DNA of 64,000 bases, from assembly GCA_041675085.1 (NCBI GenBank), contig JBAYUN010000002.1, forward strand, positions 15,967 through 79,966, in the 5' to 3' direction. This document shows positions 1 through 64,000 of the stretch, one piece after another. The translations under genes were made by a program, and so were the position numbers. How positions within the stretch are numbered: position 1 is the first letter of the stretch; every line of letters starts with the position of its first letter. The stretch comes from Minisyncoccota bacterium. Its GTDB lineage: Bacteria > Patescibacteriota > Minisyncoccia > Phycocordibacterales > UBA9973. The notes beneath the pieces were generated by a model. The model was not told the origin of the DNA, did no database searches, and saw nothing but the letters and a program-made list of their open reading frames with translations.

Positions 1-510
1 TGATATTTTGAACTACCAACTTTCTTTACAGGGCCTTTCTTTTTACCTTGAGAATATTCTTGTACGTATCTACCTCCGTCTTTGTGAACTTCTGCTTTAC
101 AGAAAATAGACAATGCATTCACGACAGAAGCACCTACTCCGTGAAGACCACCTGAGACTTTATATCCAGAACCTTCACCTCCAAATTTACCTCCAGCATG
201 CAAAGTAGTCATAACAGTTTCAAGAGCTGAAACTTTGGTTTTACTATGAACGTCAACTGGAATTCCACGACCATTATCAGCTACACGGATAGTATTGCCT
301 GGCAAGACTGTTATCTCGATATCGTTACAGTAACCTCCCATGGCTTCGTCACGAGAGTTGTCGAAGATTTCCCATACTAAGTGATGTAGGCCGTCTGGAC
401 CTGTTGTACCGATATACATTCCCGGACGCTTACGGACTGGCTCCAAGCCTTCTAGGACGGATATCTGGTCCGCTCCATAACTTCCCTTTTTAGTTTCTTT
501 TTCCTTTGCC
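1..510 (-). CDS. gyrB: DNA gyrase subunit B, N-terminal part (C-terminus lies beyond the window start)
   Basis: Minus-strand translation starting at the ATG at 508-510 gives [38 protein letters not shown]...[31 protein letters not shown], the canonical GyrB ATPase N-terminus. The ORF is open to position 1. Confidence 0.85.
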
Positions 511-534
511 ATATTGGTATATTATAGCAAAAAT

Positions 535-2364
535 TTATCTAACCTGCCAATCTGGATTTTCCTTTATTTTATTAGTTATATTATCCATTATACTATTTAC
601 TTCTAGGTCTGTTAGGGTCTTTTCATAAGACTGGAAAACCATACGAAAACCATACGAAGTCTTCCCTTCTTTCGTAAATGAATCGAACATAATAGGACCT
701 TTGACGCAAAGCTCTGTAATATTCTCTTTTAGCAAATTCTCTAAGTTTTGACCACCTTCAGTCTCAGGTACCCAGACAGCAATATCGCGAGTAATGAATG
801 GAAAGAGTGACCACATTGCAAAAGAAGAAGGAATATGCTTTTTCTGAATGTCTGGTTGAGGCGAAGACGACCCGAGGACGTCAAGAAAAGTATTTTCTTC
901 TTCTTTTACTCTTTCTTTAATAAAATCACTTAAGGACATCTCTGTAATATTTTTACGATCTCCAAAAGCTACATGCAAAACTTCAACATTATCTTTAAAA
1001 ACTTTTCCGATTTCAAAAACCTTCACTTCTTTAATATTTAAAAGTGGTAGATTGTTTTGATTTAATTTTATACTTTCTTTTAATCCATCAGACAGATTTG
1101 TTCTTAAGAATTTTTTATCTGATGCACTAGCTAGAACTTCTACTTCCCCATTTGAAGTAAAAGAATAAGTCATAACTTCTGAATATCCCAAGCTGAGCAA
1201 AGTAGAACGAGCTTGCAAAGAATTAAAATACACTTCATTCTTTTGAGGAACAAATGCTAACTTTGGAATTTTAGGATTCAATTTATCATAACCGAGAATT
1301 CTACCAACTTCTTCTGCCATATCTTCTTCGAGATTTAAATCCAGACGCATTGATGGAATATTAATTTCATAGATAGAATCTTTTACGGTAAATTCAAAGT
1401 GATATCTTTCCAGAATATTTTGCATCTCTATTTTGGCGACAGTAATACCTAATATATTTGAAATACGATCAAGGTCAAAAGATAATTTACTTTTTTCTGC
1501 TTGAATCTGATAAACATCTACCACATCTTCAAAATTAGAAAAACTATATTCCATCAAAAGCCCTGAGAGTTCAGTCATAGCTAAATCCCCTAAAGATGGA
1601 GATAAATCATTCTCAAATCTTTTAGCCGAATCAGTAAAAATCCCGATTCTGCGTGCAGTCTTGCGGACAGCGATAGGATCAAAGTTGGCAATCTCAAGTA
1701 GAATATTCTTAGTATTATTATCAACCTCAGCCACCTTGCCACCCTTCACTCCCGCAATAGCTAAAATATTTTTCTCGTCAGCTATCACTACGTCTGTACT
1801 CTCTAATTTTACTTGCTTGTTGTCGAGGGTAGTCATCTCTTCTCCAGGGAGAGCATAACGTACCACAATAGTGCCAGTTATTTTATCCAAATCAAAGGCA
1901 TGAGCTGGTTGACCTAGATTGTACATAACGATATTGGTCGCATCTACGATATTGTTAATACTACGAGCACCTACTGACTCTAAATGCTTCACAACCCATT
2001 CTGGACTAGGGACGACTTGTACATCACGCACAATACGGCCCATATAACGACGAACGTTTGGCACGTTTATCTCTATTTTTAAATTTGTATTTTTAGGTTC
2101 AGGCTTCTTGTATTTATCTAAAGAATGTACGAAAGGGATAGATAATAATGAAGCGAGCTCTCTTGCTATACCGATATGAGAAAGTAAATCATGAGCCCGA
2201 TTCGGTAAAATATTTATATCAAAAATATAATCTTTATTCTCACCTTCTCCAATTTCTTCTACTCCCTCAACTTCACAAAGATGATAAGTAAAAATATCCT
2301 CCAGAGTTTTAGGACTCGGTGCTTCGGGAATATACCATTTTAACCAGTTATAAGATATTTTCAT
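535..2364 (-). CDS. pheT: phenylalanyl-tRNA synthetase beta subunit (short form, 609 aa)
   Basis: MKISYNWLKWYIPE start typical of PheT and a B3/4-like core. It lies immediately downstream of pheS in the same orientation. It carries an in-frame GC-rich insert (see findings). Confidence 0.8.
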   Translation of the reverse strand: MKISYNWLKWYIPEAPSPKTLEDIFTYHLCEVEGVEEIGEGENKDYIFDINILPNRAHDLLSHIGIARELASLLSIPFVHSLDKYKKPEPKNTNLKIEINVPNVRRYMGRIVRDVQVVPSPEWVVKHLESVGARSINNIVDATNIVMYNLGQPAHAFDLDKITGTIVVRYALPGEEMTTLDNKQVKLESTDVVIADEKNILAIAGVKGGKVAEVDNNTKNILLEIANFDPIAVRKTARRIGIFTDSAKRFENDLSPSLGDLAMTELSGLLMEYSFSNFEDVVDVYQIQAEKSKLSFDLDRISNILGITVAKIEMQNILERYHFEFTVKDSIYEINIPSMRLDLNLEEDMAEEVGRILGYDKLNPKIPKLAFVPQKNEVYFNSLQARSTLLSLGYSEVMTYSFTSNGEVEVLASASDKKFLRTNLSDGLKESIKLNQNNLPLLNIKEVKVFEIGKVFKDNVEVLHVAFGDRKNITEMSLSDFIKERVKEEENTFLDVLGSSSPQPDIQKKHIPSSFAMWSLFPFITRDIAVWVPETEGGQNLENLLKENITELCVKGPIMFDSFTKEGKTSYGFRMVFQSYEKTLTDLEVNSIMDNITNKIKENPDWQVR

Positions 2365-2368
2365 AAAT

Positions 2369-3082
2369 TTAAAATTGATTGAGTCTTAAGTCTCCTTGAT
2401 AAAATAATCTCACATCTGGCACATTCCATTTAATCATAGCGATACGGTCGAGTCCTCCACCAAAAGCAAAACCTTGAACCTTTTTTGGATCCAAGCCTAT
2501 ATTCTTTATAACGTTTGGATGAAGCATTCCCCCGCCCATCATCTCGAGCCAGCGTCCGCGGAATTTCGCATGCACTTCGATAGAAGGCTCAGTAAAAGGA
2601 AAAAAGCTCGGACGGAATTCTATCTCAATATCGTCCCCTAATATTTTTTTATAAAAATAAGTGAGCACACCTTTCAAATCAGACATAGAGATATTCTCTC
2701 CGATCATAGCTCCGTCTATTTGATAAAATTGCATTTCGTGAGTAGCGTCAGTCGCTTCATTTCTAAAAACTTTACCGATAGATATAAAAGCATTCGGCAT
2801 TCTACCTTCTTTACCTGCTTCTTCTAGGGCGCGAGCAGTGGTATTGGTATTGTGAGTACGGAGTACTTTTTGAACTTCATTTTTAATATAAAAAGTATCT
2901 TGCATATCACGAGCAGGATGATCTTTTGAGACATTTAACGCATCAAAGTTATACCACTCGGTTTCAAGCTCGGGACCATTGGCAACTTCAAAACCAAGAT
3001 CGATAAAGACCTTATAAGCATTATTTGCGAGCTTTGACAAAGGGTGTTCTGTACCTGTACTAGATAAATCTTTTTGTTCCAT
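2369..3082 (-). CDS. pheS: phenylalanyl-tRNA synthetase alpha subunit (catalytic core only, 237 aa)
   Basis: Class II aaRS motifs are present (…KDHPARDMQDTFYI…, FRPSFFPFTEPS, GFAFGGGLDRIAM). It is 4 bp upstream of pheT. Confidence 0.85.
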   Translation of the reverse strand: MEQKDLSSTGTEHPLSKLANNAYKVFIDLGFEVANGPELETEWYNFDALNVSKDHPARDMQDTFYIKNEVQKVLRTHNTNTTARALEEAGKEGRMPNAFISIGKVFRNEATDATHEMQFYQIDGAMIGENISMSDLKGVLTYFYKKILGDDIEIEFRPSFFPFTEPSIEVHAKFRGRWLEMMGGGMLHPNVIKNIGLDPKKVQGFAFGGGLDRIAMIKWNVPDVRLFYQGDLRLNQF

Positions 3083-3135
3083 AGGGATATTCTAGCAAAT
3101 CCTAAAGAGAGATGCGAGCGTAGAATTTTACTCTT

Positions 3136-4215
3136 TTATCTCTTGTAATTTTTCTTAAATTGCTTTTCGTGATTTTGTTTACTTACACCTACAAAGAATT
3201 GATTGACCTTTTTGGGAAATTTATCACAAATATTACAAATCTTACTACAATACCCAGAAAGTTTAGTTTGGCAATTTTGGCAACAAATAAATAAAACGTG
3301 GCAAGAAGTATTCTTGCAATGAGTGTAATCGTCGGATTTTACTTTTTCACATGCTTGGCAAAAAGAAATAATCTCGTCCCCTATCCTCTCTCCCATACGC
3401 TCGTCAAAGACGAAATTCTTACCTTTAAATTTATTTTGCAAACCACGCTCTTTGACTTGATGAGCATAATCGATAATCCCGCCCTTGATATGTTTAACAT
3501 TCTTGAAACCATTGTGCTTCATCCAAGCCGAAGCTTTCTCACAGCGTATACCTCCAGTACAATAAAGCAAAACTTCTTCATCTTTTTTATTTTTAAACAT
3601 GTCTGTCACTTTCTGTAATTGCTCACGAAAAGTATCTACATTCATCAATTTAGCATTTTCAAAATGCCCTATAGCGGCTTCGTAGATATTACGCATATCT
3701 ATTACAGTGACTCCACGATCTATCATACTATTTACATCCTCTGCTGTAGCGTATTCGCCAGTATTCGCAGGATCGAAAGTAGAGTCATCGAGACCGTCGG
3801 CTACTATCTTTGGGCGAACTTTAACTATAAGTTTCAAGAAACTAGACTTACCCGTTCTTGTCCCGTCGAAGTCTCCGACGGAGTGGGATTCTTCTACTGC
3901 AGTCTTATAAGGCACACCTTTGAACTCTGGAATATTTTGGATAAAGTTATCAAACATAGCCCAATTGTATTCAGGCACATTCATCTGAGCATTGATACCT
4001 TCATGAGCTACATAGATACGTCCGAGACATTTAAACTCTTGGAATTTATCAAAAAGCATATCCCTCATTTCACGCGGATTCTCTATTTTGACGTATTTAT
4101 AAAAAGAAAGTGTCTTGCGACGAAAATTCTCTTTTTCTATATCGCGCAATAATTCTTCTTTAGATTTGATGTTAACTTTTTTATGCATAATTTTATATTT
4201 AAAATATACTCTCAA
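3136..4215 (-). CDS. trhO: rhodanese-domain tRNA uridine(34) hydroxylase-like protein (UPF0176/TrhO family)
   Basis: Central rhodanese fold with a catalytic Cys (LLYCTGGIRCEKA) and a C-terminal Cys-rich tail, as in YceA/TrhO. The start may instead be the internal Met at about 4188. Confidence 0.6.
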   Translation of the reverse strand: MRVYFKYKIMHKKVNIKSKEELLRDIEKENFRRKTLSFYKYVKIENPREMRDMLFDKFQEFKCLGRIYVAHEGINAQMNVPEYNWAMFDNFIQNIPEFKGVPYKTAVEESHSVGDFDGTRTGKSSFLKLIVKVRPKIVADGLDDSTFDPANTGEYATAEDVNSMIDRGVTVIDMRNIYEAAIGHFENAKLMNVDTFREQLQKVTDMFKNKKDEEVLLYCTGGIRCEKASAWMKHNGFKNVKHIKGGIIDYAHQVKERGLQNKFKGKNFVFDERMGERIGDEIISFCQACEKVKSDDYTHCKNTSCHVLFICCQNCQTKLSGYCSKICNICDKFPKKVNQFFVGVSKQNHEKQFKKNYKR

Positions 4216-4254
4216 AGGAGCCTTTTTGCAAACTATATCCTCAAGTGATTTTAT

Positions 4255-4821
4255 CTAAATAAAAGTATCAGCGTTTTGACTATTCGGAGTGTCTTGTGTC
4301 AGATTGGTAAAATTTTCATTATTTATTTGAGGATTTAAAACTACACCTGTATTAGTCTCATCTATCTTACCTCGGAAATACTGAATACCTAAAAATAAAC
4401 TAAGATAAACACTTATTAAAAACATCGGCACCAACACAATTCCCCCAAGTAGCATGCCTATAAACATCCCCAAATAAACAGTGTCACCAAACAAAGTATT
4501 AAAGAAATCAATACCTTGATCTGGTTGTACTAAAATAAAAAAACTTGAAGTGACAGATATAGCAAGCAGGATTGATAATATCGAATATTCTCTAAAGTAC
4601 TTTACTCTCAATGACATTCCTGACATTAAAAGCAACAAAGAATTAAAACCATAATAGATAGCAAGGAAAGGAGACATTGAGCTATTATTACTACCGTATT
4701 CCCTACTTCCATCAACCCAAGCAGACATAAAAAAATAACAAGCGGTCAACCAGAAAGCACCGATACCAGACAAAATCAAAAACCAAGGCCAAACCCTACT
4801 TTTAAATAATGAAGTTCTCAT
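4255..4821 (-). CDS. hypothetical polytopic membrane protein
   Basis: 188-aa ORF with 5-6 predicted hydrophobic helices. No recognisable motifs. Confidence 0.45.
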   Translation of the reverse strand: MRTSLFKSRVWPWFLILSGIGAFWLTACYFFMSAWVDGSREYGSNNSSMSPFLAIYYGFNSLLLLMSGMSLRVKYFREYSILSILLAISVTSSFFILVQPDQGIDFFNTLFGDTVYLGMFIGMLLGGIVLVPMFLISVYLSLFLGIQYFRGKIDETNTGVVLNPQINNENFTNLTQDTPNSQNADTFI

Positions 4822-4861
4822 GTAATTTATTATAACACTGAAATAATATTTTATTCATTTG

Positions 4862-4901
4862 ACTCTTGAGGCCTTTGACTCTTGAGGCCTTGCCTAAAGA
4901 G
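4862..4901. repeat. REP-like palindrome, left flank of the transposase
   Basis: actcttgaggccttgcctaaagag at 4878-4901, preceded by a partial tandem copy actcttgaggcctt at 4862-4875. It is an imperfect hairpin and overlaps the transposase stop codon. Confidence 0.7.
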
Positions 4902-5556
4902 TTTTATCGTAATTAATCCAATCAAAAATTTCAGCATTGAAAGATTTCTTAGTTGGGAAATAATTTGGAAAATTTTCTAAATTTAATATCATTTTCTCAA
5001 TTCTATTTACTCCTGCAAAATCAATATAACTAGAATACAAATAATTGGAAAGATAATCTAATGATTGTTTTTTGTTTTTTACACCCTTCTCTTTCCAATC
5101 TTTTTGTATCAACTTAATAGGGTTTAAATGAATATAAGAAAATATATATTTTAAATACTTATCATTATTTATATATTGAGCTTTAAACTTACCTTCAAAT
5201 AGACCACCGGTTCTTTTATATTTAAGGTTAAAATACATAACATAAGCAGTAGAAAGTTTCTGCATAAATCGACTAACACCATTTTCCACAAGAGGTGTTA
5301 GTAGAATATGAAAATGATTTGGCATTAAACAATATGAGCCGATAGCAACTAACGGATTTTGACTTGATCTATTGTAAACAGAAACGCCTTTTAAAGAATC
5401 AGAAAAATTAAACTTATCTTCATTGTTTAAAGCATATAACAAATCTCTAAATCTTAAATAATCATTTTCATCTAAAAATATTTCTTGCTTACTATTTCCT
5501 CTGTTGTATAAATGATAAAATTCTCCTATTTCAAATTTTATCTTTCTAATTGACAT
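4894..5556 (-). CDS. REP-associated tyrosine transposase (COG1943/RayT-like, HuH Y1 transposase)
   Basis: HuH motif MPNHFHILL. The C-terminal YIHLNPIKL motif matches the COG1943 Y1 catalytic helix. It is flanked on both sides by imperfect palindromic REP-like hairpins. Confidence 0.75.
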   Translation of the reverse strand: MSIRKIKFEIGEFYHLYNRGNSKQEIFLDENDYLRFRDLLYALNNEDKFNFSDSLKGVSVYNRSSQNPLVAIGSYCLMPNHFHILLTPLVENGVSRFMQKLSTAYVMYFNLKYKRTGGLFEGKFKAQYINNDKYLKYIFSYIHLNPIKLIQKDWKEKGVKNKKQSLDYLSNYLYSSYIDFAGVNRIEKMILNLENFPNYFPTKKSFNAEIFDWINYDKTL

Positions 5557-5578
5557 AATGACATTATATACCTCACTT

Positions 5579-5602
5579 ACTCTTGAGGCAAGGCCTAAAG
5601 AG
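5579..5602. repeat. REP-like palindrome, right flank of the transposase
   Basis: actcttgaggcaaggcctaaagag. The stem is the same as the left copy, but the 5-nt centre is inverted (ccttg versus caagg). Confidence 0.7.
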
Positions 5603-5799
5603 TATCAAAAATTGACTAACGCGCAAAACAAGGCTACACTAAAACAAGTTATTCACTCTTTTAAAAGAAAAAGTTTAAGTAACTAAATTTTTAGTTTTCT
5701 TGTCTTTTCTTATAATTAAGGCAAAAAGTTCTTTGGTAAACTTGGCATCAAATACTTGATGCAGTTTAAATTATTTTTAGTTCTTTTATATACACACTT

Positions 5800-5985
5800 C
5801 AAATATGCAACGATGCTTGCGGAAGTGTAAAGCGATAACGAGCGTGGCAAGCTACGATAAGCTGTTGAGAGGTGTAAGCGACCTATGACCAATAGACACT
5901 CTAGCGTCTGGAGAACTGAAAGATCAAAGTACCCAGAAATAAAAGAACGGAGCAGTTTGTTGATAATAACAGACTGCTTTTTTTA
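5800..5985 (+). ncRNA. candidate small RNA/structured element next to the REP-transposase
   Basis: GC-enriched 150-nt island in a 425-nt non-coding gap. It ends in a canonical terminator, gcagtttgtt-gataat-aacagactgc plus T7. A possible TTGACT-17-TACACT promoter lies at 5612-5640. Confidence 0.25.
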
Positions 5986-8900
5986 TTTCAAAATTAGACT
6001 CTTTGAGAGTTTGCAATATTCACATTCTTCAGACTTCCCGCCCCAAGGTTTGAAATTGCATTTCATATTTACCCATGCTCCATTTTCGAGATTAGTCACA
6101 TAGTCAGATATATCTCTTTTCAATAAATCTATTTTCTCATTATCGATATATGTAGAGTAGAGAGCATTCTTGTCTCCATCTTCTGCTTCTAAAAACATAA
6201 GTCTTAAAGACTCTACTTTTTTGCCTCCTTCTGCTCCATCAATAAGATACGCATACATAGCCAACTGACGCATATAAGCAGACATTCTCCCCTCTTCGTC
6301 GACTTTCTCTATTTCATTTTTAGTTTTAGGTTTGCCGGTTTTAAAATCTGTCACAGAAATATTCCCCCTGATATCCCTCTCGGTTAAGTCGAGTTTCCCA
6401 TACATCAATAAATCCGCAAATTCTTTGTCTCGAAATTGCACAGACCTTTCTGAGACATAATCAGCCTCTAATATTTTATAATATTTTTCTATCCAGTTAT
6501 TGACCATATCATACGAGACTTTTTCTAGTCGAGCTAATTCGATACCATCTTGCACACCCTCTTTATTTAGCTCTCGAGTGATAGCAACTTTAATATCTTC
6601 TGTTTGTGGTAAAGCTTTATTTTTAAGGATGAATTCTATTGTCCCGTGCACAGCAGAACCTAAAGCAAGCGAAGTGCCTTTGACTTCAGGTAATTTCAAG
6701 AAATTCCTAAAATACCATTTCCAAGGACACTCATAAAAATTATTGAGCATCGAGACAGTAATCTTGATATCTTTATAATTTTCCTTTACGAAGGTTTGCA
6801 CCTCTTCTAGAATATCCCCTTCTACTTTTTCTATGGCAGTCGTAAATATTTTTGGTCCAAATATTTTATTATTTAAAATCTCACTTTCGGTCTCTTCTTT
6901 ATTTTTCTTTATGAAATGTAAATCTGGTAGATTTTGAATAATACTAGCGAGCTCTAAGCCAGATCCGTTATAATTCTCAGTCGCATAAGAAATATTACAA
7001 AACTCACGAGCTCGAGTAATAGCTACATATAGTTCTCTTTTAGCAGATTCGATATCACGCTCTTTTATATGTTCTTTTATTTTCTCAGGTAAGGAGAAAT
7101 TATTTCTTTTTTCACTCATCAAAACTTCTTCGTTCATATGTGCTATCCAAACATGTTTATATTCAAGTCCTTTGGATTTGTGCAGAGTCATAACTTCAAT
7201 ACCTTCATTCCCTCCAAAAGTAGCCAGCGAAAGGTTGTGACCATAGCTCTCTAATCTTTTAAAGTAATTCAAGAAATCAGCCAGACTTGGATTTATATTT
7301 TTTTGTTCAAACAATAAGCTAGCGTGAATAAAAGTTCTCACCACTTCCACGTTCTCCAATAATTCACTATGAGTACTAGAATTATCTATCAAAAGTTCAT
7401 TGCCTATCAAGCTCACCAACATTGAGATTTTTTCATTTCTAGAATCTACCCATTTTTTTAATTTTAAACCCCATTTTACAATATCACCATCCTCACTAAA
7501 AAGACCTTGATCTTTACCTGAAGATATTAATTCGTCGATGGTTATCTTGTCGGGTTTGGTATTTTTCAAAAACTTATGAGCGACTAGTGGTTCTATGTTT
7601 GAAGTAGAGTCCAATAAAGATTCAGAAATTAATACAGAATTATAAGGATCATTTATAAGATTTAGAATTCTCAAGAAACTATAAGATTGCTTTATGTTAA
7701 ATAAATACACACTCTTGCCAGTCGATACAGGCAAACCCATATTACTAAGGATAGAGATAGCATTCCTAACATGGAAATTCTTAGGCACTAAAATAGCACA
7801 ATCTTTTGGAGACACACCTTCTTCTATCTTTTGACTAAAATACATTCCCGCGCCTAGTATCTCATCTCGAGGAAAAGCGTATTGTGAAAGCTCTATCTGA
7901 TTGTCCCCTGTAGTATTACTATTTAATTTTTCTTTGGAAATAGAACTCGACAATAGATTGTCGGCCAAAGATAGTATCTTAGCGGTAGAACGATAATTCT
8001 CTACTAGAGTTATCAATTTAGCCTGACCAAAGTAGGTAGCAAATTCTTCAAAATATGAAAGCCTTGCACCAGAGAAGCCATATATTAATTGTCTATCATC
8101 TCCAACAACAAAAATATTTGGACTCTCTTCTCCACCCCAAACTCCTTGCAAAAAATTATTCTGAACACCGCTAGAGTCTTGATGCTCATCTACTAAAACA
8201 TAAAGATAATTCTCTTTTATTTCAGCTCTGACGTCTTCGTATCCTTCAACTAGAGTAACTACATATTCTAATACGTCGTCATAGTCCATGAGTGACATAG
8301 CTTTCTTCTTGTCTTCATACATCTCATAAAACAAAACGACTTCTTTGGTTTTTTCTAAACCTTCGATTTTCTTTTCAATTTCTTTTTTTAATTTACCCTT
8401 ACTTTCTCCACGAGTAGAAATACTATCAGGGTCCGACTCCAAGAATTTAATATCTTTCTCGACTTGAGACAAGAATTCTAAAGGCGTAAGTCTTTCTCTT
8501 TTTAAAATAGAAATAAGACTTTTTAGGTCATTAAAATACATACTTGGATTACCACGAGGACGTAGATAGCTCCACTGATTTTGCTCCAATATTTCATCAC
8601 ACAAAAATACAGCCTCATCTTCTTCGAGCAATTTCGGCATAGTATCAAAATCCAAAAGTGCATAATGCTTTTCTACTATCTCTATCGCAAAAGAGTGAAA
8701 AGTAGAGATACGCACGTCATTTGCTACCGGTCCGATGTATTCTAAAAGTCTATCTTTCATAGCTTTGACTCCCGAGCGAGTAAAAGTCAGACATAGTACA
8801 CCGTCGGCGCCAACTTGAGTTTGTTTTAAAATATTCCCAATACGAAGAGCCAATATTTGAGTCTTGCCCGTACCAGGGCCCGCTACTACCATGACTGGGC

Positions 8901-9003
8901 CTTCCAGAGAATCCACAGCATCCTTCTGAGCTTTATTTAATTTCTTATATTGAGTCTCGAACAATAAATTAGACATACTTGTATTATAACTCAAAGAGAC
9001 CAT
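5983..9003 (-). CDS. UvrD/PcrA-family SF1 helicase fused to a C-terminal PD-(D/E)xK Cas4/AddB-like Fe-S nuclease domain
   Basis: Helicase motifs: I AGPGTGKT, Ia LTFTRSGVKAM, II VLVDEHQD, VVGDDRQLIYGFSGA and VENYRST. C-terminal nuclease: D…DFKTGK…RQLAMYAYL (QxxxY) plus four Cys (ECPW … CNFKPWGGKSEECEYC). Confidence 0.75.
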   Translation of the reverse strand: MVSLSYNTSMSNLLFETQYKKLNKAQKDAVDSLEGPVMVVAGPGTGKTQILALRIGNILKQTQVGADGVLCLTFTRSGVKAMKDRLLEYIGPVANDVRISTFHSFAIEIVEKHYALLDFDTMPKLLEEDEAVFLCDEILEQNQWSYLRPRGNPSMYFNDLKSLISILKRERLTPLEFLSQVEKDIKFLESDPDSISTRGESKGKLKKEIEKKIEGLEKTKEVVLFYEMYEDKKKAMSLMDYDDVLEYVVTLVEGYEDVRAEIKENYLYVLVDEHQDSSGVQNNFLQGVWGGEESPNIFVVGDDRQLIYGFSGARLSYFEEFATYFGQAKLITLVENYRSTAKILSLADNLLSSSISKEKLNSNTTGDNQIELSQYAFPRDEILGAGMYFSQKIEEGVSPKDCAILVPKNFHVRNAISILSNMGLPVSTGKSVYLFNIKQSYSFLRILNLINDPYNSVLISESLLDSTSNIEPLVAHKFLKNTKPDKITIDELISSGKDQGLFSEDGDIVKWGLKLKKWVDSRNEKISMLVSLIGNELLIDNSSTHSELLENVEVVRTFIHASLLFEQKNINPSLADFLNYFKRLESYGHNLSLATFGGNEGIEVMTLHKSKGLEYKHVWIAHMNEEVLMSEKRNNFSLPEKIKEHIKERDIESAKRELYVAITRAREFCNISYATENYNGSGLELASIIQNLPDLHFIKKNKEETESEILNNKIFGPKIFTTAIEKVEGDILEEVQTFVKENYKDIKITVSMLNNFYECPWKWYFRNFLKLPEVKGTSLALGSAVHGTIEFILKNKALPQTEDIKVAITRELNKEGVQDGIELARLEKVSYDMVNNWIEKYYKILEADYVSERSVQFRDKEFADLLMYGKLDLTERDIRGNISVTDFKTGKPKTKNEIEKVDEEGRMSAYMRQLAMYAYLIDGAEGGKKVESLRLMFLEAEDGDKNALYSTYIDNEKIDLLKRDISDYVTNLENGAWVNMKCNFKPWGGKSEECEYCKLSKSLILK

Positions 9004-9746
9004 TTTCCAACCTTGGTTCTTTTAATAGAAAAAGCTAGACTTGGTATAGATATCATATCTCCTAAGTCGTTGGCTATCGTGCGGACATACGTACCACTCG
9101 TGACTTTAGTACTAAAACTTGCGACGAAAAAATGCTTTGGCATTTTTTCGTCGCAAAGCTTCTTCTGCCAGATTTTTAAAATTTCCTTTTGACGAAAATC
9201 TCCATTCACTTTATTAACCCTAGTCTCTATGTTTTCCAAAAGTGTTTTACTCGAGATTTTTCGTAAATTTAAATATTTTAAACTCTTGATCATTACTTCT
9301 CTCTCGGGAATCTCTACAACTTTATTCTCACGTGCGTAAGTAAATAGAGGTTTGCCTTCTACGGTTTTTGAAGAATATAGTGGGTATTTTTGGACTATTT
9401 TTCCTTTAAAATGTTTTAGATTTTTCTTAATCAATTTTTCTAAATCTTCTTTCTTATGCATAGGGTAACCCTCTGTAATAACCTTACCTAGAATATCATA
9501 AGTATCAGTCTTGAAACCAAATAAAACTTCAAAATCATATTCTTTATCGAGATTCAAATACTTCTGCTTATTCTTGCATTCTTCTCCAGCTAACAATAGT
9601 AATAACCCCGAAGCCAAAGGGTCAAGTCGCCCCGCATAAGTCATCGGCACATCTAGCGGTATTTTATTCTTAACGCGAAACACCTCTAGGGATTCTAGGG
9701 GTGTTTGACCTTCTTTTTTATTTACTAAATAAAACTTTTTTTGCAT
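8991..9746 (-). CDS. truB: tRNA pseudouridine(55) synthase
   Basis: GRLDPLASGLLLLL catalytic Asp motif and overall TruB-like sequence. Confidence 0.8.
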   Translation of the reverse strand: MQKKFYLVNKKEGQTPLESLEVFRVKNKIPLDVPMTYAGRLDPLASGLLLLLAGEECKNKQKYLNLDKEYDFEVLFGFKTDTYDILGKVITEGYPMHKKEDLEKLIKKNLKHFKGKIVQKYPLYSSKTVEGKPLFTYARENKVVEIPEREVMIKSLKYLNLRKISSKTLLENIETRVNKVNGDFRQKEILKIWQKKLCDEKMPKHFFVASFSTKVTSGTYVRTIANDLGDMISIPSLAFSIKRTKVGKWSL

Positions 9747-10062
9747 TTTTCTTTACAGTCTTAACAACTTTCTTTGCGTCTTTTTTGATTTCTTTTACTT
9801 TAGTTTTTACTTCTTTTTGAACTTGCTTCTTGTCTACTTTTTGAATTTCTTTTTTTATTTTCTTGTACATAGGAGTCGCTTTTTTCTTCACTTCTTCTAT
9901 TAGCTCCATAGCTTCTTCTTTTAGCTCTTCGGTTAGCTTTATAACTTTTGCTCTATTCTTTTTACCATCAGGTCCCATAAACTCATAAGCTAAAGCTCCG
10001 ATAGCCCCTGCTACTACTCCCTTTTTCAACATACTACCATTTTCTTTTTTTTGTTTTTTCAT
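9718..10062 (-). CDS. YtxH-like Lys/Glu-rich small protein
   Basis: N-terminal GVVAGAIGALAYEFMGP Gly-zipper segment followed by a K/E-rich coiled coil. The paired DUF948-like gene lies upstream, as in the Firmicutes ytxG-ytxH arrangement. Confidence 0.45.
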   Translation of the reverse strand: MKKQKKENGSMLKKGVVAGAIGALAYEFMGPDGKKNRAKVIKLTEELKEEAMELIEEVKKKATPMYKKIKKEIQKVDKKQVQKEVKTKVKEIKKDAKKVVKTVKKNAKKVLFSK

Positions 10063-10084
10063 ATTTTTAAAATATTATTAATAA

Positions 10085-10345
10085 TTAATCAGTTTTACTT
10101 TTTCTATTTTTTCTTTTCTTTCCAAAAATAAATTTATACAAAACACTCTCTTCTAAGTTTTTAGCTAATTCTTCCACATGATCCCCTGCATAGTCGGCTC
10201 CATTTTTAATCTTACGAGAAATTGATTTAAAGTCACGCAAAATAGATATTATATAAATAATTGCAACGACTAAAAGAATAGTCAAAATAATAAAAGAGGC
10301 ACTAGATATAAAGAAAAATATTTCTGATTGTATAAGATTTTCCAT
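10085..10345 (-). CDS. DUF948-like small membrane protein
   Basis: N-terminal transmembrane segment followed by a charged helix. Confidence 0.4.
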   Translation of the reverse strand: MENLIQSEIFFFISSASFIILTILLVVAIIYIISILRDFKSISRKIKNGADYAGDHVEELAKNLEESVLYKFIFGKKRKNRKSKTD

Positions 10346-10401
10346 ACTTATATTATACCATTTCTTTCTTTTTTATGAAAATAGTGTAAATTTAATATAT
10401 T

Positions 10402-10487
10402 GGAGGCGTCGGATAGTGGTTTATTCCACCGACTTGGAAAGTCGGCATACCCAAAAGGTATCGTGAGTTCAAATCTCACCGCCTCCG
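10402..10487 (+). tRNA. tRNA-Ser(GGA)
   Basis: Cloverleaf with acceptor GGAGGCG/CGCCTCC. Anticodon stem CCGAC/GTCGG with loop TTGGAAA. Long variable arm. T-arm GTGAG-TTCAAAT-CTCAC. Discriminator G. No CCA is encoded. Confidence 0.85.
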
Positions 10488-10571
10488 CAAAACAAGGAAC
10501 AAAGTGACTATGTTTTGCGTGAGTGTAGTTCAAGGAGTGAAATGACTATGAACCCACCTCCGCAAAATAAC

Positions 10572-12671
<2,100 letters not shown>

Positions 12672-13274
12672 TTAATATCTTAACTCAATTTCACGTTCAA
12701 CTCTAGTCGGACTATTGGAAGTACAAGAGATATTGTCTCCTCCCGTATTGTATCCTTTTGAAACTATTATAGTCTCATCATCATCAGGGTCATTAATATC
12801 ATTAAAATCTTTAGTTACAGTAACAACAGCACAAGCCTTACCAGAAGTACCCAAATTAAATAAAATAAAAGTCCAAGGACCAGTAGGACTATATCCACCA
12901 GTAAAACCAAATTGATTTCTAGCACATTCTAGGGTCAAAGGCTCTGCTCCATTATACCCAAAAGGATTTTCATAGCCTCCGAAACTAGTTTGTACCCCTT
13001 TAAAATCATAATATAAAGCACATTCAATACCAGTATCAGAAGCAAAGAAAGCCTCTCCTGTATTTTTCGCAGATGTACCAAAACTGATTTCTTTGTAAGT
13101 AATATCTGCCAAACCTAAAGACACAGAAAGGATAATGCTAGTCAAAACTACTGCGAAAAGAATCACAAAGCCTTTATCTTTTTGATTTCTTTTTAGATTT
13201 ATTAAATTTTGTTTTTTAAATAAATTCATAATATTATTCTGCCCAATTTTTGAGATAATTAGAAAATGAAACAT
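12672..13274 (-). CDS. pilus-associated secreted protein (prepilin-like N-terminus lacking Glu5)
   Basis: KGFVILFAVVLTSII hydrophobic N-terminus. It is the last gene of the T4P cluster. The start is probably the internal Met (MNLFKK…). Confidence 0.4.
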   Translation of the reverse strand: MFHFLIISKIGQNNIMNLFKKQNLINLKRNQKDKGFVILFAVVLTSIILSVSLGLADITYKEISFGTSAKNTGEAFFASDTGIECALYYDFKGVQTSFGGYENPFGYNGAEPLTLECARNQFGFTGGYSPTGPWTFILFNLGTSGKACAVVTVTKDFNDINDPDDDETIIVSKGYNTGGDNISCTSNSPTRVEREIELRY

Positions 13275-13836
13275 TATAATTCTGAGTACCTTTTGTCCAA
13301 TAAACAGTAGAAACTACAATAATCTCTTTGTTTTCACCTATAGTATTTGCAGCATTAGTCAAATTCCTAACTTCAATTTTTCTAATAAAATTTGTCTCTG
13401 TACTGCTTGGATTATAATTATATCTTGTAATAGCGATATTCTCAGAATTATCATAACGTAATTTTGGACAAACTCCAGCAGGACATTCCGTAATAGTTAT
13501 AAATTTCATAGGCTGTGCAGAGCTAGTATAGTTCACGGTATTAGGATCAAAATAACAACCGTTACCTGTCTCACAAGGAGCTACTTTGAGACGAAAAGCT
13601 GTCCAACCGTCTGATTCAAATAATACATGAGTATCACGAATATTTTTCATATACTCTAAACCTTCTTGAGCCAAGAAGGTTGCTACTAGTTTATTCTTGG
13701 AATAGTTAGTATCGCCCACACTACCTCCAGAAAAAGAAAGTAAACTCAAGATAGCTCCAGTAAAAATAGAGATAGCCACCAGAGTCTCAACTAAAGTGAA
13801 CGCAGTATTTAATTTTTGTTTTTTGAAAAATTTCAT
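13234..13836 (-). CDS. type IV minor pilin/pseudopilin with prepilin-type N-terminal cleavage/methylation domain
   Basis: N-terminus …NTAFTLVETLVAISIF (class III signal, G-F-T-L-x-E). Confidence 0.7.
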   Translation of the reverse strand: MKFFKKQKLNTAFTLVETLVAISIFTGAILSLLSFSGGSVGDTNYSKNKLVATFLAQEGLEYMKNIRDTHVLFESDGWTAFRLKVAPCETGNGCYFDPNTVNYTSSAQPMKFITITECPAGVCPKLRYDNSENIAITRYNYNPSSTETNFIRKIEVRNLTNAANTIGENKEIIVVSTVYWTKGTQNYNVSFSNYLKNWAE

Positions 13837-13850
13837 ATTTTTATTTTGTA

Positions 13851-14471
13851 TTATTCGGCTATGTCTATAGTAGTTTGAGAGACTGAGTTTTGCAAAGCAA
13901 AAGGAGTTACCACACCTTTATACCTCATCTCTCCGACTAGTCTAATATTCACAAAAGGCTGTTGAGTGTCACCTGGTAAAGGTTCTGCACCTACTACAGA
14001 AAAACCAGAAACATTACTAAGATGAATCCCTTCGTCAGTAAGCTCTACCCAATTTACAGGAGTCGCGTCTGCGTCTATGGTTTTTAGAATTTTAAAAGTT
14101 TGCCCTAAGTCATATGATACAATAGAATACGCCCAGCGATCACGAGTAATAGCTTCTCTAAAAGAGATAGTCCCTCCAGTTATACAACTCTCTGTATCTG
14201 TAGCTGGGTCACTAAATGAAAGGTCAAGGCTACATTTATACTGATCCCCTGTTCTAATATTTCTAGACATGTCTTCCATAATAAAAGTCAGATTGTCCAT
14301 TATCGCCCGAGCGTCTTTAGCTTTATTTAAAATTACGTTGGCATTCAAGAGTGAATTCATACCCATAGTCACAATAATCAGGAAAAGAGAAATAGATATC
14401 ATCGTCTCGATGATAGTATATCCACCCTTATCACTCAGATTTTGTTTTTTATTTTTAAAAATATTTTTCAT
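13851..14471 (-). CDS. type IV minor pilin/pseudopilin
   Basis: N-terminus …KGGYTIIETMISISLF, a prepilin cleavage motif with Glu5. Confidence 0.7.
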   Translation of the reverse strand: MKNIFKNKKQNLSDKGGYTIIETMISISLFLIIVTMGMNSLLNANVILNKAKDARAIMDNLTFIMEDMSRNIRTGDQYKCSLDLSFSDPATDTESCITGGTISFREAITRDRWAYSIVSYDLGQTFKILKTIDADATPVNWVELTDEGIHLSNVSGFSVVGAEPLPGDTQQPFVNIRLVGEMRYKGVVTPFALQNSVSQTTIDIAE

Positions 14472-14474
14472 AAA

Positions 14475-15065
14475 TTATTTAATCTGCACTCTACCTGAAG
14501 GGTATATTTTAATAACCGAATAAATACCCACATTAGGGCTCGACAGAGTAATCTGTACAAATTGCAAATTTACTAGAGGAGTCAAGCTAGAACCTACATA
14601 AAATACAGCTCCTGAATTCGGTCTAGTAAAAGTTATGTGCAGAGGATTATTGATAGGATTAGGATTGTCATTCAAAAAATATTCAACATGGGAAATATAA
14701 TTACCCTTAGTGATATTTATACCACTTGTACATTCTGCTCCAGGACAGGTGTATTTCTTGTCTCCATTTATATCAGTAAAAATATTGAAAGTTTTGTCTG
14801 TATTAATATCAAAGTATACGCCATAAGAAGGACGCCAATTAAGAGGAGCTCCAGTCGCAGGCACACGCCCAGCGATAGAATTCTTTTGAGCTTCGGTGAC
14901 TTTCAAGGCGACGTCATTCGCAAGGTTCTTGATATCTACACGATCTTGGAATTCACCATAATTAAAAAGAGATACAGTAGATAGTAGAGCCACGATAGAT
15001 ATAACCACTATCAACTCAACATAAGTCATTCCCCTATTCTTTTGTACTGTTTTTAAAAAAGACAT
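14475..15065 (-). CDS. type IV minor pilin/pseudopilin
   Basis: N-terminus …RGMTYVELIVVISIVALLS, a prepilin motif. Confidence 0.7.
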   Translation of the reverse strand: MSFLKTVQKNRGMTYVELIVVISIVALLSTVSLFNYGEFQDRVDIKNLANDVALKVTEAQKNSIAGRVPATGAPLNWRPSYGVYFDINTDKTFNIFTDINGDKKYTCPGAECTSGINITKGNYISHVEYFLNDNPNPINNPLHITFTRPNSGAVFYVGSSLTPLVNLQFVQITLSSPNVGIYSVIKIYPSGRVQIK

Positions 15066-15070
15066 TTATA

Positions 15071-15856
15071 TTAATATATTGAAAACAAATTAAGTTCTAA
15101 AATAAAAGAGATAAAAGTTCCTAAAACTAAAAACGGAGCGAAAGGTATCTCGCTTTTTAGACCTTTAATTTTCTGTAACATTACCAACAAAATACCTACC
15201 ACGGCTCCAATCCAGAAAGCCAAGACCACAGCCGATAAACCAAAAGCAAGACCTAAGAAAAGTCCTAGACCTAGAGTGAGCTTTGCATCTCCAAAACCCA
15301 TCCAACGCCCACCAGAGACAAGCCAAAAGAAAGCAAAAGGCAGAGCGAGTAGTGCACCCGAGAATTCATAAAGACTAGGTATATGAACGTTGAACATAAA
15401 TTCTGAGAAAGTGAAAACTCCTGCAAAAGCCAAGGTACCAAAAACCAGAGACAAAACATCAGGGATTATCTTGTGACGAATATCGTAAACTGTAATCACA
15501 AGTAACAAAGAAAACATAGTAGCGTAGTATCCATAAGTAAAAGCAAACATAATAGGATCTACATAAAATACATATTCAAACTTTAAAAATAACAACAAGA
15601 AAGCCAAACCTGTAACGAATTCAACTAGAGGATACTGAAAAGAAATACCGGTCTTGCAGTGACGGCATCGTCCAGAAAGAAAACAATAAGAGAAAACAGG
15701 TACAAGGTCATACCAACGTATCTCTTCCCTGCAAGAAAAACAAAAGCTACGCCCGCCAAAAGTCTTGTGAGTATTGAGACGAAAAATAACTACATTCAAA
15801 AAACTTCCAATAACTAAACCTAGTAGAAAAAATATCGAAAATATAATTAAGTCCAT
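15071..15856 (-). CDS. pilD: prepilin peptidase (A24 family)
   Basis: N-terminal CxxC…CxxC (CFSCREE…CRHCK), polytopic membrane protein, and a conserved Asp pair region (GFGDAKL). Confidence 0.8.
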   Translation of the reverse strand: MDLIIFSIFFLLGLVIGSFLNVVIFRLNTHKTFGGRSFCFSCREEIRWYDLVPVFSYCFLSGRCRHCKTGISFQYPLVEFVTGLAFLLLFLKFEYVFYVDPIMFAFTYGYYATMFSLLLVITVYDIRHKIIPDVLSLVFGTLAFAGVFTFSEFMFNVHIPSLYEFSGALLALPFAFFWLVSGGRWMGFGDAKLTLGLGLFLGLAFGLSAVVLAFWIGAVVGILLVMLQKIKGLKSEIPFAPFLVLGTFISFILELNLFSIY

Positions 15857-15884
15857 TTATATATTATAGCAATATAAACTAAAC

Positions 15885-15912
15885 AAAAAAAGCCCCTCAT
15901 GGGGCTTTTTTT
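15885..15912 (-). terminator. intrinsic terminator after pilin gene 1
   Basis: gcccc-tcat-ggggc hairpin followed by a T-tract on the minus-strand transcript. Confidence 0.7.
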
Positions 15913-15919
15913 GAATTAA

Positions 15920-16429
15920 CTAATCACATAAAGCGATAGTTCCATTTGTTATTAGAGCATTTAGTTCTGCTTGAGTTGGAGAACCGTCTAAGGTAAGTTT
16001 TTTAGAACTACCAGCACCATCTACACACCAAGCTTCAGTATTAGGTTTTTCTTTCAACTGAATACCTATTGACCAAGAAGTCGCTGTAGACATACAAGAC
16101 TCTAATCCACCAGAATTTTTCATTGCCTCACTTACCTGAGCCCAGATTGTTGGATCAGCAAATAAAGTATCAGCAGTATTGGCACAAGCTCCTAAAGTAA
16201 AAGCAGTAGGAGTAGAATCAACTCCATATCCACCGTGAGTTGCTGCTAATAATTCTGCTTGACCTCTCATGTTTGCAAGATTAGATTTTATCGATGAATC
16301 CTGTCCTTTGTTTTTTCCTGAACCAAGTGATGTTAAAACAATTGCAGCAAGTATTCCAATAATAGACACAACAATCAATAACTCTATTAAAGTAAAACCT
16401 TTCTTGAAATTTAATTTTTTATAAAACAT
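15920..16429 (-). CDS. pilA: type IV major pilin (PilA-like) 1
   Basis: KKGFTLIELLIVVSIIGILAAIVL prepilin N-terminus and C-terminal Cys residues for a disulfide loop. Followed by a strong terminator. Confidence 0.8.
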   Translation of the reverse strand: MFYKKLNFKKGFTLIELLIVVSIIGILAAIVLTSLGSGKNKGQDSSIKSNLANMRGQAELLAATHGGYGVDSTPTAFTLGACANTADTLFADPTIWAQVSEAMKNSGGLESCMSTATSWSIGIQLKEKPNTEAWCVDGAGSSKKLTLDGSPTQAELNALITNGTIALCD

Positions 16430-16495
16430 TTTATATTTATTTAATTAATTAATAAGAATATAACTATAAATAATTATAACATATATAAATAAAAA

Positions 16496-16525
16496 AAATA
16501 AAGCCCCGAGAAGGGGCTTTATTTT
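16496..16525 (-). terminator. intrinsic terminator after pilin gene 2
   Basis: aagcccc-gagaa-ggggctt hairpin plus T-tract (read on the minus strand). Confidence 0.7.
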
Positions 16526-16552
16526 TAAAACAACTGATATCTTGATATTAGA

Positions 16553-16996
16553 TTATATACAAGCTACAGCTGTAGTACTCAATGTTGTTGCATTTGCAGC
16601 AGTTTGACCCTTAGAATTACCTACAGAATCAACACACCAAGTAGTAAAAGTACCTTCTGCTGCTTTTAATACAGAATAAGCCGCCCAAGCACTAGCAGAA
16701 TCATTACAATCGTTAGTTACTGTTCCTATTGCACCACCTCCAGCAGTTGCTGCTCCAGCCATTGCTCTAACAACAGCAGGATCAGCACAAACGTTATCAT
16801 AACTTCCAGAATCATTATCATACACGATTTCTGCTTGTGCACGGATTCCTGACAAGTTAGCTTTGACTGAAGCATTAGCACCTTTACTTCTAGCTGTGTT
16901 TAGTGAAGCTAAAACAACAGAAGCCAAGATACCGATGATTGCAACAACAACCAACAATTCTATCAATGTAAAACCTTTTTTGAAATTTAATTTCAT
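16553..16996 (-). CDS. pilA: type IV major pilin (PilA-like) 2
   Basis: MKLNFKKGFTLIELLVVVAIIGILASVVL. It is paralogous to the downstream pilin but has a divergent C-terminal globular part. Confidence 0.8.
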   Translation of the reverse strand: MKLNFKKGFTLIELLVVVAIIGILASVVLASLNTARSKGANASVKANLSGIRAQAEIVYDNDSGSYDNVCADPAVVRAMAGAATAGGGAIGTVTNDCNDSASAWAAYSVLKAAEGTFTTWCVDSVGNSKGQTAANATTLSTTAVACI

Positions 16997-17112
16997 ATTT
17001 TTTTATAATAAACTTTTAATAATTTTAATAAAATAATTTCGACTTTATTTTTATGCTTAAATTATAACATAATCCTAAAATAGTGAGGCAAATGAGTTAT
17101 CCACAGACCATA

Positions 17113-17150
17113 AAACAAAAGCCCTCCGCCTAAGGCGGAGGGCTTTTTAA
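17113..17150 (-). terminator. intrinsic terminator after pilC
   Basis: gccctccgcc-taag-gcggagggc hairpin flanked by A and T tracts. Confidence 0.65.
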
Positions 17151-17156
17151 AATCTT

Positions 17157-18365
17157 TTAGCCTATTCCTCCAGCGAGGTTATAAATAGGCACGAGCACCG
17201 ATACGAGAAGTATACCAACTCCGAGACCGAGCACCACGATCATTACAGGTTCGATAAGTCCGATGAGAGTATCAACAGCATCATCAACCTCACGTTTATA
17301 GAAATCGGCTAGAGTCTTCAATATCTGACCCAAGGATCCGGTCTCTTCTCCGACTTTCACCATCTGCACCATGATACCTGGAATAAATTCTCCATACTTT
17401 TCAAAAGATTGAGACAATGACGCACCAGACTTCACATTCTCAGCTACTTCTTTCAATATACTTTTATATACTCTACTACTAACGACGTCGGCAGTAATAT
17501 CTATCGAACGAATAATAGGAATACCAGAGACTAGCATCGTGTCTAGGTTATCAGCAATACGAGAAAGGAAAAGTTTCTTGTACAAATCACCTACTACTGG
17601 TATAGATAGTCGAGCCTTGTCTATATAATTCTTACCAGCTTCACTACGAGAAACACTAAATACCCAAATTCCAAATATTACCAAGAATATCAAAGCGATA
17701 AAACCATAATTCACAAAGAAATCCGAGATAGCGATAATAATCTTGGTATAAACAGGTATTTCTTGTCCTGAATCAAGCAAAATACTAGAGAGCTTTGGGA
17801 TAACAACAGTAAACATAACAGTCATAACTACAAAGAAAGTCAGGATAACGAAGAGCGGATATATGAGGGCGTTTTTAGTCTTGGAAGTAAGGGCATATTG
17901 ACGATCGAGATATTCAGACAAGTGTAAAAAGGTTTGGTTCAATTTACCTGTCTCTTCTCCAGCTTTGACCATGTTTACATAAAATTCTGAGAAGACTTCT
18001 GGATGTTTACCTAAAGCTCCAGAAATAGATACTCCAGACTGCAAATCGTCTCCGACTTCTACGAGCTTTCTGCCGAGTAGTTTGTTCTCTGAATTTGTCG
18101 CAAGCATACTAAATGCTTTTAGGGCCGAGACTTGGGCTTCGAAAAGAGTAGATATCTGACGAGAAAGAATAACGATATCTTTAGTTGAAACTTTATCAAA
18201 AAAAGACATCTGCAACACTGATTTTTCTCCGTCAGACTGCTCTATAGCTACCACAATAAGACCTCTGCGTTGCAATCCACTGATAGCAAGATCACGGTTT
18301 GGAGCGTCTATCTCCCCTTCTTTTTTTATTCCTTTTTCATCTACTGATTTATATTTGAATAGCAT
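17157..18365 (-). CDS. pilC: type IV pilus platform protein PilC (GspF family)
   Basis: 402-aa protein with duplicated GspF-like domains and three transmembrane segments. Confidence 0.8.
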   Translation of the reverse strand: MLFKYKSVDEKGIKKEGEIDAPNRDLAISGLQRRGLIVVAIEQSDGEKSVLQMSFFDKVSTKDIVILSRQISTLFEAQVSALKAFSMLATNSENKLLGRKLVEVGDDLQSGVSISGALGKHPEVFSEFYVNMVKAGEETGKLNQTFLHLSEYLDRQYALTSKTKNALIYPLFVILTFFVVMTVMFTVVIPKLSSILLDSGQEIPVYTKIIIAISDFFVNYGFIALIFLVIFGIWVFSVSRSEAGKNYIDKARLSIPVVGDLYKKLFLSRIADNLDTMLVSGIPIIRSIDITADVVSSRVYKSILKEVAENVKSGASLSQSFEKYGEFIPGIMVQMVKVGEETGSLGQILKTLADFYKREVDDAVDTLIGLIEPVMIVVLGLGVGILLVSVLVPIYNLAGGIG

Positions 18366-18398
18366 ATAGGTTAGTTCTAAAGTTAAAAGTTATAAATT

Positions 18399-19457
18399 TT
18401 AAAGCATTCTTTCTAGCCCTTTTGGGTTGAGAGAATATAGATAAGCATTCTCGATAGATATCTCACCTTTTCTAACTAAATCCAATAAAGAGTGATTGAG
18501 GTCTATCATACCTGACTCCATGCCTGTCTCTATGACGACGTCTATCTCGTGAGTTCTTTTTTCGCGAATTAGATTGGCTACAGCATTGTTGTTTAACAAT
18601 AATTCATACGCAGGGATAAGTCCTCCTGTAATTCTAGGAATTAATCTTTGAGAAAATATTCCTAATAACGAAGAAGACAATTGCACTCTGATCTGGTCTT
18701 GTTGATTACTCGGGAAAGAGTCTATGATTCTGTCTATGGTTTGAGAAGCGTTGTTGGTGTGGAGAGTAGACAAGACCAAGTGACCTGTCTCAGCTGCAGT
18801 CACAGCGGTAGCGATAGTCTCAGGAGTACGCATCTCACCTATCATGATAACATTTACGTCTTCACGAAATACAGACTGTAGGGCTTTATGGAAATCTTTG
18901 GTATCAATACCGACTTCGCGTTGATTGATGATAGATTTATCGGGAGTGTACATGTATTCTATTGGGTCTTCTATAGTGACTATGTGACGGTTTTGCTCTT
19001 TGTTTATGATATTAATCATAGAAGAAAGAGTGGTGGATTTACCTTGACCGACTGGACCTACGACTAAAAAGAAACCTTGCTTCTTACGTGCAATATCAGA
19101 AATAATTTGAGGGAGATTGAGTTCGTCCATAGGGCGAACTTTTGGGATAAGTCTCATGACTACGTTAATAAAACCTTTTTGAAAAAATGCATTACAACGT
19201 AAACGAGCTTCACCTTTGAAATCATACGAGAAATCTAATTCTTGGTTTTCCAAAAAAGAATCTAGTCTTTTTTGATCTATCATAATAGATAAAATACCAA
19301 GCATGTCTTCTTTGGACAATATTGGATGTTTTACTAAAAAAATAAGTTCTCCGTACACACGCATAGCCGGCACTCGTCCGCCACCTAAATGGAGATCCGA
19401 TCCTCCTTCACGTATAACTGTTAAAATAAGATTTTCTAATTCTTGTTTATAATCCAT
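18399..19457 (-). CDS. pilT: twitching motility ATPase PilT (retraction ATPase)
   Basis: ARLRCNAF motif, Walker A GPVGQGKSTT, Walker B/His box, about 350 aa. Confidence 0.8.
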   Translation of the reverse strand: MDYKQELENLILTVIREGGSDLHLGGGRVPAMRVYGELIFLVKHPILSKEDMLGILSIMIDQKRLDSFLENQELDFSYDFKGEARLRCNAFFQKGFINVVMRLIPKVRPMDELNLPQIISDIARKKQGFFLVVGPVGQGKSTTLSSMINIINKEQNRHIVTIEDPIEYMYTPDKSIINQREVGIDTKDFHKALQSVFREDVNVIMIGEMRTPETIATAVTAAETGHLVLSTLHTNNASQTIDRIIDSFPSNQQDQIRVQLSSSLLGIFSQRLIPRITGGLIPAYELLLNNNAVANLIREKRTHEIDVVIETGMESGMIDLNHSLLDLVRKGEISIENAYLYSLNPKGLERML

Positions 19458-19885
19458 TAATTTGAAGCTAATTTATTAAATGTACTCTTGTCTGTTAAAA
19501 TACCAATAACTTTATTGACAACTTCACTCGGTACTGAGTTTGCTTTTATAATATATCCAGATACACCTAGAGACATACCCTTGTCTACGTCGGATTGTTG
19601 ATTCTTATTAGATAAAATAATCTTAACGGTATCTTTACACATTTCTTCTTCTTGTATTTTCTCTAAGGCTTCAAAGCCATTCATCTCAGGCATGATAACA
19701 TCAATCAATAGTATGTCTGGAGTCAAGCCTTCCTTTAGTTTATCTATAGCTCCTGCGCCATTGGTCGCAGTAAATACATCAAAATTATGTTGACTGAATT
19801 TAAAAGCATACATATCTAAAAGAAAACTATCGTCGTCCACTATTAAAATTTTTTTCTTTTCTCCTTCCATATGCTTATTATACAA
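19457..19885 (-). CDS. CheY-like response regulator receiver (stand-alone, PilH-like)
   Basis: KILIVDDD…DILLIDVIMPEMNGFE…KIILSN receiver motifs. Embedded between pilB and pilT. Confidence 0.7.
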   Translation of the reverse strand: MYNKHMEGEKKKILIVDDDSFLLDMYAFKFSQHNFDVFTATNGAGAIDKLKEGLTPDILLIDVIMPEMNGFEALEKIQEEEMCKDTVKIILSNKNQQSDVDKGMSLGVSGYIIKANSVPSEVVNKVIGILTDKSTFNKLASN

Positions 19886-19905
19886 TAATTAATTTAAAAA
19901 ATATA

Positions 19906-21663
19906 TTATTCTCCTTCTGTAGCAAAATTGTACACATCACTATAAGGGATAATACCTTCGATGGCTTTCAACATGGCGTCTTCTTTCATAGTAATCATAC
20001 CGTTATTTCTAGCGATTTTGTAAATCTCAGCATAAGTAGGATTTTTCAAAATAGCATTTTGAATCTCTTTATCTATCTTGAACATTTCAAAAATAGCAGT
20101 ACGCCCTTTGGTTCCAGAGGCACATTCAGTAGAAGACACAGTATCGTACATCTCGGGTTTGAGAATAATTTTACTTCTAAATTCTTCTGGTAAATCTTTG
20201 ATTTCTTCTTCTATTTGTAATTTGATACTAGGGTCCATAGGGACTAGTTTGCGTGAAGTTGGGCAAGTAGTACGAGCCAGACGCTGAGCTACAGATAATA
20301 TCAAAGTCGGAGCGATAAGGTACGGATCAACTCCCATGTCCACAAGACGAGGAATAGCTCCGATGGAATTGTTGGTGTGGAGAGTAGACAATACCAAGTG
20401 ACCAGTCAAGGCGGCTTGAATAGCGAGCTGAGCTGTTTCTTTATCACGTATTTCTCCTACGATAATAATATCAGGGTCCTGACGTAAGATAGAACGTAAT
20501 CCAGATGCAAAAGTATAACCTATCTCTGGCAAAACTTGGGATTGGTTGATGTCTGGCATATGATACTCGACTGGGTCTTCGAGGGTGACGATATTACTCG
20601 TCTCTTTATCGAGTTCATTCATTACAGAGTAAAGTGTGGTTGATTTTCCGGAACCAGTAGGACCAGTAACTAGTATAAGTCCGTACGGCTTACGTATAGC
20701 TTCTTTGATAAGTCCTAAGTTTGTAGGAGACATGCCGAGCTCGTCTAAAGCTTTTACTCCCCTTTCAGAATCCAAAATACGCATCACAACTTTTTCTCCA
20801 TAATATCCCGGCATAGTCGATACACGAAAATCTATTTTGCGTCCTTCGAGATTGGTGCTAAAAGATCCATCTTGAGGTTTTCTTTTTTCATCTAGACGTA
20901 ATTTTGCTAAAATTTTAATACGAGCCACAACACCGTTGTGAACATTGGTAGGTAAAATAATAGTAGTATGGAGTGAGCCGTCAACACGATAACGGACTTT
21001 TACTTTCTCACCTCCATGCTCTATGTGAATATCAGAAGCACTACCTTCTATGGCATTTTTTAGTATAACTGCTACGATTTTAATAATCGGTGCATCTTCT
21101 ACTATTTTAGCTTCTTTACCTTGTGTGATATTTTTGATTTCATCGTTAAGACTATTGTCATCAATAACTTTAGTTTGATTTTCTTTTACTTCTTCAGGCT
21201 TATCGAAACCGTCTAGAGCCTCTTCGACTTGCACAGAGACTCCTTCATAGGCAGACATGATTTCTTCATAGTCACTCTTTGTAATAAGGAAAATTTTGAA
21301 AGGTAGACCTATCTTTGAAGAGATGAATTGTAAAGCATCTATACCTTGCATATTCTCAGGATCAGTAATACCAACTTCGAGCACACCTTCGTTCAATGCA
21401 AAAGGGGCAAAATGATAATATTTTGCTGAATCTGCGGGTATGTATTTTAAAACACTAAATGCAATATCTTTTTTATTGATTTTACGTGTTGGTAGATTAA
21501 AAAATTCACCTTTTACTATGAGCGACTGATCTTCAGTAACGCCGAATTCATGTAAAGCAGTATCGATATCGCCACCGTACTTTTGATTGGCACGATTTTT
21601 AATCTCCAATATTTGGTTCTGATTTATTAAACCTCTTTTTACTAATTCTTCTAAGAAACTCAT
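19906..21663 (-). CDS. pilB: type IV pilus assembly ATPase PilB (GspE family)
   Basis: N-terminal GSPII domain, Walker A GPTGSGKSTTL, Asp box, His box. Confidence 0.85.
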   Translation of the reverse strand: MSFLEELVKRGLINQNQILEIKNRANQKYGGDIDTALHEFGVTEDQSLIVKGEFFNLPTRKINKKDIAFSVLKYIPADSAKYYHFAPFALNEGVLEVGITDPENMQGIDALQFISSKIGLPFKIFLITKSDYEEIMSAYEGVSVQVEEALDGFDKPEEVKENQTKVIDDNSLNDEIKNITQGKEAKIVEDAPIIKIVAVILKNAIEGSASDIHIEHGGEKVKVRYRVDGSLHTTIILPTNVHNGVVARIKILAKLRLDEKRKPQDGSFSTNLEGRKIDFRVSTMPGYYGEKVVMRILDSERGVKALDELGMSPTNLGLIKEAIRKPYGLILVTGPTGSGKSTTLYSVMNELDKETSNIVTLEDPVEYHMPDINQSQVLPEIGYTFASGLRSILRQDPDIIIVGEIRDKETAQLAIQAALTGHLVLSTLHTNNSIGAIPRLVDMGVDPYLIAPTLILSVAQRLARTTCPTSRKLVPMDPSIKLQIEEEIKDLPEEFRSKIILKPEMYDTVSSTECASGTKGRTAIFEMFKIDKEIQNAILKNPTYAEIYKIARNNGMITMKEDAMLKAIEGIIPYSDVYNFATEGE

Positions 21664-21664
21664 A

Positions 21665-22153
21665 TTAATTTGTAGTTATTGTTTCTAAGTTTTGCGAGTC
21701 AGACAAAATAGGTGTAGCAGTATTATTTTCAAAATTAGTAGAACCGACGTCCAGAGAAGGAGCGGTAAATGAATTGAGATTAACAGGAGTAGAACTAGAG
21801 AAACTATCTTCTCCGATAGGAGCAAAAGGATTTGGTCTACCTTCATTATTGTCTGGTACTAAAGGAATAGTACCGTCGACTAGACTTTGAAAAGCGATAG
21901 AAGAAAAAATACTGTCATCTAAATTAATATTTTTAACATTGGACAAAGTTGCTAGGATTTGTTGTGAAAATTCAGAATCCAATACTGTCACATTGTTCGC
22001 AGCGGTATTCACAGTCACACCTGAAACTGGGATATTGTTTGTAGAGACTAAATTTGCCTCAGGTTCGTCTTTTTTAATTACAAATAAATATACCAAAACA
22101 AGGACAACTCCGATACTTACAAATATTAAGCCGTTTTTTAAAGTTGAGTTCAT
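21665..22153 (-). CDS. PilP-like pilus biogenesis lipoprotein/hypothetical
   Basis: N-terminal transmembrane/signal segment and Ser/Thr/Asn-rich sequence. Its position between pilO and pilB is the main evidence. Confidence 0.35.
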   Translation of the reverse strand: MNSTLKNGLIFVSIGVVLVLVYLFVIKKDEPEANLVSTNNIPVSGVTVNTAANNVTVLDSEFSQQILATLSNVKNINLDDSIFSSIAFQSLVDGTIPLVPDNNEGRPNPFAPIGEDSFSSSTPVNLNSFTAPSLDVGSTNFENNTATPILSDSQNLETITTN

Positions 22154-22154
22154 G

Positions 22155-22745
22155 TTAGTTTTTTAGCCAATAAGTTTTAATTTTAAAAGTATATATGTAT
22201 GAATCATTTGTAGATTTACTAGAACTTGAAGTCAATGAAGAAAATTCTACAGAAGATACGTCGACTAAGCGTAGATTCTTTTCCATATCTCTCGTGAAAT
22301 TAATAAAATTACTATAAGGACCTTCTACAGAAAATTCTAAATTCCATATACCGTATTCTTTATTTAAATCTCCTACGTCTACTCCAGCTTGGACAACTTC
22401 AGGCTCTCCTTCTTCGGCCTTCTTCTCGTCTTCGTATTTAACATTTTTTAAAGACATACCATAAATAGAAGCTATTTTTTCTATCTCTAAAATCAATCTA
22501 ATATTATCGACTCCATCTGGAAGCATTTTTTGGATTTTATCTCTGTTAACAGGAGTAATATTGTTTAGCTTTGTGACTAATTTATCTCTCTCATTTTCTA
22601 AAGTCTTAGAATTATTTAAGGCATCGTCATATGCACGAACTTGCGCCCTGAGAGCTTGGACTTCGTTATATGCAGGTGTAACAAAAGTCAAAAATCCTCC
22701 GATTGAAACTCCTAGCAATAAAATTGGAATAATAAATCTCATCAT
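22155..22745 (-). CDS. pilO: PilO-like pilus assembly protein
   Basis: N-terminal transmembrane segment, coiled coil and a C-terminal α/β domain. Gene order is pilM-N-O. Confidence 0.55.
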   Translation of the reverse strand: MMRFIIPILLLGVSIGGFLTFVTPAYNEVQALRAQVRAYDDALNNSKTLENERDKLVTKLNNITPVNRDKIQKMLPDGVDNIRLILEIEKIASIYGMSLKNVKYEDEKKAEEGEPEVVQAGVDVGDLNKEYGIWNLEFSVEGPYSNFINFTRDMEKNLRLVDVSSVEFSSLTSSSSKSTNDSYIYTFKIKTYWLKN

Positions 22746-22748
22746 ATA

Positions 22749-23393
22749 TTAATTCTCTTCCCCTGCTCCAGCAGGGATTACGTTAGTCTGAGTGGGTGCA
22801 GTTGGTCTTTCTTTTTCTAGAGTTTGCTTATAATTAACTAAACTTGGATCTACAGAAAAATCTAAATCAAAAATAACGCCACCTTTTTCTTGTAAAGACA
22901 GATTATAGAAAACTGGATCTTTTAGATTTTTATTTGCAGAAAATAAATCTGCTTGCAAAGCGATAGCTCTATAGCCTTCAGCTTCACCTGACATTTTTAC
23001 TAAAATCACATCATTTTCTGCAATTTCATAACTGAATTGAGTATAGCGTACAGACTTCATCGTGATATCTTGTAACACTTTAAAAATAGGACTAATGGTA
23101 ATATGCTGATCTAAAATTTTATTAGAAGCTTTAAGCCTCTTGTCTAGAGTTTGCAATTCAGAAACAGTTGAAACTTCAAATCTTTGGTTTGCACGATTCA
23201 AAGTCTCTTCTTGGGTTTTAATATTTTGAGCTAGAACTGTTTGATAAAAATATAAACCACCAAATGACAATACAACAGATAGAAATAGTATTACAGTAAA
23301 AACAGTCAAAAAGCTCATAGATTTTTTAGGCTTAACAGTATCTTCTATGATTGGTTTTTTTGGTATAAATGATGTTTGAAAATTTTGTTCCAT
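22749..23393 (-). CDS. pilN: PilN-like pilus assembly protein
   Basis: Short cytoplasmic N-terminus, one transmembrane segment and a periplasmic coiled coil. It follows pilM. Confidence 0.55.
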   Translation of the reverse strand: MEQNFQTSFIPKKPIIEDTVKPKKSMSFLTVFTVILFLSVVLSFGGLYFYQTVLAQNIKTQEETLNRANQRFEVSTVSELQTLDKRLKASNKILDQHITISPIFKVLQDITMKSVRYTQFSYEIAENDVILVKMSGEAEGYRAIALQADLFSANKNLKDPVFYNLSLQEKGGVIFDLDFSVDPSLVNYKQTLEKERPTAPTQTNVIPAGAGEEN

Positions 23394-23426
23394 CTTTTAT
23401 ATTTACCTTAATACATTATAAACTAT

Positions 23427-24596
23427 TTATTGTAATTTGCGCAGTGCAAGTCCGATAGCCACACCGAATTCTGGACCAGTTGTCTCTAAAACTTTTTCCA
23501 AAAATGCAGGTGCGCCAACTTTTGAAAAAGGACGACCTATTTCTACCTCGGCTTTAAAATTATTTACAGCTTCTTCTTTCAATCCTTTCAGTAAAGATCC
23601 ACCACCGGTAAATATAACTTTACTAATAGTGCGACCATATTTCTTTTCGTATCTTAATAATACATTATTTGTTTCTGAAAAGATATAGTCGGTGTGGATT
23701 TTTATTATGTCGCCTAGATTTTTTTCAGCTTGATTTTCGTAAAGGCCAAATTCTTTTTTTAATTCTTCAGCTTTCTCAAAAGGGATAGTTAGAGATTTAG
23801 AAATTGAAGAAGTTATATCTGCTCCCCCTCTATCTATCGTGTGATAATTTTTCACCATGCCGAATTCTACAAATGATAATTTGGTACGAGACGCTCCAAC
23901 ATCAATAAGCAAGACTAAAGATAATTCATGCTCAAAACAAGATCTCACAGAAGAGAATATTTCTACTTCGAAAAAAGAAGCAGACAGACCAGCTCCTGAT
24001 ACCACAGAACGGAGTTTAGTGATTGCGTCATTTTGAATAGCCACTACCAAGACTTCTTTTTTAGCTTCTATATTTTTCAAAAAATCTGGATTGTTGGCTT
24101 CTTCAAAAGACATTTCTTTTTTAGGTATTTCAAAGAAATCCAAAGTGACTTCACTCATAGGAACAGGTATGTATTTGCGTGCTTCAGTCGAAACAATAGC
24201 AGACATTTCTTTTTGTTCTATTTGGGCTGGCAAATCCATAGAAAAAATCAGACTGGATTGTATAGGTACAGCCAAAGCAACGGAAGTAGTCGTAGTGCCT
24301 GATTGTTGCAAGACTTCTTTTAAAGCTTCTACAACTTTTTCTATAGAAAGATTTGTAGCCGTGCCTAATTCGGTACCTGCATACGGACCTAAAGCTATCG
24401 CTCCATAAGTCTCAAGCATAGCCTTGCCACCCTTCTTTTTGATTTCAACAATCTTAATAGAAGAAGTACCAATATCAATACCGAGGGCTGAGCCTCCGCT
24501 ACTGTCCCCGCCTCCAGAAACCATACTACTGACTGTATCTAAAATTTTTTTAAAAGGATTGTCCATTTGTGATAAAATATAACTAAAGTATAACAT
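23427..24596 (-). CDS. pilM: type IV pilus assembly protein PilM (actin-like ATPase)
   Basis: ALGIDIGTSSIKIVEI actin-fold phosphate-1 motif …DVGASRTKL…GGGS. The start is probably the internal MDNPFKK (about 24566). Confidence 0.75.
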   Translation of the reverse strand: MLYFSYILSQMDNPFKKILDTVSSMVSGGGDSSGGSALGIDIGTSSIKIVEIKKKGGKAMLETYGAIALGPYAGTELGTATNLSIEKVVEALKEVLQQSGTTTTSVALAVPIQSSLIFSMDLPAQIEQKEMSAIVSTEARKYIPVPMSEVTLDFFEIPKKEMSFEEANNPDFLKNIEAKKEVLVVAIQNDAITKLRSVVSGAGLSASFFEVEIFSSVRSCFEHELSLVLLIDVGASRTKLSFVEFGMVKNYHTIDRGGADITSSISKSLTIPFEKAEELKKEFGLYENQAEKNLGDIIKIHTDYIFSETNNVLLRYEKKYGRTISKVIFTGGGSLLKGLKEEAVNNFKAEVEIGRPFSKVGAPAFLEKVLETTGPEFGVAIGLALRKLQ

Positions 24597-24599
24597 ACA

Positions 24600-25250
24600 A
24601 TGAAAATTCTAAAAACTATTCTAGATATCGTTTTCCCCAATTATTGTATTATTTGTCATGCTAAGGGCAGTGACCTTTGCGCCGACTGCCTCTACAAAGC
24701 TCAAATCTCAGAAAAAGAGGTAGAAGAATATGTCTATCCCCTATATGACTATCGAGATACTATTATCAAGAGAGCCATATGGAACCTGAAATACAAAAAC
24801 AAGAAAAATTTAAGTCTTGTCTTTGCAGAAATAATGTATCCAAAAATCTTGGAAGAATTAGGAGACATGAAAGCATTTGAGAATTTTACGAACCCGATAC
24901 TTATCCCAATACCAGTCTCCAAAAAAAGATTAAAAGAAAGAGGTTATAATCAGAGTTTATTGATTGCTAAAGAACTAAATAAAATAGATCGGGACAAGAG
25001 TTTTGTTTTAATGAATAATATTTTAATAAAACACAAAGAGACTATTCACCAAGCACATGTAAAAAATAAAAAAGAAAGATTGGCAAACTTGATCGGAAGT
25101 TTTTCTGTTATAAATAAAGAACTTATAAAAAACAGAAATATTATTTTGATAGATGACGTCACCACCACAGGCGCCACATTAAAAGAAGCAAAAAAAGAAC
25201 TAAAGAAAAACGGAGCTAGAAAAATTATCGCTTTTACTATCGCGCATTAA
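24600..25250 (+). CDS. comFC: ComF family protein (ComFC, phosphoribosyltransferase-type)
   Basis: N-terminal double zinc ribbon CIICH…CADC and a C-terminal PRTase motif IILIDDVTTTGATL. Confidence 0.8.
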   Translation: MKILKTILDIVFPNYCIICHAKGSDLCADCLYKAQISEKEVEEYVYPLYDYRDTIIKRAIWNLKYKNKKNLSLVFAEIMYPKILEELGDMKAFENFTNPILIPIPVSKKRLKERGYNQSLLIAKELNKIDRDKSFVLMNNILIKHKETIHQAHVKNKKERLANLIGSFSVINKELIKNRNIILIDDVTTTGATLKEAKKELKKNGARKIIAFTIAH

Positions 25251-25286
25251 ATTTTAATTAGAAACAAATCAGTATATACTATATAC

Positions 25287-26447
25287 ATGAACAACGATAT
25301 ATATAAACAATCTTTAGATTTGCATGGAGAATATGGCGGTAAGTTAGAAACAAAAAGTAAAATCAAACTAGACTCAAAAGAAGTATTGTCTTTAGCTTAT
25401 AGTCCAGGAGTTGCTGAAGTCTCTAGAGTTATCGCACTTGACCCTGCTCTCGCTAAAACTTATACCTTAAAGAAAAATACTATCGCTATAGTGAGCGACG
25501 GCTCGGCTATACTCGGACTCGGTAATCTAGGACCCTTAGCGGCTATACCTGTGATGGAAGGTAAAGCTTGTATCTTTAAAGAATTCGCCGACGTAGATGC
25601 CTTCCCTATTTGTCTCGATACACAAGACACCGAAGAAATAATAAAAATAGTAAAAAACATCGCTCCAGTTTTCGGAGGAATTAATCTCGAAGATATTTCA
25701 GCTCCTAGATGTTTCGAAATAGAAGAACGCCTAAGACGAGAGCTAGATATACCTGTAATGCATGATGATCAATGGGGCGCCGCGACGGTCACACTAGCAG
25801 CCTTGATAAATTCTTTAAAATTACTAGACCAAGATTTTAAAAATAAAAAAGATACTTATAAAATAGTTATGAGTGGAGTCGGAGCTGCGGGTGTAGCTAC
25901 AGCGAGACTACTAGACGTGTACGGATTTAAAAATATTATCTATTGTGATAGTCATGGAATAATACATAAAGGACGCACGGATTTAAATAAAGAAAAAGTA
26001 GAATTAATAGAGAATAGTAAAGCTCTCCCAAAAGAAGGAAAATTAGAAGACGCTATCATAGAGGCTCAAGTTTTCATCGGTCTATCAAAACCAAACACTC
26101 TCACAAAAGAGATGGTAAAGACTATGAGTGACCGTCCGATAATCTTTGCCCTTGCTAACCCTACTCCTGAGATAATGCCCGAAGATGCACTCGAGGCAGG
26201 AGCATACATAGTAGCTACTGGACGTAGTGACTACCCTAACCAAATAAATAATTCTCTTGTATTCCCTGGAGCATTTAAAGGAATGCTAGAAAATAATATT
26301 CCACAATTTAAAATAGAAATGTTCTCGGCTATCGCAGAGTCATTAGCAGAATCTCTAAAAGACGTATCTACAAATAAAATCATTCATTCTATGTTTGATA
26401 AAGAAGTAGTCGATATCGTACGCGAGACTATCAAAAAATTTAAGTAA
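25287..26447 (+). CDS. NAD(P)-dependent malic enzyme (short form)
   Basis: LSLAYSPGVA N-terminus and a Rossmann motif GVGAAGVATARLL. Length 386 aa. Confidence 0.8.
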   Translation: MNNDIYKQSLDLHGEYGGKLETKSKIKLDSKEVLSLAYSPGVAEVSRVIALDPALAKTYTLKKNTIAIVSDGSAILGLGNLGPLAAIPVMEGKACIFKEFADVDAFPICLDTQDTEEIIKIVKNIAPVFGGINLEDISAPRCFEIEERLRRELDIPVMHDDQWGAATVTLAALINSLKLLDQDFKNKKDTYKIVMSGVGAAGVATARLLDVYGFKNIIYCDSHGIIHKGRTDLNKEKVELIENSKALPKEGKLEDAIIEAQVFIGLSKPNTLTKEMVKTMSDRPIIFALANPTPEIMPEDALEAGAYIVATGRSDYPNQINNSLVFPGAFKGMLENNIPQFKIEMFSAIAESLAESLKDVSTNKIIHSMFDKEVVDIVRETIKKFK

Positions 26448-26450
26448 AAT

Positions 26451-26945
26451 TTATTTTAAATTATCTACAGTAATTTCTGATTTTGGATTAAAGGCTTCAG
26501 GGTCTATTTCCAAATGCATTTCAGTCTTATTTACTACCACAAAGTCTCCCAAGAATTTTAAAAAGTCTTCTTTAACTTCTTTTTCACCTGATTCTAGGAA
26601 ATGGTCCATCGGGTGACCTTCGGGAGTATATTCAAAATGCCCTCTTATTTCTCCGTCTTCGAAAACTCGCAAATGATATTGAGTGTTAAAATCTATCAAT
26701 TTTCTCCAGCTCAAAACCTGACCATTGTCCACCCAAGCTACGAAATGATTACCAAAACCCCAATTATTATGGAGATGATGTTTTAAATCTTCCAGAGTAG
26801 CGCCTGCTTTAAGCCAGCCTATATGATACTCTTGTCTGCCTTTATGATGAATGATTTTATACTTTAATAAAAAAGTTTGAAATTTATGAAAAAATTTATA
26901 AATAAAAGACCAGACATGCTTTTTGATTTTATCTCCAGAATTCAT
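26451..26945 (-). CDS. hypothetical His-rich protein
   Basis: 164-aa ORF with many His residues (HHKGRQEYH, HHLHNNWGFGNHF, GHFEYTPEGHPMDH). No confident family assignment. Confidence 0.4.
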   Translation of the reverse strand: MNSGDKIKKHVWSFIYKFFHKFQTFLLKYKIIHHKGRQEYHIGWLKAGATLEDLKHHLHNNWGFGNHFVAWVDNGQVLSWRKLIDFNTQYHLRVFEDGEIRGHFEYTPEGHPMDHFLESGEKEVKEDFLKFLGDFVVVNKTEMHLEIDPEAFNPKSEITVDNLK

Positions 26946-26974
26946 ACTAGGAGTATATCATATTTGATATAAAG

Positions 26975-27394
26975 TTAGACGAATTTACTCTCGTCTATTT
27001 TGTCATTCCTAAAGTCTTTCAATAAATAGCCTCCTGTGTATTGAAAATGAGGCAAATCTTGAAAAGTCTTCCAAGCTCCTCCCCATTCTAAGCCAAGGAG
27101 CATTCCGAGCTCTCCAACTTTTTTAAAAAGTTTTTTATTTTTCCAAGCAGGCCTATCGTCCACAATAGGACAAAAATCAAAAGCTACTCCAAAATTATGA
27201 AATGAATACCCACCTTTAGCATTAGTAACGATACTCCCTTTTGTCGTCCTACCTTGGGCATATAGTGCGTCTTGTTCTGCTTTGGTACGTAGGGTTTGAG
27301 TAATAATGATTTTTATTTTTTCTTTCTTGCAAGATTTTATTAATTCTTCCGCAAGTCTTTTAACTTTTGGTTTTAATTGATCTAAGTTATTCAT
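26975..27394 (-). CDS. peptidase M15 family (VanY/CwlK/phage L-Ala-D-Glu endopeptidase-like)
   Basis: SFHNFGVAFDF (HxxxxxxD) and LEWGGAWKTFQDLPHFQY (H) zinc-ligand motifs. Length 139 aa. Confidence 0.65.
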   Translation of the reverse strand: MNNLDQLKPKVKRLAEELIKSCKKEKIKIIITQTLRTKAEQDALYAQGRTTKGSIVTNAKGGYSFHNFGVAFDFCPIVDDRPAWKNKKLFKKVGELGMLLGLEWGGAWKTFQDLPHFQYTGGYLLKDFRNDKIDESKFV

Positions 27395-27412
27395 AACAAA
27401 TTCTTGATAAAT

Positions 27413-27808
27413 TTATCTATTTAAATAAGTGATAGTTAACTGTAAAACAGTCGCAAAAGAAACCCAAAGTAAATACGGTATTTGGATATATGTTATCCAT
27501 TTAGCATACGGATATATCATATACATAGCCCATAATAGAGTAATCAAAACTAAAAGAATATCTATAGAAGCGAGTAGATTATTCTTTAAAGTAAATTGAA
27601 AATAAGTAAAAATGAAATTAAAAAATAGATTTAAGATAAAAGGCAAAACTACTTCTATCGGGACCTTGCCTTTATAATACATCATAAAAACTCTAGTAAA
27701 AGAAACAAAGATTAGAATATATAAAATACTCCAAACCGGCCCAAAAAGATAACTAGGCGGAGCCCAAGATGGTTTGACTAAAGTAGAATACCAATTATAT
27801 GTGTTCAT
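27413..27808 (-). CDS. tspO: TspO/MBR family tryptophan-rich sensory protein
   Basis: WYSTLVKPSWAPPSYLFGPVWSILY signature. Five transmembrane segments. Confidence 0.7.
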   Translation of the reverse strand: MNTYNWYSTLVKPSWAPPSYLFGPVWSILYILIFVSFTRVFMMYYKGKVPIEVVLPFILNLFFNFIFTYFQFTLKNNLLASIDILLVLITLLWAMYMIYPYAKWITYIQIPYLLWVSFATVLQLTITYLNR

Positions 27809-27826
27809 ATTAAAATTATAGCATTT

Positions 27827-28081
27827 TTATTTTCCGCTTCGCACCGCTTTCACTAAGAAGATCAAAACCACTGCCCCAAGTAGAGCTACTAAGAAACTGT
27901 ATAGACTAAATCCATTAACTCCAGTCCCTCCAATACCATCAACAATAAATCCGCCCAGACTTGCCCCAACGATACCCACAACGATATTCAACAATACACC
28001 TTGCTCGGCGTCTGTATTCATAATGAGTGATGCTACCCATCCTACCAATCCCCCAAATATAATCCAAAGTATGATTCCCAT
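27827..28081 (-). CDS. GlsB/YeaQ/YmgE family transglycosylase-associated membrane protein
   Basis: 84 aa with Gly-rich transmembrane repeats GGLVGWVASLI…GIVGASLGGFIV. Confidence 0.65.
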   Translation of the reverse strand: MGIILWIIFGGLVGWVASLIMNTDAEQGVLLNIVVGIVGASLGGFIVDGIGGTGVNGFSLYSFLVALLGAVVLIFLVKAVRSGK

Positions 28082-28154
28082 AAAATTAAAAATTAAAATA
28101 ATAATACCTACAATACTGTAGACGAATAAGAGTGAGAATTATTACAAAAATTAT

Positions 28155-28244
28155 TGGCGGAGCCGGAGGGATTCGAACCCTCGAGACCTTTTACAGCCTG
28201 CCTCTTTAGCAAAGAGGTAGATTAGACCACTCTCCCACGGCTCC
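28155..28244 (-). tRNA. tRNA-Ser(GCU)
   Basis: The reverse complement gives GGAGCCG…anticodon stem CCTCT/AGAGG with loop TTGCTAA…long variable arm…GGGTTCGAATCCC…CGGCTCC-G-CCA. CCA is encoded. Confidence 0.85.
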
Positions 28245-28310
28245 ATAAGACCATGTTAGCATATTATTACTATTTTTCCATTTTATGCTATATTAGTAAA
28301 TGTGCCACAC

Positions 28311-28397
28311 GGAGAGATGGATGAGTGGTTTAAATCAACGGTTTACTAAACCGTCGTCCCTTAAACAGGACCGCGAGTTCGAATCTCGCTCTCTCCG
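28311..28397 (+). tRNA. Ser-type tRNA (long variable arm, discriminator G) with apparent anticodon ACU
   Basis: Acceptor GGAGAGA/TCTCTCC. D-arm GAT…ATC. Anticodon stem ACGGT/ACCGT with loop TTACTAA. Variable arm GTCC…GGAC. T-arm GCGAG-TTCGAAT-CTCGC. The anticodon reading is non-canonical (see findings). Confidence 0.6.
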
Positions 28398-28408
28398 CAG
28401 AGACAATA

Positions 28409-29557
28409 TTACCCTATATCCTGCATTAAGCCTGAGACTGTCATTCTATTTATAGAAGATTCTTTTATTTGTCCTGAGAGACGATATTTTACATAGTTTC
28501 CTTCTTTATTTGAAACTTTAAAATTTAAATTAATTTCTTTGACTTCTTTGTTAGCAATACTATCCATCATATTCAAGAAATTTTCTTTATCATCTGGAGA
28601 TATCAAGTCTACGAAACTTTCTAAAGAGAATTTTGTAGTTGTTGCTATATTAAAAACAGAAGCGAGATGATTGTCGAAATAAAAGAATTTCTCAGGAAGA
28701 TAGAAAGTAAATTTACCCACCTTGGCTAAATCCTGCAACTCTTTGAATTTCTTTTCTTTAATAGAAAAACCATCAGTTTCTTTTTCTAGAACTTCTATTG
28801 AAGATTCTTTTTTGTAAATAGAAAACAATAAAGACAAGATAATGATTGCTATCAAAACACCTACCAAGCTAATAGTGATAGTCGCAAATAAAGTCTGACT
28901 ACGCCAAATATCTACAGACACATCAATACCCAATAAGGCTACAGTATTACCACTCGCATCCAAGATAGGCGCATAAGCTGAATACCAATCTCCCCAACTA
29001 TCTTTGTATGGGCCATCCACATAACTCTCCCCTTTCAAGAAATGTTCAATATCGACAGGTCGAGTATCTTCAAAAATCTGACCTGGAGGAGAATATTCAC
29101 TAGAATTTACAGGTTCTGTATCGAGAAAGAAAAATTGTTTATTTAAATTTTGATCATAACCTAAAAGATACAAGAAACGTATCTCGGGATTTAGTTCTCT
29201 AAAAGAGATGAGTTTGTTTAAAATATTTGTATAATTTTCTGAATTTAAGTCTGAAGCGTCTTTACGAAAATTACTCACATCTTCTGCATCTATAAATAAT
29301 GAAGCTTGCTTGGCTTGAGTTATAAGCTCATTGTTTTGATTTTTAAGAATATAATTATTGACCCGCAAAATAGCAAAAATAATACATATAGCCGTAATAC
29401 TAATAACTAAAATGATGGTTGAGATTTTTTTCATAAAATAAAGCTTAATGATATACATAGAATTATATAATCTTTTAAACAAGAAAGCTACAACTCTGTT
29501 ATAATTAAGACATGAAAAAAATCGTAATTTTAGGAGGTTCGGGTTTTGTGGGTACAA
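28409..29557 (-). CDS. membrane sensor protein: extracellular Cache-like domain, transmembrane segment, cytoplasmic PAS-like domain, no output domain
   Basis: A signal-anchor, an extracellular domain of about 200 aa, a second transmembrane segment (LFATITISLVGVLIAIIIL) and a C-terminal PAS-like fold. The likely start is the internal MKKISTIIL (about 29434), which removes the overlap with the + strand gene. Confidence 0.5.
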   Translation of the reverse strand: MYPQNPNLLKLRFFSCLNYNRVVAFLFKRLYNSMYIIKLYFMKKISTIILVISITAICIIFAILRVNNYILKNQNNELITQAKQASLFIDAEDVSNFRKDASDLNSENYTNILNKLISFRELNPEIRFLYLLGYDQNLNKQFFFLDTEPVNSSEYSPPGQIFEDTRPVDIEHFLKGESYVDGPYKDSWGDWYSAYAPILDASGNTVALLGIDVSVDIWRSQTLFATITISLVGVLIAIIILSLLFSIYKKESSIEVLEKETDGFSIKEKKFKELQDLAKVGKFTFYLPEKFFYFDNHLASVFNIATTTKFSLESFVDLISPDDKENFLNMMDSIANKEVKEINLNFKVSNKEGNYVKYRLSGQIKESSINRMTVSGLMQDIG

Positions 29558-30399
29558 ACCTCACAGAAAAATTATTAGCAAAAGATTATCAAGTGTTGAT
29601 CTTGGATATTATGCCGTCTCGTCTCACTCATCAAAATCTAACTTTTCACAAACTTAATCTAATGGATGAGGATATACCTACAGAGATTATTATTAATAGT
29701 CATGGGATCATCAATCTCGCTGGTATTCCGATATTTGGTAGATTTACTAAAAAATACAAAGACTTAATCTATAAATCAAGAATCCTAACAACTCGAAATA
29801 TAGTCAAAGCAATCATGTCATTGGAAGTAAGACCAAAAGTCTTGGTTAGTGCTTCGGCTATTGGATATTATGGAGATCAAAAAGATAAACTTTTAAATGA
29901 AGAAATGCCCTCGGGAGAGGATTTCTTGTCTCATGTTTGCAAAGACTGGGAAACAGAAGCACTAAAATTAAAAGATACGGGTACTAGAGTGGTTATCTTG
30001 AGAACTGCTCATGTCATAGGTCAAGGTAGCCTCGCTAAAATATTAAAAAATCTTTTTACAAAAAACATCGGAGGTTATTTTGGGAACGGTGCTCAGAGAA
30101 TGCCTTGGATTAGTTCGTCGGATTTGGTAGATATGTATATCTTTGCTTTAGAAGAAAATATCAAAGGTATCTACAACACTGCCTCAAATAGTCCAACTCA
30201 AAAAGAATTTATGAATGCATTTAAAGAAAGATACAAAAGTCTATTTACTTGGAGCATACCTCGTTTTTTTGGATTTTTACTTTATGGAGAATTTATAGAT
30301 ACCCTCCTGGGAGGACAAAATATAGATAGTACTAAAATCAAAAATAGTGCTTTTGTATTTAAAGATACAGAACTCAAAGAATTGCTAAAAAATATTTAA
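29512..30399 (+). CDS. TIGR01777/YfcH-family NAD(P)-binding epimerase-like protein (DUF1731)
   Basis: ILGGSGFVGTNL Rossmann motif. Length and C-terminal region are typical of YfcH. Confidence 0.65.
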   Translation: MKKIVILGGSGFVGTNLTEKLLAKDYQVLILDIMPSRLTHQNLTFHKLNLMDEDIPTEIIINSHGIINLAGIPIFGRFTKKYKDLIYKSRILTTRNIVKAIMSLEVRPKVLVSASAIGYYGDQKDKLLNEEMPSGEDFLSHVCKDWETEALKLKDTGTRVVILRTAHVIGQGSLAKILKNLFTKNIGGYFGNGAQRMPWISSSDLVDMYIFALEENIKGIYNTASNSPTQKEFMNAFKERYKSLFTWSIPRFFGFLLYGEFIDTLLGGQNIDSTKIKNSAFVFKDTELKELLKNI

Positions 30400-30401
30400 A
30401 A

Positions 30402-30992
30402 CTAAGAATTATTTTTCATATCTAAGATTTCTTTTTCTAATTTCTTAACATTAATTTTTAATTTTTTTGTCTCGGCAATAAATTTTAATTGAACTGAATT
30501 AGCATGCTCAGCCAAAGTTTCGGCTACGGCTACCATGTCAGTAATATCTTCTATAGCCAAAAGTATTATTGGTGGGAATTTTACAGAAGTTTTATCTTCT
30601 TTAAAGTGTATTTCACGTGCATTCAATATCATAACCTTGCGTCCAATAAATGGAAATTCATGGCTAACCTCAAAACCTTTAAAAAAGGTATTTTTAGGTA
30701 AAATATCTTCAAGTAATTTTCTAAGTGCAGGTATATCCCACTGATGATTACCTAATTCATAAATTTTCTTACCCTCAGTGTCTTTCATCTCAACCTGAAA
30801 GGTTCTATAAAAAGAATCGTTTGCTGCCATAACTTTAAAATTTTTATCTAAAATCAAAATCGGCTCCCGAACGATATCTACCACGGTCCTGACATAAGTC
30901 CAACTTTTTTCCCAAAGGTCTAAAGTTAAATTATTGTCGGCGGTAGAATTTATTTCAAGTTTTTTTTCTTTCTTTTGATTATTATGTTTCAT
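30402..30992 (-). CDS. stand-alone PAS domain protein with C-terminal coiled coil
   Basis: The PAS core (VREPILILDKNFKVMAANDSFYRTF…) is followed by a heptad-repeat tail. Confidence 0.55.
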   Translation of the reverse strand: MKHNNQKKEKKLEINSTADNNLTLDLWEKSWTYVRTVVDIVREPILILDKNFKVMAANDSFYRTFQVEMKDTEGKKIYELGNHQWDIPALRKLLEDILPKNTFFKGFEVSHEFPFIGRKVMILNAREIHFKEDKTSVKFPPIILLAIEDITDMVAVAETLAEHANSVQLKFIAETKKLKINVKKLEKEILDMKNNS

Positions 30993-31045
30993 ACTATCTT
31001 AGACGTAGATACAGAGTGATTATTACAAAATAAGAAGAAATATAA

Positions 31046-31054
31046 TGGTATAAT
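31046..31054 (+). promoter_or_regulatory. candidate extended -10 promoter (TGGTATAAT) upstream of the sigma factor gene
   Basis: tggtataat at 31046-31054 in the divergent intergenic region. A second TATAAT lies at 31041-31046. Confidence 0.35.
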
Positions 31055-31159
31055 AGAAAAAGGTATATATACTAAGTAAAATCAGGCTAATATCAAATAA
31101 CAAATTAATAAACAATAAAGACTGTAATAATATCACTTGTGATACGGCTTCATAAATAA

Positions 31160-31681
31160 ATGGATTTGAAAGAAAAATCAAAGAGACAAGAGATATTGAC
31201 TTCAGCACACAATGAATACGGGAAAGGTCTCGGTGTTCATGCTTTTTTCAAAACCCATAATCAAAATACGAGCAAAGACCTAGTACAAGATACTTTTATC
31301 AAAACCTGGAAATACTTATTGAAAGGTGGAAAAATAGAAATGATGAAAGCTTTTTTGTATCACGTACTAAACAACCTAATAGTAGATGAATACAGGAAAA
31401 AGAAAAGTGTCTCATTGGACGTCTTAACAGAAAAAGGTTTTGAGGTCGCAGAAAACAATACTGAAAATATAATCAATTTTCTAGATGGAAAAGTTGCTTT
31501 ATCTATGATATCAAAACTCCCTAAACCCTACCAAAAAATAATGAAGATGAAATATCTCGAAGATTTAAGCTTATCAGAAATGTCTCTAAAAACAGGTTTT
31601 ACAAAAAATTCTCTCGCCGTAAAATTACACAGAGGTCTAGAAAAACTCAAAAAAATATACAACAAAAAAACACTTCGTTAA
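31160..31681 (+). CDS. ECF-type sigma-70 family RNA polymerase sigma factor
   Basis: Region 2 (DLVQDTFIKTWKYL, …LIVDEYRKK) and region 4 helix-turn-helix (LSLSEMSLKTGFTKNSLAVKLHRGLEKLKK). Confidence 0.7.
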   Translation: MDLKEKSKRQEILTSAHNEYGKGLGVHAFFKTHNQNTSKDLVQDTFIKTWKYLLKGGKIEMMKAFLYHVLNNLIVDEYRKKKSVSLDVLTEKGFEVAENNTENIINFLDGKVALSMISKLPKPYQKIMKMKYLEDLSLSEMSLKTGFTKNSLAVKLHRGLEKLKKIYNKKTLR

Positions 31682-31694
31682 GAAGTGTTTTTTA
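31670..31694 (+). terminator. intrinsic terminator (bidirectional)
   Basis: acacttc-gttaa-gaagtgt followed by tttttt. An A-tract on the 5' side lets it also serve the convergent minus-strand gene. Confidence 0.65.
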
Positions 31695-31711
31695 TATTTC
31701 TTGTATCAATA

Positions 31712-32377
31712 TTATTGACCTGTTGTTAAAACAGTAGGCCAAATCAAAGTAGTATTACCACTCTTATCTTTTACCAAAACAGTATAATGATAAACTGTAT
31801 TTGGAGAAAGATTATTCAAAGTGAATTGCTTGTTGCTAGTAAAACCAAGATCCACATTTTTAGTACCTGTAATTTCGGGTACTTTTAATGACATCTCTCT
31901 ATCATCCCAATCTCTCCAAGTGAGGTTGTTTGTATCATAATACACTACAGCCATAACAGGCTCATTGGTATTAAAATTAATATTCACATTTCTACCTACA
32001 GGACTCACAGACAAGTTGTTGATAAAAGGAGCATTAGTATCAAGGTTCACACCAGAAGATATAAGATTATTTATTATATTTCTTGTACCAGGGCCGACTA
32101 TGCCGTCAGCGGTCAGATTGTAAGCTAATTGGAATTGAATAACTCCATCTTTGGTAGCTCTACCAAAATTCCCATCTTGAGATCCTCCAGGATAGATATC
32201 ATTATTTGAAGCCATAAAAGCCTGTAGAGCTTTGACGTTATTCCCTCTTGACCCTGATTTTAATGTCGTATTAGAGATTTGAGTAAAATCGGCACTTACA
32301 AATGAAGGAGCGACAGAAAACGCAAAAATCAAAACAAAAACACTTAAAATTCTAAACATAAATTTATTATTTTTCAT
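31712..32377 (-). CDS. secreted protein with peptidoglycan-binding (PG_binding_1) domain and C-terminal Ig/FN3-like domain
   Basis: Signal peptide, then LKSGSRGNNVKALQAFMA…DGNFGRATKDGVIQFQ PGBD motif. Confidence 0.6.
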   Translation of the reverse strand: MKNNKFMFRILSVFVLIFAFSVAPSFVSADFTQISNTTLKSGSRGNNVKALQAFMASNNDIYPGGSQDGNFGRATKDGVIQFQLAYNLTADGIVGPGTRNIINNLISSGVNLDTNAPFINNLSVSPVGRNVNINFNTNEPVMAVVYYDTNNLTWRDWDDREMSLKVPEITGTKNVDLGFTSNKQFTLNNLSPNTVYHYTVLVKDKSGNTTLIWPTVLTTGQ

Positions 32378-32515
32378 AAAATTTTATAAATTAAACTAAT
32401 AAAGACTTTTAACATATAAGTCCGACAACTTGTAGTTACACCAATGATGCCGTAATAGGCAATAAGATATTACAAAATCTTTTGTTTTAAAAATCTTTAT
32501 TGCTATAATATCCAA

Positions 32516-33262
32516 ATGGAAGAACAAGATTTGCAAAAAGAAAATGAGAGATTAAAACACCTAATCTCTATGAAAACTGACATGATATCTATCACCAGTC
32601 ACCAGGTCCGGACTTCTTTGTCAGGTCTAAAATGGATTATCAAAATGTTCCTAGATGGAGATTTGGGTAAACTAACCAATGAACAAGAAAGCTTATTGTT
32701 TAAAGCTTTTGACAGTAATGAGAGAGCTATCAATAATCTCAATGAATTACTACTAGCCAACAAAACAGAAAACGCACTAGAAAAAGAATACGTATTTGAG
32801 AAAATAAATCTCATGGAGATGATAGAATCCGCTATCTTTGATTTCTCTGGTGAGGCTCATTCTAAAGGTATCGAAGTTATCTTTTTGAAATCAGACATAG
32901 AACCAAAATACATAAAAGCTGACAAAGAAAAGATTCGTATCGTACTGCAAAATCTATTAGAGAATGCTATCAAATATAGTGATGCTCATGGGAAAATATT
33001 TCTTACAATAAAAGAAAAAGATGATCTAGTACAAATGTCTATAAAAGACACAGGTACCGGTATCTCCGAAGAAGGCAAACACAGGATTTTTGAAAAGTTC
33101 TATAGAGACAGTGAGGCAGAAAAGAGAGAAATAACTGGCACTGGTATAGGTCTTTATACAGTAAAACAAATAATAGAGAAAATAGGCGGTACGGTCTGGT
33201 TTGAGAGTAGTACTGGCGAAGGGACGACCTTCTTTTTCACAGCACCCGTCTATAAAGAATAA
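32516..33262 (+). CDS. histidine kinase core (HisKA + HATPase_c) without sensor or transmembrane region
   Basis: H-box ITSHQVRTSLSG. N-box LQNLLENAIKYS. G1 IKDTGTGI. G2 GTGIGLY. Confidence 0.8.
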   Translation: MEEQDLQKENERLKHLISMKTDMISITSHQVRTSLSGLKWIIKMFLDGDLGKLTNEQESLLFKAFDSNERAINNLNELLLANKTENALEKEYVFEKINLMEMIESAIFDFSGEAHSKGIEVIFLKSDIEPKYIKADKEKIRIVLQNLLENAIKYSDAHGKIFLTIKEKDDLVQMSIKDTGTGISEEGKHRIFEKFYRDSEAEKREITGTGIGLYTVKQIIEKIGGTVWFESSTGEGTTFFFTAPVYKE

Positions 33263-33265
33263 TAT

Positions 33266-33293
33266 TTGCACTTAGTTTCAACTAAGGTATAAT
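33266..33293 (+). promoter_or_regulatory. candidate sigma-70 promoter (TTGCAC-16-TATAAT) for the receiver-recG unit
   Basis: ttgcac at 33266-33271 and tataat at 33288-33293, about 70 nt upstream of the receiver gene start. Confidence 0.4.
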
Positions 33294-33363
33294 TTAAGTA
33301 TATCAAAAAAGTAATATCAAAAGATTATTAGTCGAGCAATAAAAACTTAAAATAAATAACAAA

Positions 33364-33735
33364 ATGACAAAAACTGTACTTATAATAGAAGACGATGATT
33401 TCCTACAAGGACTCGAAGCCAAAAAACTTACAAAAGAAGGTTACAACGTACTAACTGCATCTAATAGCGCTGATGCTTTCAAGCAAATAGAAAACACAGA
33501 GAAAATAGATATTATTCTTTTAGACCTATTGTTGCCTGATGTAGACGGTTTTACTATTCTTAAAATGATACGCGAGAATGCTAAAGTCTCTATGTCCCCT
33601 GTTATCGTATTCTCAAACCTAGCCGAAGAAAAAGATATCGCAGCTGCTAACAAACTAGGTATTAGTGATTTTATGATTAAATCAAATTTCACTCTCGACG
33701 AACTCGTAACAAAAATCAAATCACTCATCGGATAA
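33364..33735 (+). CDS. stand-alone response regulator receiver domain
   Basis: LIIEDDD…DIILLDLLLPDVDGF…VIVFSN…K receiver motifs. Length 123 aa. Confidence 0.8.
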   Translation: MTKTVLIIEDDDFLQGLEAKKLTKEGYNVLTASNSADAFKQIENTEKIDIILLDLLLPDVDGFTILKMIRENAKVSMSPVIVFSNLAEEKDIAAANKLGISDFMIKSNFTLDELVTKIKSLIG

Positions 33736-33736
33736 A

Positions 33737-35932
33737 ATGCATCTCTCCGACAAACTTGAAATAAAATTTCGTTTAGACGAAAACCAGAAAAAAGCTTTAA
33801 AACGCTTAAATATTTTTTCTGTATCTGATTTATTATTTCACTTCCCTGTACGTTATAGTAATATTAGCGAAGTTAAAAGGATTATAGAATTAGTCGAGGG
33901 TGAGACTGCTACTGTCTACGGCAAAATCTCTAAACTTAAAACCAAAAAAAGTTTTAAGTCGAATATACCTATGGGTGAAGGTTATGTCGAGGACCTCACA
34001 GGCAAAATAAAAATCATCTGGTTTCACCAAGCCTATCTAGCTAAAATGATAAAAGAAGGTGAAAATGTAAAAATCACTGGTAAAGTCACAGGTAATAAAA
34101 GTGGTATATATTTAGCAAATCCAGAATTCGAAAAGACTAAAGATATGCCGATAGATATGCATGACAGTTTATTTAATACTGATCAAAACAAAGAAGATGC
34201 TACTGGTTTCTCATATCCGGTATATCAAGAAAGCCGAGGTATTACCTCAAAATGGTTCTATCATGCTATTGATAAAATCCTAAAAGAAAAAAGTCTTGAT
34301 AATTTAGTTGAATATATTCCAGATGAGATTTTAAAAAAATACAATCTCCCTTCCCTCTCTACAGCTCTCGTCTGGATTCATAGACCTAAAAATGAAGCTG
34401 ATGCTAGTGCCGCTCGCAAGAGATTTGCCTTCGAAGAAGTATTTTGTATTCAACTCGAACGTCAACATGACAAAATAGAATACAGGAAAAATAAATCTTT
34501 TCAAATCAATACATCAAAAGAACAGACAGATAAATTTTTAAAAAGTTTCCCATTTAGTCCTACCAATTCCCAAATAAATTCTATCAATACTATCCTCGAA
34601 GATATGGGGCGGAGTTACCCTATGTCGAGATTACTCGAAGGAGATGTCGGTTCGGGTAAAACCTTGGTTGCAGCCGCGAGCGCTTATGCGACTATAATGC
34701 AAAGACCGATTGACTTAAAAGGCAAGCTCCAGACTTTTGGCAATCTAGGAGTCGCGTACATGGCTCCGACTGAAATACTAGCAACCCAACATTTTGAATC
34801 TTTTATAAAATACTTCAATCCAGAAGTCATGGGTTCTAATATCAATATCGGACTTATTACTGGCTCTGGGTGCCGGAAATATCCTTCTAAAACCAATCCG
34901 AATACTTGGACGGATATTTCTCGTACTCAACTTTTGAAATGGGTAGCCAATGGAGAGATACCTATTCTTATAGGTACTCATGCCCTGATTCAAAAATCTG
35001 TCAAATTCCAAAACTTGGCTTTAGTGATAATAGATGAGCAACATCGTTTCGGTACCAAGCAAAGACGTGAATTAGTTAAAAAAGATAATATCTATCCTCA
35101 CTTATTATCTATGACTGCGACCCCTATCCCCCGCACTCTAGCTCTGACTATTTACGGAGACTTGGATTTATCTCTACTAGAAGAAATGCCTATGGGTAGA
35201 AAACCTATCATCACAGATATCATCATACCAACAAAACGTGAAGAGACTTATAAAAAAATTCATGCAGAATTAGAAAAAGGTAAACAACTCTACGTTATCT
35301 GCCCTCGTATTAACGAACCCGATCCTGACATGGAGCTCGCACTCAACGTCAAAAGTGCTGAAGCTGAAGCTAAAAGACTTAAAAAAGAAGTCTTCCAAAA
35401 ATACGAAATAGGAGTGTTGCACTCCAAAATGACTAAGCAAAAAAAGGAGCTCGTGATGCAAGATTTTAAAGATAAAAAATTAGATATACTAGTGGCTACA
35501 TCCGTGATAGAAGTCGGGGTGAATGTACCAAACGCTACTATTATCATCATAGAAGGAGCCGAGAGATTTGGACTAGCTCAATTGCATCAACTCCGTGGTA
35601 GAGTTATACGTTCTAATGATCAAGCGTACTGCTATGTATTCGCTGAAGCAAAAAGTCAAAAGACTATCGATAGATTGAATGCACTCAAGACTGCAAAGAA
35701 TGGTTTTGAACTGGCAGAACTCGACCTAACTCTGCGCGGAGCTGGAGAGCTCGGCGGAGGTAAGCAATGGGGTATCACTGATCTCGGCATGGAAGCTATC
35801 AAGAATATCAAAATGGTCACCTTCGCTCGCGAAGAAGCGATACAGATGATATCAAAAGATCCCGAACTCACCCAATATCCCCTACTGAAAAAAATAGTAA
35901 AACAAAAAGCTGGCGAGTTTCATTTTGAATAA
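33737..35932 (+). CDS. recG: ATP-dependent DNA helicase RecG
   Basis: N-terminal …SDLLFHFPVRY wedge region. Walker A GDVGSGKT. DEQH box VIIDEQHRFG. Motif VI QLRGRVIR. Confidence 0.85.
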   Translation: MHLSDKLEIKFRLDENQKKALKRLNIFSVSDLLFHFPVRYSNISEVKRIIELVEGETATVYGKISKLKTKKSFKSNIPMGEGYVEDLTGKIKIIWFHQAYLAKMIKEGENVKITGKVTGNKSGIYLANPEFEKTKDMPIDMHDSLFNTDQNKEDATGFSYPVYQESRGITSKWFYHAIDKILKEKSLDNLVEYIPDEILKKYNLPSLSTALVWIHRPKNEADASAARKRFAFEEVFCIQLERQHDKIEYRKNKSFQINTSKEQTDKFLKSFPFSPTNSQINSINTILEDMGRSYPMSRLLEGDVGSGKTLVAAASAYATIMQRPIDLKGKLQTFGNLGVAYMAPTEILATQHFESFIKYFNPEVMGSNINIGLITGSGCRKYPSKTNPNTWTDISRTQLLKWVANGEIPILIGTHALIQKSVKFQNLALVIIDEQHRFGTKQRRELVKKDNIYPHLLSMTATPIPRTLALTIYGDLDLSLLEEMPMGRKPIITDIIIPTKREETYKKIHAELEKGKQLYVICPRINEPDPDMELALNVKSAEAEAKRLKKEVFQKYEIGVLHSKMTKQKKELVMQDFKDKKLDILVATSVIEVGVNVPNATIIIIEGAERFGLAQLHQLRGRVIRSNDQAYCYVFAEAKSQKTIDRLNALKTAKNGFELAELDLTLRGAGELGGGKQWGITDLGMEAIKNIKMVTFAREEAIQMISKDPELTQYPLLKKIVKQKAGEFHFE

Positions 35933-36718
35933 TTAAATCTTAAATATTCTTTTTATATTTTCGCGAATTTGAGTTGTAGTATTTTCTAAATCCAACCCTT
36001 TAATTTCAGCTATTTTCTTAACAACTTCAATAACCATAAATGGTTCACAAGTCTTGCCTCGGTATGGAACCGGTGCGGCAAAAGGTGCATCAGTCTCTGC
36101 CATGATATTCTCTATTGGTAAGAATTTAATAACTTCATCATAATCACGAGAGAAAGTAATAGGCCCATCATAAGACACAGTCCAATTATTCTCTATAATC
36201 CTTTTAGCTATTTCTAAATCTCCGACAAAGAAATGAAAATTCGCATGCAATGTAGTATTTTGTTTTTTATATATTTCTAATATATCGAGTGCGTCTATAT
36301 ACGCATCCTGACTGCCCTTGCTCGGACGAGCATGAATCATTAGAGGTTTATTAAGTTCTATAGCTAGTTCAATATGCTGTTTAAAAATTTCTTTTTGGCG
36401 AACCTTAAAATCTTCGCCTTCATTTCTAAAATAGTCGAGTCCCGTCTCCCCTATGCAAACCACTTTCTCATTTTGAGCTAATTGTCTGTATTTTTCTATA
36501 TCCAATTCTTCAGTCAGATTATCATTCGGATGAAGTCCTACTCCTGCATAAATAAAATCATATTTCATAGCCATTTCTAAAGCCTTAGAAGAAGTCTCAT
36601 AATCCACTCCGATAGTTATAGTCCCGGTATCCTGCTCGACCATACGAGCAATAACCTCATCCTCCGAGGATAATAAAGGTTCTAAGTTAATGTGCGAATG
36701 TATGTCTATGTATTTCAT
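35933..36718 (-). CDS. tatD: TatD-family metal-dependent DNase/hydrolase
   Basis: IDIHSHIN…GETGLDY…HAR…D TIM-barrel metal-ligand pattern. Confidence 0.75.
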   Translation of the reverse strand: MKYIDIHSHINLEPLLSSEDEVIARMVEQDTGTITIGVDYETSSKALEMAMKYDFIYAGVGLHPNDNLTEELDIEKYRQLAQNEKVVCIGETGLDYFRNEGEDFKVRQKEIFKQHIELAIELNKPLMIHARPSKGSQDAYIDALDILEIYKKQNTTLHANFHFFVGDLEIAKRIIENNWTVSYDGPITFSRDYDEVIKFLPIENIMAETDAPFAAPVPYRGKTCEPFMVIEVVKKIAEIKGLDLENTTTQIRENIKRIFKI

Positions 36719-36842
36719 CCCGTTAAATATTTTTGATTATTTTATAATTATATTGTACGTTATTATTATTTAATTACCTATCATTTACATATACCCGTTG
36801 TTAAAATTTTTAACGGGATTCATATACCTATCTTTACATAAA

Positions 36843-36912
36843 AAGACAAACCCCGTCAATCTCGATTGACGGGGTAAATAAAAAAGCGGTAAGTCATATT
36901 ACCGCTTTAAAA
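36843..36912 (-). terminator. tandem intrinsic terminators downstream of the membrane protein gene
   Basis: ccccgtcaat-ctcg-attgacgggg and agcggtaa-gtcata-ttaccgct hairpins, each followed by a T-run on the minus-strand transcript. Confidence 0.6.
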
Positions 36913-36926
36913 AATTATCCAATTTA

Positions 36927-37805
36927 TTACATTTTGCTATATTTAACCCAACCTTTTATACAAATAAAAATAGAAGGGATTATCATAATAATATGAGTAA
37001 GGCTAATTACTAAAGATATTAATATAAAAATACAGACTAGTACAATAGACCAAATTACTAAAGTTTTTTTAAATTTTTCAAAATGATAACTTTCTGGAAG
37101 TCCATCTAGCACAAGGGCTAAAAATAAAATTATGAGAAAAAGCCAAGTTCCCGCAGAGAAAAGATCATTCGTTTTTTCAGAGTCTAAATACAGATGCAAA
37201 AAAATCCCAGTACAAATTATCAAAAAAATAAAGAAACTCCAAGCTGAGATATTCATAGCTTTTTTAGACTCCTTGCCGACCAGATAAATTCGAGTACAAA
37301 TATACAAGACTACAAAAAGACTAAACAAGTAAACATAGCTGAATCCACTTTCAGTAATAATTTTTGTATCCAGATACAATAAATTATCTTTTTTTAATAA
37401 TCTTTTCTCTTCAAACTCAACATGTTGAGTCCAAAAATCATCTTTTTTAAAATAGATCCTTAAATATTCTTTTTTATAAAGATTATTTTTCAAAAAATAC
37501 AATCCCAAAATAAATGAATCTGGGACTTTTACAGCTGAAGTATCCAAAAGGTACTCTTTAAACCCTAATTTCTTTGTGCGATACAAGTCGCATTCAGGAC
37601 TAGCTGGGACACAAGCAGAAGAATCTTCTTCGTAATGTGTGATAAATCTAACGAAGACTTTGTTGCCTTTATAGACTCTTTTTATTTCTGTTTTTATTGC
37701 TTTTTTTATAACCAGACTTTCTTGTGAAAAGAGATTAAAAACAAAACAAAAACCTAACATTACCAATAAAATTGGCAAAATATCAAAGAACTTAAAATTT
37801 TTCAT
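36927..37805 (-). CDS. hypothetical polytopic membrane protein
   Basis: 292 aa. Signal anchor, an extracytoplasmic region of about 140 aa with Cys residues, then four C-terminal transmembrane helices. Confidence 0.45.
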   Translation of the reverse strand: MKNFKFFDILPILLVMLGFCFVFNLFSQESLVIKKAIKTEIKRVYKGNKVFVRFITHYEEDSSACVPASPECDLYRTKKLGFKEYLLDTSAVKVPDSFILGLYFLKNNLYKKEYLRIYFKKDDFWTQHVEFEEKRLLKKDNLLYLDTKIITESGFSYVYLFSLFVVLYICTRIYLVGKESKKAMNISAWSFFIFLIICTGIFLHLYLDSEKTNDLFSAGTWLFLIILFLALVLDGLPESYHFEKFKKTLVIWSIVLVCIFILISLVISLTHIIMIIPSIFICIKGWVKYSKM

Positions 37806-37889
37806 TTAAATAAATTTAAGAGTTAAAAAATTATTTCCTAAAAACTATATCATAAAATACAGAAAAAACAAATAAAAAACGGTGATCGA

Positions 37890-37945
37890 GATTGACGGGG
37901 CAAATAAAAAAAGCGGTGTAAAACCGCTTTTAAGAATTATCCAAT
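37890..37945 (-). terminator. intrinsic terminator, a diverged copy of the 36843-36926 module
   Basis: aagcggt-gtaaa-accgctt hairpin plus the shared flanks gattgacgggg…aaataaaaaa and aattatccaat. Confidence 0.55.
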
Positions 37946-37957
37946 TAAATTTCAAAA

Positions 37958-38404
37958 TTAAGTATTTCCTTCTCTGAAAAAATTTGGACCTAAAATTATT
38001 ATTAACATAATAATCAAAATGGCAACTACAAATAAAAACCAAAATCCCTGCCAAGAATTATAATAATTTTTGATAAAAATAACTTGGGTTATAGAAATCA
38101 AGCAGATAGAAATAAAAGACCAAAAAAGATTTTTATCATTATTTATTTTACCTTTAAGGTGCAAGTAAAAACTATAAACAAAATAACAAAAATAAATTAA
38201 AATTAGAACAAGAAAACTTATTTTTGCACCCGAAAGACTCAGAGAGCCAGCATGGTTCACTAAACCTGAAAAAAATCCTAACCATGACATATTTGCAAGA
38301 AAAATATAGTTTTGTTTTGAACTGAAAATCAAGATAAAAAAGGAAATCCAAAGGCAAATATAAGGCATTATTTGCAGAAACAAGAAAAGATCAAAATTTT
38401 TCAT
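37958..38404 (-). CDS. hypothetical small membrane protein
   Basis: 148 aa with four hydrophobic helices. It starts MKNF… like the downstream neighbour. Confidence 0.4.
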   Translation of the reverse strand: MKNFDLFLFLQIMPYICLWISFFILIFSSKQNYIFLANMSWLGFFSGLVNHAGSLSLSGAKISFLVLILIYFCYFVYSFYLHLKGKINNDKNLFWSFISICLISITQVIFIKNYYNSWQGFWFLFVVAILIIMLIIILGPNFFREGNT

Positions 38405-38518
38405 ATTTTACAATTTATGAAATTAGAAAATAACAAACATCTCCCAAAAGATACCATATGAGATAGATATTGTAAAGGTTTTCGTAATGGTTAAATACCT
38501 TGGAATCACCACACATGA

Positions 38519-38911
38519 TTACCGATTCACCTCACCCCTACCCCTCTCCTTTATAAGGAGAGGGGTTTTAAATGCAGTCTTAATTTTTAAAATTACTTCT
38601 TCAATATCCTTATTTATTTCACTATTCCAAAAACGAATTACTCTAATACCAAATACAGCTAAATAATCTGATCTTAACTTGTCGTACTCTTTTTCTTCAC
38701 GGTGTTGAGCACCATCAATCTCTATTGCTAATTTTTTTGAAGCACAATAAAAATCCAAAAGATATGGGCCAACAGAATATTGTCTTTTAATTTTAAAACC
38801 AAGTTGGCTATTTCTTACTTTCGCCCAAAGCAAAGTTTCTTCTTTGGTTTGAGATTTTCTTAATAACACGCGTTTAGTTAAATTTTTTGTTTGATTGTAA
38901 AAAATTGTCAT
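38519..38911 (-). CDS. DUF559/Vsr-like endonuclease-domain protein
   Basis: …GFKIKRQYSVGPYLLDFYCASKKLAIEIDGAQH… matches the DUF559 core. The C-terminal 11 codons are encoded by the GC-rich inverted-repeat hairpin. Confidence 0.6.
   Translation of the reverse strand: MTIFYNQTKNLTKRVLLRKSQTKEETLLWAKVRNSQLGFKIKRQYSVGPYLLDFYCASKKLAIEIDGAQHREEKEYDKLRSDYLAVFGIRVIRFWNSEINKDIEEVILKIKTAFKTPLLIKERGRGEVNR
38526..38564. repeat. GC-rich terminal inverted repeat (left) containing the hairpin cccctctcctt-tat-aaggagagggg
   Basis: tcacctcacccctacccctctcctttataaggagagggg. It is roughly the reverse complement of 38943-38980. Confidence 0.7.
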
Positions 38912-38942
38912 ACAAAGAATTTTATGTATTTTGTATTTAATT

Positions 38943-38980
38943 TCCCCTCTCCTTTATAAGGAGAGGGCTAGGGTGAGGTT
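38943..38980. repeat. GC-rich terminal inverted repeat (right) containing the same hairpin
   Basis: cccctctcctttataaggagagggctagggtgaggttc. Confidence 0.7.
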
Positions 38981-38981
38981 C

Positions 38982-40427
38982 TTAATCCTTTCTTAGGAAT
39001 AAAGGTTGTTCTGGTTTTTTGTTTTCTTTTATTAATTGGATTATCTTTATTGAAGTTTCTGGCAAAAAAGCTTCCAGGGATTTTCCTATATCATACAACC
39101 TTGTAACATACTCAATTATTAAAGCTTTACCTTTATCCTCGTCTGTTTTGATAACTCTAAAAGCTTGAGTCTCTTGAATATACTTATCTAGAATATCAAT
39201 TAAGTTCCAAATTGCATTCATTGCTTCATTAATTTTATATTGCTCTAAAGACAAAGAAATTTGAGGAGGGATCAAAAAACCTCGACTCAAAGAAAAATCC
39301 TTAAGATATTTTTCAGACAAAGTCAAAATGCGACTTGTTAGATTCCCTAGACCGTTCGCTAGTCCTGCATTATAAGCATCTAGGAATCTCTCGCGCGTAA
39401 AAGGACTATCTTCAAAACTTGAGATTTCACGTAGCATAAAATATCTCAAGGCATCAGTACCGTATTCTTCTACTATCTCCCTTGGATTCACTACGTTACC
39501 TAAAGTCTTACTCATCTTTACTCCACCGTCCCCTGTGATAAAACCATTTACTACTATTTGATTTGAGTTTTGGAAATCTGCAGCCATAAGCATAGCTTGC
39601 CACATAGCTCCTTGAAAACGAGTATTATCTTTACCACAATATTGTGTAGGAGTACCAGATACCCAATATTTTTCAAATTGCTCTTTATTATTCTGCCAAT
39701 CTAAAGTATTGATATAGTTGGTCAATGCATCAAACCAAACATACATAACATGCTCAGGATCGTTAGGCACAGGTATACCCCAAGGCATCTTCGATGCGAG
39801 TCTTGAAATAGAAAAATCATTGAGTCCTCTTTCTACAAACATTTTGATTTCATTATAGCGGAATTCTGGAATTATAAAATTAGGATTATCTTCGTAAAAT
39901 TTTAAAAGCTTCTCAGTAAAGCTACTGTATTTGAAAAAGTAATTCTCTTCACTAATAGTCTGCAATTCTCGCCCATCATGATCTGGACAGAATCCAGCTT
40001 CATTAAGTTCGCTATGTGTTTTTTCACTTTCACAACCTACACAATATTTCGCCTCGTAATTTTTCTTGTAAATATATCCGTTATTATATACCCTACTCCA
40101 GAACTCTTGAGCTAGTTTTATATGATTCTCATCAGTCGTGCGAATAAAATGAATATCTTTACTCATACCAAAAGATTCTAAAGAATCTTTAAATTTTGAA
40201 AAATTTTTATCTACAAAATTCTGTACTTCGATGCCTTCTTCCTGGGCCTTTTCTAAAATTTTAGTACCATGCTCATCTGTACCAGTATTAAAAAACACAT
40301 CAAAACCTTGAAGTTTTTTGTAGCGAGCTATAGCATCAGCTCGAATGAATTCTAAAGCATGCCCCATATGAAGCTCAGCGTTCACATAAGGTAATGTAGT
40401 CGTTAAATAAAAGCTAGTTTGTTTCAT
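38982..40427 (-). CDS. metG: methionyl-tRNA synthetase (short form)
   Basis: HIGH-like LHMGHALE, a Zn knuckle CVGCESEKTH…CPDHD and KMSKTLGN (KMSKS). Confidence 0.85.
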   Translation of the reverse strand: MKQTSFYLTTTLPYVNAELHMGHALEFIRADAIARYKKLQGFDVFFNTGTDEHGTKILEKAQEEGIEVQNFVDKNFSKFKDSLESFGMSKDIHFIRTTDENHIKLAQEFWSRVYNNGYIYKKNYEAKYCVGCESEKTHSELNEAGFCPDHDGRELQTISEENYFFKYSSFTEKLLKFYEDNPNFIIPEFRYNEIKMFVERGLNDFSISRLASKMPWGIPVPNDPEHVMYVWFDALTNYINTLDWQNNKEQFEKYWVSGTPTQYCGKDNTRFQGAMWQAMLMAADFQNSNQIVVNGFITGDGGVKMSKTLGNVVNPREIVEEYGTDALRYFMLREISSFEDSPFTRERFLDAYNAGLANGLGNLTSRILTLSEKYLKDFSLSRGFLIPPQISLSLEQYKINEAMNAIWNLIDILDKYIQETQAFRVIKTDEDKGKALIIEYVTRLYDIGKSLEAFLPETSIKIIQLIKENKKPEQPLFLRKD

Positions 40428-41520
40428 GATTGTTTTCTTTACTTCTTAATATATTCTTTTCTTTTTCCATATCGTTCATAAGTTCCATGAAAAATACAGC
40501 TACCGGAATAGCCAATATCATACCCCAAATTCCGCTAAGTTCAAAACCTACCAAAACCGCTATGATAACCATCAGAGGAGAAAGCCCGACTACCCTATTG
40601 ATAATAAGAGGAGAAAATAGAAATACTTCAAATTGATGGATAATAATATAGACTCCAGCTACCATTAAAGCATCTTGTATCCCTCCCCCAAGATAAGAAA
40701 AAGACATAGCAGGTATTAAAGCTATCACCGATCCATAAGGCAAAAAAGACATAAAGCCCGCAATCAAAGCCAACAATAAAGCATAATCAATACCAATCAA
40801 AGCGAGCAATAAATAAATCAAAACACTAATAATCAGAGCCAAGAACATCTGACCCTTGAGCCAGAGAGCAATTTTCCTGCGTGAACGACTCCATAGATCA
40901 ATAACATAATCTTCATATTTGAGAGGTAAAATAATTCTTAAAAAATTCTCTATGCCACGCTCTTGTACAGAAAGATAAAAAGAAATAATTATTATTAAAA
41001 TAAAATTGAAAATACCGCCGAAAGCTATAGCTAAAGTTTGGATAAATCCTCCCGATAGATTGCCTACAAAAGTATTGGATATAGCAACCAAAGAAGAGAG
41101 GGATAATTTGCCAGAGAGACTAGCTACCAATTCTTTGGCACCTCCAAATTCTTCACTTTGGAAATAATCCAAATATGGTACGTCAGGAAAATGCACATAA
41201 AGAAATCCTGAGAAATTATATATTTCTGTAATTAATAATGGAGCAAAGAGATAAAACAAAAAAGAAAAAATTAAACCAGAAATCAGATAAAAACTAACTA
41301 CTCCAGAGAGCCTGCCCATACCTATCTTCTTAAAATACGGGACAGCAGATTCAACGAAAGAAGCTATCACGATAGAAGTCAAAACTACCAAGACTAATTC
41401 CTGTAAATACCAGATCAAAAAGAAACCTAATAAAACCAAGAAACCTCTCACAAAAGTATTTGTACTAATTGATATTTCCAATAGATTATCTTTTTTTAAC
41501 ATACACAAATCATAACACAA
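40414..41520 (-). CDS. AI-2E family transporter (PerM/UPF0118)
   Basis: 368 aa, eight transmembrane helices, conserved C-terminal …IPVAVFF… region. Confidence 0.65.
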   Translation of the reverse strand: MCYDLCMLKKDNLLEISISTNTFVRGFLVLLGFFLIWYLQELVLVVLTSIVIASFVESAVPYFKKIGMGRLSGVVSFYLISGLIFSFLFYLFAPLLITEIYNFSGFLYVHFPDVPYLDYFQSEEFGGAKELVASLSGKLSLSSLVAISNTFVGNLSGGFIQTLAIAFGGIFNFILIIIISFYLSVQERGIENFLRIILPLKYEDYVIDLWSRSRRKIALWLKGQMFLALIISVLIYLLLALIGIDYALLLALIAGFMSFLPYGSVIALIPAMSFSYLGGGIQDALMVAGVYIIIHQFEVFLFSPLIINRVVGLSPLMVIIAVLVGFELSGIWGMILAIPVAVFFMELMNDMEKEKNILRSKENNHETN

Positions 41521-41541
41521 AACAAAAAAAGAAAAAATTTC

Positions 41542-42810
41542 TTAGAATTTCAGTATCTTTGTGAATTGTTTTTTATCTTTAAAAGGTCCAACTAAAGCAA
41601 GGTTTAATTTATCATCACTAAAGATTTTACGAGCCATATCTTGGATTTGTTTTGCTGTTATACGCCTGACTTGTTCGGCTTTTTCCTCTGATGTCTTTAT
41701 TTCCTTCTTTAATAATTCTTGAGAACCGTAAAAATTCGCAATATCATCAGATGACTCGAGCGAGAGTTTCATATTCCCTATTAAGCATTCTTTAACTTTT
41801 TCTAACTCCTCATTACTTACTAATTCATTTTTGAGTTTATTGCATTCAGCTAAGACCGCCTCTATAACTTCATTTATTCTTTTATTATCAACTCCAGCTG
41901 AGATTTGGAAAAATCCATGGTCAGTATAAACATCATTATACGCTCGCACATAATATCCTACTCCCATCTCTTCACGCAGTTTTGTAAATAGTCTTGAACT
42001 CATACCCGCACCGAGAACTCCAGAAAGGACAGACAGGATAGCATTATTCTTATTAAACAAATCATAAGTACGCACACCTAGGACAAAATGCGTCTGATCA
42101 GTTTCTTTGAATTTTACTAAAATCTCAGGTTTAGTCTGAGTCTCTACTACTTTTAATTTTGTAGACTTTTTGGCTTTTTTAATTTGACCAAAAATTTTCT
42201 CAACTTCTTTTATTACCTCAGCTTCTTTCACCTGACCGGTAACCACTAAAGTCGTCGCATTCGGCACGTAGTGAGCTTTGTGATAATTCACAAAATCTTC
42301 TCTCACCATTCCTAAAATATTCTTTTTCTCTCCTGCAATATTCCATCCCGAAGGTTGATCCCCATAGAGCAACTTCATCATCAAATCTTGAACATGACGA
42401 GAAGGCATATCTTCATACATATTTATCTCTTCGATTATCACTCCTTTTTCTTTTTCGATTTCAGTTTCTGGAAAAGTAGAATTCAGATAAATATCGGTAA
42501 CGATATCTACAATCTTTTTAAAATGCTTGGCATCACCTTTTGCATAATAACCTGTATATTCTTGAGAAGTGAAAGCATTGTACTGACTGCCCATACTATC
42601 TAACTCTTTAGAAATATCTACGCCTTTTGGACGACGGATAGTCCCCTTGAAACACATATGTTCCAAGAAGTGCGAAATACCATTAACTTTTTTATCTTCG
42701 TATTTTGAACCTGTTTCTACAAGGACCAAAACCGTAACAGTCGGATTATCCTTCATAGGCACAGTGATTAAACGCAAGCCATTACCCAAAACTTTCTTTG
42801 TGAATTTCAT
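41542..42810 (-). CDS. M16 family zinc metallopeptidase (insulinase-like)
   Basis: Inverted zinc motif HFLEHMCFKGT (HxxEH) and a downstream E ligand region. Confidence 0.8.
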   Translation of the reverse strand: MKFTKKVLGNGLRLITVPMKDNPTVTVLVLVETGSKYEDKKVNGISHFLEHMCFKGTIRRPKGVDISKELDSMGSQYNAFTSQEYTGYYAKGDAKHFKKIVDIVTDIYLNSTFPETEIEKEKGVIIEEINMYEDMPSRHVQDLMMKLLYGDQPSGWNIAGEKKNILGMVREDFVNYHKAHYVPNATTLVVTGQVKEAEVIKEVEKIFGQIKKAKKSTKLKVVETQTKPEILVKFKETDQTHFVLGVRTYDLFNKNNAILSVLSGVLGAGMSSRLFTKLREEMGVGYYVRAYNDVYTDHGFFQISAGVDNKRINEVIEAVLAECNKLKNELVSNEELEKVKECLIGNMKLSLESSDDIANFYGSQELLKKEIKTSEEKAEQVRRITAKQIQDMARKIFSDDKLNLALVGPFKDKKQFTKILKF

Positions 42811-42844
42811 AAGGGTTATTTTAACATAAAAAATAAAAATAAAA

Positions 42845-42885
42845 ACAGGGCTTTAATATAAAAACCCTGTTCTTGTTTTTTAAAT
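42845..42885 (-). terminator. intrinsic terminator after the 102-aa hypothetical gene
   Basis: acaggg…ccctgt hairpin followed by a T-tract on the minus transcript. Confidence 0.5.
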
Positions 42886-42899
42886 GTTTATCATAAATC

Positions 42900-43208
42900 C
42901 TAAACTAACACTTCATACAGTGTATCGTCTCCTTTATTAAAAGGCCAACAACCTCCCGAGGAGTCCACTGCCCCGAAATTTACCCCTGAAACACCAGCCC
43001 AAAATGACATAGTGAAATTTGTACCAACTTTTCTTATACGTATATCGTTAAGCGGACTGATTGCAATCATACCGATCGCTTCTTCATCCATATTGATTGA
43101 ACGACACCATTTACGCAATAAAAAATCTCTAATTTCGAAAGCTGTACCAGTAAACGGTTCTGCTAGCATGAATTTATCAGCATTATTATTCTGTTGTTTA
43201 TTTAACAT
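42900..43208 (-). CDS. hypothetical protein
   Basis: 102-aa ORF. No recognisable motif. Has its own terminator. Confidence 0.35.
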   Translation of the reverse strand: MLNKQQNNNADKFMLAEPFTGTAFEIRDFLLRKWCRSINMDEEAIGMIAISPLNDIRIRKVGTNFTMSFWAGVSGVNFGAVDSSGGCWPFNKGDDTLYEVLV

Positions 43209-43303
43209 TCTATATATTTTTTAATTTAAAATAACAAAATCGCTATCCAAAAATTACTTTACTATAAAGTTAGTAGATTGTAAATAGGCACGCAGATATT
43301 TAT

Positions 43304-44620
43304 TTAATTTAATTTATCTTTTATATAAGAAACAAGTTCACCTACTTTCACTCTCTCCTGATTACCTGTATCACGGTCGCGGACTGTTACAGTGTCTTTT
43401 AGGTCAGGATTTTCTTCCCCTAATGTATCAAAATCTACCACAATACAAAACGGAGTACCTATCTCGTCTTGGCGACGATATCTTTTACCAATATTCCCAT
43501 TATCGTCAAACATGACGCGGCCAAATTCGTTCTTCAAAGTTCCAAAAACATTTTTAGAATATTCTACAAGCTCAGGTTTATTCTTGAGCAACGGAGAAAC
43601 CGCACAAATTACCGGAGCCATATTTGGTTTAAATTTTAAATAAGGACGTTCTACGTCATCTTCATTATAAGCAGAAACAAGTAAAGCCAATATTGCACGA
43701 TCGAGTCCAAAAGAAGGCTCAATAACATGAGGTACTATTTTGGTAGCATTTTCTTCATCTATGTATTCTATTTTATGTACTCCTAAGTCGTAGTCAGTCC
43801 TGTATGCAAGGCCAAAAAGTTCTTTGCGTCCGAAAGGATAATCAAATTCAAAGTCCACAGTTTTTTTAGAATAAAAAGCGCGGTCTTCGTCGGATACAGA
43901 AAGCTCTGAGACTTTACTCATATCGATACCTATCTCTTCCATCCATTCGTTCATCTCGTCTTTGAAATAATCAAAATATTGTTCCCAACTATCTTCACGA
44001 ACAAAATATTCTATTTCCATTTGCTCGAATTCTCTTTGACGAAAGATAAAGTCGCGAGGTGTAATTTCATTTCTGAAAGCTTTACCGATTTGCGCCATAC
44101 CAAAAGGAAGCTTGGGATGAAAAGAATCCACGATATTTTTAAAATTTACAAACATACCTTGAGCTGTTTCTGGACGTAAGTATGAAATAGCAGAACTGTC
44201 TTCACTTGCTCCAACTTGGGTTTGGAACATCATGTTGAATTGCTTCGGAGAAGTTAATTTACCTTTTTTACAAGACCCACAGTTCTCTAAATCTTCTATT
44301 TGATCAGCGCGGAATTTCTTCTTACAGTCAGAACATTCCACCATAGGGTCAGCAAAGTTAGCTACGTGACCAGTCGCTGCCCAGACTTCTTGACGCATTA
44401 AAATAGCTGCATCAACGCCATACATGTCAGTCCTAGATTCTACGAATTTCTTCCACCAAGAGTCTTTAATATTTTTCTTTAAAGCTACTCCAAAATGACC
44501 AAAGTCAAATGTCCCCGCTAGACCTCCGTATATCTCACTTCCTGGATAGATAAAACCTCTTCTCTTAGCGAGACTTACTATCTTTTCCATCAATGCATTT
44601 TCACGATTTTCTTTATTCAT
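43304..44620 (-). CDS. glyQS: glycyl-tRNA synthetase (alpha2 archaeal/eukaryotic-type)
   Basis: …RRGFIYPGSEIYGG…, FRNEITPRDFIFRQREFEQMEIEYF (motif 2) and GLDR (motif 3). Confidence 0.85.
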   Translation of the reverse strand: MNKENRENALMEKIVSLAKRRGFIYPGSEIYGGLAGTFDFGHFGVALKKNIKDSWWKKFVESRTDMYGVDAAILMRQEVWAATGHVANFADPMVECSDCKKKFRADQIEDLENCGSCKKGKLTSPKQFNMMFQTQVGASEDSSAISYLRPETAQGMFVNFKNIVDSFHPKLPFGMAQIGKAFRNEITPRDFIFRQREFEQMEIEYFVREDSWEQYFDYFKDEMNEWMEEIGIDMSKVSELSVSDEDRAFYSKKTVDFEFDYPFGRKELFGLAYRTDYDLGVHKIEYIDEENATKIVPHVIEPSFGLDRAILALLVSAYNEDDVERPYLKFKPNMAPVICAVSPLLKNKPELVEYSKNVFGTLKNEFGRVMFDDNGNIGKRYRRQDEIGTPFCIVVDFDTLGEENPDLKDTVTVRDRDTGNQERVKVGELVSYIKDKLN

Positions 44621-44630
44621 ATTTTTATTA

Positions 44631-46502
44631 TTATTCTACTATTTTTTCAGGGATACGTAGGGATGATTTCACTACTCCTACATCCACCTTAGCAAAATCA
44701 TCATAACCCGTCAAAGTTGCCTTCTCGGCTATTACTGGAGAGTCTCCAACTTCAGACAAAGAAGGATTTATAGATACTTGGAAAGAAACTTCTTTCAAAG
44801 AACTCAATAGTCCCGTGCCTCGAGGTAGATTGCCTATATTCCAAGTAATAACTCGAGTTGCAGGGTCATAGGTCAGATTTTCATTATTAGGCAAAACTAC
44901 ATTTTTGTAATTCACCCGTGCTGGCAAAATAGATACAACTTTTGCACCAGAAACGTTGTTGGAAGTATTAGCCACACTCCAAGTAACTTTGTAAGTAGTC
45001 TCTTGTTCAGATTTTGGAGGCAAAGGCCCTGAGACATGAGCGACTTTAGTCAACATAGAAACATCAGAAAATATTTTTATATTTTTTTCTTCGACAGATT
45101 CTAGATTTTTAGTAATATTTCCACCGAGAGCTTGTTTGCCAGATATTGATATCTCAATACTCATCGAAGGATCGAGAAGCAAACTATTATTTTCAGTGAA
45201 AACATTTGGTGACAAAAGTCTAAATCTTACAGATCCGCCTGAGAGAGGTCTCACCACATCAAAACCTTCTTCGGTATTTTTATCCCAAACAATAGTATTC
45301 TTGCTTGAATCTAAGAACCCGTATTCTGTATCTACTTTCTTCACATCAAAAGCATTACCTCCAAATTTTGCTTTGATCTCAAGATCGTTGATAGGTGTGT
45401 TTAGATTATTAAACCAATTAATAGTACCAGTAATACCATTTCTACTACTAACGCTATACTCTCTCTTATAATCATTGTTCACATAAAGCTTGGCTTCTAC
45501 GAAAGGCTTCTTGATCAAAATATTATGTGCTAGTGAATTAAATACTACTCCTATCTGAGTCTTGTCTCCTTTTTGTTCGGGACCTACGAAAGCATGAAAG
45601 ATTTTAGCTTCTCCATCATAGACGTTGACCATGACGCCATTGATAACTATTTCTCTCTCTTCTCCTACTTTTAGATTGGATAAATCCCAAACATTATTAC
45701 CTATCGACGGAGCGGGTACAGCGGAAGTGAATTCAAAACCGAAAGGATAATCTAATTTTAAAAGCATACCATTTGCTACTTTGTTATCATTTAACACAGC
45801 TTTGACTTTAAAGCTCAAATCTTGATTTGTGGTTATTTCAGTTGGCGCATCGATAGCTAGATTTATCGGAGTAGAATTTATAGTAACTTTATAAAATTTA
45901 TCTTTTAGGAAAATAGCGTTAGAGCCTTCGAGTCTATACTCGAGCGAGATTTTGATTTCATGAATAGAGCCTTGTTCTCCATAGAGCACAACTTTCATAT
46001 CTTCATTTTTAATACTACCAGCCGGTATAACACCCAAAGATTTACGCAATCTCTCGATCTCACCATTACTATTTAAAGTAGAACCTTTTGGATATTCTAC
46101 AACCAAGTCCGCCAATTCTAATCCTGAAGTATTTTTATTTACAATCTCTATCACCAAAGGCAACTCTTCCCCTCCACCAGTAAAAGTATTACCCAAAACT
46201 GAAATCTCAATATTCTCATTAGAAACTTCGTTGCCTCCTACAAAAAAATTAAATAGTAGATAAATACTAGCAGCAACAAAAAGTAAAATAGAAAAAATAA
46301 AAAAGTTACGGAAAAAATGATTCTTCTTAATAGCTGGCTCTTTTATTCCAGTATCTTCATGCTTCCAAGCTTCAGGCACTTTTTCTTTTTTGAGGAATAC
46401 AAAACCTTCTCGATCCTCAATACGAGTCTCGTAGCTACGGCTAAAGATTTTTCTTTTCATATCTTCAACCTTATTTAGTCCATTTTGATTTTCATCTGAC
46501 AT
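44631..46502 (-). CDS. large surface protein: cytoplasmic N-terminus, one transmembrane segment, β-rich CARDB/DUF11-like extracellular repeats
   Basis: Transmembrane segment FFRNFFIFSILLFVAASIYLLF followed by about 540 aa of β-strand-like repeats. Confidence 0.45.
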   Translation of the reverse strand: MSDENQNGLNKVEDMKRKIFSRSYETRIEDREGFVFLKKEKVPEAWKHEDTGIKEPAIKKNHFFRNFFIFSILLFVAASIYLLFNFFVGGNEVSNENIEISVLGNTFTGGGEELPLVIEIVNKNTSGLELADLVVEYPKGSTLNSNGEIERLRKSLGVIPAGSIKNEDMKVVLYGEQGSIHEIKISLEYRLEGSNAIFLKDKFYKVTINSTPINLAIDAPTEITTNQDLSFKVKAVLNDNKVANGMLLKLDYPFGFEFTSAVPAPSIGNNVWDLSNLKVGEEREIVINGVMVNVYDGEAKIFHAFVGPEQKGDKTQIGVVFNSLAHNILIKKPFVEAKLYVNNDYKREYSVSSRNGITGTINWFNNLNTPINDLEIKAKFGGNAFDVKKVDTEYGFLDSSKNTIVWDKNTEEGFDVVRPLSGGSVRFRLLSPNVFTENNSLLLDPSMSIEISISGKQALGGNITKNLESVEEKNIKIFSDVSMLTKVAHVSGPLPPKSEQETTYKVTWSVANTSNNVSGAKVVSILPARVNYKNVVLPNNENLTYDPATRVITWNIGNLPRGTGLLSSLKEVSFQVSINPSLSEVGDSPVIAEKATLTGYDDFAKVDVGVVKSSLRIPEKIVE

Positions 46503-46521
46503 GGAATAATTATATCATATT

Positions 46522-47106
46522 TTAAAGTTGTGTTTCACGTAAAGCCTTGTTGATCTCTAGCAATACTTCCTTTTTATTTTTTGCTATTCCGGAGAGGATA
46601 TTACTATCTTCAAAAGGAGATTTTATCAGAGCTGAGAAAGATTCTTCACCGTCAATGTAGCCGAGATTATACAAAGCTCTCAACACCATTATGATTTCTA
46701 TGTTTTGTAGTTCTTGTCTATCAGAGTTATTGTTCAACACAAAAAGTCCGTTCAAGAAATCTTGAAAGAGATTGGTGTTCTTTTCTTGTTCAGGCAACAA
46801 TCTGATTAAAAGCTTGGATAAATTTGCCAAAATTTTTAACTTAAAAAATTCTTGATTGATAGCTTCGAGTTCATTGGTCTTAGAAGCTGTAGTAATACGC
46901 CAAATATTTTTTCTTTGGATTAGATCGAGTTTAATATAAGAATAATCTTGCAATACATAACGTAACTTTGAAGTTATCTTGCGCACTCCTTCTGCCTCCG
47001 CATACACAAGCCCTAAATCACGAGTAAAAATATGATAATACTTCCCCGCTTCCTTAAAGTTCCTACTGCCTAATATTATTCCCTCTGTATGATATATATG
47101 GTGCAT
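46522..47106 (-). CDS. recO: RecO-like recombination mediator (N-terminal OB fold, no Zn finger)
   Basis: HTEGIILGSRNFKEAGKYYHIFTRDLGLVYAEAEGVRK matches the RecO N-terminal domain pattern. Confidence 0.5.
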   Translation of the reverse strand: MHHIYHTEGIILGSRNFKEAGKYYHIFTRDLGLVYAEAEGVRKITSKLRYVLQDYSYIKLDLIQRKNIWRITTASKTNELEAINQEFFKLKILANLSKLLIRLLPEQEKNTNLFQDFLNGLFVLNNNSDRQELQNIEIIMVLRALYNLGYIDGEESFSALIKSPFEDSNILSGIAKNKKEVLLEINKALRETQL

Positions 47107-47114
47107 TAATAAAT

Positions 47115-47774
47115 CTATTTTATCATATATCCTTTCAACTCTTCTAGAATAGGAGCTATAGTTGTATCGTTTACGTCTTCTGGTTTGATTTTACAATTTG
47201 CAAAAATTTGTCTTTCTATTTCTTTACCACAAGCAAGTAATGTTTCAAAACTTTCCTTAGTATCCAAAAATTTAGTATTTTCATAACGCCTTTTTACGTC
47301 ACTCATTCGTTCATGGTAAGATAAAATTCCATAAGGACCTACTCTTACATCAGCATAATTAACAATCTTTTTTTCAAATTCGTCAGATTCTAAAGCTTGA
47401 TTACAAAATTCACCATGATCTCCAAATTCTTCTAAAAGTTTGATAATTTCTTCTGAAACTCCTATTTCTTTAGCAATGATTGAGGTAGCTTTATGTTCAT
47501 CGTATCCATACTTGGCAAAATATTCATTTTGAATATTTTGCCAATATTCCAAACCAAGAGGTTTAACAAATCCAGGAAAAACTCCTAATTTAAATTTTAT
47601 AATATTACCCATATCATGAAACAAGGCTGCTGTAATAATTTTATTTTTATCTAAGATAATCGCATCATCTAAATTTTCTAAAATTATCTTAGTTACACTA
47701 GCTACTCGCAATTGATGCATCGCAAGATTCGGCATTATTTTATATTGCTCGTAAATCTCTAAAATATTCCGCAT
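47115..47774 (-). CDS. HD-domain phosphohydrolase
   Basis: H…HD (ALFHDMGN) …D metal-ligand pattern. Confidence 0.6.
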   Translation of the reverse strand: MRNILEIYEQYKIMPNLAMHQLRVASVTKIILENLDDAIILDKNKIITAALFHDMGNIIKFKLGVFPGFVKPLGLEYWQNIQNEYFAKYGYDEHKATSIIAKEIGVSEEIIKLLEEFGDHGEFCNQALESDEFEKKIVNYADVRVGPYGILSYHERMSDVKRRYENTKFLDTKESFETLLACGKEIERQIFANCKIKPEDVNDTTIAPILEELKGYMIK

Positions 47775-50700
47775 TTATTTTTGTATTTTAATTTTAAATA
47801 CTAATTCCCCTACTTTTACTTCTATTCCGTCATTTGACTCAAAAGAAATCTCGCGAATACCTGCCACTTTTTTGAAATCATCTTCAAATTTCTTAACTAT
47901 ATTTTCTCCTGTACTATCTGTCTCAATAAATAAAGTTATCATATCACTAGGTATCAATCCTTCTTTTTTGCGAGAATCTTGTATAGAACGTAAAAATTCA
48001 CGATACAATCCTTCTTCCTTTAATTCTGAAGTTATATTTATATCCAAATTAATTTCTTCTCCGAATAAAATTGCTTTGACATTCAATTCATCTTTTATAA
48101 TCTCTAAAAATTCAGCATTCAAATCTTTATTGGTAACAGTAAAAGAAGCAAGTGGTTGACGTACTGGTAGATTATTTTTCTGACGCATTTGTAAGCCAGT
48201 AGAAACTAAATCTCTAACTATTTGCATCTTCTCTATAACCTCAACACTAGAACCTAAAACCTGACCTGTAGGCCACTCTGCCAAATGCACACTTTCTGCG
48301 TCTGCATTATTTCTAAGTTTTAACCAAATATCTTCAGAAGCAAAAGGAGTGAATGGAGCCATGATTTTTACCAAATTCTTCAACACAAAATACAAAGTTT
48401 GTTTTGCTTCCATATCTCCATCTTTAATCCTGTCTCTATTTCGACGTAAATACCAAGTAGAAAGATCTCCGATAAAATCTCGCAACGCACGAGCTGGTTC
48501 TAAAACTTTATAATTATCTAACTCTAAAGTTGAGAGTTCTACCAATTCACCAAGCTTCGCTAAAATCCATTGATCCAAAATATTTGCACTTTGAGTAAAT
48601 TCATTCTTCTCTAAGTCACGGTCTCTATAAAGTTCATAAAAAGCGAGCACGTTATAAAGAAGTCCGAAAACCTGACTGTGTAGTATAGCTACAGTCTTCT
48701 CATCAAAGTTCTTGCTCTCGCCTGGTTGATTCACTGAGTACATCCAGAGACGCAAAGTATCGACTCCGTATTTCTCTATCATAGAAAAGGGTTCAACGAT
48801 ATTACCTTGAGATTTACTCATCTTTTTACCTTTAGCATCAAGTAAATGCCCGAGACAGATAACGTTTTTATAAGCCTTACCGCGACCCATCAAAGTCCCT
48901 ACTGCGTGAAGCGTATAGAACCATCCTCTTGTCTGATCGATAGCTTCTGAAATATAATCCGCCGGATAACCTACTCCTTCGATACGTTCTTTGTTCTCAA
49001 AAGGATAATGATCCTGAGCGAAAGGCATAGCTCCACTATCAAACCACACGTCCATAACGTCTTTGATTCTCTTATATTCTTTACCGTCACGTTCCAAGAC
49101 CACCTCGTCAACATAAGGACGATGCAAATCTAGAGCAAACTTTTCATCATGAGGAAAAGGCACAAAGTCCAAAGTACTGAATTCTGAATTCGCTAGATAA
49201 TGAAAATCTTTTTTAGAATTAATTAATTCTAAAGTCTCAGCTAGTGATAAATTCTCCGATCCAGAATACATAAGCCAAGCTGGGCCACCGTGAGTCACAA
49301 ATAAAATATTCTTATCTTGATACTTGTTTTCTATATCAAAAAGAAAATCCATAACTCGAGTTTGCACATCTTTGTATGATTCATCACCCTGATTTTTCTT
49401 ATCAAAGTTCTCTAAAGTCTTTGGATAATCTTTATGATAATCGTCCCAGTTTTTACCTTCATAAGAAAGCACTTGCATCTCACCTATTCGTACATCGGTC
49501 AAAATATCTTCTTCTTTAAGATTCAATACTGTCGCAATAATCTTTGAAGTCTCAAGAGTACGATAATAAGGTGAACTTATAATCAAATCAATATTTTTAT
49601 CTTTTAAGGATTCAGCCGAAACACGAGTAGCTTCTTTGCCTAAATCTGTGAGAATACTTCCCTTTTCTATTTTTGTACTGACTATGTTTTTAGTATTATT
49701 TTCTGTCTGACCATGACGCATTACAAAATATTTATTATTACTTTTTTTAGTATATTTTTTTAGAGTCGCGATACTATCTACAACAAGAGTCTCTTTGTCT
49801 TCTGAGACCCAAATAGGAAGCGGAGTTCCCCAATATCTTTCGCGAGAAATAGCCCAGTCTTTTATACCCGCGAGCCATTCTCCAAAACGCCCTTCCCTAG
49901 TATGCAAAGGTTCCCAGTTGATAGTCTTGTTCTCTTCTATCATTCTCTCTTTGATATTTTTGTCAGTCATGCGAATATACCAAGAATCCCGCGCATAATA
50001 AATCAGTGCGGTTTTGCAACGCCAACAATGAGGATAAGAGTGCTCGTAAAGTTCTTTGTGAAAAAATAGATTCTTCTCTTGCAAATATTTAATAATATCT
50101 ACGTCGAGAGTCGGCTTGCCACTCTCGTCTTTTTCTTTTACAAAACGACCACTCAAGAAATCCATACCTTGAATAAATTTACCTTCGAGGTTCACCACAT
50201 GATGCTTTGGTAGTCCTATCTCTGTACCTAGATCAAAGTCATCTGCTCCATACATCACCGCAGTATGTACAACTCCAGTACCGTCTTCTGTGGTCACGAA
50301 ATCTGCTCCGTAAACTTTGAAAGCTTTTTCTAGTTTTGGTTTTTCACTATCTGAGATAGTACTTTCTAGATAAGGGAAAAGTGGTTCGTATTCTAGACCA
50401 ACAAGTTCAGAGCCTTTGAATTTTTCTATAATCTCAAAACCTTCTCCTAAAAGAGATATTCTAGCTTCTGCCAAAATAAAAAAATCTTCACCTTTCTTAA
50501 CTTTCACATAATCTATATCTTTCCCTACAGCTAGAGCCACGTTACCAGGTAAAGTCCAAGGAGTTGTAGTCCAAGCGAGGATAAAAGTATTAACAAAAAT
50601 ATTTTCCTGTTCGGGTCTCTCGCAGGCTGACGAGCCGAGAGTGAGCGCTGAGCCAGCAGGCTCAGACAGCGACCCGACAGGAATATTATTTTTGTTTTTT

Positions 50701-51335
50701 AATTTAAACTTCACATACAAAGACAAGTCTTTCACATCTTCATAGCCTTGCGCGAGTTCATGAGAAGACAAAGTCGTCCCGCAACGAGGACACCAAGGCA
50801 CAACTTTATAATCTTTATAAATTAATTTTTGCTCATCTATTTTACCGACAACATTCCAAAGAGATTCAATATAATTATTCTCATAAGTTGCATAAGGATT
50901 TTCTTGATCTACCCAATACCCTATTCTCTTTGTAAAAGTATTCCAAAATTCTAAATATTCCCAAACGCTTTCTTTGCATTCACGATTGAACTTTGCGATA
51001 CCGTATTCTTCAATAGCTTTTTTAGAGTTTAGTCCGAGTTTCTTCTCTACTTGCAACTCTACAGGCAATCCGTGAGTGTCCCAACCTCCTTTGCGGCGCA
51101 CATAAAAACCTCGCATAGTTTTATATCGAGGGATCACATCTTTAAAAGCTCGAGCTTCGAGGTGATGAATTCCAGGTTTACCGTTGGCAGTAGGAGGACC
51201 TTCGTAAAATACGAATTCCTTTTCTCCTGCCCTACTTTGCATAGATTTTTGAAAGATTTGATTCTGTTCCCAGAACTCTAAAACTTTCTCTTCTCGCAAT
51301 GCACTTTCACTTTTTTGATTTTTATTTTCTTCCAT
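47775..51335 (-). CDS. ileS: isoleucyl-tRNA synthetase carrying an inserted histidine phosphatase (PGAM-like) domain
   Basis: Class I motifs PGIHHLE (HIGH-like), WTTTPWTLP, DVWFDSG and KMSKSQGN. The internal domain of about 210 aa has RHGQTENN, IISSPYYRTLETS and ILFVTHGG histidine-phosphatase signatures. 1186 aa with no stop codons. Confidence 0.85.
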   Translation of the reverse strand: MEENKNQKSESALREEKVLEFWEQNQIFQKSMQSRAGEKEFVFYEGPPTANGKPGIHHLEARAFKDVIPRYKTMRGFYVRRKGGWDTHGLPVELQVEKKLGLNSKKAIEEYGIAKFNRECKESVWEYLEFWNTFTKRIGYWVDQENPYATYENNYIESLWNVVGKIDEQKLIYKDYKVVPWCPRCGTTLSSHELAQGYEDVKDLSLYVKFKLKNKNNIPVGSLSEPAGSALTLGSSACERPEQENIFVNTFILAWTTTPWTLPGNVALAVGKDIDYVKVKKGEDFFILAEARISLLGEGFEIIEKFKGSELVGLEYEPLFPYLESTISDSEKPKLEKAFKVYGADFVTTEDGTGVVHTAVMYGADDFDLGTEIGLPKHHVVNLEGKFIQGMDFLSGRFVKEKDESGKPTLDVDIIKYLQEKNLFFHKELYEHSYPHCWRCKTALIYYARDSWYIRMTDKNIKERMIEENKTINWEPLHTREGRFGEWLAGIKDWAISRERYWGTPLPIWVSEDKETLVVDSIATLKKYTKKSNNKYFVMRHGQTENNTKNIVSTKIEKGSILTDLGKEATRVSAESLKDKNIDLIISSPYYRTLETSKIIATVLNLKEEDILTDVRIGEMQVLSYEGKNWDDYHKDYPKTLENFDKKNQGDESYKDVQTRVMDFLFDIENKYQDKNILFVTHGGPAWLMYSGSENLSLAETLELINSKKDFHYLANSEFSTLDFVPFPHDEKFALDLHRPYVDEVVLERDGKEYKRIKDVMDVWFDSGAMPFAQDHYPFENKERIEGVGYPADYISEAIDQTRGWFYTLHAVGTLMGRGKAYKNVICLGHLLDAKGKKMSKSQGNIVEPFSMIEKYGVDTLRLWMYSVNQPGESKNFDEKTVAILHSQVFGLLYNVLAFYELYRDRDLEKNEFTQSANILDQWILAKLGELVELSTLELDNYKVLEPARALRDFIGDLSTWYLRRNRDRIKDGDMEAKQTLYFVLKNLVKIMAPFTPFASEDIWLKLRNNADAESVHLAEWPTGQVLGSSVEVIEKMQIVRDLVSTGLQMRQKNNLPVRQPLASFTVTNKDLNAEFLEIIKDELNVKAILFGEEINLDINITSELKEEGLYREFLRSIQDSRKKEGLIPSDMITLFIETDSTGENIVKKFEDDFKKVAGIREISFESNDGIEVKVGELVFKIKIQK

Positions 51336-51521
51336 AATTTTAAAAATAGTTAATAAAAAAACTCGTCCTTAAATTACAACATAAAGTTATAATTCAAGGA
51401 CGAGTTTCAAGCCCGTGGTACCACCTTGTTTGCTTCTTAATTTATAGGGTTCTACGCTTTTTACAAAGTTTCTTCCCAAAGCTCCAGAGTGATAGCTCCT
51501 TCAACGCTTATAAACAGAATA
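51336..51521 (-). promoter_or_regulatory. T-box riboswitch leader (probably Ile-specific) upstream of ileS
   Basis: The minus-strand leader contains AAGGUGGUACCACGGG (T-box consensus AGGGUGGNACCGCG). This is followed by a 17-bp terminator hairpin (aaactcgtccttgaatt…aatttaaggacgagttt) plus a U7 run immediately before the ATG. A candidate specifier GCUAUCA (AUC=Ile) lies in the 5' stem region. Confidence 0.6.
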
Positions 51522-53294
51522 CTACATTCTCTCTGGACTTTCAATACCTAAAAGATAAAGTCCGTTTTGCATGATGCGAGTAAAGGCTACCGTGAGGGCG
51601 AGTTTGTACGGAGACTCAGAGTCTTCGGTATTTACTATTTGATTATTCCCGTAGAAATTATTGAAGTTATGAGCGAGTTCTATTAGATAATGAGTTATAT
51701 AATGTGGAGCGTATTCGTTTTGAGCGCGAGATACAATTTCTGGGAATTTGTATAATATTTTTTCAATTTCTAAAATCTCTTGTTTGTCTGTAGCAGTAGC
51801 CTCTTTGATATTTTCTCTTTTAGCTTTTTCTAAAATAGAGTTAGCGCGAGCAAAAGAATATTGCAAATACGGACCTGAATCCCCTTCGAAAGAAATAGAC
51901 TTTTCAAAATCATAAATAATATCTCCTCCGATAGCTTGACGCAAAATAGAAAACTTCAAGGCTCCTACTCCGACAGAATTCGCAACTTTTTGCTTCTCAT
52001 CATCATCCCAATCCCTGTCTTTTACTTTCTCTAGGATAGAATCTGAGACGTCTTTGATAAGAGATTCCCCAGTAATGATATTCCCTTTTCTAGAACTCAT
52101 CTTGCCTGTAGCGAACCGTAGCATGCCGTGAGTTATATGCTTCATACGGGATTCGTATTCTGGGTGAATTAGAGAAATAGCTTTTGAGACAACTTTCATA
52201 TATTCACCTTGCTCAATAGCAGTAATCACAATAGAAGTATCCGGATTTTCTTTTTCAAATTTTGTCACAGTGAGCCCTATCTCTTTGGTCTCATAAGTAG
52301 GCAAACCTTCACTATTTATGAAGACACGTGTGTGGAGTTTCGGATCATATTTCTCTCCATGGAAAACTATCGCGCCGTTAGACTCTTCAAATACTTTAGC
52401 ACCGTTCTCGCCTAAATTCTTATTCACTATCTCGCGACCACGTTCGGCCATAGCGCTCTCAAAGAAATAGTGCTTGAACTTTGTACCCAAGACTTTATAT
52501 ATAGTCTCAAAAGCTTCAAGCGTAATAACTCTACCTAACATGTAGATCTCATTTATTTTCTCGTCTGACTTTTCATAAACTTGTTTGTTGATTTTATTTA
52601 TTTCTTTTTTAATCTCCTCATCTTCTTCGTACAAATTCGAAGCGAAAGAATAACATTCACCGATATATAGAGCTTGTTCGTTTACAGACTTAGATACGTC
52701 TGGCATACCTTTTTGCAAGATTCCATAAATTGCTTTCGCTACGTGAAGCCCGACGTCACCTTGGTAGTTGGCACGGATTGTCTCGGCTCCAGAGTATTCT
52801 ACGAGACGAGAGAGGGATTCCCCTATCGCATTACTCATCAAATGCCCAATATGAAAAGGCTTGAAAGGATTCGGGTCGGTATATTCTACCATGATTATCT
52901 CACCTTCTTTTGAATTATTTTTACCAAATTTTTCATCTTCAAGAATTTCATTTAAAGAATTAATAAAGAATTTCTTAGATAAATAGAAATTAATAAATCC
53001 AGGACCCGCAACTTCTATTTGTGCAATAGATTCCTCAAGGTCGGACCTTGGGGCTTCTTTAAGGTCCGACCTTAAAAATTCAACTATTTTTTCTGCTAAT
53101 TCACGTGGATTAGTTTTACTTTCTTTCGCAAATACCATAGCTACATTCGTAGAAAAATCCCCCATTTTTAAATCAGCTGGATGCTCCACAGAAAAAGAAG
53201 CCTCGCTGTTTATATCAAGTTTTTTTAAAGCCTCTTTTATTAAATTTTCTAACTTTGTTTTTATGTTCATTTTATTTATGCCCTGTTGTGCCAA
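51522..53294 (-). CDS. argS: arginyl-tRNA synthetase
   Basis: Arg_tRNA_synt_N region …IEVAGPGFINFYL, HIGH as PFKPFHIGHL, and the C-terminal DALR domain. The start is possibly the internal MNIKTKL (about 53270). Confidence 0.85.
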   Translation of the reverse strand: MAQQGINKMNIKTKLENLIKEALKKLDINSEASFSVEHPADLKMGDFSTNVAMVFAKESKTNPRELAEKIVEFLRSDLKEAPRSDLEESIAQIEVAGPGFINFYLSKKFFINSLNEILEDEKFGKNNSKEGEIIMVEYTDPNPFKPFHIGHLMSNAIGESLSRLVEYSGAETIRANYQGDVGLHVAKAIYGILQKGMPDVSKSVNEQALYIGECYSFASNLYEEDEEIKKEINKINKQVYEKSDEKINEIYMLGRVITLEAFETIYKVLGTKFKHYFFESAMAERGREIVNKNLGENGAKVFEESNGAIVFHGEKYDPKLHTRVFINSEGLPTYETKEIGLTVTKFEKENPDTSIVITAIEQGEYMKVVSKAISLIHPEYESRMKHITHGMLRFATGKMSSRKGNIITGESLIKDVSDSILEKVKDRDWDDDEKQKVANSVGVGALKFSILRQAIGGDIIYDFEKSISFEGDSGPYLQYSFARANSILEKAKRENIKEATATDKQEILEIEKILYKFPEIVSRAQNEYAPHYITHYLIELAHNFNNFYGNNQIVNTEDSESPYKLALTVAFTRIMQNGLYLLGIESPERM

Positions 53295-53700
53295 AACCTC
53301 CTCGGTCGGTAGCTTCCATATTCTCTACTTCTTCCCATTCTGGAATTTCAATTTTAACAAAAGCTCCCTGACCAATACGTTCCCCTTTTTCGACTACTAC
53401 GTCAGTATCAGTAATATTATAAACTTGGAGCAATATCTCATCAGTATCTCCACAATAGTCAGTATCAATATATCCAGTACTTACTAGCAGTCCTTTTTTC
53501 TTTAAAGTACTTGATCGGTCCTTTATTTCTAGCATATAACCTTTGGGTATTGCAATGATTACATTAGTCGGCAATCTCTCTAAAGTTTTAGGCGGGATAG
53601 TGATATCAATACGTGAGTACAAGTCAAAAGCCACAGCGCCAATAGTCTGATATGCTGGCATTGGTAAACTTTTATCTATTCTTTTGATTTTAACTTTCAT
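53272..53700 (-). CDS. dut: dUTP diphosphatase
   Basis: dUTPase motifs AVAFDLYS, GLLVSTGYIDTDYCG and RGGFGTTG. Confidence 0.8.
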   Translation of the reverse strand: MKVKIKRIDKSLPMPAYQTIGAVAFDLYSRIDITIPPKTLERLPTNVIIAIPKGYMLEIKDRSSTLKKKGLLVSTGYIDTDYCGDTDEILLQVYNITDTDVVVEKGERIGQGAFVKIEIPEWEEVENMEATDRGGFGTTGHK

Positions 53701-53735
53701 AACTTTACAATAGCATAAATTATCTAGAATTTAAA

Positions 53736-54272
53736 TTAAAACAATTCTTTAATAATTTTATTATACATTTCAAAATAATCATCAGAATAAAATCTTGGTA
53801 TTACTTTTCCTTTCATTTCTTCTGAAAAGTTTTTAATTTCTTCTAAAGAAAACTTTCTAAATCCCAAACCAGCACCTTCTTCTATTTTAAATTCTTCTAA
53901 ATTTCCTTCACATATTCCTGCGAAAATGCATCTAAAAGCATTATTCTGTGTTTTTGTATTTGGATCAAAGCTTTCTCTATATTGTTTTTCAATAAATTTT
54001 ATTGTTACTTTAATTCCTGTTTCTTCTAAAAGTTCCCTTTGGGCACATTCTTGGTATGATTCATATTTTGTATCTACATGACCACCCACAGTAACATCAT
54101 AAAAACCAGGCCAAGTATCTTGATGATCTCCTCTTTTTTGAAAAATAAATTCTTGGTTTGGTGTCACCAACCAAACATGTATCTCTCGATGTTTTAAACC
54201 ATTTTGGTGAATTATTTTTCTTTCTTCTTCACCTATTATTTCATCTTGTTCATTTACTATTGGGATTTTCAT
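53736..54272 (-). CDS. NUDIX hydrolase
   Basis: Nudix box GGHVDTKYESYQECAQRELLEETGI. Confidence 0.75.
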   Translation of the reverse strand: MKIPIVNEQDEIIGEEERKIIHQNGLKHREIHVWLVTPNQEFIFQKRGDHQDTWPGFYDVTVGGHVDTKYESYQECAQRELLEETGIKVTIKFIEKQYRESFDPNTKTQNNAFRCIFAGICEGNLEEFKIEEGAGLGFRKFSLEEIKNFSEEMKGKVIPRFYSDDYFEMYNKIIKELF

Positions 54273-54275
54273 ATT

Positions 54276-55091
54276 TTAAACTTTCAACTTAATATTAAAA
54301 GAAACAGTCAACGACTCTTTTGGTTTTATTATTGTTGGCTCTAGTATTATACCTCCTATATCATGCATCACCGGTTCTATACAAACAAAGTCTTTATCTG
54401 ACATAGACCAAACCCAAATCTTTTTATACTCTTTATCTATCGTGAATATTAAAGTTCCGAGTTCTGGAATATAAACTTCCAAAGGTATATTTGGATTATC
54501 TATAGATACAGCTTTACCATTCGCCCATTTTTCAATATTTTCTTTTACAAAATCTCCACCCGGGAAATTAAATTCTATATTTTGTTTTTGTGCATTAGCA
54601 ACTTTAAAATAAGGATGCAGCCCGCTAGAGATAGGCATTTCTTGATTTTCATTTAAATTCTGAATATTTTTAGTTAAAGTAAAAGAACTGTCTTCTTCTA
54701 AGACTCCACTTATGGTCAATTTAAAATCATGAGGATAAACACTTTTTGTATTTTCATCAGAAATTAAAGTCTCAGAAAAACTATTTTCTTTATTTTCAGA
54801 ACTCCATTTTATATCTCTAGCAAAACCATGTTGTTTTAAATTAATATACTCTTCCGTCTTTATCTCTTCTGGAATAGGACCAGCATTAGGAAAAAGTATT
54901 GGTATACCTCCTCTAACACTAGCGTCTTTGTTTTTAAAAGTCTCATGATCTAAATATAAAATCTCTGCTCCATTTAGTTTTAAAGAAGTAATTATTCCAC
55001 CTCTTTCAGAAGAAAAAGAAACTTCTCCCTTATTAGGAGTTTGAATTTTTTCTATTTTGGGAGATTGACTAGGTATTTCAAATTTATTCAT
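54276..55091 (-). CDS. aldose 1-epimerase family protein (YeaD/hexose-6-phosphate mutarotase-like)
   Basis: RGGIPILFPNAG motif and an all-β length profile. Confidence 0.6.
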   Translation of the reverse strand: MNKFEIPSQSPKIEKIQTPNKGEVSFSSERGGIITSLKLNGAEILYLDHETFKNKDASVRGGIPILFPNAGPIPEEIKTEEYINLKQHGFARDIKWSSENKENSFSETLISDENTKSVYPHDFKLTISGVLEEDSSFTLTKNIQNLNENQEMPISSGLHPYFKVANAQKQNIEFNFPGGDFVKENIEKWANGKAVSIDNPNIPLEVYIPELGTLIFTIDKEYKKIWVWSMSDKDFVCIEPVMHDIGGIILEPTIIKPKESLTVSFNIKLKV

Positions 55092-55094
55092 ATT

Positions 55095-55793
55095 TTATTT
55101 AACCACTTTTTTAACTATCTTATAAACTTCTTCATGTATATCTTCTCTTGTTCTCATATCTTTATCTTTTGCACAATCTACTTTTACAAAATTTGGTAAA
55201 TAAGTAGAGAGCCACAACGCACTCGCTCGAGAATTTTTTTGAAAATCTACGTCTACTTCATGTACATCTTTTTTATTACCAGCATAATTCCTCTTTGAAT
55301 TCTTGTTACGTTCTTTCATCATTTTAATTGATAAAGGTAATGGAACAGAAAGATATACTACTAAATCTGGACGAGGAATCTTAAATACTCCATATTCCAT
55401 TTCATCTAACCATTTTAAAAATTCAGCTCTCTTCTTTGCATTTTTAATTTTGCCTCCTTGGTGAATCTGATTTGCAGATACATACCTATCTAATACAACA
55501 ACAAAACCATCATCCAACCATTTTTTAATCATCTGACTAGATTCAAAGCGATCAGCAGCATACAATACAGAGACTATTTTTGGATGCACATTGATGAAAT
55601 TATAATATTGCTCGGTCAGACAATGTCCAATAAATCCTCCAAAGAAATTATCATATTCTGGAAAATGCATATTCTTAACCTTCAACCCTTCACTTTTAAA
55701 CTTCTTTAAAAGAAAATCAATTTGGGTAGATTTCCCGCTCCCGTCTGCTCCGTCTATGACTATCAGTTTGCCTTTAGTTTTTTTCTTTAACAT
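55095..55793 (-). CDS. tmk: thymidylate kinase
   Basis: P-loop IVIDGADGSGKST, DRY-like DRYVSAN and a lid region. Confidence 0.8.
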   Translation of the reverse strand: MLKKKTKGKLIVIDGADGSGKSTQIDFLLKKFKSEGLKVKNMHFPEYDNFFGGFIGHCLTEQYYNFINVHPKIVSVLYAADRFESSQMIKKWLDDGFVVVLDRYVSANQIHQGGKIKNAKKRAEFLKWLDEMEYGVFKIPRPDLVVYLSVPLPLSIKMMKERNKNSKRNYAGNKKDVHEVDVDFQKNSRASALWLSTYLPNFVKVDCAKDKDMRTREDIHEEVYKIVKKVVK

Positions 55794-56379
55794 AACTATA
55801 CTTTAGCAAATTTCTCCTTCTATACAAAACAATAATAATCTCAACAACACATCCTAACAAGAAATACAATGCGAAACCATAATTCACAAAGTTAAAAGTC
55901 GCAATAGTCAACAAAGAAAGCATAGAATTAAAAATCCCTGACATATAAGGTGCGAGGTTTTCAGAATCTGGGAATTTCCAAGATTTTATATAAGTAGGAA
56001 CAAAGGCGATCAGATCTACTAATACAGCAAAAAGAGTCGCGACAGCTCCTTGCTTGAAGTAAAGCCAAGCCACAAGAGAGCAAAAAGCAAAAAACAAGCA
56101 AAGATAATCCAAGCTTCCTAATTCCCAATACGCATTCTTATTCTTAAAACTTGCTAAGAAAATTAATAGTGAAGTAAACCCAGAAACAAATAAAGGTAAA
56201 GCTGCCCAAGATCCTCCTTCAAAAAATAAAATTATCGAAGCGATAAAAGGTGCGAGGAACCATATAAACCAAGATACTCTATTTGGCTTGGTCTCACCAC
56301 GCAAGGTATCTCGTATATATACATAACTCGATAGAGTCGAGTTGATTATAGAAAAATAAACAATATAAAAAGGAAACAT
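55774..56379 (-). CDS. hypothetical polytopic membrane protein
   Basis: 201 aa, 5-6 transmembrane helices, no motif. Confidence 0.4.
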   Translation of the reverse strand: MFPFYIVYFSIINSTLSSYVYIRDTLRGETKPNRVSWFIWFLAPFIASIILFFEGGSWAALPLFVSGFTSLLIFLASFKNKNAYWELGSLDYLCLFFAFCSLVAWLYFKQGAVATLFAVLVDLIAFVPTYIKSWKFPDSENLAPYMSGIFNSMLSLLTIATFNFVNYGFALYFLLGCVVEIIIVLYRRRNLLKYSYVKEKN

Positions 56380-56424
56380 GTTTTTATTTTACCATAAACA
56401 AACTTTAAAATTTTCTTAGTATAA

Positions 56425-56955
56425 TTATAATTCTATATTAAGTTTTTTAAAATAAGCTCGTTTTTTAGATAGACCAGTACCTAGTTCTAGATTATTTCTC
56501 AAAGCAAATGACTCTATTTTATCTTCGGCATTTTTCACGTCTGCCTCATTGTCTACCATGAGTTCTATCTCCCCTACTTGATATCCAAAATCTGTCTCAT
56601 CTATATCAATACTAAAATCTTCTTTTTTATATTTCTTTCTTACTGTTCTATATTCTATAGCAGATATTAAAGTTTCATTAATGAATTCTTGCAAATCAGA
56701 AGTATTAAAATATTCCTTTATCTTCTCAATATCCTCTATTTCTTCGTGAATACCAGAGCCAGATTGTATCTTTAATTCAAAACGTCCGTTTCTTTTACGT
56801 AAAGCAATATCACCTTTCAAGAACCTATAATCAGGATAGTCATAATAAATATCATGATTAGTAACTTCACCTAAAAATTCTGCATCTGTTAAAAGCATCT
56901 TTAGATTTTCTTCGGTAGGTATGAACTTTTTTTCAACTTCAATCATGTTAGACAA
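56425..56955 (-). CDS. CYTH-domain protein (class IV adenylyl cyclase/triphosphatase fold)
   Basis: N-terminal EVEKKF (ExExK) and later acidic β-strands typical of the CYTH tunnel. Confidence 0.6.
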   Translation of the reverse strand: MSNMIEVEKKFIPTEENLKMLLTDAEFLGEVTNHDIYYDYPDYRFLKGDIALRKRNGRFELKIQSGSGIHEEIEDIEKIKEYFNTSDLQEFINETLISAIEYRTVRKKYKKEDFSIDIDETDFGYQVGEIELMVDNEADVKNAEDKIESFALRNNLELGTGLSKKRAYFKKLNIEL

Positions 56956-58204
56956 ATTTCTTTGGTATTGGGTGTTTAAGAGCTAGCTTTTTAATCTCAG
57001 CTTTGATTTTATTTTTTATTTTTTTATTATCTTTATTTTTTAGAGTTTCGATCATAAGCTCGGCGACTCTTTTACAGTCACTCTCTTTAAATCCTCTTGT
57101 AGTTATCGCCGGAGTACCGAAACGAATTCCTGAAGGGTCGAGTGGCTTCCTCGTATCCCCAGCGATAGAATTCATATTCAAAGTTATATTCACTTCGTCG
57201 AGGACCGTCTGCGCTTCTTTACCAGTAACCCCAAGAGATCCGTACACATCAGCCAGTATCAAATGATTCTCTGTGCCTCCAGCTATCATACGAATCTTAT
57301 TTTTCTTAAAAACTTCTGCCATAGCTTTCGCGTTCTTTAAAACTTGTTTGGCATAGATTTTAAACTTTGGACTAAGTGCTTCTCCGAAGGCAACGGCTTT
57401 CGCAGCGATAGTATGCATATGCGGACCGCCTTGGATTCCAGGAAAAATAGCTTTATCTATTTTTTTCGCAAGCTCTTCATCCTCGCGAGTAAGTATTATT
57501 CCACCTCTTGGACCTCGGAGAGTCTTGTGAGTTGTACTTGTGATAATATCGAAGCCGTCAGAGAAAGGATTCCTTAATGCCCCACCCGCTATAAGTCCGG
57601 CGATATGAGCCATATCTGCGACTGTGATAGCTCCGACTTCACGCGCAATCTCAACAAACTTTTTATAATTTAAATTTTTAGGATAAGCCGAGAATCCAGC
57701 AAGGATAATTTTCGGTTTATGCTTAATTGCCATATTACGCAAATCTTCATAATCTATCTCCCCTGTATCAGGATTACTCATTTTATAAGTTACAAATTTA
57801 TATATCTGCGCAGGCAGAGTCATAGGATGTCCGTGAGTCAAATGCCCTCCATGAGAGAGATCCATACCGAGCACAGTGTCACCAGGAGATAAAATAGCAG
57901 AATACACAGCCAAGTTTGCCGGAGCACCAGAGTGAGCCTGCACGTTGGCAAATTTGCATTTAAATAATTTCTTGATTCTCTCTATAGCGAGATTCTCTAC
58001 CGCGTCGGTGTATTCTTGTCCGCCGTAGTATCGGCGTCCTGGATAACCTTCAGAATATTTATTAGTAAAGATAGAGCCGTTAGCAATCAACACATCCTCG
58101 GATACGTAGTTCTCAGAAGGTATTAATTCTAGTCCTTCGGCTTGCCTTTTGGCTTCTAGTTTAATAAGTTGTGCTACTTTTTTATCTTTCATTTTTGCTT
58201 GCAT
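56948..58204 (-). CDS. glyA: serine hydroxymethyltransferase
   Basis: LIPSENYVS…GYPGRRYYGG…TTHKTLRGPRGG (PLP-lysine region). Confidence 0.9.
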   Translation of the reverse strand: MQAKMKDKKVAQLIKLEAKRQAEGLELIPSENYVSEDVLIANGSIFTNKYSEGYPGRRYYGGQEYTDAVENLAIERIKKLFKCKFANVQAHSGAPANLAVYSAILSPGDTVLGMDLSHGGHLTHGHPMTLPAQIYKFVTYKMSNPDTGEIDYEDLRNMAIKHKPKIILAGFSAYPKNLNYKKFVEIAREVGAITVADMAHIAGLIAGGALRNPFSDGFDIITSTTHKTLRGPRGGIILTREDEELAKKIDKAIFPGIQGGPHMHTIAAKAVAFGEALSPKFKIYAKQVLKNAKAMAEVFKKNKIRMIAGGTENHLILADVYGSLGVTGKEAQTVLDEVNITLNMNSIAGDTRKPLDPSGIRFGTPAITTRGFKESDCKRVAELMIETLKNKDNKKIKNKIKAEIKKLALKHPIPKKFV

Positions 58205-59052
58205 TCTTTTATTCTATCACAGGTAAATACTATTGTCCCTAGAGTATCCGTACGCAAGATTTCGACCCCAAAACTCTCTAAAATAGACAGGATTTCTTTA
58301 TGAGGGTGCCCATAGCTATTACCTTGCCCTCTCGAAATGACGGCGTACTTAGGTCGTACTTTTTCCAAGAATTCTTTACTTGTAGAAGTCCGGGACCCAT
58401 GATGACCTATTTTTAAAATATCACTTCTTAAATACTCTTCATTGTACTTCTCTAAGACTATCTCTTCAGTTCTTGTGGTAGCGTCTCCAGTCAGCATAAT
58501 AGTCGACTCTCCGTAAACAAGTCGAGCGACAATAGAGCCGTCATTATTATCCCAAATAGATACATCTCGATCAGGAAATAAAATCTCAATATACGCTCCC
58601 CCGCCGATATCTATCCGCGTACCCGCCCGAGCGAGCACTCGTTTAGTATTTTGAGACTTTATTTCTTTTTCAATACTTTTATAAATAGTAGAGTCATTAT
58701 AAGTCCCCGGCTCGAATACGACATCAACTTTATAATTTTTCAAAATATCTAAAAATCCTCCAATATGATCTAGGTCTGGATTTGTGATTATTAGCATGTC
58801 GATACTTTTATCATAAAAAGGAATTAACTTTGAAAGCTCGCTCAAAGTTTTCTTGTCGCGACCGCCGTCTATCACAATCTGCAGACCGCTCGGAGATTCA
58901 ATAAAAAGAGCATCTCCCTGACCCACATCAAGTATAGCGAAAGTCAGATTAGGTTCTTTCTTGATAGAAGTTAAATAAAAGAGTACAAAGACAAAAAATA
59001 ACAAAAATAGAAATATATAAAATAAACCACATTTTTCTAAGCTGTCTCGCAT
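58189..59052 (-). CDS. ComEC C-terminal-type metallo-β-lactamase domain protein (stand-alone)
   Basis: N-terminal transmembrane anchor, then ILDVGQGDA…DHIGG…HHGS…GHP MBL metal ligands as in the ComEC/Rec2 lactamase domain. Confidence 0.7.
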   Translation of the reverse strand: MRDSLEKCGLFYIFLFLLFFVFVLFYLTSIKKEPNLTFAILDVGQGDALFIESPSGLQIVIDGGRDKKTLSELSKLIPFYDKSIDMLIITNPDLDHIGGFLDILKNYKVDVVFEPGTYNDSTIYKSIEKEIKSQNTKRVLARAGTRIDIGGGAYIEILFPDRDVSIWDNNDGSIVARLVYGESTIMLTGDATTRTEEIVLEKYNEEYLRSDILKIGHHGSRTSTSKEFLEKVRPKYAVISRGQGNSYGHPHKEILSILESFGVEILRTDTLGTIVFTCDRIKECKQK

Positions 59053-59068
59053 GCTATAATATTAACAT

Positions 59069-59674
59069 ATGAAACAATTTCAAGAACAAAAATGGGACAT
59101 AGGAGCATTAAAAGGCATAAGCGCTAAAAACATAGAAGAACATTTAAAACTCTATGCAGGATATGTGAAAAACACAAATGATATTTTAGGGAAAATAAAA
59201 GAGTACAGAGGTTACGTAGCCGAAGACTCTTTTGCTCCATACGTCATCAACGAACTATATCGTCGATTTTCTTTTGAATACAACGGTATGAAGAATCATG
59301 AGATATATTTCGACTCCTTAGAAGGCGGAGGTGTCGCGTTAAATACAGAAAGTATTTTGTATAAAAAAATAGTGGAGGATTTTGGTAGTTATGAAAAATT
59401 CTTGGAAGATTTTAAAACTCTAGCTCTGACGAGAGGTATAGGTTGGGCAACTCTCTGGTACAACAAAGAGAGAGATATGCTGCTTACCTCTTGGATAGAC
59501 GAGCAACATTTAGGTCAACTCAATAATACTACTATGATCCTCGGTATCGATATGTGGGAACATGCATACGTCTACGACTATCCTACCAGCGAGAAAAAGA
59601 AATACGTAGAAGCTTTTTTTGAAAACTTAAATTGGAGTAAAATTGAAAAAAATTTTACTGATGCTTTAAAATAA
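59069..59674 (+). CDS. sodA: Fe/Mn-family superoxide dismutase (divergent N-terminal region)
   Basis: C-terminal DMWEHAYVYDY and NLNWSKIEKNF are diagnostic. NGMKNHEIYF is the second His ligand. The N-terminal HHxKHH box is altered (EEHLKLY). Confidence 0.7.
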   Translation: MKQFQEQKWDIGALKGISAKNIEEHLKLYAGYVKNTNDILGKIKEYRGYVAEDSFAPYVINELYRRFSFEYNGMKNHEIYFDSLEGGGVALNTESILYKKIVEDFGSYEKFLEDFKTLALTRGIGWATLWYNKERDMLLTSWIDEQHLGQLNNTTMILGIDMWEHAYVYDYPTSEKKKYVEAFFENLNWSKIEKNFTDALK

Positions 59675-59691
59675 ATACGTATAAAAGTTTT

Positions 59692-59725
59692 AAAGCCCAG
59701 AAATCACGAAGTGATTTCTGGGCTT
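59692..59725 (+). terminator. stem-loop after sodA
   Basis: aagcccagaaatcac-gaa-gtgatttctgggctt perfect 15-bp hairpin with a weak T-run. Confidence 0.55.
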
Positions 59726-59978
59726 TGCTTATTCGTCAAGATTATAAAAAATCTGGCTCTGTTTTTATTAAGACATTTAAATTTTTATTTATTTGCCTTA
59801 ATTCCCTTTTAGTTTTTCTGTTAATAAAAATAGAAGGAAACATACTTTGTAATACTCTAAAAACTTGTAAACAACGAACTATAAATTTTTTTATTTTAAA
59901 CATGATATAACAATTTAAATTAAAAAATGGAAATCTCAATTAGTATAATAACATAGTTTTTTTAAAAAGCAAATAAAA

Positions 59979-60149
59979 AATACCTGAGGCGCGCATTGCG
60001 ATCCAGGTATTCATTTTGAGGCCAGCACTCTCGGTAGTGCGGACCTCACAATTTCTCAAAAAGGTTCACCGATTTTTTTGGGGCGTCTTGGTGCAAAATG
60101 ACACCCCTTTCCATACGGGTGGTATAGGTATATTTTATTCTTTTTTTTT
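59979..60149. ncRNA. GC-rich structured intergenic element, candidate small RNA of unassigned family (strand ambiguous)
   Basis: About 170 nt of GC-rich sequence in a 550-nt convergent intergenic gap. Hairpins: aatacctg…caggtatt, gaggccagcac…gtgcggacctca and ggggcgtc…gacacccc. A T9 run lies at its + strand 3' end, and the first hairpin plus T-run terminates minus-strand transcription. Confidence 0.35.
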
Positions 60150-60227
60150 GCTAAGCCAAAAAAAAGAAAGAACTATTCAAACTTCTAAATACATATTATC
60201 ACACTTTAAAATAAAAGTCAAGTATTT

Positions 60228-61709
60228 TTATTCAGAAAACCTACTAAAGAATTTCGAGATACTTTCACCAAAAATAAGCCTTATAAAATATAGGTAAATT
60301 AGGATTGTGAGAATCAGAGGAAAATTTTGAATATTAAAAGAAGCAAAAGGAAACAAAGCAAATAGCTTGATAATATATAGCTCGTAATGAAGTAAATAAT
60401 AAGCCACATAACCAAAAGGTAAAGCCAATACAGGCAAGATAAAGCTCAAAAACCCGGTCAAAAACCCAAATAGCATAGTAATAGGTATCAAAGGCAAGAC
60501 TAGGATATTCGTAGGTAGAGCCACGATTGAAAGATTACCCATCTTATACAAAATAAAAGGTAAAACAAATAAATACGCAGCCGTCGTCACAGTCACAATA
60601 TCTCGCAATCCAAAACGCTCGGTGACCCAAGTGAAATATTTCTCTATTCTCGGCGTAAAGAATATCACTGCCACAGTTGCAATAAAAGACAACTGAAAAG
60701 AAACATCAAAATAAAGTACATAAGGATTAAGCAGTATCATAAATACTCCAGCCAAGATAAGTCCCCGCAAGACATCATAATTCCTCCCTGTCGCCCGAGC
60801 AATGAGGACCAAGATAGCCATGATCCCTGCCCGAATAGAAGTCGAAGCTCCGCCAGTCATGAGCACAAAAAGTATGATAGATATTATTCCTCCGTAGATA
60901 GCTAAAGTCTGAGGCAAGAAATACAAAACTTTCATGAACCATTCGGCGATGATAGTAACGTTGTAGCCCGAGAGAGCTACGATATGAATAGTTCCAGTCT
61001 TAATAAAATCCTCTCTCAGGGAATCTGGAAAACTCGACCTCTCCCCTAGTATTAGTCCGTTCATCAAAGTCGACTCAAAGGGTGGAATATTTAAATTAAT
61101 TTTCTCCACAAAAGAATTCTTAATTTTAAATAAAAAACTTTTTAAGGAGTTCGCATTATCTTCTGAGATTCTTGTCACAGAAGCGTCTTTAACTAAATAC
61201 AAAATACCGTCTTTTTTCAGGTAATTAATATAATCAAATTCTTTACCATTATCTGTAATAAAATTCTCAGGCTTTTCAAGCTTGCCTCTAAACCAAACTT
61301 CGTCTCCGTACTTAAAATCCTGACCCAAATCTGTAGAAACTAAAACTTTAGTCTCTTCTTCTTGCTCTACTACTTTTACGACAAGCCTTAGTCCCGCTTC
61401 ACGCTCTTCTATATCGTCTATGATTATACCCTGCAAAGATACAGCACTCTCGACTTGTCGTTCCAAGAATACAGGCACGGGTTTATCATTAAAATAATTA
61501 AAGTAAAATATTCCAAAGCTTAAGAATAAAATAAAAAATGAGGCAATCATGCCCCATTTGTTACGACTCACAATATAGAAAAATATAACAGATACGATAG
61601 AAAGAAAAGCTACTAGTAGATTCCAATAAAAATCTATAGACAAGCTAGAACCTAAAAAGACTCCGAATATAAAACCAAAACTTATAGAATAAAATATTCT
61701 ATCTTGCAT
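60228..61709 (-). CDS. comEC: ComEC/Rec2 DNA-uptake channel protein (DUF4131 + competence domain, no lactamase domain)
   Basis: 493 aa: N-terminal transmembrane helices, an OB-like periplasmic insert, then a polytopic competence domain (…HIVALSGYNVTII…). Confidence 0.7.
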   Translation of the reverse strand: MQDRIFYSISFGFIFGVFLGSSLSIDFYWNLLVAFLSIVSVIFFYIVSRNKWGMIASFFILFLSFGIFYFNYFNDKPVPVFLERQVESAVSLQGIIIDDIEEREAGLRLVVKVVEQEEETKVLVSTDLGQDFKYGDEVWFRGKLEKPENFITDNGKEFDYINYLKKDGILYLVKDASVTRISEDNANSLKSFLFKIKNSFVEKINLNIPPFESTLMNGLILGERSSFPDSLREDFIKTGTIHIVALSGYNVTIIAEWFMKVLYFLPQTLAIYGGIISIILFVLMTGGASTSIRAGIMAILVLIARATGRNYDVLRGLILAGVFMILLNPYVLYFDVSFQLSFIATVAVIFFTPRIEKYFTWVTERFGLRDIVTVTTAAYLFVLPFILYKMGNLSIVALPTNILVLPLIPITMLFGFLTGFLSFILPVLALPFGYVAYYLLHYELYIIKLFALFPFASFNIQNFPLILTILIYLYFIRLIFGESISKFFSRFSE

Positions 61710-61715
61710 AATTGT

Positions 61716-62198
61716 TTAAATATCTTTTTTTAATTCGATTTTTATTTTATCTGCAAAACTCGTCGCTATCTCGTCCACCCTATCATTTTCTTTATGACCA
61801 CTATGCCCTGCTACATAATGCCAGACTGGTTTGAAATGTTGATTCAATTCATGAAGCTCCATCCATAGCTCTCGATTTAAAACAGGCTTTTTATTTGCAG
61901 TCTTCCAACCATTTTTAACCCAATTTAAAATCCAAGAATTCACTCCATTAATCACATATTTAGAATCTGAATGAATCTTTATCTCACCTGTGATATTATT
62001 TTCTTTCAAAAATTTTAAAGCATGTATAGGAGCCGAGAGTTCCATTTGATTATTTGTACCTTGATCTCCTCCGTATCCTCCAAGCTCTTTAACGCGAAAC
62101 GTAGAATTTGTATCATGAATCGTAATCATAGCTCCAAAGCCCGAAGGCCCTGGATTCCCTCTCGCCGCGCCGTCTGTATAAATTGTAATTTTTTGCAT
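61716..62198 (-). CDS. rnhA: ribonuclease HI
   Basis: IYTDGAARGNPGPSGFGA, E (MELSA), D (HSDSKY) and H…D (AGHSGHKENDRVDEIA). Confidence 0.85.
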   Translation of the reverse strand: MQKITIYTDGAARGNPGPSGFGAMITIHDTNSTFRVKELGGYGGDQGTNNQMELSAPIHALKFLKENNITGEIKIHSDSKYVINGVNSWILNWVKNGWKTANKKPVLNRELWMELHELNQHFKPVWHYVAGHSGHKENDRVDEIATSFADKIKIELKKDI

Positions 62199-62292
62199 AG
62201 ATGTATTATAGCAAAATTTTAAATATAAAATAAAAAACTTTAGACTTAACTTAAAAGTCTAAAGTTTTTGCAAAATATAATAATTTTAATTA

Positions 62293-62619
62293 TTACCCTA
62301 TTTCAAATGTATTTTTGTTGATATTACCAATAAATTTATATGCTGGTAATTCATAAGTTTTTCTAATTACTGGTATAGTATTCTTTTTATTAATAAAATT
62401 AATTTGCTTACAAAGATTACGGAGTCTCTCAGATTTAATCAAATCTCCTTCAACCAAAAGACATCCTGCATGGTAAACATCATCAGTTTCGATGTCTGTA
62501 AATATACTTAGATTGCATAAATCTAATGATTTATCTGAATTTAAAATCTCAGATAAATACGCATTACAACTACTATCCATAAATATTATTTTAAATAAAA
62601 AACAAAAATTCAAACTCAT
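62293..62619 (-). CDS. hypothetical protein
   Basis: 108-aa ORF. The likely start is the internal MDSSCNAYL. No motif recognised. Confidence 0.3.
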   Translation of the reverse strand: MSLNFCFLFKIIFMDSSCNAYLSEILNSDKSLDLCNLSIFTDIETDDVYHAGCLLVEGDLIKSERLRNLCKQINFINKKNTIPVIRKTYELPAYKFIGNINKNTFEIG

Positions 62620-62632
62620 CTTAGCATAACTA

Positions 62633-64000
62633 TTAATAAATATCTACTATTCTTAATCGCAGTTCAGGTCTTCCACGGAAACGGGACAGATCAAAGGTGG
62701 CTGTTAGATTTACAGATAAACCTTCTTCTATCTTTGTATTAAAAGAGTCTACGGTAGAGAAGAAAGATATCGCTACTATTCCCTTTTTAGTACTATCTGA
62801 GAATGTTATCTCTAAATGCTCGCCTGAATTATTCTTGCCGAATTTTTTAATTTTATCTATTTTGACCGATTCGAAAAGAAAAACAGGTTTTGGATTAGCT
62901 AGCCCAAAAGGTTCCATGCGTTCTAAGTCATTGTTGTTTTTAATATTCACGTCCGAGAAACGTAATTTTAAATCATAAGTAGCTTCTACGATATCTCTTT
63001 CTTTTTGGACTTCTTTAAAAGATATAGATAAAGCTTCTTCTAAGAAATGCACTTTGCCATGATGCACAGCGAAACCTCCCGCGAGCTCATGACCGCCAAA
63101 TTCCACAAAGTATTCTTTTGCATGAGTCATCAACTCTACAACAGATACCGATCCCGGAGAACGACAAGAGCCTTTGATGACGTCATTCTCGTCTTTGCCC
63201 CAAACAAAAACAGGTTTGTCATATTCATCCATTATCTTACCCGCTACGATACCCAGCACTCCAACTCGCCAACTCGGACTACCCATAACGATAACAGGAA
63301 AATCTTTCAACTCTTCCCTTTTATCAAAATGAGCCTTCACTTCTTTCATGATATGGAGAACTATACTTTTTCTTTCATCATTGATACTAGATAGATGCTT
63401 GGCCAAGACTCCTCCTTCTGTCACATCATTAGTAGCCAACAGCTCAAAAGCCCGCATTGGACTATCCATACGTGAAGCGGCGTTGATACGAGGAGTTATC
63501 ATAAAGGTGACGTCGTCCGTTGCGAGATATGACTGATTTATTTTCATGAGACTCAATAATTTCTGCAATCCAGGTCTAGGACTTTTACGCAATACTTTCA
63601 TACCATAATACGCTATCGCTCTATTCTCACCGAGTAACGGGACCATATCCGAGAGAGTCGCAAGTCCAGCCATATCAAGTAGCCATTTCTCCCAACCAGC
63701 ACTCACGCTGAATTCTTCTCCGTACTTTTTTAAAAATCCACAAACGAGTTTAAAGACTACACCCGACCCACAAAGCATCTTCTCGGGATAGTCGTCTACC
63801 TTGGGATTAAGTATCGCATAGGCGTCCGGCAAGAGTGCATGAGGTATGTGATGATCAGTGATAATAACAGCAATACCATAAGAATTCGCCAAGGCGACTT
63901 CTTCAACAGCGGTAATACCGAGATCGATAGTAATTAAAAGATCAACGCCACCCTCTTTAAAACTCTCTACAGCTTCGATATTTAATCCGTATCCTTCACT
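62633..64000 (-). CDS. recJ: single-stranded-DNA-specific exonuclease RecJ (N-terminus lies beyond the window end)
   Basis: DHH motif VIITDHH and DHHA1 GGHELAGG. The ORF stays open upstream of the annotated TTG through 64000 (…EGYGLNIEAVESFKEGGVDLLITIDLGITAVEEVALANSYG…). Confidence 0.8.
   Translation of the reverse strand, partial: SEGYGLNIEAVESFKEGGVDLLITIDLGITAVEEVALANSYGIAVIITDHHIPHALLPDAYAILNPKVDDYPEKMLCGSGVVFKLVCGFLKKYGEEFSVSAGWEKWLLDMAGLATLSDMVPLLGENRAIAYYGMKVLRKSPRPGLQKLLSLMKINQSYLATDDVTFMITPRINAASRMDSPMRAFELLATNDVTEGGVLAKHLSSINDERKSIVLHIMKEVKAHFDKREELKDFPVIVMGSPSWRVGVLGIVAGKIMDEYDKPVFVWGKDENDVIKGSCRSPGSVSVVELMTHAKEYFVEFGGHELAGGFAVHHGKVHFLEEALSISFKEVQKERDIVEATYDLKLRFSDVNIKNNNDLERMEPFGLANPKPVFLFESVKIDKIKKFGKNNSGEHLEITFSDSTKKGIVAISFFSTVDSFNTKIEEGLSVNLTATFDLSRFRGRPELRLRIVDIY

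Follow-up and report, generated by a model that had tools for sequence, protein, structure and literature searches.

Why should two unrelated essential genes share a stretch of DNA almost letter for letter? In the window (the whole stretch of DNA analyzed here, 64,000 nt), a preliminary description had pointed to a GC-rich 32-mer inside pheT that reappears in ligA, and had argued that protein-level conservation could not account for it. The 32-mer, TCTGGTTGAGGCGAAGACGACCCGAGGACGTC at 851-882, indeed recurs exactly once in the window, with 3 mismatches and on the same strand, at 11347-11378, and 100 dinucleotide-preserving shuffles returned 0 matches, which places the recurrence beyond chance. 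The same core, accompanied by related arms, occurs in ~20 unrelated gene families across dozens of Patescibacteria genomes, so that conservation of protein sequence is no explanation, and the agreement of two unrelated essential genes at the nucleotide level is indicative of an inserted DNA element. We consider it probable that this element represents a non-autonomous, RPE-like palindromic mobile element family of the Patescibacteria (CPR) that is translated in frame.

The possibility of an assembly artefact, which had been raised at the outset, did not survive comparison with other data. An identical PheT protein is encoded on three contigs, at least two of which stem from independent assemblies (one from the ENA metagenomes, the other a Logan assembly of SRA data), and the element recurs in MAGs and metagenomes of many studies, with ~95 occurrences in all. 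Together with the shuffles, these observations refute the reading of the match as chance or as an artefact of assembly or amplification, such as a chimeric palindrome, and we regard it as practically excluded.

Two hairpin copies in the window

The features on which this analysis rests are collected in Table 1. The product of pheT is 100% identical to an NCBI protein named PheT from Candidatus Paceibacterota, and the element within it codes for residues ~486-516 (..KEEENTFLDVLGSSSPQPDIQKKHIPSSF..). The flanking inverted repeats of the preliminary description are real (837-849 and 882-894) but are merely the inner part of a longer imperfect hairpin, whose outer stem comprises 16 bp with 2 mismatches around an interior of 60 nt in the hairpin scan; similarly, the core stands as described, whereas the element as a whole extends over ~80-90 nt here and not over the 32-59 nt given earlier. 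Covariance model R1 matches the pheT copy at 823-905 with 70.1 bits (E 7e-17), and the fold of this copy reaches -26.1 kcal/mol on the plus strand (z -3.2), with a z of -0.5 on the mRNA strand. The ligA copy, located in the loop of a Cys4 zinc finger (CPVCG...C..KCPA), has much better arms than the pheT copy, of 23 nt and 91% complementary (11321-11343 and 11377-11399), with a stem of ~26 bp when the inner pairs are counted; its mRNA strand folds at -33.6 kcal/mol (z -5.4), and the same model scores it at 85.3 bits (E 4e-21).

Table 1. Positions of the host genes, hairpin elements, cores and RAYT-like gene in the window
Feature	Position	Strand	Basis or remark
pheT, phenylalanine--tRNA ligase beta subunit, 609 aa	535-2364	minus	ORF list; Pfam B3_4, B5, tRNA_synthFbeta, FDX-ACB
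pheT whole hairpin element, arms and core, degenerate copy	818-909	minus	Hairpin scan, covariance model, fold, AlphaFold
pheT core, GC-rich, apical, conserved	850-882	minus	Sense strand GACGTCCTCGGGTCGTCTTCGCCTCAACCAGAC, coding for D-V-L-G-S-S-S-P-Q-P-D
RAYT-like gene	4894-5556		Pfam Y1_Tnp, E 2.8e-7
ligA, NAD-dependent DNA ligase, 698 aa	10572-12668	minus	ORF list; Pfam
ligA whole hairpin element, well-preserved copy	11321-11399	minus	Inverted repeat, fold, covariance model
ligA core, conserved	11346-11378	minus	30/33 identical to pheT core

The stretch shared by the two cores amounts to 33 nt, against a chance expectation of 0. The two copies lie in the same orientation and the same reading frame of their host genes, the DVLGSSSPQPD frame of PheT being also that of LigA, in agreement with the preliminary description. 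No third copy was detected in the window, either by a Hamming scan allowing up to 13 mismatches or by a covariance-model scan with filters off, in which the next best match scored 19 bits. At the gathering threshold, Rfam reported 3 tRNAs in the whole window and no family matching the element; a permissive Rfam scan of the ligA copy returned microRNA-like hairpin matches only, with at most 27 bits against cutoffs of 33-211 (70 for the best match).

A nearly invariant apex between covarying arms

A wider motif search, as had been suggested earlier, revealed a large family, with ~70 further distinct copies in public scans that derive essentially all from Patescibacteria MAGs and metagenomes. The genome scan, which used one genome per species and an exact match to CGGGTCGNCTTCGNCTCAACC, returned 43 stretches, of which 37 lie in Patescibacteria MAGs (at most 5 per genome) and have further flanking identity common to all 37. 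The 6 matches in high-GC non-CPR genomes (Streptomyces, Actinomycetota, Myxococcales, a beta-proteobacterium, 'Chryseobacterium' and a Nanobdellota archaeon) were treated as chance matches in GC-rich DNA, with nothing in common beyond the 19 fixed bases. The metagenome scan contributed 57 more stretches; groundwater sites such as Hainich and Rifle are the source of many copies, and related MAGs hold up to 5 exact copies and 1 diverged copy (6 in all). A scan of viral contigs gave 0 matches and therefore no sign of a phage vector. A search of the CPR/Patescibacteria literature, with most subscription journals outside its reach, found no earlier description of the element; as far as this search reaches, the family is new to the literature.

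The element unit is shorter in GC-rich hosts (~72 nt) than in AT-rich ones (~80-95 nt), among which the host of the window belongs. Its apical ~35 nt are almost invariant in host genomes of 30-57% GC, and the arms vary yet stay complementary. Because the copy set was gathered by exact match to 19-26 core bases, invariance within the matched stretch is partly by construction; TCCT upstream and AGA downstream of the scan-fixed bases, which lie outside the genome-scan pattern, are nevertheless invariant in 39 copies. For the metagenome-scan copies added later, TCCT and AGA were part of the search pattern, and the 19-26 scan-fixed bases are again constant by construction. Pairing of the arms was measured on ungapped alignments that had been fitted to no structure. 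The proportion of paired cells was 79.9% for 39 copies and 81.3% for 70 copies, compared with 59-62% after shuffling (61.8% for the 70 copies) and 36-49% when the structures were slid by 1-3 columns (37-49% for the 70 copies). Double-sided changes numbered 500 where 179 were expected, and 25 of the 29 arm pairs covary.

We examined the idea that the arms are inverted copies of flanking target DNA, and rejected it as a general rule, since unrelated genes were found with arms of an identical type: in mnmA (L012) and lepA (L017), in tsaD (L040) and pgk (L050), and in pheT (L047), an FAD oxidase gene (L039) and ileS (L029). A different process is suggested by the pheT site, where the window and L004 copies have the core in common and outer arms that differ as blocks, each self-complementary, and where the L006 copy has the left flank of one of this pair and the right flank of the other. 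Block-wise arm-on-arm correction has likely taken place at this site. More generally, arm complementarity may be kept partly by such concerted correction, through intrastrand template switching or conversion, besides point mutations. Flanking direct repeats showed no clear excess over chimeric controls, the hairpin ends being fuzzy, and no target-site duplication was seen in the paralogous pairs L040/L050 and L012/L017.

The near-invariance of the core at 30-57% GC, including bases outside the scan pattern, and the strong covariation of the arms also bear on a different reading, namely that the hairpins are host-selected cis elements, in DNA or RNA, and not selfish DNA. Candidate roles would be an RNase III or protein-binding site that tunes housekeeping expression, or a site on the chromosome at which a DNA-binding or structuring factor acts; a conserved Patescibacteria protein would then recognize the apical core, and pairing would be all that is required of the arms. 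The plus-strand (antisense) form folds better by means of G.U pairs, hinting at strand-specific structure. We nonetheless judge this reading rather unlikely, in view of the pattern of insertion sites described below.

Host genes, reading frames and insertion sites

All sampled copies lie inside long ORFs of ~20 housekeeping gene families, and their lengths keep the host reading frame. According to Pfam, the hosts are RecJ, IleS (at two sites), MnmA, PheT, Dus, RecG, LepA, Tgt, UvrA, UvrB, UvrC, Pol III delta', IF-2, TsaD, PGK, an FAD-linked oxidase and a glycosidase; the window copy adds LigA, and a few host ORFs have no Pfam match. The consensus, read by eye, is stop-free in 5 of its 6 frames. 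Just 2 of the 6 are used, one per orientation, yielding ..VLGSxSxQPD.. and, when inverted, ..NGLVEAKPTRGP... One or the other of these frames was found in 92 of the 95 exact-match occurrences (38 from the genome scan and 57 from the metagenome scan), a set that includes duplicates of the same loci. Intergenic copies of this exact family number 0 among the ~95 occurrences, which is unusual for a selfish MITE. In addition, very distant genomes have occupants in the same loops of mnmA, dus, tgt, ileS, Pol III delta' and pheT.

To judge by the open frames, the insert would be translated, and it apparently adds a flexible loop to the protein by read-through: in the AlphaFold model of PheT, with a mean pLDDT of 86.3, residues 489-517 form the sole segment below 50, and this segment matches the insert. 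The opposite view holds that the element goes untranslated, either cut from the message or skipped by the ribosome in the manner of the Magnusiomyces mitochondrial 'byp' or the T4 gene 60 gap. A GC-rich hairpin within the coding sequence of an AT-rich genome does recall such cases, and there is a precedent in GC clusters of protein-coding regions that are bypassed in translation (PMC8811140). However, the 70 distinct copies, translated over the full 81 nt, give 66 distinct stop-free peptides, only two frames are used with the downstream frame kept, and in one variant whose internal length is altered (L024:2102-2182) the frame is restored all the same. Bypass or splicing would need none of these properties, and we therefore regard an untranslated element as very unlikely.

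If the insert is translated, the peptide VLGSxSxQPD might itself be the unit of selection, as a linear motif for interaction, modification or targeting that has been copied between genes. Such a role would fit the use of a single sense frame in all AT-rich genomes and its dominance elsewhere, the invariance of L, G, S, Q and P in 34 peptides, and the constant placement of the insert in exposed loops or linkers. Set against this, inverted copies put an unrelated peptide (NGLVEAKPTRGP) at the same sites, other core families replace the element there, the segment is predicted to be disordered, and the flanking arms are constrained as a nucleic-acid hairpin and not as protein. The core shows no variation at its synonymous third positions, which give GC-rich codons in a 34% GC genome, most of these positions being fixed by the scan. 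Selection on the peptide thus appears highly improbable.

A mobile element should leave filled and empty sites among relatives, and the preliminary description had proposed a lineage-specific insert. This proposal holds: the ligA insert is absent from the 5 closest LigA orthologues, and the closest PheT orthologue (93% identity) is without half of the element. The pheT site is not simply filled or empty, since nearly every Paceibacteria PheT has a member or relic of a related hairpin superfamily there. Across 120 LigA orthologues, the zinc-finger loop has 17-21 aa in ~30, including the 5 closest (81-85% identity), compared with 40 aa in the window. Relatives L051 and L053 have nothing inserted at this site, with a net difference of 60 nt against a hairpin of 79 nt, which makes the filled-versus-empty comparison ambiguous. 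An orthologue at 73% identity carries, at the same site, a copy with a mutated core. At the pheT site, where related variants occur in nearly all orthologues, L005 and L006 are without 36 nt of the element and L007 retains relics only. The sites are thus filled, empty or decayed among relatives. We infer that, in the window, ligA contains a young, intact copy and pheT an older one, partly degraded, in a linker where elements of this kind have resided from early Paceibacteria evolution onward.

These observations also weigh on the hairpins as host-selected cis elements. That every copy is intragenic, and that distant lineages fill the same loops of these six genes, would be expected of a selected site. 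In contrast, the empty ligA site of the five nearest relatives is accompanied by no sign of harm, copies may be decayed or half-deleted (L052, L005, L006, L007), and both orientations are allowed, even at one site (tgt, dus, Pol III delta'). Moreover, the position within the gene is unrelated to starts or ends, the host genes have no common pathway beyond being core genes, and many different core families occupy the same loops.

Proposed mobility and relation to known elements

Returning to the palindromic mobile element, we propose that the whole hairpin transposes and so gives new copies, probably as folded single-stranded DNA that is handled by a trans-acting enzyme recognizing the conserved asymmetric apex. 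Copies would survive solely where ~24-30 extra residues form a tolerated, disordered surface loop, and such a filter would explain why the element is confined to loops and inter-domain linkers and why it uses two frames only, both hydrophilic and rich in Gly, Ser and Pro. The two frames would be exchanged by inversion of the element or by its insertion in one orientation or the other. As for how copies come to lie where they do, a host-selected or site-specific process fits the lack of intergenic copies, the use of the same loops in distant genomes and the constant core no less well than does random transposition with subsequent selection. At least 8 peptide families are found in the same few loops of PheT, LigA, IleS, MnmA, Dus, Tgt and other proteins, and we tentatively entertain a broader scheme, possible though doubtful, in which the Patescibacteria harbor a superfamily of 'coding hairpins'. 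The apices of these hairpins would be recognized by a putative phylum-wide trans-acting enzyme and their arms corrected by self-templating, while flipping in place would switch the loop between two peptides; they would constitute a new class of hairpin-targeting, TSD-less mobile or convertible cassettes, possibly co-opted by the host (for instance as RNase III or DNA-structure sites). On this scheme they would amount to more than decaying RPE-like debris.

A candidate for the mobilizing enzyme was sought near the pheT copy, where a RAYT-like gene lies at a distance of 4 kb. Its NCBIfam REP_Tyr_transpos score of 39 bits is under the cutoff of 80, and it is flanked by inverted hairpins (ACTCTTGAGGC..GCCTAAAGAGT) that have TTGAGGC alone in common with the element core and occur nowhere else in the sampled DNA. 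A tblastn search of 717 kb of loci found no Y1 gene near the copies, except for the syntenic orthologue in the sister species. We set this gene aside as evidence for a mobilizer of the element, as its flanking hairpins are different and unique to that locus and the gene is present solely at the syntenic spot; the HUH/Y1 (RAYT-like) enzymes are retained as a candidate class only.

Among the closest known systems are the RPEs, palindromic elements of 105-146 bp. In Rickettsia, 19 protein genes contain one as an in-frame fusion, and the product of gmk is active (PMC2229807). RPEs and our element alike are small palindromic repeats that form a long stem-loop, are dispersed in a reduced genome and lie in frame within conserved housekeeping genes, where the host ORF is kept and the insert is tolerated as an extra peptide (PMC2229807). 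RPEs show conservation over their entire length, occur commonly in intergenic DNA as well and are restricted to Rickettsia (PMC2229807), whereas our element measures ~72-95 nt, combines an asymmetric, GC-rich conserved apex with fast-changing covarying arms, and is ORF-internal only, in two frames only and in a different phylum. Multi-copy dispersal, a stem-loop, in-frame insertion and filled and empty sites were all found, and they place the family among in-frame palindromic mobile elements of the RPE-like kind; translation of the insert in a host protein that stays functional would be a further such trait, with indirect support from the stop-free frames and the predicted disordered loop. From the RPEs proper (RPE-1 to RPE-8) it is set apart by its host, Candidatus Paceibacterota, and by its unit length, and no relatedness in sequence is expected. 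RPEs also occur at orthologous sites in related species.

CPR bacteria have tiny, gene-dense genomes that are thought to be poor in classical mobile DNA. If our reading is correct, the core proteins of the CPR (aminoacyl-tRNA synthetases, DNA repair and tRNA modification proteins, translation factors) would contain translated palindromic inserts in large numbers, gained, lost and exchanged at hot-spot loops, and many unexplained 'CPR-specific insertions' and length differences in protein alignments would be explained. The element would also add an independent, second instance of the RPE phenomenon among reduced genomes, in support of the notion that in-frame survival is the sole niche for selfish DNA when intergenic space is scarce. 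The ~70 copies with strong covariation offer a tractable system for finding the machinery that recognizes hairpins and mobilizes or corrects them, and the covariance model can be used to mask the inserts in CPR phylogenomics and structure prediction.

Other families resemble the element in part. Like REPs and REPINs, it consists of GC-rich imperfect hairpins in many copies, likely acting as folded single strands and with no clear target-site duplication, and a RAYT-like gene, itself between inverted hairpins, lies close to one copy. REPs are described as extragenic, 20-40 nt long and marked by a GTAG or CGTC tag (PMC3733652), whereas our element is intragenic and longer, with no GTAG or CGTC tag noticed when the core was read by eye. 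With 0 of the ~95 occurrences extragenic, and with the RAYT-like gene flanked by unrelated hairpins, it falls outside the REP/REPIN-RAYT system. MITEs (Correia/NEMIS, ERIC, RU-2 and those of Coxiella) are likewise non-autonomous, shorter than 200 bp and provided with terminal inverted repeats and a stable stem-loop transcript. Usually, however, a MITE lies between genes, has conserved inverted repeats like those of a parent IS and is flanked by a target-site duplication (TA or another), and none of these features could be demonstrated for the element. A long inverted repeat embedded in a protein-coding gene is also known from Nematomorpha mitochondria, where both arms are translated and structure and coding are kept together (PMC6649704); unlike the element, those repeats are perfect, are made from the conserved coding sequence itself and form no dispersed family with a common core. 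The translational-bypass elements (byp and gene 60) are separated from it by the stop-free, frame-preserving copies in two frames described above.

Finally, the GC clusters of yeast mitochondria are, like our element, short GC-rich palindromes in an AT-rich genome. They belong to organelles, lie mostly between genes, end in AG/TAG repeats interpreted as target duplications, and are in some cases bypassed in translation; in our element, the loop (apex) is conserved and the stem variable. Insertion of GC clusters in frame into a coding region is possible (var1), and the clusters evolve fast in their loops and merge or shuffle into new ones (PMC8811140). Nested and swapped apical parts were similarly observed in our element (L033, L113, L111, L112).

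The core repeat and its family in Patescibacteria

The existence of a core repeat common to pheT and ligA is confirmed. In this AT-rich window (30-37% GC), the pheT 32-mer of the preliminary description has a single further match, differing at 3 positions, in ligA and on the same strand; none of 100 shuffles produced a match, and the common stretch extends to 33 nt (30/33 identical). A Hamming scan tolerating as many as 13 mismatches and an unfiltered covariance-model scan both found no third copy in the window; in the latter the two copies scored 85.3 and 70.1 bits and the runner-up 19. The nearest database proteins of the two hosts, encoded on a contig of 173 kb, carry Candidatus Paceibacterota PheT and LigA annotations, and both cores are read in one common frame (DVLGSSSPQPD in PheT). 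Because contigs of independent assemblies encode an identical PheT protein, an assembly artefact, the alternative raised at the outset, is excluded.

Scanning one genome per prokaryotic species with the pattern CGGGTCGNCTTCGNCTCAACC returned 43 stretches, 37 of them in Patescibacteria (CPR) MAGs (at most five per genome) labelled Paceibacterota, Nomura-, Adler- or Kaiserbacteria, Minisyncoccia or 'Saccharibacteria'; six matches in high-GC non-CPR genomes had no identity outside the fixed bases. All CPR matches have common flanks, approximately AAAAGGTCCT-core-AGACCATTTT. A metagenome scan added 57 stretches and a viral-contig scan gave 0 matches, leaving 70 distinct copies after duplicate removal. 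With a covariance model built from these, 717 kb of fetched loci (numbered with the prefix L) yielded four extra copies of greater divergence; one is a second copy in a uvrC gene that already had one, and another is an intergenic hairpin whose apex differs. This recurrence in CPR MAGs and metagenomes, across unrelated genes, supports and extends the original reading of an inserted element. No Rfam family matches the element, and a full-text literature search revealed no earlier account of elements of this kind in CPR bacteria. Among individual copies, one of the two in the uvrC gene of L024 (2102-2182 and 1628-1710) has a shortened core, a mixed frame and the peptide RSSGRYAQPD; the core at L033:363-479 is interrupted by a nested insertion (CCTGTCCGTCAGACAGGCGGG); and in the pheT linker of L113 a longer hairpin replaces the apical mini-hairpin.

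Features of the window, by position
Feature	Position	Strand	Description
pheT	535-2364	minus	ORF, Pfam; holds one core copy
pheT hairpin	818-909		degenerate; outer stem 16 bp with 2 mismatches
32-mer in pheT	851-882
Hairpins bracketing RAYT-like gene	4862-4902 and 5579-5603		inverted; ACTCTTGAGGC(CTT/AAG)GCCTAAAGAGT
RAYT-like Y1 (HUH) transposase gene	4894-5556	minus	220 aa; motifs HFH, YIHLNP
truB ORF	8991-9746	minus
truB hairpin	9119-9156		perfect, 17 bp, 4-nt loop (TTGCGACGAAAAAATGC TTTG GCATTTTTTCGTCGCAA)
ligA	10572-12668	minus	ORF, Pfam; holds other core copy
ligA hairpin arms	11321-11343 and 11377-11399		23 nt each, 91% complementary
32-mer in ligA	11347-11378		same strand as pheT copy
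Direct repeat	18751-18789 and 20369-20407		39 nt, 95% identical
Terminator-like hairpins	36840-36885 and 37866-37911		CCCCGTCAATCTCGATTGACGGGG and variant
ileS	47775-51335	minus
ileS palindromic element	50592-50696		105 nt, in frame
argS	51522-53294	minus
argS hairpin	53035-53075		in frame; 18-bp stem AAGGTCGGACCTT...AAGGTCCGACCTT
ORF, metallo-beta-lactamase fold	58189-59061	minus
Fourth in-frame hairpin	58575-58665		20-bp AT-rich arms, 51-nt GC-rich core

Apex, arms and putative moving unit

Each window core forms the tip of a long hairpin with imperfect pairing. The ligA copy, among the two best inverted repeats of the whole window, folds at -33.6 kcal/mol (z -5.4); for the pheT copy, z is -3.2 with the plus strand and -0.5 with the mRNA strand. 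On the plus strand the core itself prolongs the stem (GGUCU-GGUUG / CGACC-(CGA)-GGACC, 9-nt loop); two core pairs there are G.U, for which the mRNA strand has C.A mismatches.

In ungapped alignments, none fitted to a structure, 79.9% (39 copies) and 81.3% (70 copies) of arm cells were paired, against 59-62% with shuffled partners and 36-49% with the structure slid by 1-3 columns. Double-sided arm changes numbered 500 where 179 were expected, and 25 of the 29 arm pairs covary. The apex is near-invariant, including TCCT and AGA, bases outside the first scan's pattern; constancy within the 19-26 scanned bases, in part a product of the search pattern itself, was excluded as evidence. Arm types are common to L012 mnmA and L017 lepA, to L040 tsaD and L050 pgk, and to L047 pheT, the L039 FAD oxidase gene and L029 ileS. 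The possibility that the arms are copies of the target was rejected as a general rule, since the same arm types recur in unrelated genes; judged from sequence comparison, the arms are part of the putative moving unit. For GC-rich hosts, shared-arm pairs delimit a unit of ~72 nt, CA(A/G)AACC...GGTT(C/T)TG, and direct repeats are absent beside it in these pairs. In a statistical test for target-site duplication, direct repeats at the flanks did not clearly outnumber those of chimeric controls, given blurred element boundaries.

The window and L004 pheT copies have a common core, and their outer arms differ as blocks, each self-complementary, while L006 pheT takes its left flank from one of the two and its right flank from the other. 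These patterns suggest that a concerted single event, template switch or conversion within the hairpin, may have rewritten at least one arm from the other.

Host sites, reading frames and nature of the element

At ligA, the zinc-finger loop (Cys2-Cys3) has 17-21 aa in ~30 orthologues, among them the five nearest (81-85% identity), and 40 aa in the window protein; a 73%-identical orthologue carries the element at the same place, alike in arm type and mutated in the core, and ~50 others have loops of 33-53 aa from at least eight other peptide families. At pheT, the suggestion of a lineage-specific insert is supported, the element being partly missing in close orthologues; the linker preceding the FDX-ACB domain holds a member or a relic of one of these peptide families in essentially all of the 120 orthologues examined. 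Orthologues with 93% and 73% identity lack 36 nt (inner left arm and left half of the core), an 83%-identical one has lost all but the left arm and a scrambled remnant, and others have the same arms (..TCRCCTGATRCTTTTGCTCAG // CAAAAGCATACAGG..) with a nested longer hairpin or diverged sister cores as apex. In an AlphaFold2 model of window PheT (120 homologues, mean pLDDT 86.3), residues 489-517 are the sole segment with pLDDT below 50; as the element encodes residues ~486-516, the insert is predicted to join helix 478-489 to the C-terminal domain as a disordered linker.

Every CPR copy found by exact-match scans lies in a long ORF. Besides LigA in the window, Pfam hosts are RecJ, IleS (two sites), MnmA, PheT, Dus, RecG, LepA, Tgt, UvrA, UvrB, UvrC, DNA polymerase III delta', IF-2, TsaD, PGK, an FAD-linked oxidase and a glycosidase. 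Despite five of six frames being stop-free in the consensus (read by eye), two account for 92 of ~95 occurrences: ..(K/Q)VLGS[A/P/S]S[P/S/A]QPD[H/Y].. in sense orientation and ..QNGLVEAK[P/T]TRGPF.. when inverted. AT-rich genomes use the VLGS..QPD frame only, and genomes of ~52-57% GC use both. An in-place flip of the palindrome-bounded CAAAAGGTCC...GACCATTTTG segment would swap exactly these two frames, and element orientation is opposite between genomes at the tgt, dus and Pol III delta' sites. The 70 distinct copies, all 81 nt in the sense frame, yield 66 distinct stop-free peptides.

A family of non-autonomous, hairpin-shaped mobile elements is the best-supported reading, in which copies would persist only where translation adds a harmless flexible loop. 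A purely selfish model sits uncomfortably with the absence of intergenic copies among the ~95 exact-match occurrences, the repeated use of the same loops in deeply separated lineages and the constancy of the apex across hosts of 30% to 57% GC; these observations keep alive a host-function or site-specific model, which we consider unlikely though worth retaining. For the mobile-element reading, the palindromic elements of Rickettsia offer the nearest parallel, but the present element falls outside that family, differing in host phylum, size and architecture. It lacks the defining features of REP/RAYT and of translational bypass elements, and those of classical MITEs were not seen.

RAYT-like gene and other repeats of the window

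The RAYT-like protein matches Pfam Y1_Tnp (E 2.8e-7) and, at 39 bits, falls under the cutoff of 80 for NCBIfam REP_Tyr_transpos. Its bracketing hairpins have no other occurrence within the window, and gene and hairpins are kept at the same spot in sister species (L003, L004, L047). Lying 4 kb from the pheT copy, the gene points, as a lead only, to a candidate enzyme class.

Other in-frame hairpins differ in kind. The ileS element has a GC-rich core of ~75 nt (-50 kcal/mol, z -6.9), encodes ..NIPVGSLSEPAGSALTLGSSACERPEQENI.. and lies just before ILAWTTTPW, where L023, L029 and L032 bear the pheT/ligA-type element. The window IleS (1186 aa) contains a histidine-phosphatase domain inserted mid-synthetase (..FVMRHGQTENN..), an insert (Pfam His_Phos_1) present also in IleS of L011, L023, L029, L032 and L045. 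The argS hairpin (z -6.2), a third kind, encodes RSDLKEAPRSDLEE, and the LigA loop of other Paceibacteria contains similar peptides (..RSGLGNSERPDLEE..). The truB coding hairpin lies near the overlapping start of the helicase gene downstream. The direct repeats, 1.6 kb apart, are probably a motif common to paralogous genes, and an AT-rich stretch holds the two related terminator-like hairpins, ~1 kb from each other.

Follow-up and report, generated by a model that had tools for sequence, protein, structure and literature searches.

A structured palindromic element in frame in a Patescibacterial ileS belongs to a dispersed and probably mobile family

The minus strand of the window (the whole stretch of DNA analysed, 64,000 nt) carries ileS, a gene of 1186 aa at positions 47775-51335. 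Within it, at positions 50592-50696 of the same strand, lies a palindromic element, here designated type A, that is placed between two beta-strands and directly before the WTTTPWT motif. The palindrome spans 105 nt or 35 codons, as the preliminary description of this DNA had it, and its sequence is as quoted there. It is in frame and stop-free, and encodes the peptide NKNNIPVGSLSEPAGSALTLGSSACERPEQENIFV, which ends 7 residues ahead of WTTTPWT. Homology with other ileS copies suggests a possible further 3-6 nt at its 5′ end. The element reaches a GC content of 0.68 over 60 nt, the maximum of the window, which has a mean of 34% GC.

The main structural traits of the element, read in its own sense on the minus strand, are (i) a pair of arms, (ii) a hairpin P2, and (iii) a hairpin P3. 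The 5′ arm AACAAAAATAATATTCCTGTCGGG (50673-50696), which encodes NKNNIPVG, forms helix P1 with the 3′ arm CCCGAACAGGAAAATATTTTTGTT (50592-50615), which encodes PEQENIFV. Taken as inverted arms of 50592-50620 and 50668-50696, the two are 76% complementary without gaps, with 22-24 bp paired around a 1-nt bulge. Hairpin P2 (50645-50670) has the loop TGCT and, in the ileS copy of the window, the top GAGCC/GGCTC; its CTGAGCC/GGCTCAG portion (50648-50665) is 100% complementary. Hairpin P3, CTCTCGGCTCGTCAGCCTGCGAGAG (50617-50643), is the most sequence-conserved part of the family. The general anatomy of type A consists of arms of 24-27 bp around an asymmetric core, 57 nt long and with two hairpins, which together give a three-way junction. 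Terminal inverted repeats around a GC-rich core had been described earlier and are present, but the central hairpin of that description is replaced by this asymmetric, two-hairpin arrangement. The predicted RNA fold has a free energy of −50.1 kcal/mol (z = −6.9), which none of 200 shuffled sequences equals, and the DNA fold has a z of −7.8. The R1 covariance model scores the element at 113 bits (E = 1.6e-33) and finds it to be the single type A copy in the 64,000 nt.

Rfam 15, which includes self-cleaving ribozymes and group I and II introns, gives no match at the gathering threshold near the element and no relevant match at E up to 10, the best sub-threshold hit being an unrelated snoRNA model with E = 0.52. 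Two other candidates were rejected. A hammerhead ribozyme, considered for the CUGACGA on the plus strand, lacks the GAAA and has no Rfam match, and the motif lies within a hairpin loop. An intein is discounted by the size of the insert, which has 32-35 residues and no splicing motifs, as inteins have at least about 130 residues and contain splicing blocks.

Alignment of IleS orthologues agrees with the earlier proposal that the segment is inserted, since most orthologues and the solved IleRS lack it. The short loop KFKVK(G/N)QENT(Y/F)ILAW is found in 75 of 120 IleS homologues, including P0002 (85% identical) and P0004 (81%). The solved IleRS structure PDB 8c8w aligns to IleS residues 6-217 and 249-403 and leaves residues 218-248 unmatched. 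The Pfam tRNA-synt_1 match spans the insert, and no separate domain is detected in that stretch. On the basis of an AlphaFold model of residues 1-420, which is poor overall (mean pLDDT 59) and was used for the locality of the insert alone, the insert is predicted to be unstructured and to lie between two strands. By these sequence comparisons, the segment is an insertion in the loop that precedes the editing-domain motif WTTTPWT. Comparison of filled and empty alleles at the DNA level gives a net gain of 96 nt (32 codons) rather than 105, and the lengths added in ileS alleles are always multiples of 3.

Type A in ileS is scattered across the IleS tree, and empty sister alleles, which all retain the same 4-residue loop, are frequent. 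Insert-bearing alleles mostly have KFR just upstream, whereas empty alleles have KFK. In close relatives the same loop is either empty or filled by palindromes of other families, and across other genomes types B, C, D, and E are found at this site. Its length varies in Patescibacteria, and some genomes have non-palindromic or tandem-repeat expansions at this position.

An exact pattern of 25 core bases, for which 0 chance occurrences are expected in the window, served to gather copies from metagenomes. At least 119 further metagenome stretches matched, nearly all of them inside long ORFs; 123 matches among those listed yielded 111 distinct copies with full flanks in the alignment (A3). Among the matches listed, the hosts of 104 copies form 36 clusters, of which 19 have ORFs of 200 aa or more. 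At least 19 gene families serve as hosts, including UvrD, Tgt, TsaD, Def, UvrB, UvrC, Fmt, an RluA-like protein, DnaE, the CCA-adding enzyme, RecG, and IleS. Hosts recognised by Pfam are UvrD, Tgt, TsaD, deformylase, UvrC, formyltransferase, pseudouridine synthase, the DnaE C-terminus, UvrB, and the CCA-adding enzyme. About 1 extra type A copy occurs per 50 kb in the 2.3 Mb examined, and the palindromes of the family are 91-134 nt long. Insertion sites adjoin highly conserved motifs: WTTTPWT, FGIVQGG, AVLYRAN, and FSFSGLK. The preliminary description had taken the element for a member of a family, and more than 100 relatives in other genes now substantiate this. Type A is resident in Paceibacteria-type Patescibacteria (CPR bacteria) and encodes no transposase. 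Viral contigs, when scanned, yielded 0 matches. At the protein level, a word search with the element peptide retrieved one 62-aa ORF and nothing else, and HMMER found 0 matches to the 35-aa peptide among 1.84 billion representative proteins, a result attributed to the shortness and low complexity of the peptide.

None of the six frames of the core contains a stop, and yet the copies are read in a strongly restricted manner. Of the 95 copies that lie in ORFs of 150 aa or more, 87 are read in frame S0 (GSLSP..ALPLGSSACETP) or frame O2 (GVSQADGPRGSAPRARGDSDP), and 15 of the 19 large host clusters use these two exclusively. S0 and O2 are precisely the two frames that exchange when the complete element is flipped at its site (pairing sum 127). 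Relative to the host gene, 55 copies are in the opposite and 32 in the same sense, in one codon phase. If translated, the element would yield peptide stretches such as GSLSEPAGSALTLGSSACER and GSLSP...ALPLGSSACETPR. Phase preference and the absence of stops suggest that the element is translated, most likely into a loop of some 32 residues with abundant Gly, Ser, Ala, and Pro. Inversion in place, at one site in related genomes, is seen in two pairs of copies, L122 with L198 and L098 with L109. Aligned in the same sense, the elements of these pairs share 92% and 88% identity, and their flanks match only as reverse complements.

Conservation of the structure is evident in all three helices, in which 86.2% of alignment cells are paired, compared to 67.3% in shuffled alignments and 37-49% with slid partners; 0 of 500 shuffles match the observed value. 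Mutual information recovers the same pairs with no structure assumed. Over the 111 copies, 77% of cells in the arms are paired, and 24 of 27 pairs have changes on both sides. Hairpin P2 is paired in 99.5% of cells, with 5 pairs changed on both sides; its lower stem is invariant, while its top 5 bp are hypervariable yet always paired. Compensated changes occur in P3 too, in copies detected by the covariance model alone, and loops and junctions are invariant in sequence. The five ileS copies illustrate this pattern with five different tops of P2, each perfectly paired. The peptides encoded there (EPAGS, GSADP, PSDDG, PSADG, and VPAGT) are unconserved, and the third codon positions are invariant.

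The level at which this constraint acts appears to be DNA, since G·T pairs, at 4.1% of cells in the arms, are no commoner than A/C mismatches at 5.5%. The exact 25-base pattern inflates the apparent invariance of the core, yet all five ileS copies found by protein match it. At the 19 core positions free of the search pattern, copies at the same site are 85-90% identical, as against 72% for host flanks and 56-73% for arms. The core is better conserved than the essential genes that flank it. A conserved core together with covariation in all helices exceeds what a decaying miniature inverted-repeat transposable element (MITE) needs and may signal a further function.

The window contains further palindromic elements in frame on the minus strand. 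Type B elements lie in pheT (818-909), with the core GTCCTCGGGTCGTCTTCGCCTCAACCAGAC, and in ligA (11319-11401), where 25 residues are added inside a Cys4 zinc finger. A mini-palindrome of another family, type F, lies in argS (53037-53073) with the form AAGGTCGGACCTT-N11-AAGGTCCGACCTT and recurs in other genes of other genomes. The preliminary description linked the ileS, ligA, and pheT elements through the motif TCGGGTC/GACCCGA. The short motif is shared, as the ligA and pheT elements have one copy each, and the ileS element is the only occurrence in the window of the pair TCGGGTC...GACCCGA spaced by at most 300 nt. The elements are not of one family, however: the type A covariance model scores those of ligA and pheT at only 11-21 bits, which come from the arms, and the cores differ, so the assignment of types A and B to a single family was rejected. 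Common to the two types are a general plan and a short (G)GGTCG motif, which also occurs in types E and F. A single superfamily of A, B, E, and F is possible rather than demonstrated.

Possible traces of movement are found in a young subfamily, whose near-identical arms are present at unrelated loci. Direct repeats of 9-11 nt, 134-135 nt apart, are possible target-site duplications and flank three of its copies (L176, GGTTATCAACA; L105, TATTTAAAA; L091, TYAACAAAT). The presence of such repeats at the youngest copies hints at a transposase of the DDE type. When every copy is considered, the direct repeats in the flanks do not exceed those of a null comparison in length, and the flanks of the window copy have no evident direct repeats. 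A search for the ends of the young subfamily in the 2.3 Mb examined revealed element copies only, with no transposase or longer autonomous partner. Any longer relative of type A would be bounded by the ends CTGTCCGGGGAAAATTC...GAATTTTCCCCGGACAG.

Taken as a whole, type A is probably a family of translated, non-autonomous mobile elements that resemble the Rickettsia palindromic elements (RPEs) and depend on an enzyme in trans. The elements would spread as DNA with this enzyme supplied from elsewhere, and where genes are so densely packed, the only insertions to persist would be those that keep the frame and do no harm, in surface loops that tolerate them. Once an element is in place, its arms and the top of P2 would drift, with complementarity retained by a process that treats both strands alike; candidates are arm-to-arm conversion, template switching, or selection for folded DNA. 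The constancy of the core would stem from a sequence-specific constraint, the simplest being recognition by a mobilising or maintaining protein.

Some of the evidence can be accommodated without transposition. Elements could persist and spread as parts of alleles that pass between related genomes when DNA is taken up and recombines homologously at the highly conserved codons on either side, in a homing-like manner without a dedicated endonuclease, and could also be lost precisely. The ileS copies have common, ileS-specific arms that imply a single origin, which, combined with their scattered phylogeny, is more readily explained by allele transfer or precise loss than by repeated transposition. 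Copies in TsaD, Tgt, and UvrD likewise have their own site-specific arms. The persistence of the same 4-residue loop in empty sisters, the adjoining conserved motifs, and the KFR/KFK difference just upstream in ileS are also consistent with such exchange. However, allele spread leaves unexplained both the same core in at least 19 unrelated gene families and the subfamily of near-identical arms at unrelated loci with direct repeats of 9-11 nt. It would therefore be a second mode at most, and as a full account it is unlikely. A separate idea, that the arms are copied from the host target (CAGGAAAAT resembles the QEN codons of empty alleles), was rejected for the inner ~20 nt, as arms at unrelated sites have a common consensus and those in ileS are homologous to one another; the few nucleotides at the very ends may nonetheless have arisen in this way.

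Somewhat less probable still is a functional structured RNA within the mRNAs, such as a regulatory element, a binding site for an RNase or other protein, or a small ribozyme, with a three-way junction that acts in the transcript and mobility as a secondary trait. The strong covariation in three helices, the invariant loops and junctions, the conservation of the core above that of flanking essential genes, and the very stable fold would all suit such a role. RNase III and RNase E are, moreover, known to target MITE transcripts (PMC10969869). Against this, the occurrence of both orientations (55 opposite, 32 same) means that no single RNA sequence could be active in all copies. G·U pairs are not favoured above A/C mismatches, Rfam offers no match at either level of stringency, and self-cleavage within essential mRNAs would be harmful.

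It is very improbable that the segment goes untranslated, whether through intron-like removal from the mRNA or through ribosome skipping as in T4 gene 60 and the mitochondrial byp elements, in which case frame and peptide would be irrelevant. A very stable GC-rich hairpin in AT-rich coding sequence recalls the design of mitochondrial GC clusters and byp elements, but the single-phase preference despite six open core frames, the addition of multiples of three without a stop, and the lack of an intron or ribozyme match in Rfam point to translation. An ordinary lineage-specific IleS loop, palindromic by chance and shaped by protein selection, would accord with the variable and at times tandemly expanded loops of Patescibacteria, but on the sequence evidence this reading is already refuted by the same nucleotide core in more than 100 dispersed copies in unrelated proteins and both orientations, and by third codon positions that are invariant where the P2 peptide is unconserved. 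The segment is indeed absent from many related IleS proteins, the other IleS copies are themselves palindromic in their nucleotide sequence, and many further copies exist, each the reverse of what the preliminary description had named as grounds for abandoning an inserted element.

A broader version of the mobile-element reading is tentative and rather doubtful. Types A, B, E, F, and others, linked by a GGGTCG junction motif, might constitute a Paceibacteria superfamily of self-maintaining structured DNA elements. The invariant P3 and the loops would be recognised by one enzyme that inserts the elements where essential genes encode permissive loops, inverts them in place, and keeps their stems perfectly paired, while movement between species would proceed by recombination through conserved flanking codons. 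If this were true, such elements would be a major overlooked source of lineage-specific insertions in CPR proteins, and their enzyme would represent a novel type of nucleic-acid processor that reads both structure and sequence.

CPR/Patescibacteria genomes are tiny and gene-dense, and their mobile DNA is little known. Essential CPR enzymes, including tRNA synthetases, DNA repair helicases, and tRNA-modification enzymes, host structured GC-rich repeats in frame. These would represent an independent second case of "selfish DNA inside proteins", after Rickettsia, in an unrelated lineage with reduced genomes. They may explain many odd lineage-specific loops in CPR proteins, with relevance to annotation, alignment, phylogenetics, and structure prediction. 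The conserved core, compensated stems, single phase, and in-place inversion offer a direct approach to the question of which enzyme recognises and moves the element. Presence, absence, and orientation could also serve as strain-level population-genetic markers for uncultured CPR bacteria.

The literature searched contains no report of such elements in CPR, and the type A family is apparently undescribed. Several known systems nonetheless have features in common with it. The GC clusters and byp elements of yeast mitochondria, like type A, are mobile elements that are rich in GC, form hairpins, and enter the coding regions of AT-rich genomes. Ribosomes skip byp elements, whereas the phase preference of type A indicates translation instead. 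PARCELs (palindromic amphipathic repeat coding elements) form tandem arrays in surface proteins, in contrast to type A, which occurs as single insertions in enzymes. PARCELs of Mollicutes and other organisms resemble type A as coding repeats of palindromic DNA that are readable on either strand and horizontally distributed (PMC2996958).

REP and BIME sequences are likewise imperfect palindromes whose structure is kept by compensated changes, and a dedicated enzyme, RAYT, recognises REPs in the form of folded DNA (PMC3733652). REPs are extragenic, span 20-40 bp, and carry a GTAG/CGTC tag (PMC3733652), whereas type A elements are intragenic, span 105-130 bp, form a three-way junction, and have untagged ends. 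With MITEs and Correia elements, type A shares a small size that leaves no room for a transposase gene, terminal inverted repeats, stable stem-loop transcripts, and many copies. A fading of direct repeats with age is a possible further likeness, and Correia elements, too, are capable of inversion (PMC10969869). A typical MITE is AT-rich and usually lies between genes (PMC10969869), while type A is GC-rich in an AT-rich genome and nearly all intragenic, with terminal repeats that are less conserved than its core.

The closest likeness is to RPEs, which are found as in-frame fusions in many genes (PMC10969869). As in RPEs, the elements are palindromes of about 100-150 bp without a transposase, occur in frame within numerous housekeeping genes that are unrelated to one another, in a reduced genome, encode a conserved peptide seemingly compatible with the fold of the host protein, and fall into several families (PMC10969869). 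Unlike RPEs, type A (i) resides in Patescibacteria and is likened to RPEs by description, not by sequence membership, (ii) is most conserved in its asymmetric two-hairpin core rather than at its ends, (iii) uses both orientations in one codon phase, with documented in-place inversion, and (iv) occupies a permissive loop that is also taken by several different families. By analogy, the best reading is that type A is, in function, the CPR counterpart of the Rickettsia palindromic elements.

The ileS gene of the window (51335 to 47775, minus strand) encodes a protein of 1186 residues and carries a palindromic element, hereafter type A, at 50592-50696. The sequence quoted for it in the preliminary description matches the window, and the element is, as stated there, 35 codons long and in frame; it contains no stop. 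Its inverted arms (50592-50620 and 50668-50696) are 76% complementary without gaps, with 22-24 bp paired once a one-base bulge is allowed, and flank the most GC-rich 60 nt (GC 0.68) of a window whose overall GC content is 34%. The hairpin CTGAGCC/GGCTCAG, perfect over 7 bp, is present but is not central as first described; the core consists of two different hairpins side by side. RNA folding of the element yields −50.1 kcal/mol (z = −6.9) and DNA folding a z of −7.8, with none of 200 shuffles equally stable in either case. The same protein has a His_Phos_1 (histidine-phosphatase) domain inserted mid-synthetase (window 49233-49727, minus strand, residues 537-701). This domain is also found in 120 of 120 retrieved IleS homologues and thus represents a clade-wide fusion.

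The source names of the IleS homologues point to a Paceibacteria/Nomurabacteria-type host within the Patescibacteria. Alignment with orthologues shows that the element is, as proposed, an insertion. Among 120 IleS homologues that are 60-86% identical to the window protein, 75 have the short loop KFKVK(G/N)QENT(Y/F)ILAWTTTPWT, including relatives at 85% and 81% identity, and filled and empty ileS alleles differ by exactly 96 nt in DNA. The solved IleRS structure 8c8w matches residues 6-217 and 249-403, so residues 218-248 of the window IleS are without a counterpart. A low-quality AlphaFold model (mean pLDDT of 59), which carries little weight, places the insert as an unstructured segment (pLDDT < 50) between the predicted strands 202-212 and 250-256.

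The loop is an insertion hot spot: in other genomes it holds various inserts, namely type A, the further families B, C, and D, and non-palindromic expansions. The type A insert occurs in 8 further homologues, each just 60-65% identical to the window IleS, while carriers of type B, whose core is the same as that of the window pheT and ligA elements, include the closest relative (86% identity). At the DNA level, loop inserts of type B, type E, and composite B are strong palindromes (z of −4.3 to −7.1); short loops and tandem-repeat expansions have no strong palindrome. A neighbor-joining tree of loop-masked IleS sequences has type A at 7 or more separate positions, in many cases beside an empty sister allele, and the window IleS itself sits within alleles of types B and C and empty ones. 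Loci L018, L038, and L013 from more distant Patescibacteria have non-palindromic, tandem-repeat-like expansions in the loop, which therefore tolerates insertions generally, whatever the element type. Just upstream of the insertion site, homologues P0001-P0120 mostly read KFR in insert-bearing alleles of any type and KFK in empty ones, a difference that could reflect co-transferred flanking sequence or a compensating change.

Further copies of type A exist. A pattern of 25 fixed core bases, with a chance expectation of 0 in the window, matched at least 119 metagenome stretches. Among the matches listed, nearly all lie within long ORFs, only 2-3 of 123 are in ileS, and 104 copies group by host into 36 clusters, with ORFs of 200 aa or more in 19 of them. 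By Pfam, the hosts among these matches include UvrD helicase (29 copies), Tgt (19 copies at two sites), and TsaD (15 copies), with peptide deformylase, UvrC, UvrB, formyltransferase, an RluA-type pseudouridine synthase, the DnaE C-terminus, and the CCA-adding enzyme as other Pfam-assigned hosts; outside the Pfam assignments, copies also lie in a RecG-like protein and a further class I synthetase. A covariance model (R1) built from 111 copies detects exactly one copy in the window (113 bits), nothing but the four ileS copies already known in about 1 Mb of ileS neighborhoods from other Patescibacteria, and approximately 12-15 extra copies in 694 kb of pattern-collected loci, i.e., about 1 per 50 kb. 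Scanned viral contigs contained 0 copies. Several elements can share one host protein: a UvrD-like ORF (L195) has two type A copies and a type D-resembling insert reading SSFSQVLGNNPQTIRK, and a UvrC-like ORF (L111) has a type A copy and a type B-resembling insert reading FFQVLGSPAQ..DH.

The type A element is a three-way junction of helices P1 (formed by the arms; 27 bp, one base bulged), P2 (an invariant lower stem, a hypervariable 5-bp top, and the loop TGCT), and P3 (CTCTCGGCYCGTCRGCCTGCGAGA). Mutual information, with no structure assumed, recovers the P1/P2/P3 pairs. Across 111 distinct copies, pairing holds in 86.2% of cells, versus 67.3% in shuffles (the observed value was reached by 0 of 500) and 37-49% in a slid-partner control, with P2 and P3 paired in 99.5% and 98.1% of cells, respectively. 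The core is nearly identical in the five ileS copies found via protein (window, L004, L086, L087, and L088), whose IleS proteins are just about 60-65% identical. Their P2 tops (GAGCC/GGCTC, GGGTC/GACCC, CCATC/GATGG, CCGTC/GACGG, and GTGCC/GGCAC) are all different and every one perfectly paired, and the peptide over this segment is unconserved. Compensated P3 changes (GGCC to GCGC; GACT/AGTC) also occur in copies found by the model only, which are unaffected by search-pattern bias and include an AT-rich, decayed subfamily with all helices kept. Diverged copies of 33-45% GC (L178 12007-12132, L098 2258-2375, and L096 8369-8496) retain the three helices by compensated changes as well as the P3 hairpin sequence. 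Among arm cells, G·T pairs (4.1%) do not outnumber A/C mismatches (5.5%), although a structure under selection in one RNA strand should be much more tolerant of G·U than of A·C; thus, the constraint treats both strands alike, which points to a DNA-level constraint.

The arms are site-specific, with ileS, tsaD, tgt, and uvrD copies each having their own version, and one consensus, GGCGGAGAAAAATCTTCTTTTGCGGGG, fits them all. Orthologous copies have many arm differences, almost all of them compensated. Between same-site copies, identity is 72% in flanking coding DNA, 56-73% in the arms, and 85-90% at the 19 non-pattern core positions, the last figure being somewhat inflated by ascertainment because copies were collected with the core pattern. 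In an fmt pair (L122 and L198) and a tsaD pair (L098 and L109), the two elements share 92% and 88% identity, respectively, when read in the same sense, while their flanks match solely as reverse complements (74-85% identity). The element has therefore inverted in place, and the insert length is unchanged, at 29 residues in each Fmt protein.

The core is free of stops in each of its six frames. Nevertheless, among the matches listed, 87 of the 95 copies located in ORFs of 150 aa or more are read in either frame S0, whose sense is that of the ileS copy (..GSLSPxAxGALPLGSSACETP..), or frame O2, of opposite sense (..RGVSQADGPRGSAPRARGDSDP..), and these two are exclusive in 15 of 19 large host clusters. 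By our reading, clusters using other frames are ORFs of odd composition or have the element upstream of the probable start codon. S0 and O2 interchange when the whole element is turned between fixed flanks, since its outer arm pairs sum to 127, and the ends of the element are in effect held to one codon phase. A bias of this kind makes sense only with decoding. The S0 and O2 peptides are small and hydrophilic; those of the rare frames are Arg- and Cys-rich.

Arms that are almost perfect and nearly identical between copies (CTGTCCGGGGAAAATTCTCTTTTTGGGGG) define a "young" type A subfamily, which occupies unrelated, mostly non-coding loci. Three of its copies are flanked by direct repeats of 9-11 nt spaced 134-135 nt apart (GGTTATCAACA, TATTTAAAA, and TYAACAAAT), suggesting that a DDE-type transposase duplicated the target site. 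When all type A copies are considered, flanking repeats are no longer than in a null comparison, and the DNA searched yielded no autonomous partner. Allele transfer by recombination, or precise excision, better fits the scattered, single-origin ileS copies as a second mode of spread or loss. The copy at L114 3281-3408 has mismatched left and right arms, the right one being of the young subfamily, and may be a recombinant between two copies.

The elements in pheT (818-909) and ligA (11319-11401), which had been proposed to form one family with the ileS element, are a separate family, type B. They score only 11-21 bits with R1, via the arms, and have a 29-nt core in common with each other and with the ileS insert of the closest relatives. 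A (G)GGTCG motif at the inner left junction recurs in types A, B, E, and F and weakly supports the wider kinship that the preliminary description suggested. Compared with its E. coli counterpart, the window LigA has 25 additional zinc-finger residues contributed by its type B element. Apart from that element, ligA also contains a short second hairpin, ATCCAAGGG-ATG-CCCTTGGAT, at 11954-11974. Type F, a 37-nt mini-palindrome (AAGGTCNGACCTT-N11-AAGGTCNGACCTT), is a further family, in frame in argS at 53037-53073, where it lengthens the protein by about 8 residues relative to related ArgRS. It also occurs at L086 9799-9835, L119 9280-9316, L132 490-526, L162 9342-9377, and L092 4713-4749; hosts in other genomes are IleS, TsaD, Tgt, and a 985-aa ORF, and compensated variants occur. 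A perfect 36-nt palindrome (16-bp stem, 4-nt loop; 9120-9155) lies in the coding sequence of a truB-like ORF (8991..9746, minus strand), encodes LCDEKMPKHFFVAS, and has no second copy in any DNA searched. The window also contains a tRNA-Ser with the unusual anticodon ACT (28311-28398, plus strand) back to back with tRNA-Ser(GCT) (28155-28244, minus strand).

No Rfam family resembles type A, and the literature searched holds no report of such elements from CPR bacteria. Among known systems, the Rickettsia palindromic elements come closest: ten families of palindromic repeats of about 150 bp that often form in-frame fusions, carrying a conserved peptide, in genes unrelated to one another (PMC10969869). 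Miniature transposable elements such as Correia, for which inversion is possible and whose transcripts are cleaved by RNase III (PMC10969869), are likewise close. Unlike both, type A is a three-way junction that combines a GC-rich core with an AT-rich host genome, this core is better conserved than the terminal repeats, the element is almost exclusively intragenic and present in both orientations with one coding phase, and several families compete for the same permissive loops. Taken together, these likenesses and differences indicate that type A works like a Rickettsia palindromic or miniature transposable element and stands outside any described family.

Follow-up and report, generated by a model that had tools for sequence, protein, structure and literature searches.

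A histidine phosphatase domain nested in the CP3 region of a patescibacterial type-2 isoleucyl-tRNA synthetase

Class Ia aminoacyl-tRNA synthetases contain nested domains, including the CP1 editing domain, CP3, and the leucine-specific domain of LeuRS, each of which is a whole domain set into the Rossmann fold by two short linkers. Known class Ia inserts either have tRNA or aminoacyl-tRNA as their target or serve as small structural modules, and none is known to be a phosphatase or another enzyme with unrelated chemistry. The NCBI family NF040702 (isoleucine--tRNA ligase, N-acetyltransferase domain-containing) is a curated precedent for an isoleucyl-tRNA synthetase (IleRS) with an unrelated enzyme domain. 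CP3 and the CP2-3 linker have been defined (PMC7955072; PMC7191050), and the CP3 fold varies among IleRSs: Thermus has a Zn ribbon, S. aureus a set of three helices, and Candida a beta-beta-alpha-alpha arrangement (PMC7191050). A variant class I signature, GXHH, is functional and has been described for mupirocin-hyper-resistant IleRS2, in work that reports no phosphatase insert (PMC10485003). Small branch-1 histidine phosphatases, such as PhoE/YhfR (1h2e), PspA (4ij5), GpgP (Rv2419c, 4qih), and HFP (9mmh), are free-standing enzymes with defined substrates. Rv2228c-type RNase H/acid phosphatases (NF005567) join a CobC-like phosphatase end to end with a nucleic-acid enzyme.

The window, by which we mean the entire 64,000-nucleotide stretch of Minisyncoccota DNA that was analyzed, encodes an IleRS with a complete branch-1 histidine phosphatase domain nested in the distal loop of CP3. 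Like the known nested domains, the insert is a whole domain joined by two short linkers to a Rossmann-fold host. The synthetase and its insert have the following features.

47775..51335, (-) strand: ileS, type-2 isoleucyl-tRNA synthetase of 1186 aa, host of the insert; an uninterrupted open reading frame
51162..51173, (-) strand: class I signature in the non-canonical GXHH form, G55-I-H-H58, by direct sequence reading
49761..49829, (-) strand: N-terminal half of CP3, aa 503-525, GTPLPIWVSEDKETLVVDSIATL; aligns to 8c8w up to residue 477
49131..49760, (-) strand: 210-aa insert, aa 526-735, histidine phosphatase domain plus two short linkers; absent from solved IleRS2
49233..49727, (-) strand: Pfam His_Phos_1 (PF00300), aa 537-701; E 1.8e-29, 103.2 bits
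49710..49718, (-) strand: R540-H541-G542, RHG motif with the presumed nucleophilic histidine; R and H 100% and G 99% conserved in 154 fusion proteins
49695..49697, (-) strand: N547, phosphate-pocket asparagine; 98% conserved in the 154 sequences
49560..49562, (-) strand: R592, second phosphate-binding arginine, in an SSPxxRTxET motif; 100% conserved in the 154 sequences
49479..49481, (-) strand: E619, putative proton donor; 99% conserved in the 154 sequences
49290..49292, (-) strand: H682, second catalytic histidine, in VTHGG; 100% conserved in the 154 sequences
49053..49130, (-) strand: C-terminal half of CP3, aa 736-761, beginning DLHRPYVDEV and leading into DVWFDSG; aligns to 8c8w from residue 485
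48810..48824, (-) strand: KMSKS, aa 838-842; K838, M839, S840, K841, and S842 invariant in alignment A2

Assignment of the host to the type-2 IleRSs rests on its equivalog score, its C-terminal domains, the closest structures, and the presence of class I and CP1 editing motifs. Insert notwithstanding, the protein scored 869.7 bits against the ileS equivalog TIGR00392 (cut-off 621.4), and Pfam resolved tRNA-synt_1, Anticodon_1, and DUF5915 domains in addition to His_Phos_1, with DUF5915 (PF19302; aa 1095-1186) corresponding to the type-2 C-terminal domain. The best PDB match was the IleRS2 structure 8c8w (E 7e-236), and 1ile was also among the best structures. In alignment A2, the KMSKS, CP1 TTTPW (WTTTPWTLP), DWAISRERYWG, and DQTRGWFY motifs were invariant, and 99 of 154 relatives have the motif NGKPGIHHLEAR. 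The host shares the swapped G-I-H-H sequence and the type-2 C-terminal domains with the GXHH-type IleRS2 (PMC10485003). It scored below the MupA/MupB exception models (760 bits vs 1900), and neither it (347 bits) nor the relative P0081 (218 bits) belongs to NF040702, which has a cut-off of 1999 bits. With its motifs intact, the ileS product looks like the housekeeping, working type-2 IleRS of the cell, and it is probably the sole IleRS in a large uncultured clade. NCBI annotation labels the fusion proteins only as 'class I tRNA ligase family protein'.

A sequence-only reading of this DNA had placed a phosphatase segment at 49130-49760 inside a continuous 1186-aa IleS frame. The frame is indeed uninterrupted, and we place the insert, of 210 aa, at 49131-49760. 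The flanking segments (VVDSIATL, aa 518-525; DLHRPYVDEV, aa 736-745; DVWFDSG, aa 762-768) and phosphatase motifs (FVMRHGQTENN, aa 537-547; IDLIISSPYYRTLETS, aa 582-597; ILFVTHGG, aa 677-684) occur as that reading quoted them, and the profile search that it proposed gave the His_Phos_1 match listed above. This match covers profile positions 2-166 of 194, exceeds the gathering score of 21.7, lies far outside what chance would produce, and splits the tRNA-synt_1 domain of the host into two parts. When the protein is aligned to 8c8w, query residue 528 pairs with residue 477 and query residue 734 with residue 485, and about 205 aa stand where this nearest solved IleRS2 has about 7 aa; the earlier figure of about 15 residues for canonical IleS was correct in order of magnitude. 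The clade consensus has a CxxC in the N-terminal half of CP3 and a CxC in the C-terminal half, both of which are lost in the window protein.

An AF2 model of aa 516-745 had a pLDDT of 90.5 and a pTM of 0.89, and pLDDT in a full-length model was about 88-96 over aa 530-730, suggesting that the insert folds independently. The modeled insert is an alpha/beta fold with a central sheet and a cap, and Foldseek matched it to GpgP, PspA, and PhoE with a probability of 1.00. The nearest solved folds were 6s2q, GpgP (4qih), PspA (4ij5), HFP (9mmh), and PhoE (1h2e), with TM scores of 0.64-0.68 and rmsd values of 2.6-3.9 Å, whereas structures of cofactor-dependent phosphoglycerate mutase (dPGM) ranked below the phosphatases and superposed at 5-7 Å. 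PhoE/YhfR, PspA, GpgP, and HFP were the best matches in both sequence and fold. They share with the insert a fold of about 200 aa, the RHG...R...E...H set, and the cap, but they are free-standing and the insert, at 20-24% identity to them, is nested in a synthetase.

Every phosphatase or mutase equivalog in NCBIfam scored below its own cut-off, including dPGM_arch (73 bits vs 225), GpmB (39 vs 261), other dPGM models (19-30 vs 81.7-378), the alpha-ribazole phosphatase model cobC (73.4 vs 162.9), and the phosphoserine phosphatase model PspA (59.8 vs 350), and we therefore rejected assignment to a specific phosphatase subfamily. A dPGM identity was rejected both because of these scores and because the fold ranking favors phosphatases. 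Thus, the earlier label 'PGAM-family' holds at the level of the superfamily but not for dPGM, and the modeled fold resembles small phosphatases (GpgP, PspA, PhoE) and not phosphoglycerate mutases. The Rv2228c-type family NF005567 was among the top NCBIfam matches of the window protein (71.5 bits, far below the 326-bit cut-off). As in the IleRS fusion, the enzymes joined in Rv2228c-type proteins have no obvious substrate in common; unlike the nested insert, their fusion is end to end and involves another host enzyme.

The roles given to the catalytic residues are those general to the superfamily. The full motif set is present and at least 98% conserved, consistent with the earlier description of a catalytically plausible branch-1 histidine phosphatase. 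Across the 154 sequences, the insert evolves faster than any other part of the protein (entropy 1.95 vs 0.8-1.2 in the core), and the junction residues N534, Y536, P728, and H729 are conserved. Compared with L003, dN/dS was about 0.16 within the insert and 0.13 outside it, and divergence of the insert tracked that of the core (Spearman 0.54). The graft is ancient, has been passed on vertically, and evolves under purifying selection. The position that follows the second histidine varies (HGG, HEA, HDS, HRL, HHT). Most copies of the insert retain the cap subdomain, and a rare sublineage, L012, is cap-less. The embedded domains are not basic; because their median pI of about 6 equals that of free homologs, we rejected charge as evidence of nucleic-acid binding.

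The same in-frame architecture was found in 120 of the 120 best-matching protein clusters from NCBI, JGI, ENA, and Logan assemblies, as well as on 15 contigs of species-representative MAGs from Paceibacteria/Nomurabacteria (12 complete and 3 contig-truncated ORFs). Other IleRSs carry the domain at four or more different sites and in one to four copies, with two or three copies in more distant enzymes, and RH[GA]..R..E..H is kept in all tandem IleRS copies. In P0081, a His_Phos domain and a GNAT acetyltransferase occupy the same IleRS site. Among ValRSs of the Gracilibacteria/Peregrinibacteria type, 70 of 119 clusters have one to three copies at the homologous CP3 site, where the His_Phos domain essentially replaces CP3; the junctions differ from those in IleRS, which indicates independent insertion. 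About 30% of the ValRS copies apparently lack the glutamate and about 11% have N for the second histidine; misalignment around the cap may explain part of these apparent losses. With identities of 25-37%, a tree of the domain copies is star-shaped, and its only signals are a pairing by site of the B and C copies from P0067 and P0077 and a grouping of the P0006 copies. The arrangement had been called highly unusual. A literature search that included recent papers on IleRS evolution found no description of a phosphatase-synthetase arrangement, in keeping with that view; in sequence space, by contrast, the surveyed clusters and contigs indicate that the IleRS-phosphatase fusion is standard throughout one large clade of Patescibacteria and that the domain appears again in ValRS.

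Upstream and downstream of ileS lie a candidate regulatory leader and a possible partner gene.

51355..51513, (-) strand: reduced T-box leader of ileS; Rfam RF00230, 38.7 bits, E 2.5e-7
51493-51491, (-) strand: T-box specifier AUC in a short hairpin, by sequence reading
about 51427-51412, (-) strand: T-box sequence AAGGUGGUACCACGGG, by sequence reading
51406-51355, (-) strand: T-box terminator stem and U-run, by sequence reading
47115..47774, (-) strand: HD-domain phosphohydrolase gene, a possible partner; Pfam HD 26.8 bits; abuts the ileS stop codon

The leader emerged only in a permissive Rfam search, its 38.7 bits falling below the RF00230 gathering score of 93, and its stem I is shrunken, with about 76 model-unaligned bases reduced to 6 in the RF00230 alignment. 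Ahead of ileS, L003-L007 likewise have the T-box motif and the AUCA loop, and L012 has the motif. Control of ileS by this T-box would mean induction by uncharged tRNA-Ile, and an AUC (Ile) specifier gives indirect support for the host as the housekeeping IleRS. The gene order dUTPase-ArgS-IleS-(HD)-RecO is conserved. An HD gene likewise lies next after ileS in L003 and L006, and L012 and P0212 encode the HD domain as an in-frame fusion with IleRS. The interval between IleS and RecO differs among loci, holding an HD, MBL-fold, HAD, or alpha/beta hydrolase gene, and this variation makes the neighborhood unusable for deducing the phosphatase substrate. Among the neighbors of 25 free-standing phosphatase relatives, no family was common to more than four loci, giving no clue to substrate. 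We rejected a SpoT-like alarmone or tRNA-pyrophosphate hydrolase identity for the HD neighbor, as Pfam returned generic HD and weak HD_3/HDOD matches without HD_4; against PDB profiles it had only a weak match, to YfbR/OxsA-like 1xx7 (E 0.069). PADLOC defense models gave zero matches.

We tentatively favor, at somewhat under even chances, the explanation that the domain grafted into this working IleRS2 is a tethered and co-regulated phosphomonoesterase. Its most likely target would be a small phosphorylated metabolite or nucleotide. The domain retains all the residues that the standard phospho-histidine mechanism requires: H541 would attack a phosphate held by R540, N547, R592, and H682, E619 would protonate the leaving group, and water would next free Pi, making the insert an active phosphomonoesterase and not a mutase. 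The amount and timing of the phosphatase would be locked to the putatively T-box-controlled synthetase, without channeling to the aminoacylation site. Tethering without channeling is supported by the different sites and copy numbers in other IleRSs, by the presence in most copies of a cap typical of small-substrate enzymes, and by the near-neutral pI. Placement at several sites in different synthetases also argues against a precise channeling or proofreading geometry.

Several other explanations were weighed against this one. The least credible, hardly conceivable on the present evidence, is an artefact in which assembly error or frameshift joined two genes, or an intein-like element removed by splicing. 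The insert is somewhat poorer in GC (0.29-0.35) than its flanks (0.37-0.41), but the frame is single and continuous in the window, the architecture is identical in all 120 clusters and in the complete and truncated MAG ORFs, and each half of the IleRS is incomplete without the other. More than 120 independent assemblies share this ORF, which excludes the join or frameshift that the sequence-only reading had named as refuting, and we rejected this artefact. An intein or mobile element was rejected because both a Hint domain and splice-junction residues are missing: Pfam gave no Hint or intein match, the junctions (...KKSNNKY and ...PHDEKFALD) have no Cys/Ser/Thr nucleophiles, and no Cys/Ser...His-Asn-Cys/Ser/Thr pattern is present. 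It is also highly improbable that the insert moonlights in glycolysis by supplying a dPGM to a reduced genome. Patescibacteria gene sets are minimal, the superfamily is the same, and the archaeal dPGM model was among the best NCBIfam matches; nevertheless, all dPGM models scored far below cut-off, the superpositions on dPGM were poorer than those on phosphatases, and the residue after the second histidine is variable and not fixed. Self-protection by hydrolysis of a phosphorylated antibiotic (a Trojan horse or adenylate mimic) aimed at IleRS or ValRS seems very improbable. The GXHH motif of the host, linked to mupirocin hyper-resistance, would fit such a role, as would the pairing of His_Phos with GNAT in P0081 and the NCBI-curated IleRS family with GNAT; the GNATs MccE and RimL detoxify aminoacyl-nucleotide antibiotics. 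However, known adenylate mimics are joined by phosphoramidate or sulfamoyl links, whereas histidine phosphatases cleave monoesters; in IleRS the trait is not sporadic but fixed over deep divergence, and we know of no phosphomonoester inhibitor of IleRS or ValRS. Non-catalytic use of the fold, as an allosteric ligand sensor, a dimerization or scaffold module, or a tolerated CP3 replacement, is distinctly unlikely. It would accord with the structural variability of CP3 among IleRSs, the replacement of CP3 and the apparent loss of catalytic residues in ValRS copies, and the possibility that tandem copies mimic dimers or tetramers of free enzymes, many small His_Phos enzymes being dimeric. By contrast, the IleRS clade maintains the six catalytic residues in a domain that otherwise drifts, which is difficult to account for unless the domain catalyzes a reaction or at least binds phosphate tightly, and the motif set is intact in every tandem IleRS copy.

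The challenge to a tethered phosphomonoesterase that carries most weight, although still rather unlikely, is a macromolecule-directed repair or immunity module that frees the tRNA 3' end of a 2'/3'-phosphate or pyrophosphate or reverses phosphorylation of IleRS. toxSAS enzymes, which are toxic RelA/SpoT homologs, pyrophosphorylate tRNA 3' ends, a modification undone by HD hydrolases, ribonuclease toxins leave blocked ends, and HipA and HipT phosphorylate the class I synthetases GltX and TrpS. The macromolecule-directed histidine phosphatases SixA, Sts, and PGAM5 have no cap, and by analogy the cap-less L012 variant may point away from a small substrate. An HD phosphohydrolase gene abuts or is fused to ileS in four lineages, and the patchy presence in ValRS, the copy number of one to four, and the fast-evolving non-catalytic surface form a pattern expected of conflict-related functions. 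The convergent insertion at the homologous ValRS CP3, with unrelated junctions, and the conserved junction residues N534, Y536, P728, and H729 suggest that position or orientation may matter; such dependence would better fit a synthetase- or tRNA-directed role than passive hitch-hiking. The location of CP3 after the CP2-3 linker, which lines the pocket for the tRNA CCA end (PMC7955072), also counts against a simple tether. Weighing on the other side, the embedded domains are acidic to neutral like their free homologs, most copies retain the complete cap and are similar to phosphatases of small molecules, the HD neighbor is not of the SpoT/SAH-type HD_4 and is at best weakly YfbR/OxsA-like, PADLOC defense models found no match, and the domain also occurs at two other sites, B and C. 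We consider it unlikely that class Ia synthetases of Patescibacteria, namely IleRS in Paceibacteria and ValRS in Gracilibacteria/Peregrinibacteria, repeatedly recruited a CP3 phosphatase for quality control or immunity, dephosphorylating the tRNA 3' end or the synthetase. If this were true, charging could resume once the phosphate was removed, and aminoacyl-tRNA synthetases would have a third catalytic activity in addition to aminoacylation and editing.

Few enzymes are as conserved as aminoacyl-tRNA synthetases, and new catalytic domains in their Rossmann fold are rare and have so far all been related to tRNA or aminoacyl-tRNA. The separate origin in ValRS and the presence of up to four copies argue for a selective link between phosphoester hydrolysis and the charging of Ile and Val, a link that would concern episymbiotic bacteria with minimal genomes. 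Metabolic reconstructions could miscount the fusion proteins as PGAM. Were the phosphatase to act on tRNA or on the synthetase, it would add a new layer to translation quality control or to toxin resistance. Were it to act on a metabolite, as in the tethered phosphomonoesterase that we favor, the fusion would show how a reduced genome ties one metabolic reaction to its capacity for translation.

The window isoleucyl-tRNA synthetase (IleRS) was encoded by a single unbroken open reading frame (47775..51335, minus strand; 1186 aa), which held the whole of the insert. The following features of the gene and its flanks are referred to below.

49131-49760, minus strand: the insert, an extra segment inside the IleRS frame (aa 526-735)
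51162-51173, minus strand: class I signature "HIGH" motif, here G-I-H-H (GXHH; aa 55-58)
50592-50684, minus strand: low-complexity insert IPVGSLSEPAGSALTLGSSACERPEQENIFV, ~31 aa, at the start of the CP1 (editing domain) region (aa 218-248)
51355-51513, minus strand: putative T-box leader of reduced form (RF00230, 38.7 bits, E 2.5e-7, under the gathering score of 93)
47115-47774, minus strand: HD-domain phosphohydrolase gene, its first base directly past the ileS stop codon

The sequence-only reading had proposed that a histidine phosphatase domain interrupts a continuous IleS, and this was borne out: every motif it quoted was found at its position in the frame, and the HMM search it suggested matched PF00300 (His_Phos_1) at aa 537-701 (E 1.8e-29, 103 bits versus a cut-off of 21.7). 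In the Pfam domain order, tRNA-synt_1 halves lay on either side of His_Phos_1 and were followed by Anticodon_1 and then DUF5915. Although the insert was present, the protein passed the NCBI ileS equivalog model (869.7 bits versus 621.4). Its best solved relative was the type-2 enzyme IleRS2 of Priestia megaterium (8c8w; E 7e-236), in which residues 477 and 485 aligned with query residues 528 and 734; thus, ~205 residues in the window protein correspond to ~7 in the reference. An insertion of ~210 residues had been predicted correctly, and the canonical length at this position, put at ~15, was of the right order (~7 in 8c8w).

Based upon the order of elements published for yeast and Candida IleRS (CP2-3 linker, CP3, second Rossmann half), the insert is located within CP3. 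The linker ARDWNVSRNRYWG, which lines the pocket for the tRNA 3' end in those enzymes (PMC7955072, PMC7191050), has IKDWAISRERYWG as its window equivalent. The CP3 fold already varies among Thermus, Staphylococcus, and Candida IleRS (PMC7191050). In the clade consensus, the insert is flanked by the two cysteine pairs of a Thermus-like zinc ribbon (...VWxCxDC... before it and ...LxCxCG... after it). These four cysteines (CxxC ... CxC) have been lost from the window CP3 (49761-49829 and 49053-49130, minus strand), so that this protein has probably lost the ribbon as well.

Among 154 aligned fusion proteins, Arg540, His541, Arg592, and His682 were 100% conserved, Gly542 and Glu619 were conserved at 99%, and Asn547 at 98%. 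The insert was also the most variable region of the protein, with a mean column entropy of 1.95 versus 0.8-1.2 in the catalytic core. For the window gene and its closest DNA relative (L003), dN/dS was 0.16 in the insert versus 0.13 in the rest, values that are approximate at a dS of ~1.1. Pairwise identities of insert and core were correlated (Spearman 0.54), which fits a single old acquisition followed by vertical descent. Structure prediction of the fusion, as the sequence-only reading had advised, gave a confident fold: an AlphaFold2 model of the excised region had a pLDDT of 90.5 and a pTM of 0.89, and in the full-length model the insert was the best predicted of all parts (~88-96). The top Foldseek matches were the mycobacterial hydrolase 6s2q, GpgP (4qih), PspA (4ij5/4ij6), HFP (9mmh), and PhoE (1h2e), with superpositions on small phosphatases at TM 0.64-0.68 and rmsd 2.6-3.9 Å. 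Cofactor-dependent phosphoglycerate mutases (dPGMs) ranked below these, at rmsd 5-7 Å, and none of the NCBIfam equivalogs for cobC, dPGM variants, PspA, RNase H/acid phosphatase, or SixA reached its cut-off. By these tests, the insert is a member of the histidine phosphatase superfamily outside every characterized subfamily. The label "PGAM-family" thus holds only at the superfamily level (PF00300), and by the same tests the insert is not a mutase.

Could the fusion be an artefact of assembly or a frameshift? A search with the insert alone returned IleRS fragments sharing the same domain combination. When each GTDB species was represented by a single genome, 15 Patescibacteria MAG contigs (labeled Paceibacterota, Nomurabacteria, Minisyncoccia, and some Saccharibacteria) matched the full insert and its C-terminal junction, in all 15 cases inside an open IleRS frame; 12 frames were complete at 1158-1317 aa, and three ended at contig ends. 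A whole-protein search of NCBI, JGI, ENA, and Logan found PF00300 in 120 of 120 clusters at 60-86% identity, one of which, listed in UniRef, is the IleRS from Ca. Nomurabacteria GW2011_GWE1_32_28. The same in-frame fusion in all of these contigs and clusters excludes an artefact. When 1.84 billion representatives were searched exhaustively with phmmer, 92 of the best 150 among 6774 matches were embedded in synthetases, and most of the untruncated ones among these 92 had WGxPxP, HRPYID, and DxWFDS, the motifs found at the IleRS junctions. One related Logan contig (L001, SRR28161539_36999) has the same ArgS-IleS order with both genes split into many short frames, a pattern more suggestive of an error-prone assembly full of frameshifts than of true pseudogenes.

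Several long matches among the same best 150 of 6774 contained 2-4 His_Phos_1 domains. In window-protein numbering, the insertion sites were:

aa 525/736: site A, CP3
aa 746/753: site A'
~aa 773-791: site B, after DVWFDSGAMPFAQ
aa 907/915-920: site C, where the catalytic body meets the anticodon-binding domain

More distant IleRSs (P0067, encoded at L045 8001-12260; P0077; P0086; P0124) carried 2-3 phosphatase domains elsewhere than CP3, at one position that follows DVWFDSG and another that separates the catalytic from the anticodon-binding domain. P0067, with sites B and C, has five further members in its 90% cluster and is found on six contigs, the longest of 1.06 Mb, in a gene context unlike that of the window (POR, SufBD, PurA, DAHP synthase, SLH protein). 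Copies in P0067 and P0077 paired by site, B with B and C with C, indicating that the B + C architecture is old. Every IleRS-embedded copy kept RH[G/A]...R...E...H. In a truncated JGI fragment of IleRS (P0081, 1066 aa), a REP-associated tyrosine transposase (Y1/RAYT) domain lies in frame at aa 326-472, within the CP1 region, with a score of 81.3 bits versus a cut-off of 80; its CP3 site has His_Phos_1 followed by a GNAT acetyltransferase domain.

Valyl-tRNA synthetases (ValRSs) carry related insertions. P0006 is a ValRS, not an IleRS, with four histidine phosphatase domains. Among the 119 nearest ValRS clusters, 70 had 1-3 His_Phos copies and 49 close relatives had none (P0279-P0396 set), with median lengths of 1091 versus 916 aa; the named clusters were Ca. 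Gracilibacteria or Peregrinibacteria. The ValRS domain lies between WGHRIPVWYD and DTLDTWFSS, a position homologous to CP3, which it essentially replaces. Its junctions are quite unlike those of IleRS, and the profile of IleRS site A gave ValRS copies only ~80 bits; on these sequence comparisons, the two insertions are separate events at the same structural position of two paralogous enzymes. The core R, H, and R were almost invariant in ValRS copies; of 83 copies, 56 had the Glu aligned and 72 had the second His.

The synthetase itself retains its hallmarks: across the clade there is no variation in KMSKS, the CP1 editing motif WTTTPWTLP, DWAISRERYWG, DVWFDSG, or DQTRGWFY. GXHH is the majority form there (NGKPGIHHLEAR in 99 of 154 sequences); Brkic et al. 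(PMC10485003) showed that this variant works in IleRS2 and gives mupirocin hyper-resistance. The insert IPVGSLSEPAGSALTLGSSACERPEQENIFV, predicted to be disordered (pLDDT ~30), is missing in 8c8w and most relatives and was found only in the nearest relatives of the window protein. Stem I of the putative T-box leader is very short, and its loop, CUAUCA, contains the Ile codon AUC; the leader also has the box AAGGUGGUACCACGGG and a terminator with a U-run. The box also occurs 5' of ileS in six related loci (L003-L007 and L012), and an AUCA loop is upstream of ileS in five (L003-L007). This reduced leader resembles the ileS T-boxes of Actinobacteria in which Stem I is ultrashort. Other synthetases in the 64-kb window were of ordinary size (MetRS, 481 aa; ArgRS, 590 aa; PheRS-beta), and the insert HMM matched no second frame within it. 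The window also holds a divergent, side-by-side pair of tRNA-Ser genes, 28155-28244 (minus strand) and 28311-28398 (plus strand), one carrying anticodon GCU and the other ACU; an A34 tRNA-Ser(ACU) is unusual in bacteria.

Gene order across the clade (window 44631-55091, L003-L017) was dUTPase-ArgRS-IleRS-...-RecO-623-aa protein of unknown function, with HD, MBL-fold, HAD, or alpha/beta small hydrolases in the IleRS-RecO slot of different genomes. The HD gene adjoins ileS in the window, L003, and L006; in L012 (DATDVS010000005.1, 4450-8412) and P0212 it is fused in frame, replacing the last ~45 IleRS residues and creating a triple fusion, IleRS-His_Phos-HD. The L012 phosphatase domain lacks ~32 cap residues, and its signature motif is degenerate (KPVLHTMVPF in place of KPGIHHLEAR); this protein may be a diverging paralogue or an enzyme with shifted function.

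Nested domains are known in class Ia synthetases (CP1, CP3, the leucine-specific domain), and histidine phosphatases are known to be joined to unrelated partner enzymes (RNase H/CobC, PFK-2/FBPase-2). We found no description in the literature, including recent surveys of IleRS evolution, of a phosphatase nested in a synthetase; PGAP names the fusion proteins just "class I tRNA ligase family protein", and the window protein is not a member of the NCBI-curated family of IleRS with a GNAT domain. The architecture is present in public databases as sequence, yet not interpreted. "Highly unusual", as the fusion had been called, therefore describes the literature but not sequence space, where all of the nearest clusters carry the domain.

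The predicted chemistry is clear: phosphoryl transfer via His541. Its target might be the tRNA 3' end or the synthetase itself, which would be dephosphorylated. The convergence of IleRS and ValRS on CP3, the proximity of CP3 to the CCA-pocket linker, conserved junction residues (Asn534, Tyr536, Pro728, His729), the patchy presence and copy number in ValRS, and the rare cap-less form in L012 speak for such a role, as does the abutting or fused HD phosphohydrolase. However, the HD protein is at best weakly YfbR/OxsA-like and is not a SpoT-type hydrolase, and neither it nor the window IleRS matched any defense-system model. We retain a role directed at tRNA or synthetase as a less probable alternative. 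Gene neighborhoods of free-standing relatives gave no informative functional association. A cap subdomain in nearly all copies, metabolite phosphatases as the closest folds, and embedded domains that are not basic (median pI ~6) point to a small-molecule phosphomonoesterase, and the occurrence of the domain at several sites and in several copies is consistent with simple tethering. Our tentative reading is that the insert would be an active, tethered phosphomonoesterase acting on a small phospho-compound, with its expression locked to that of IleRS.
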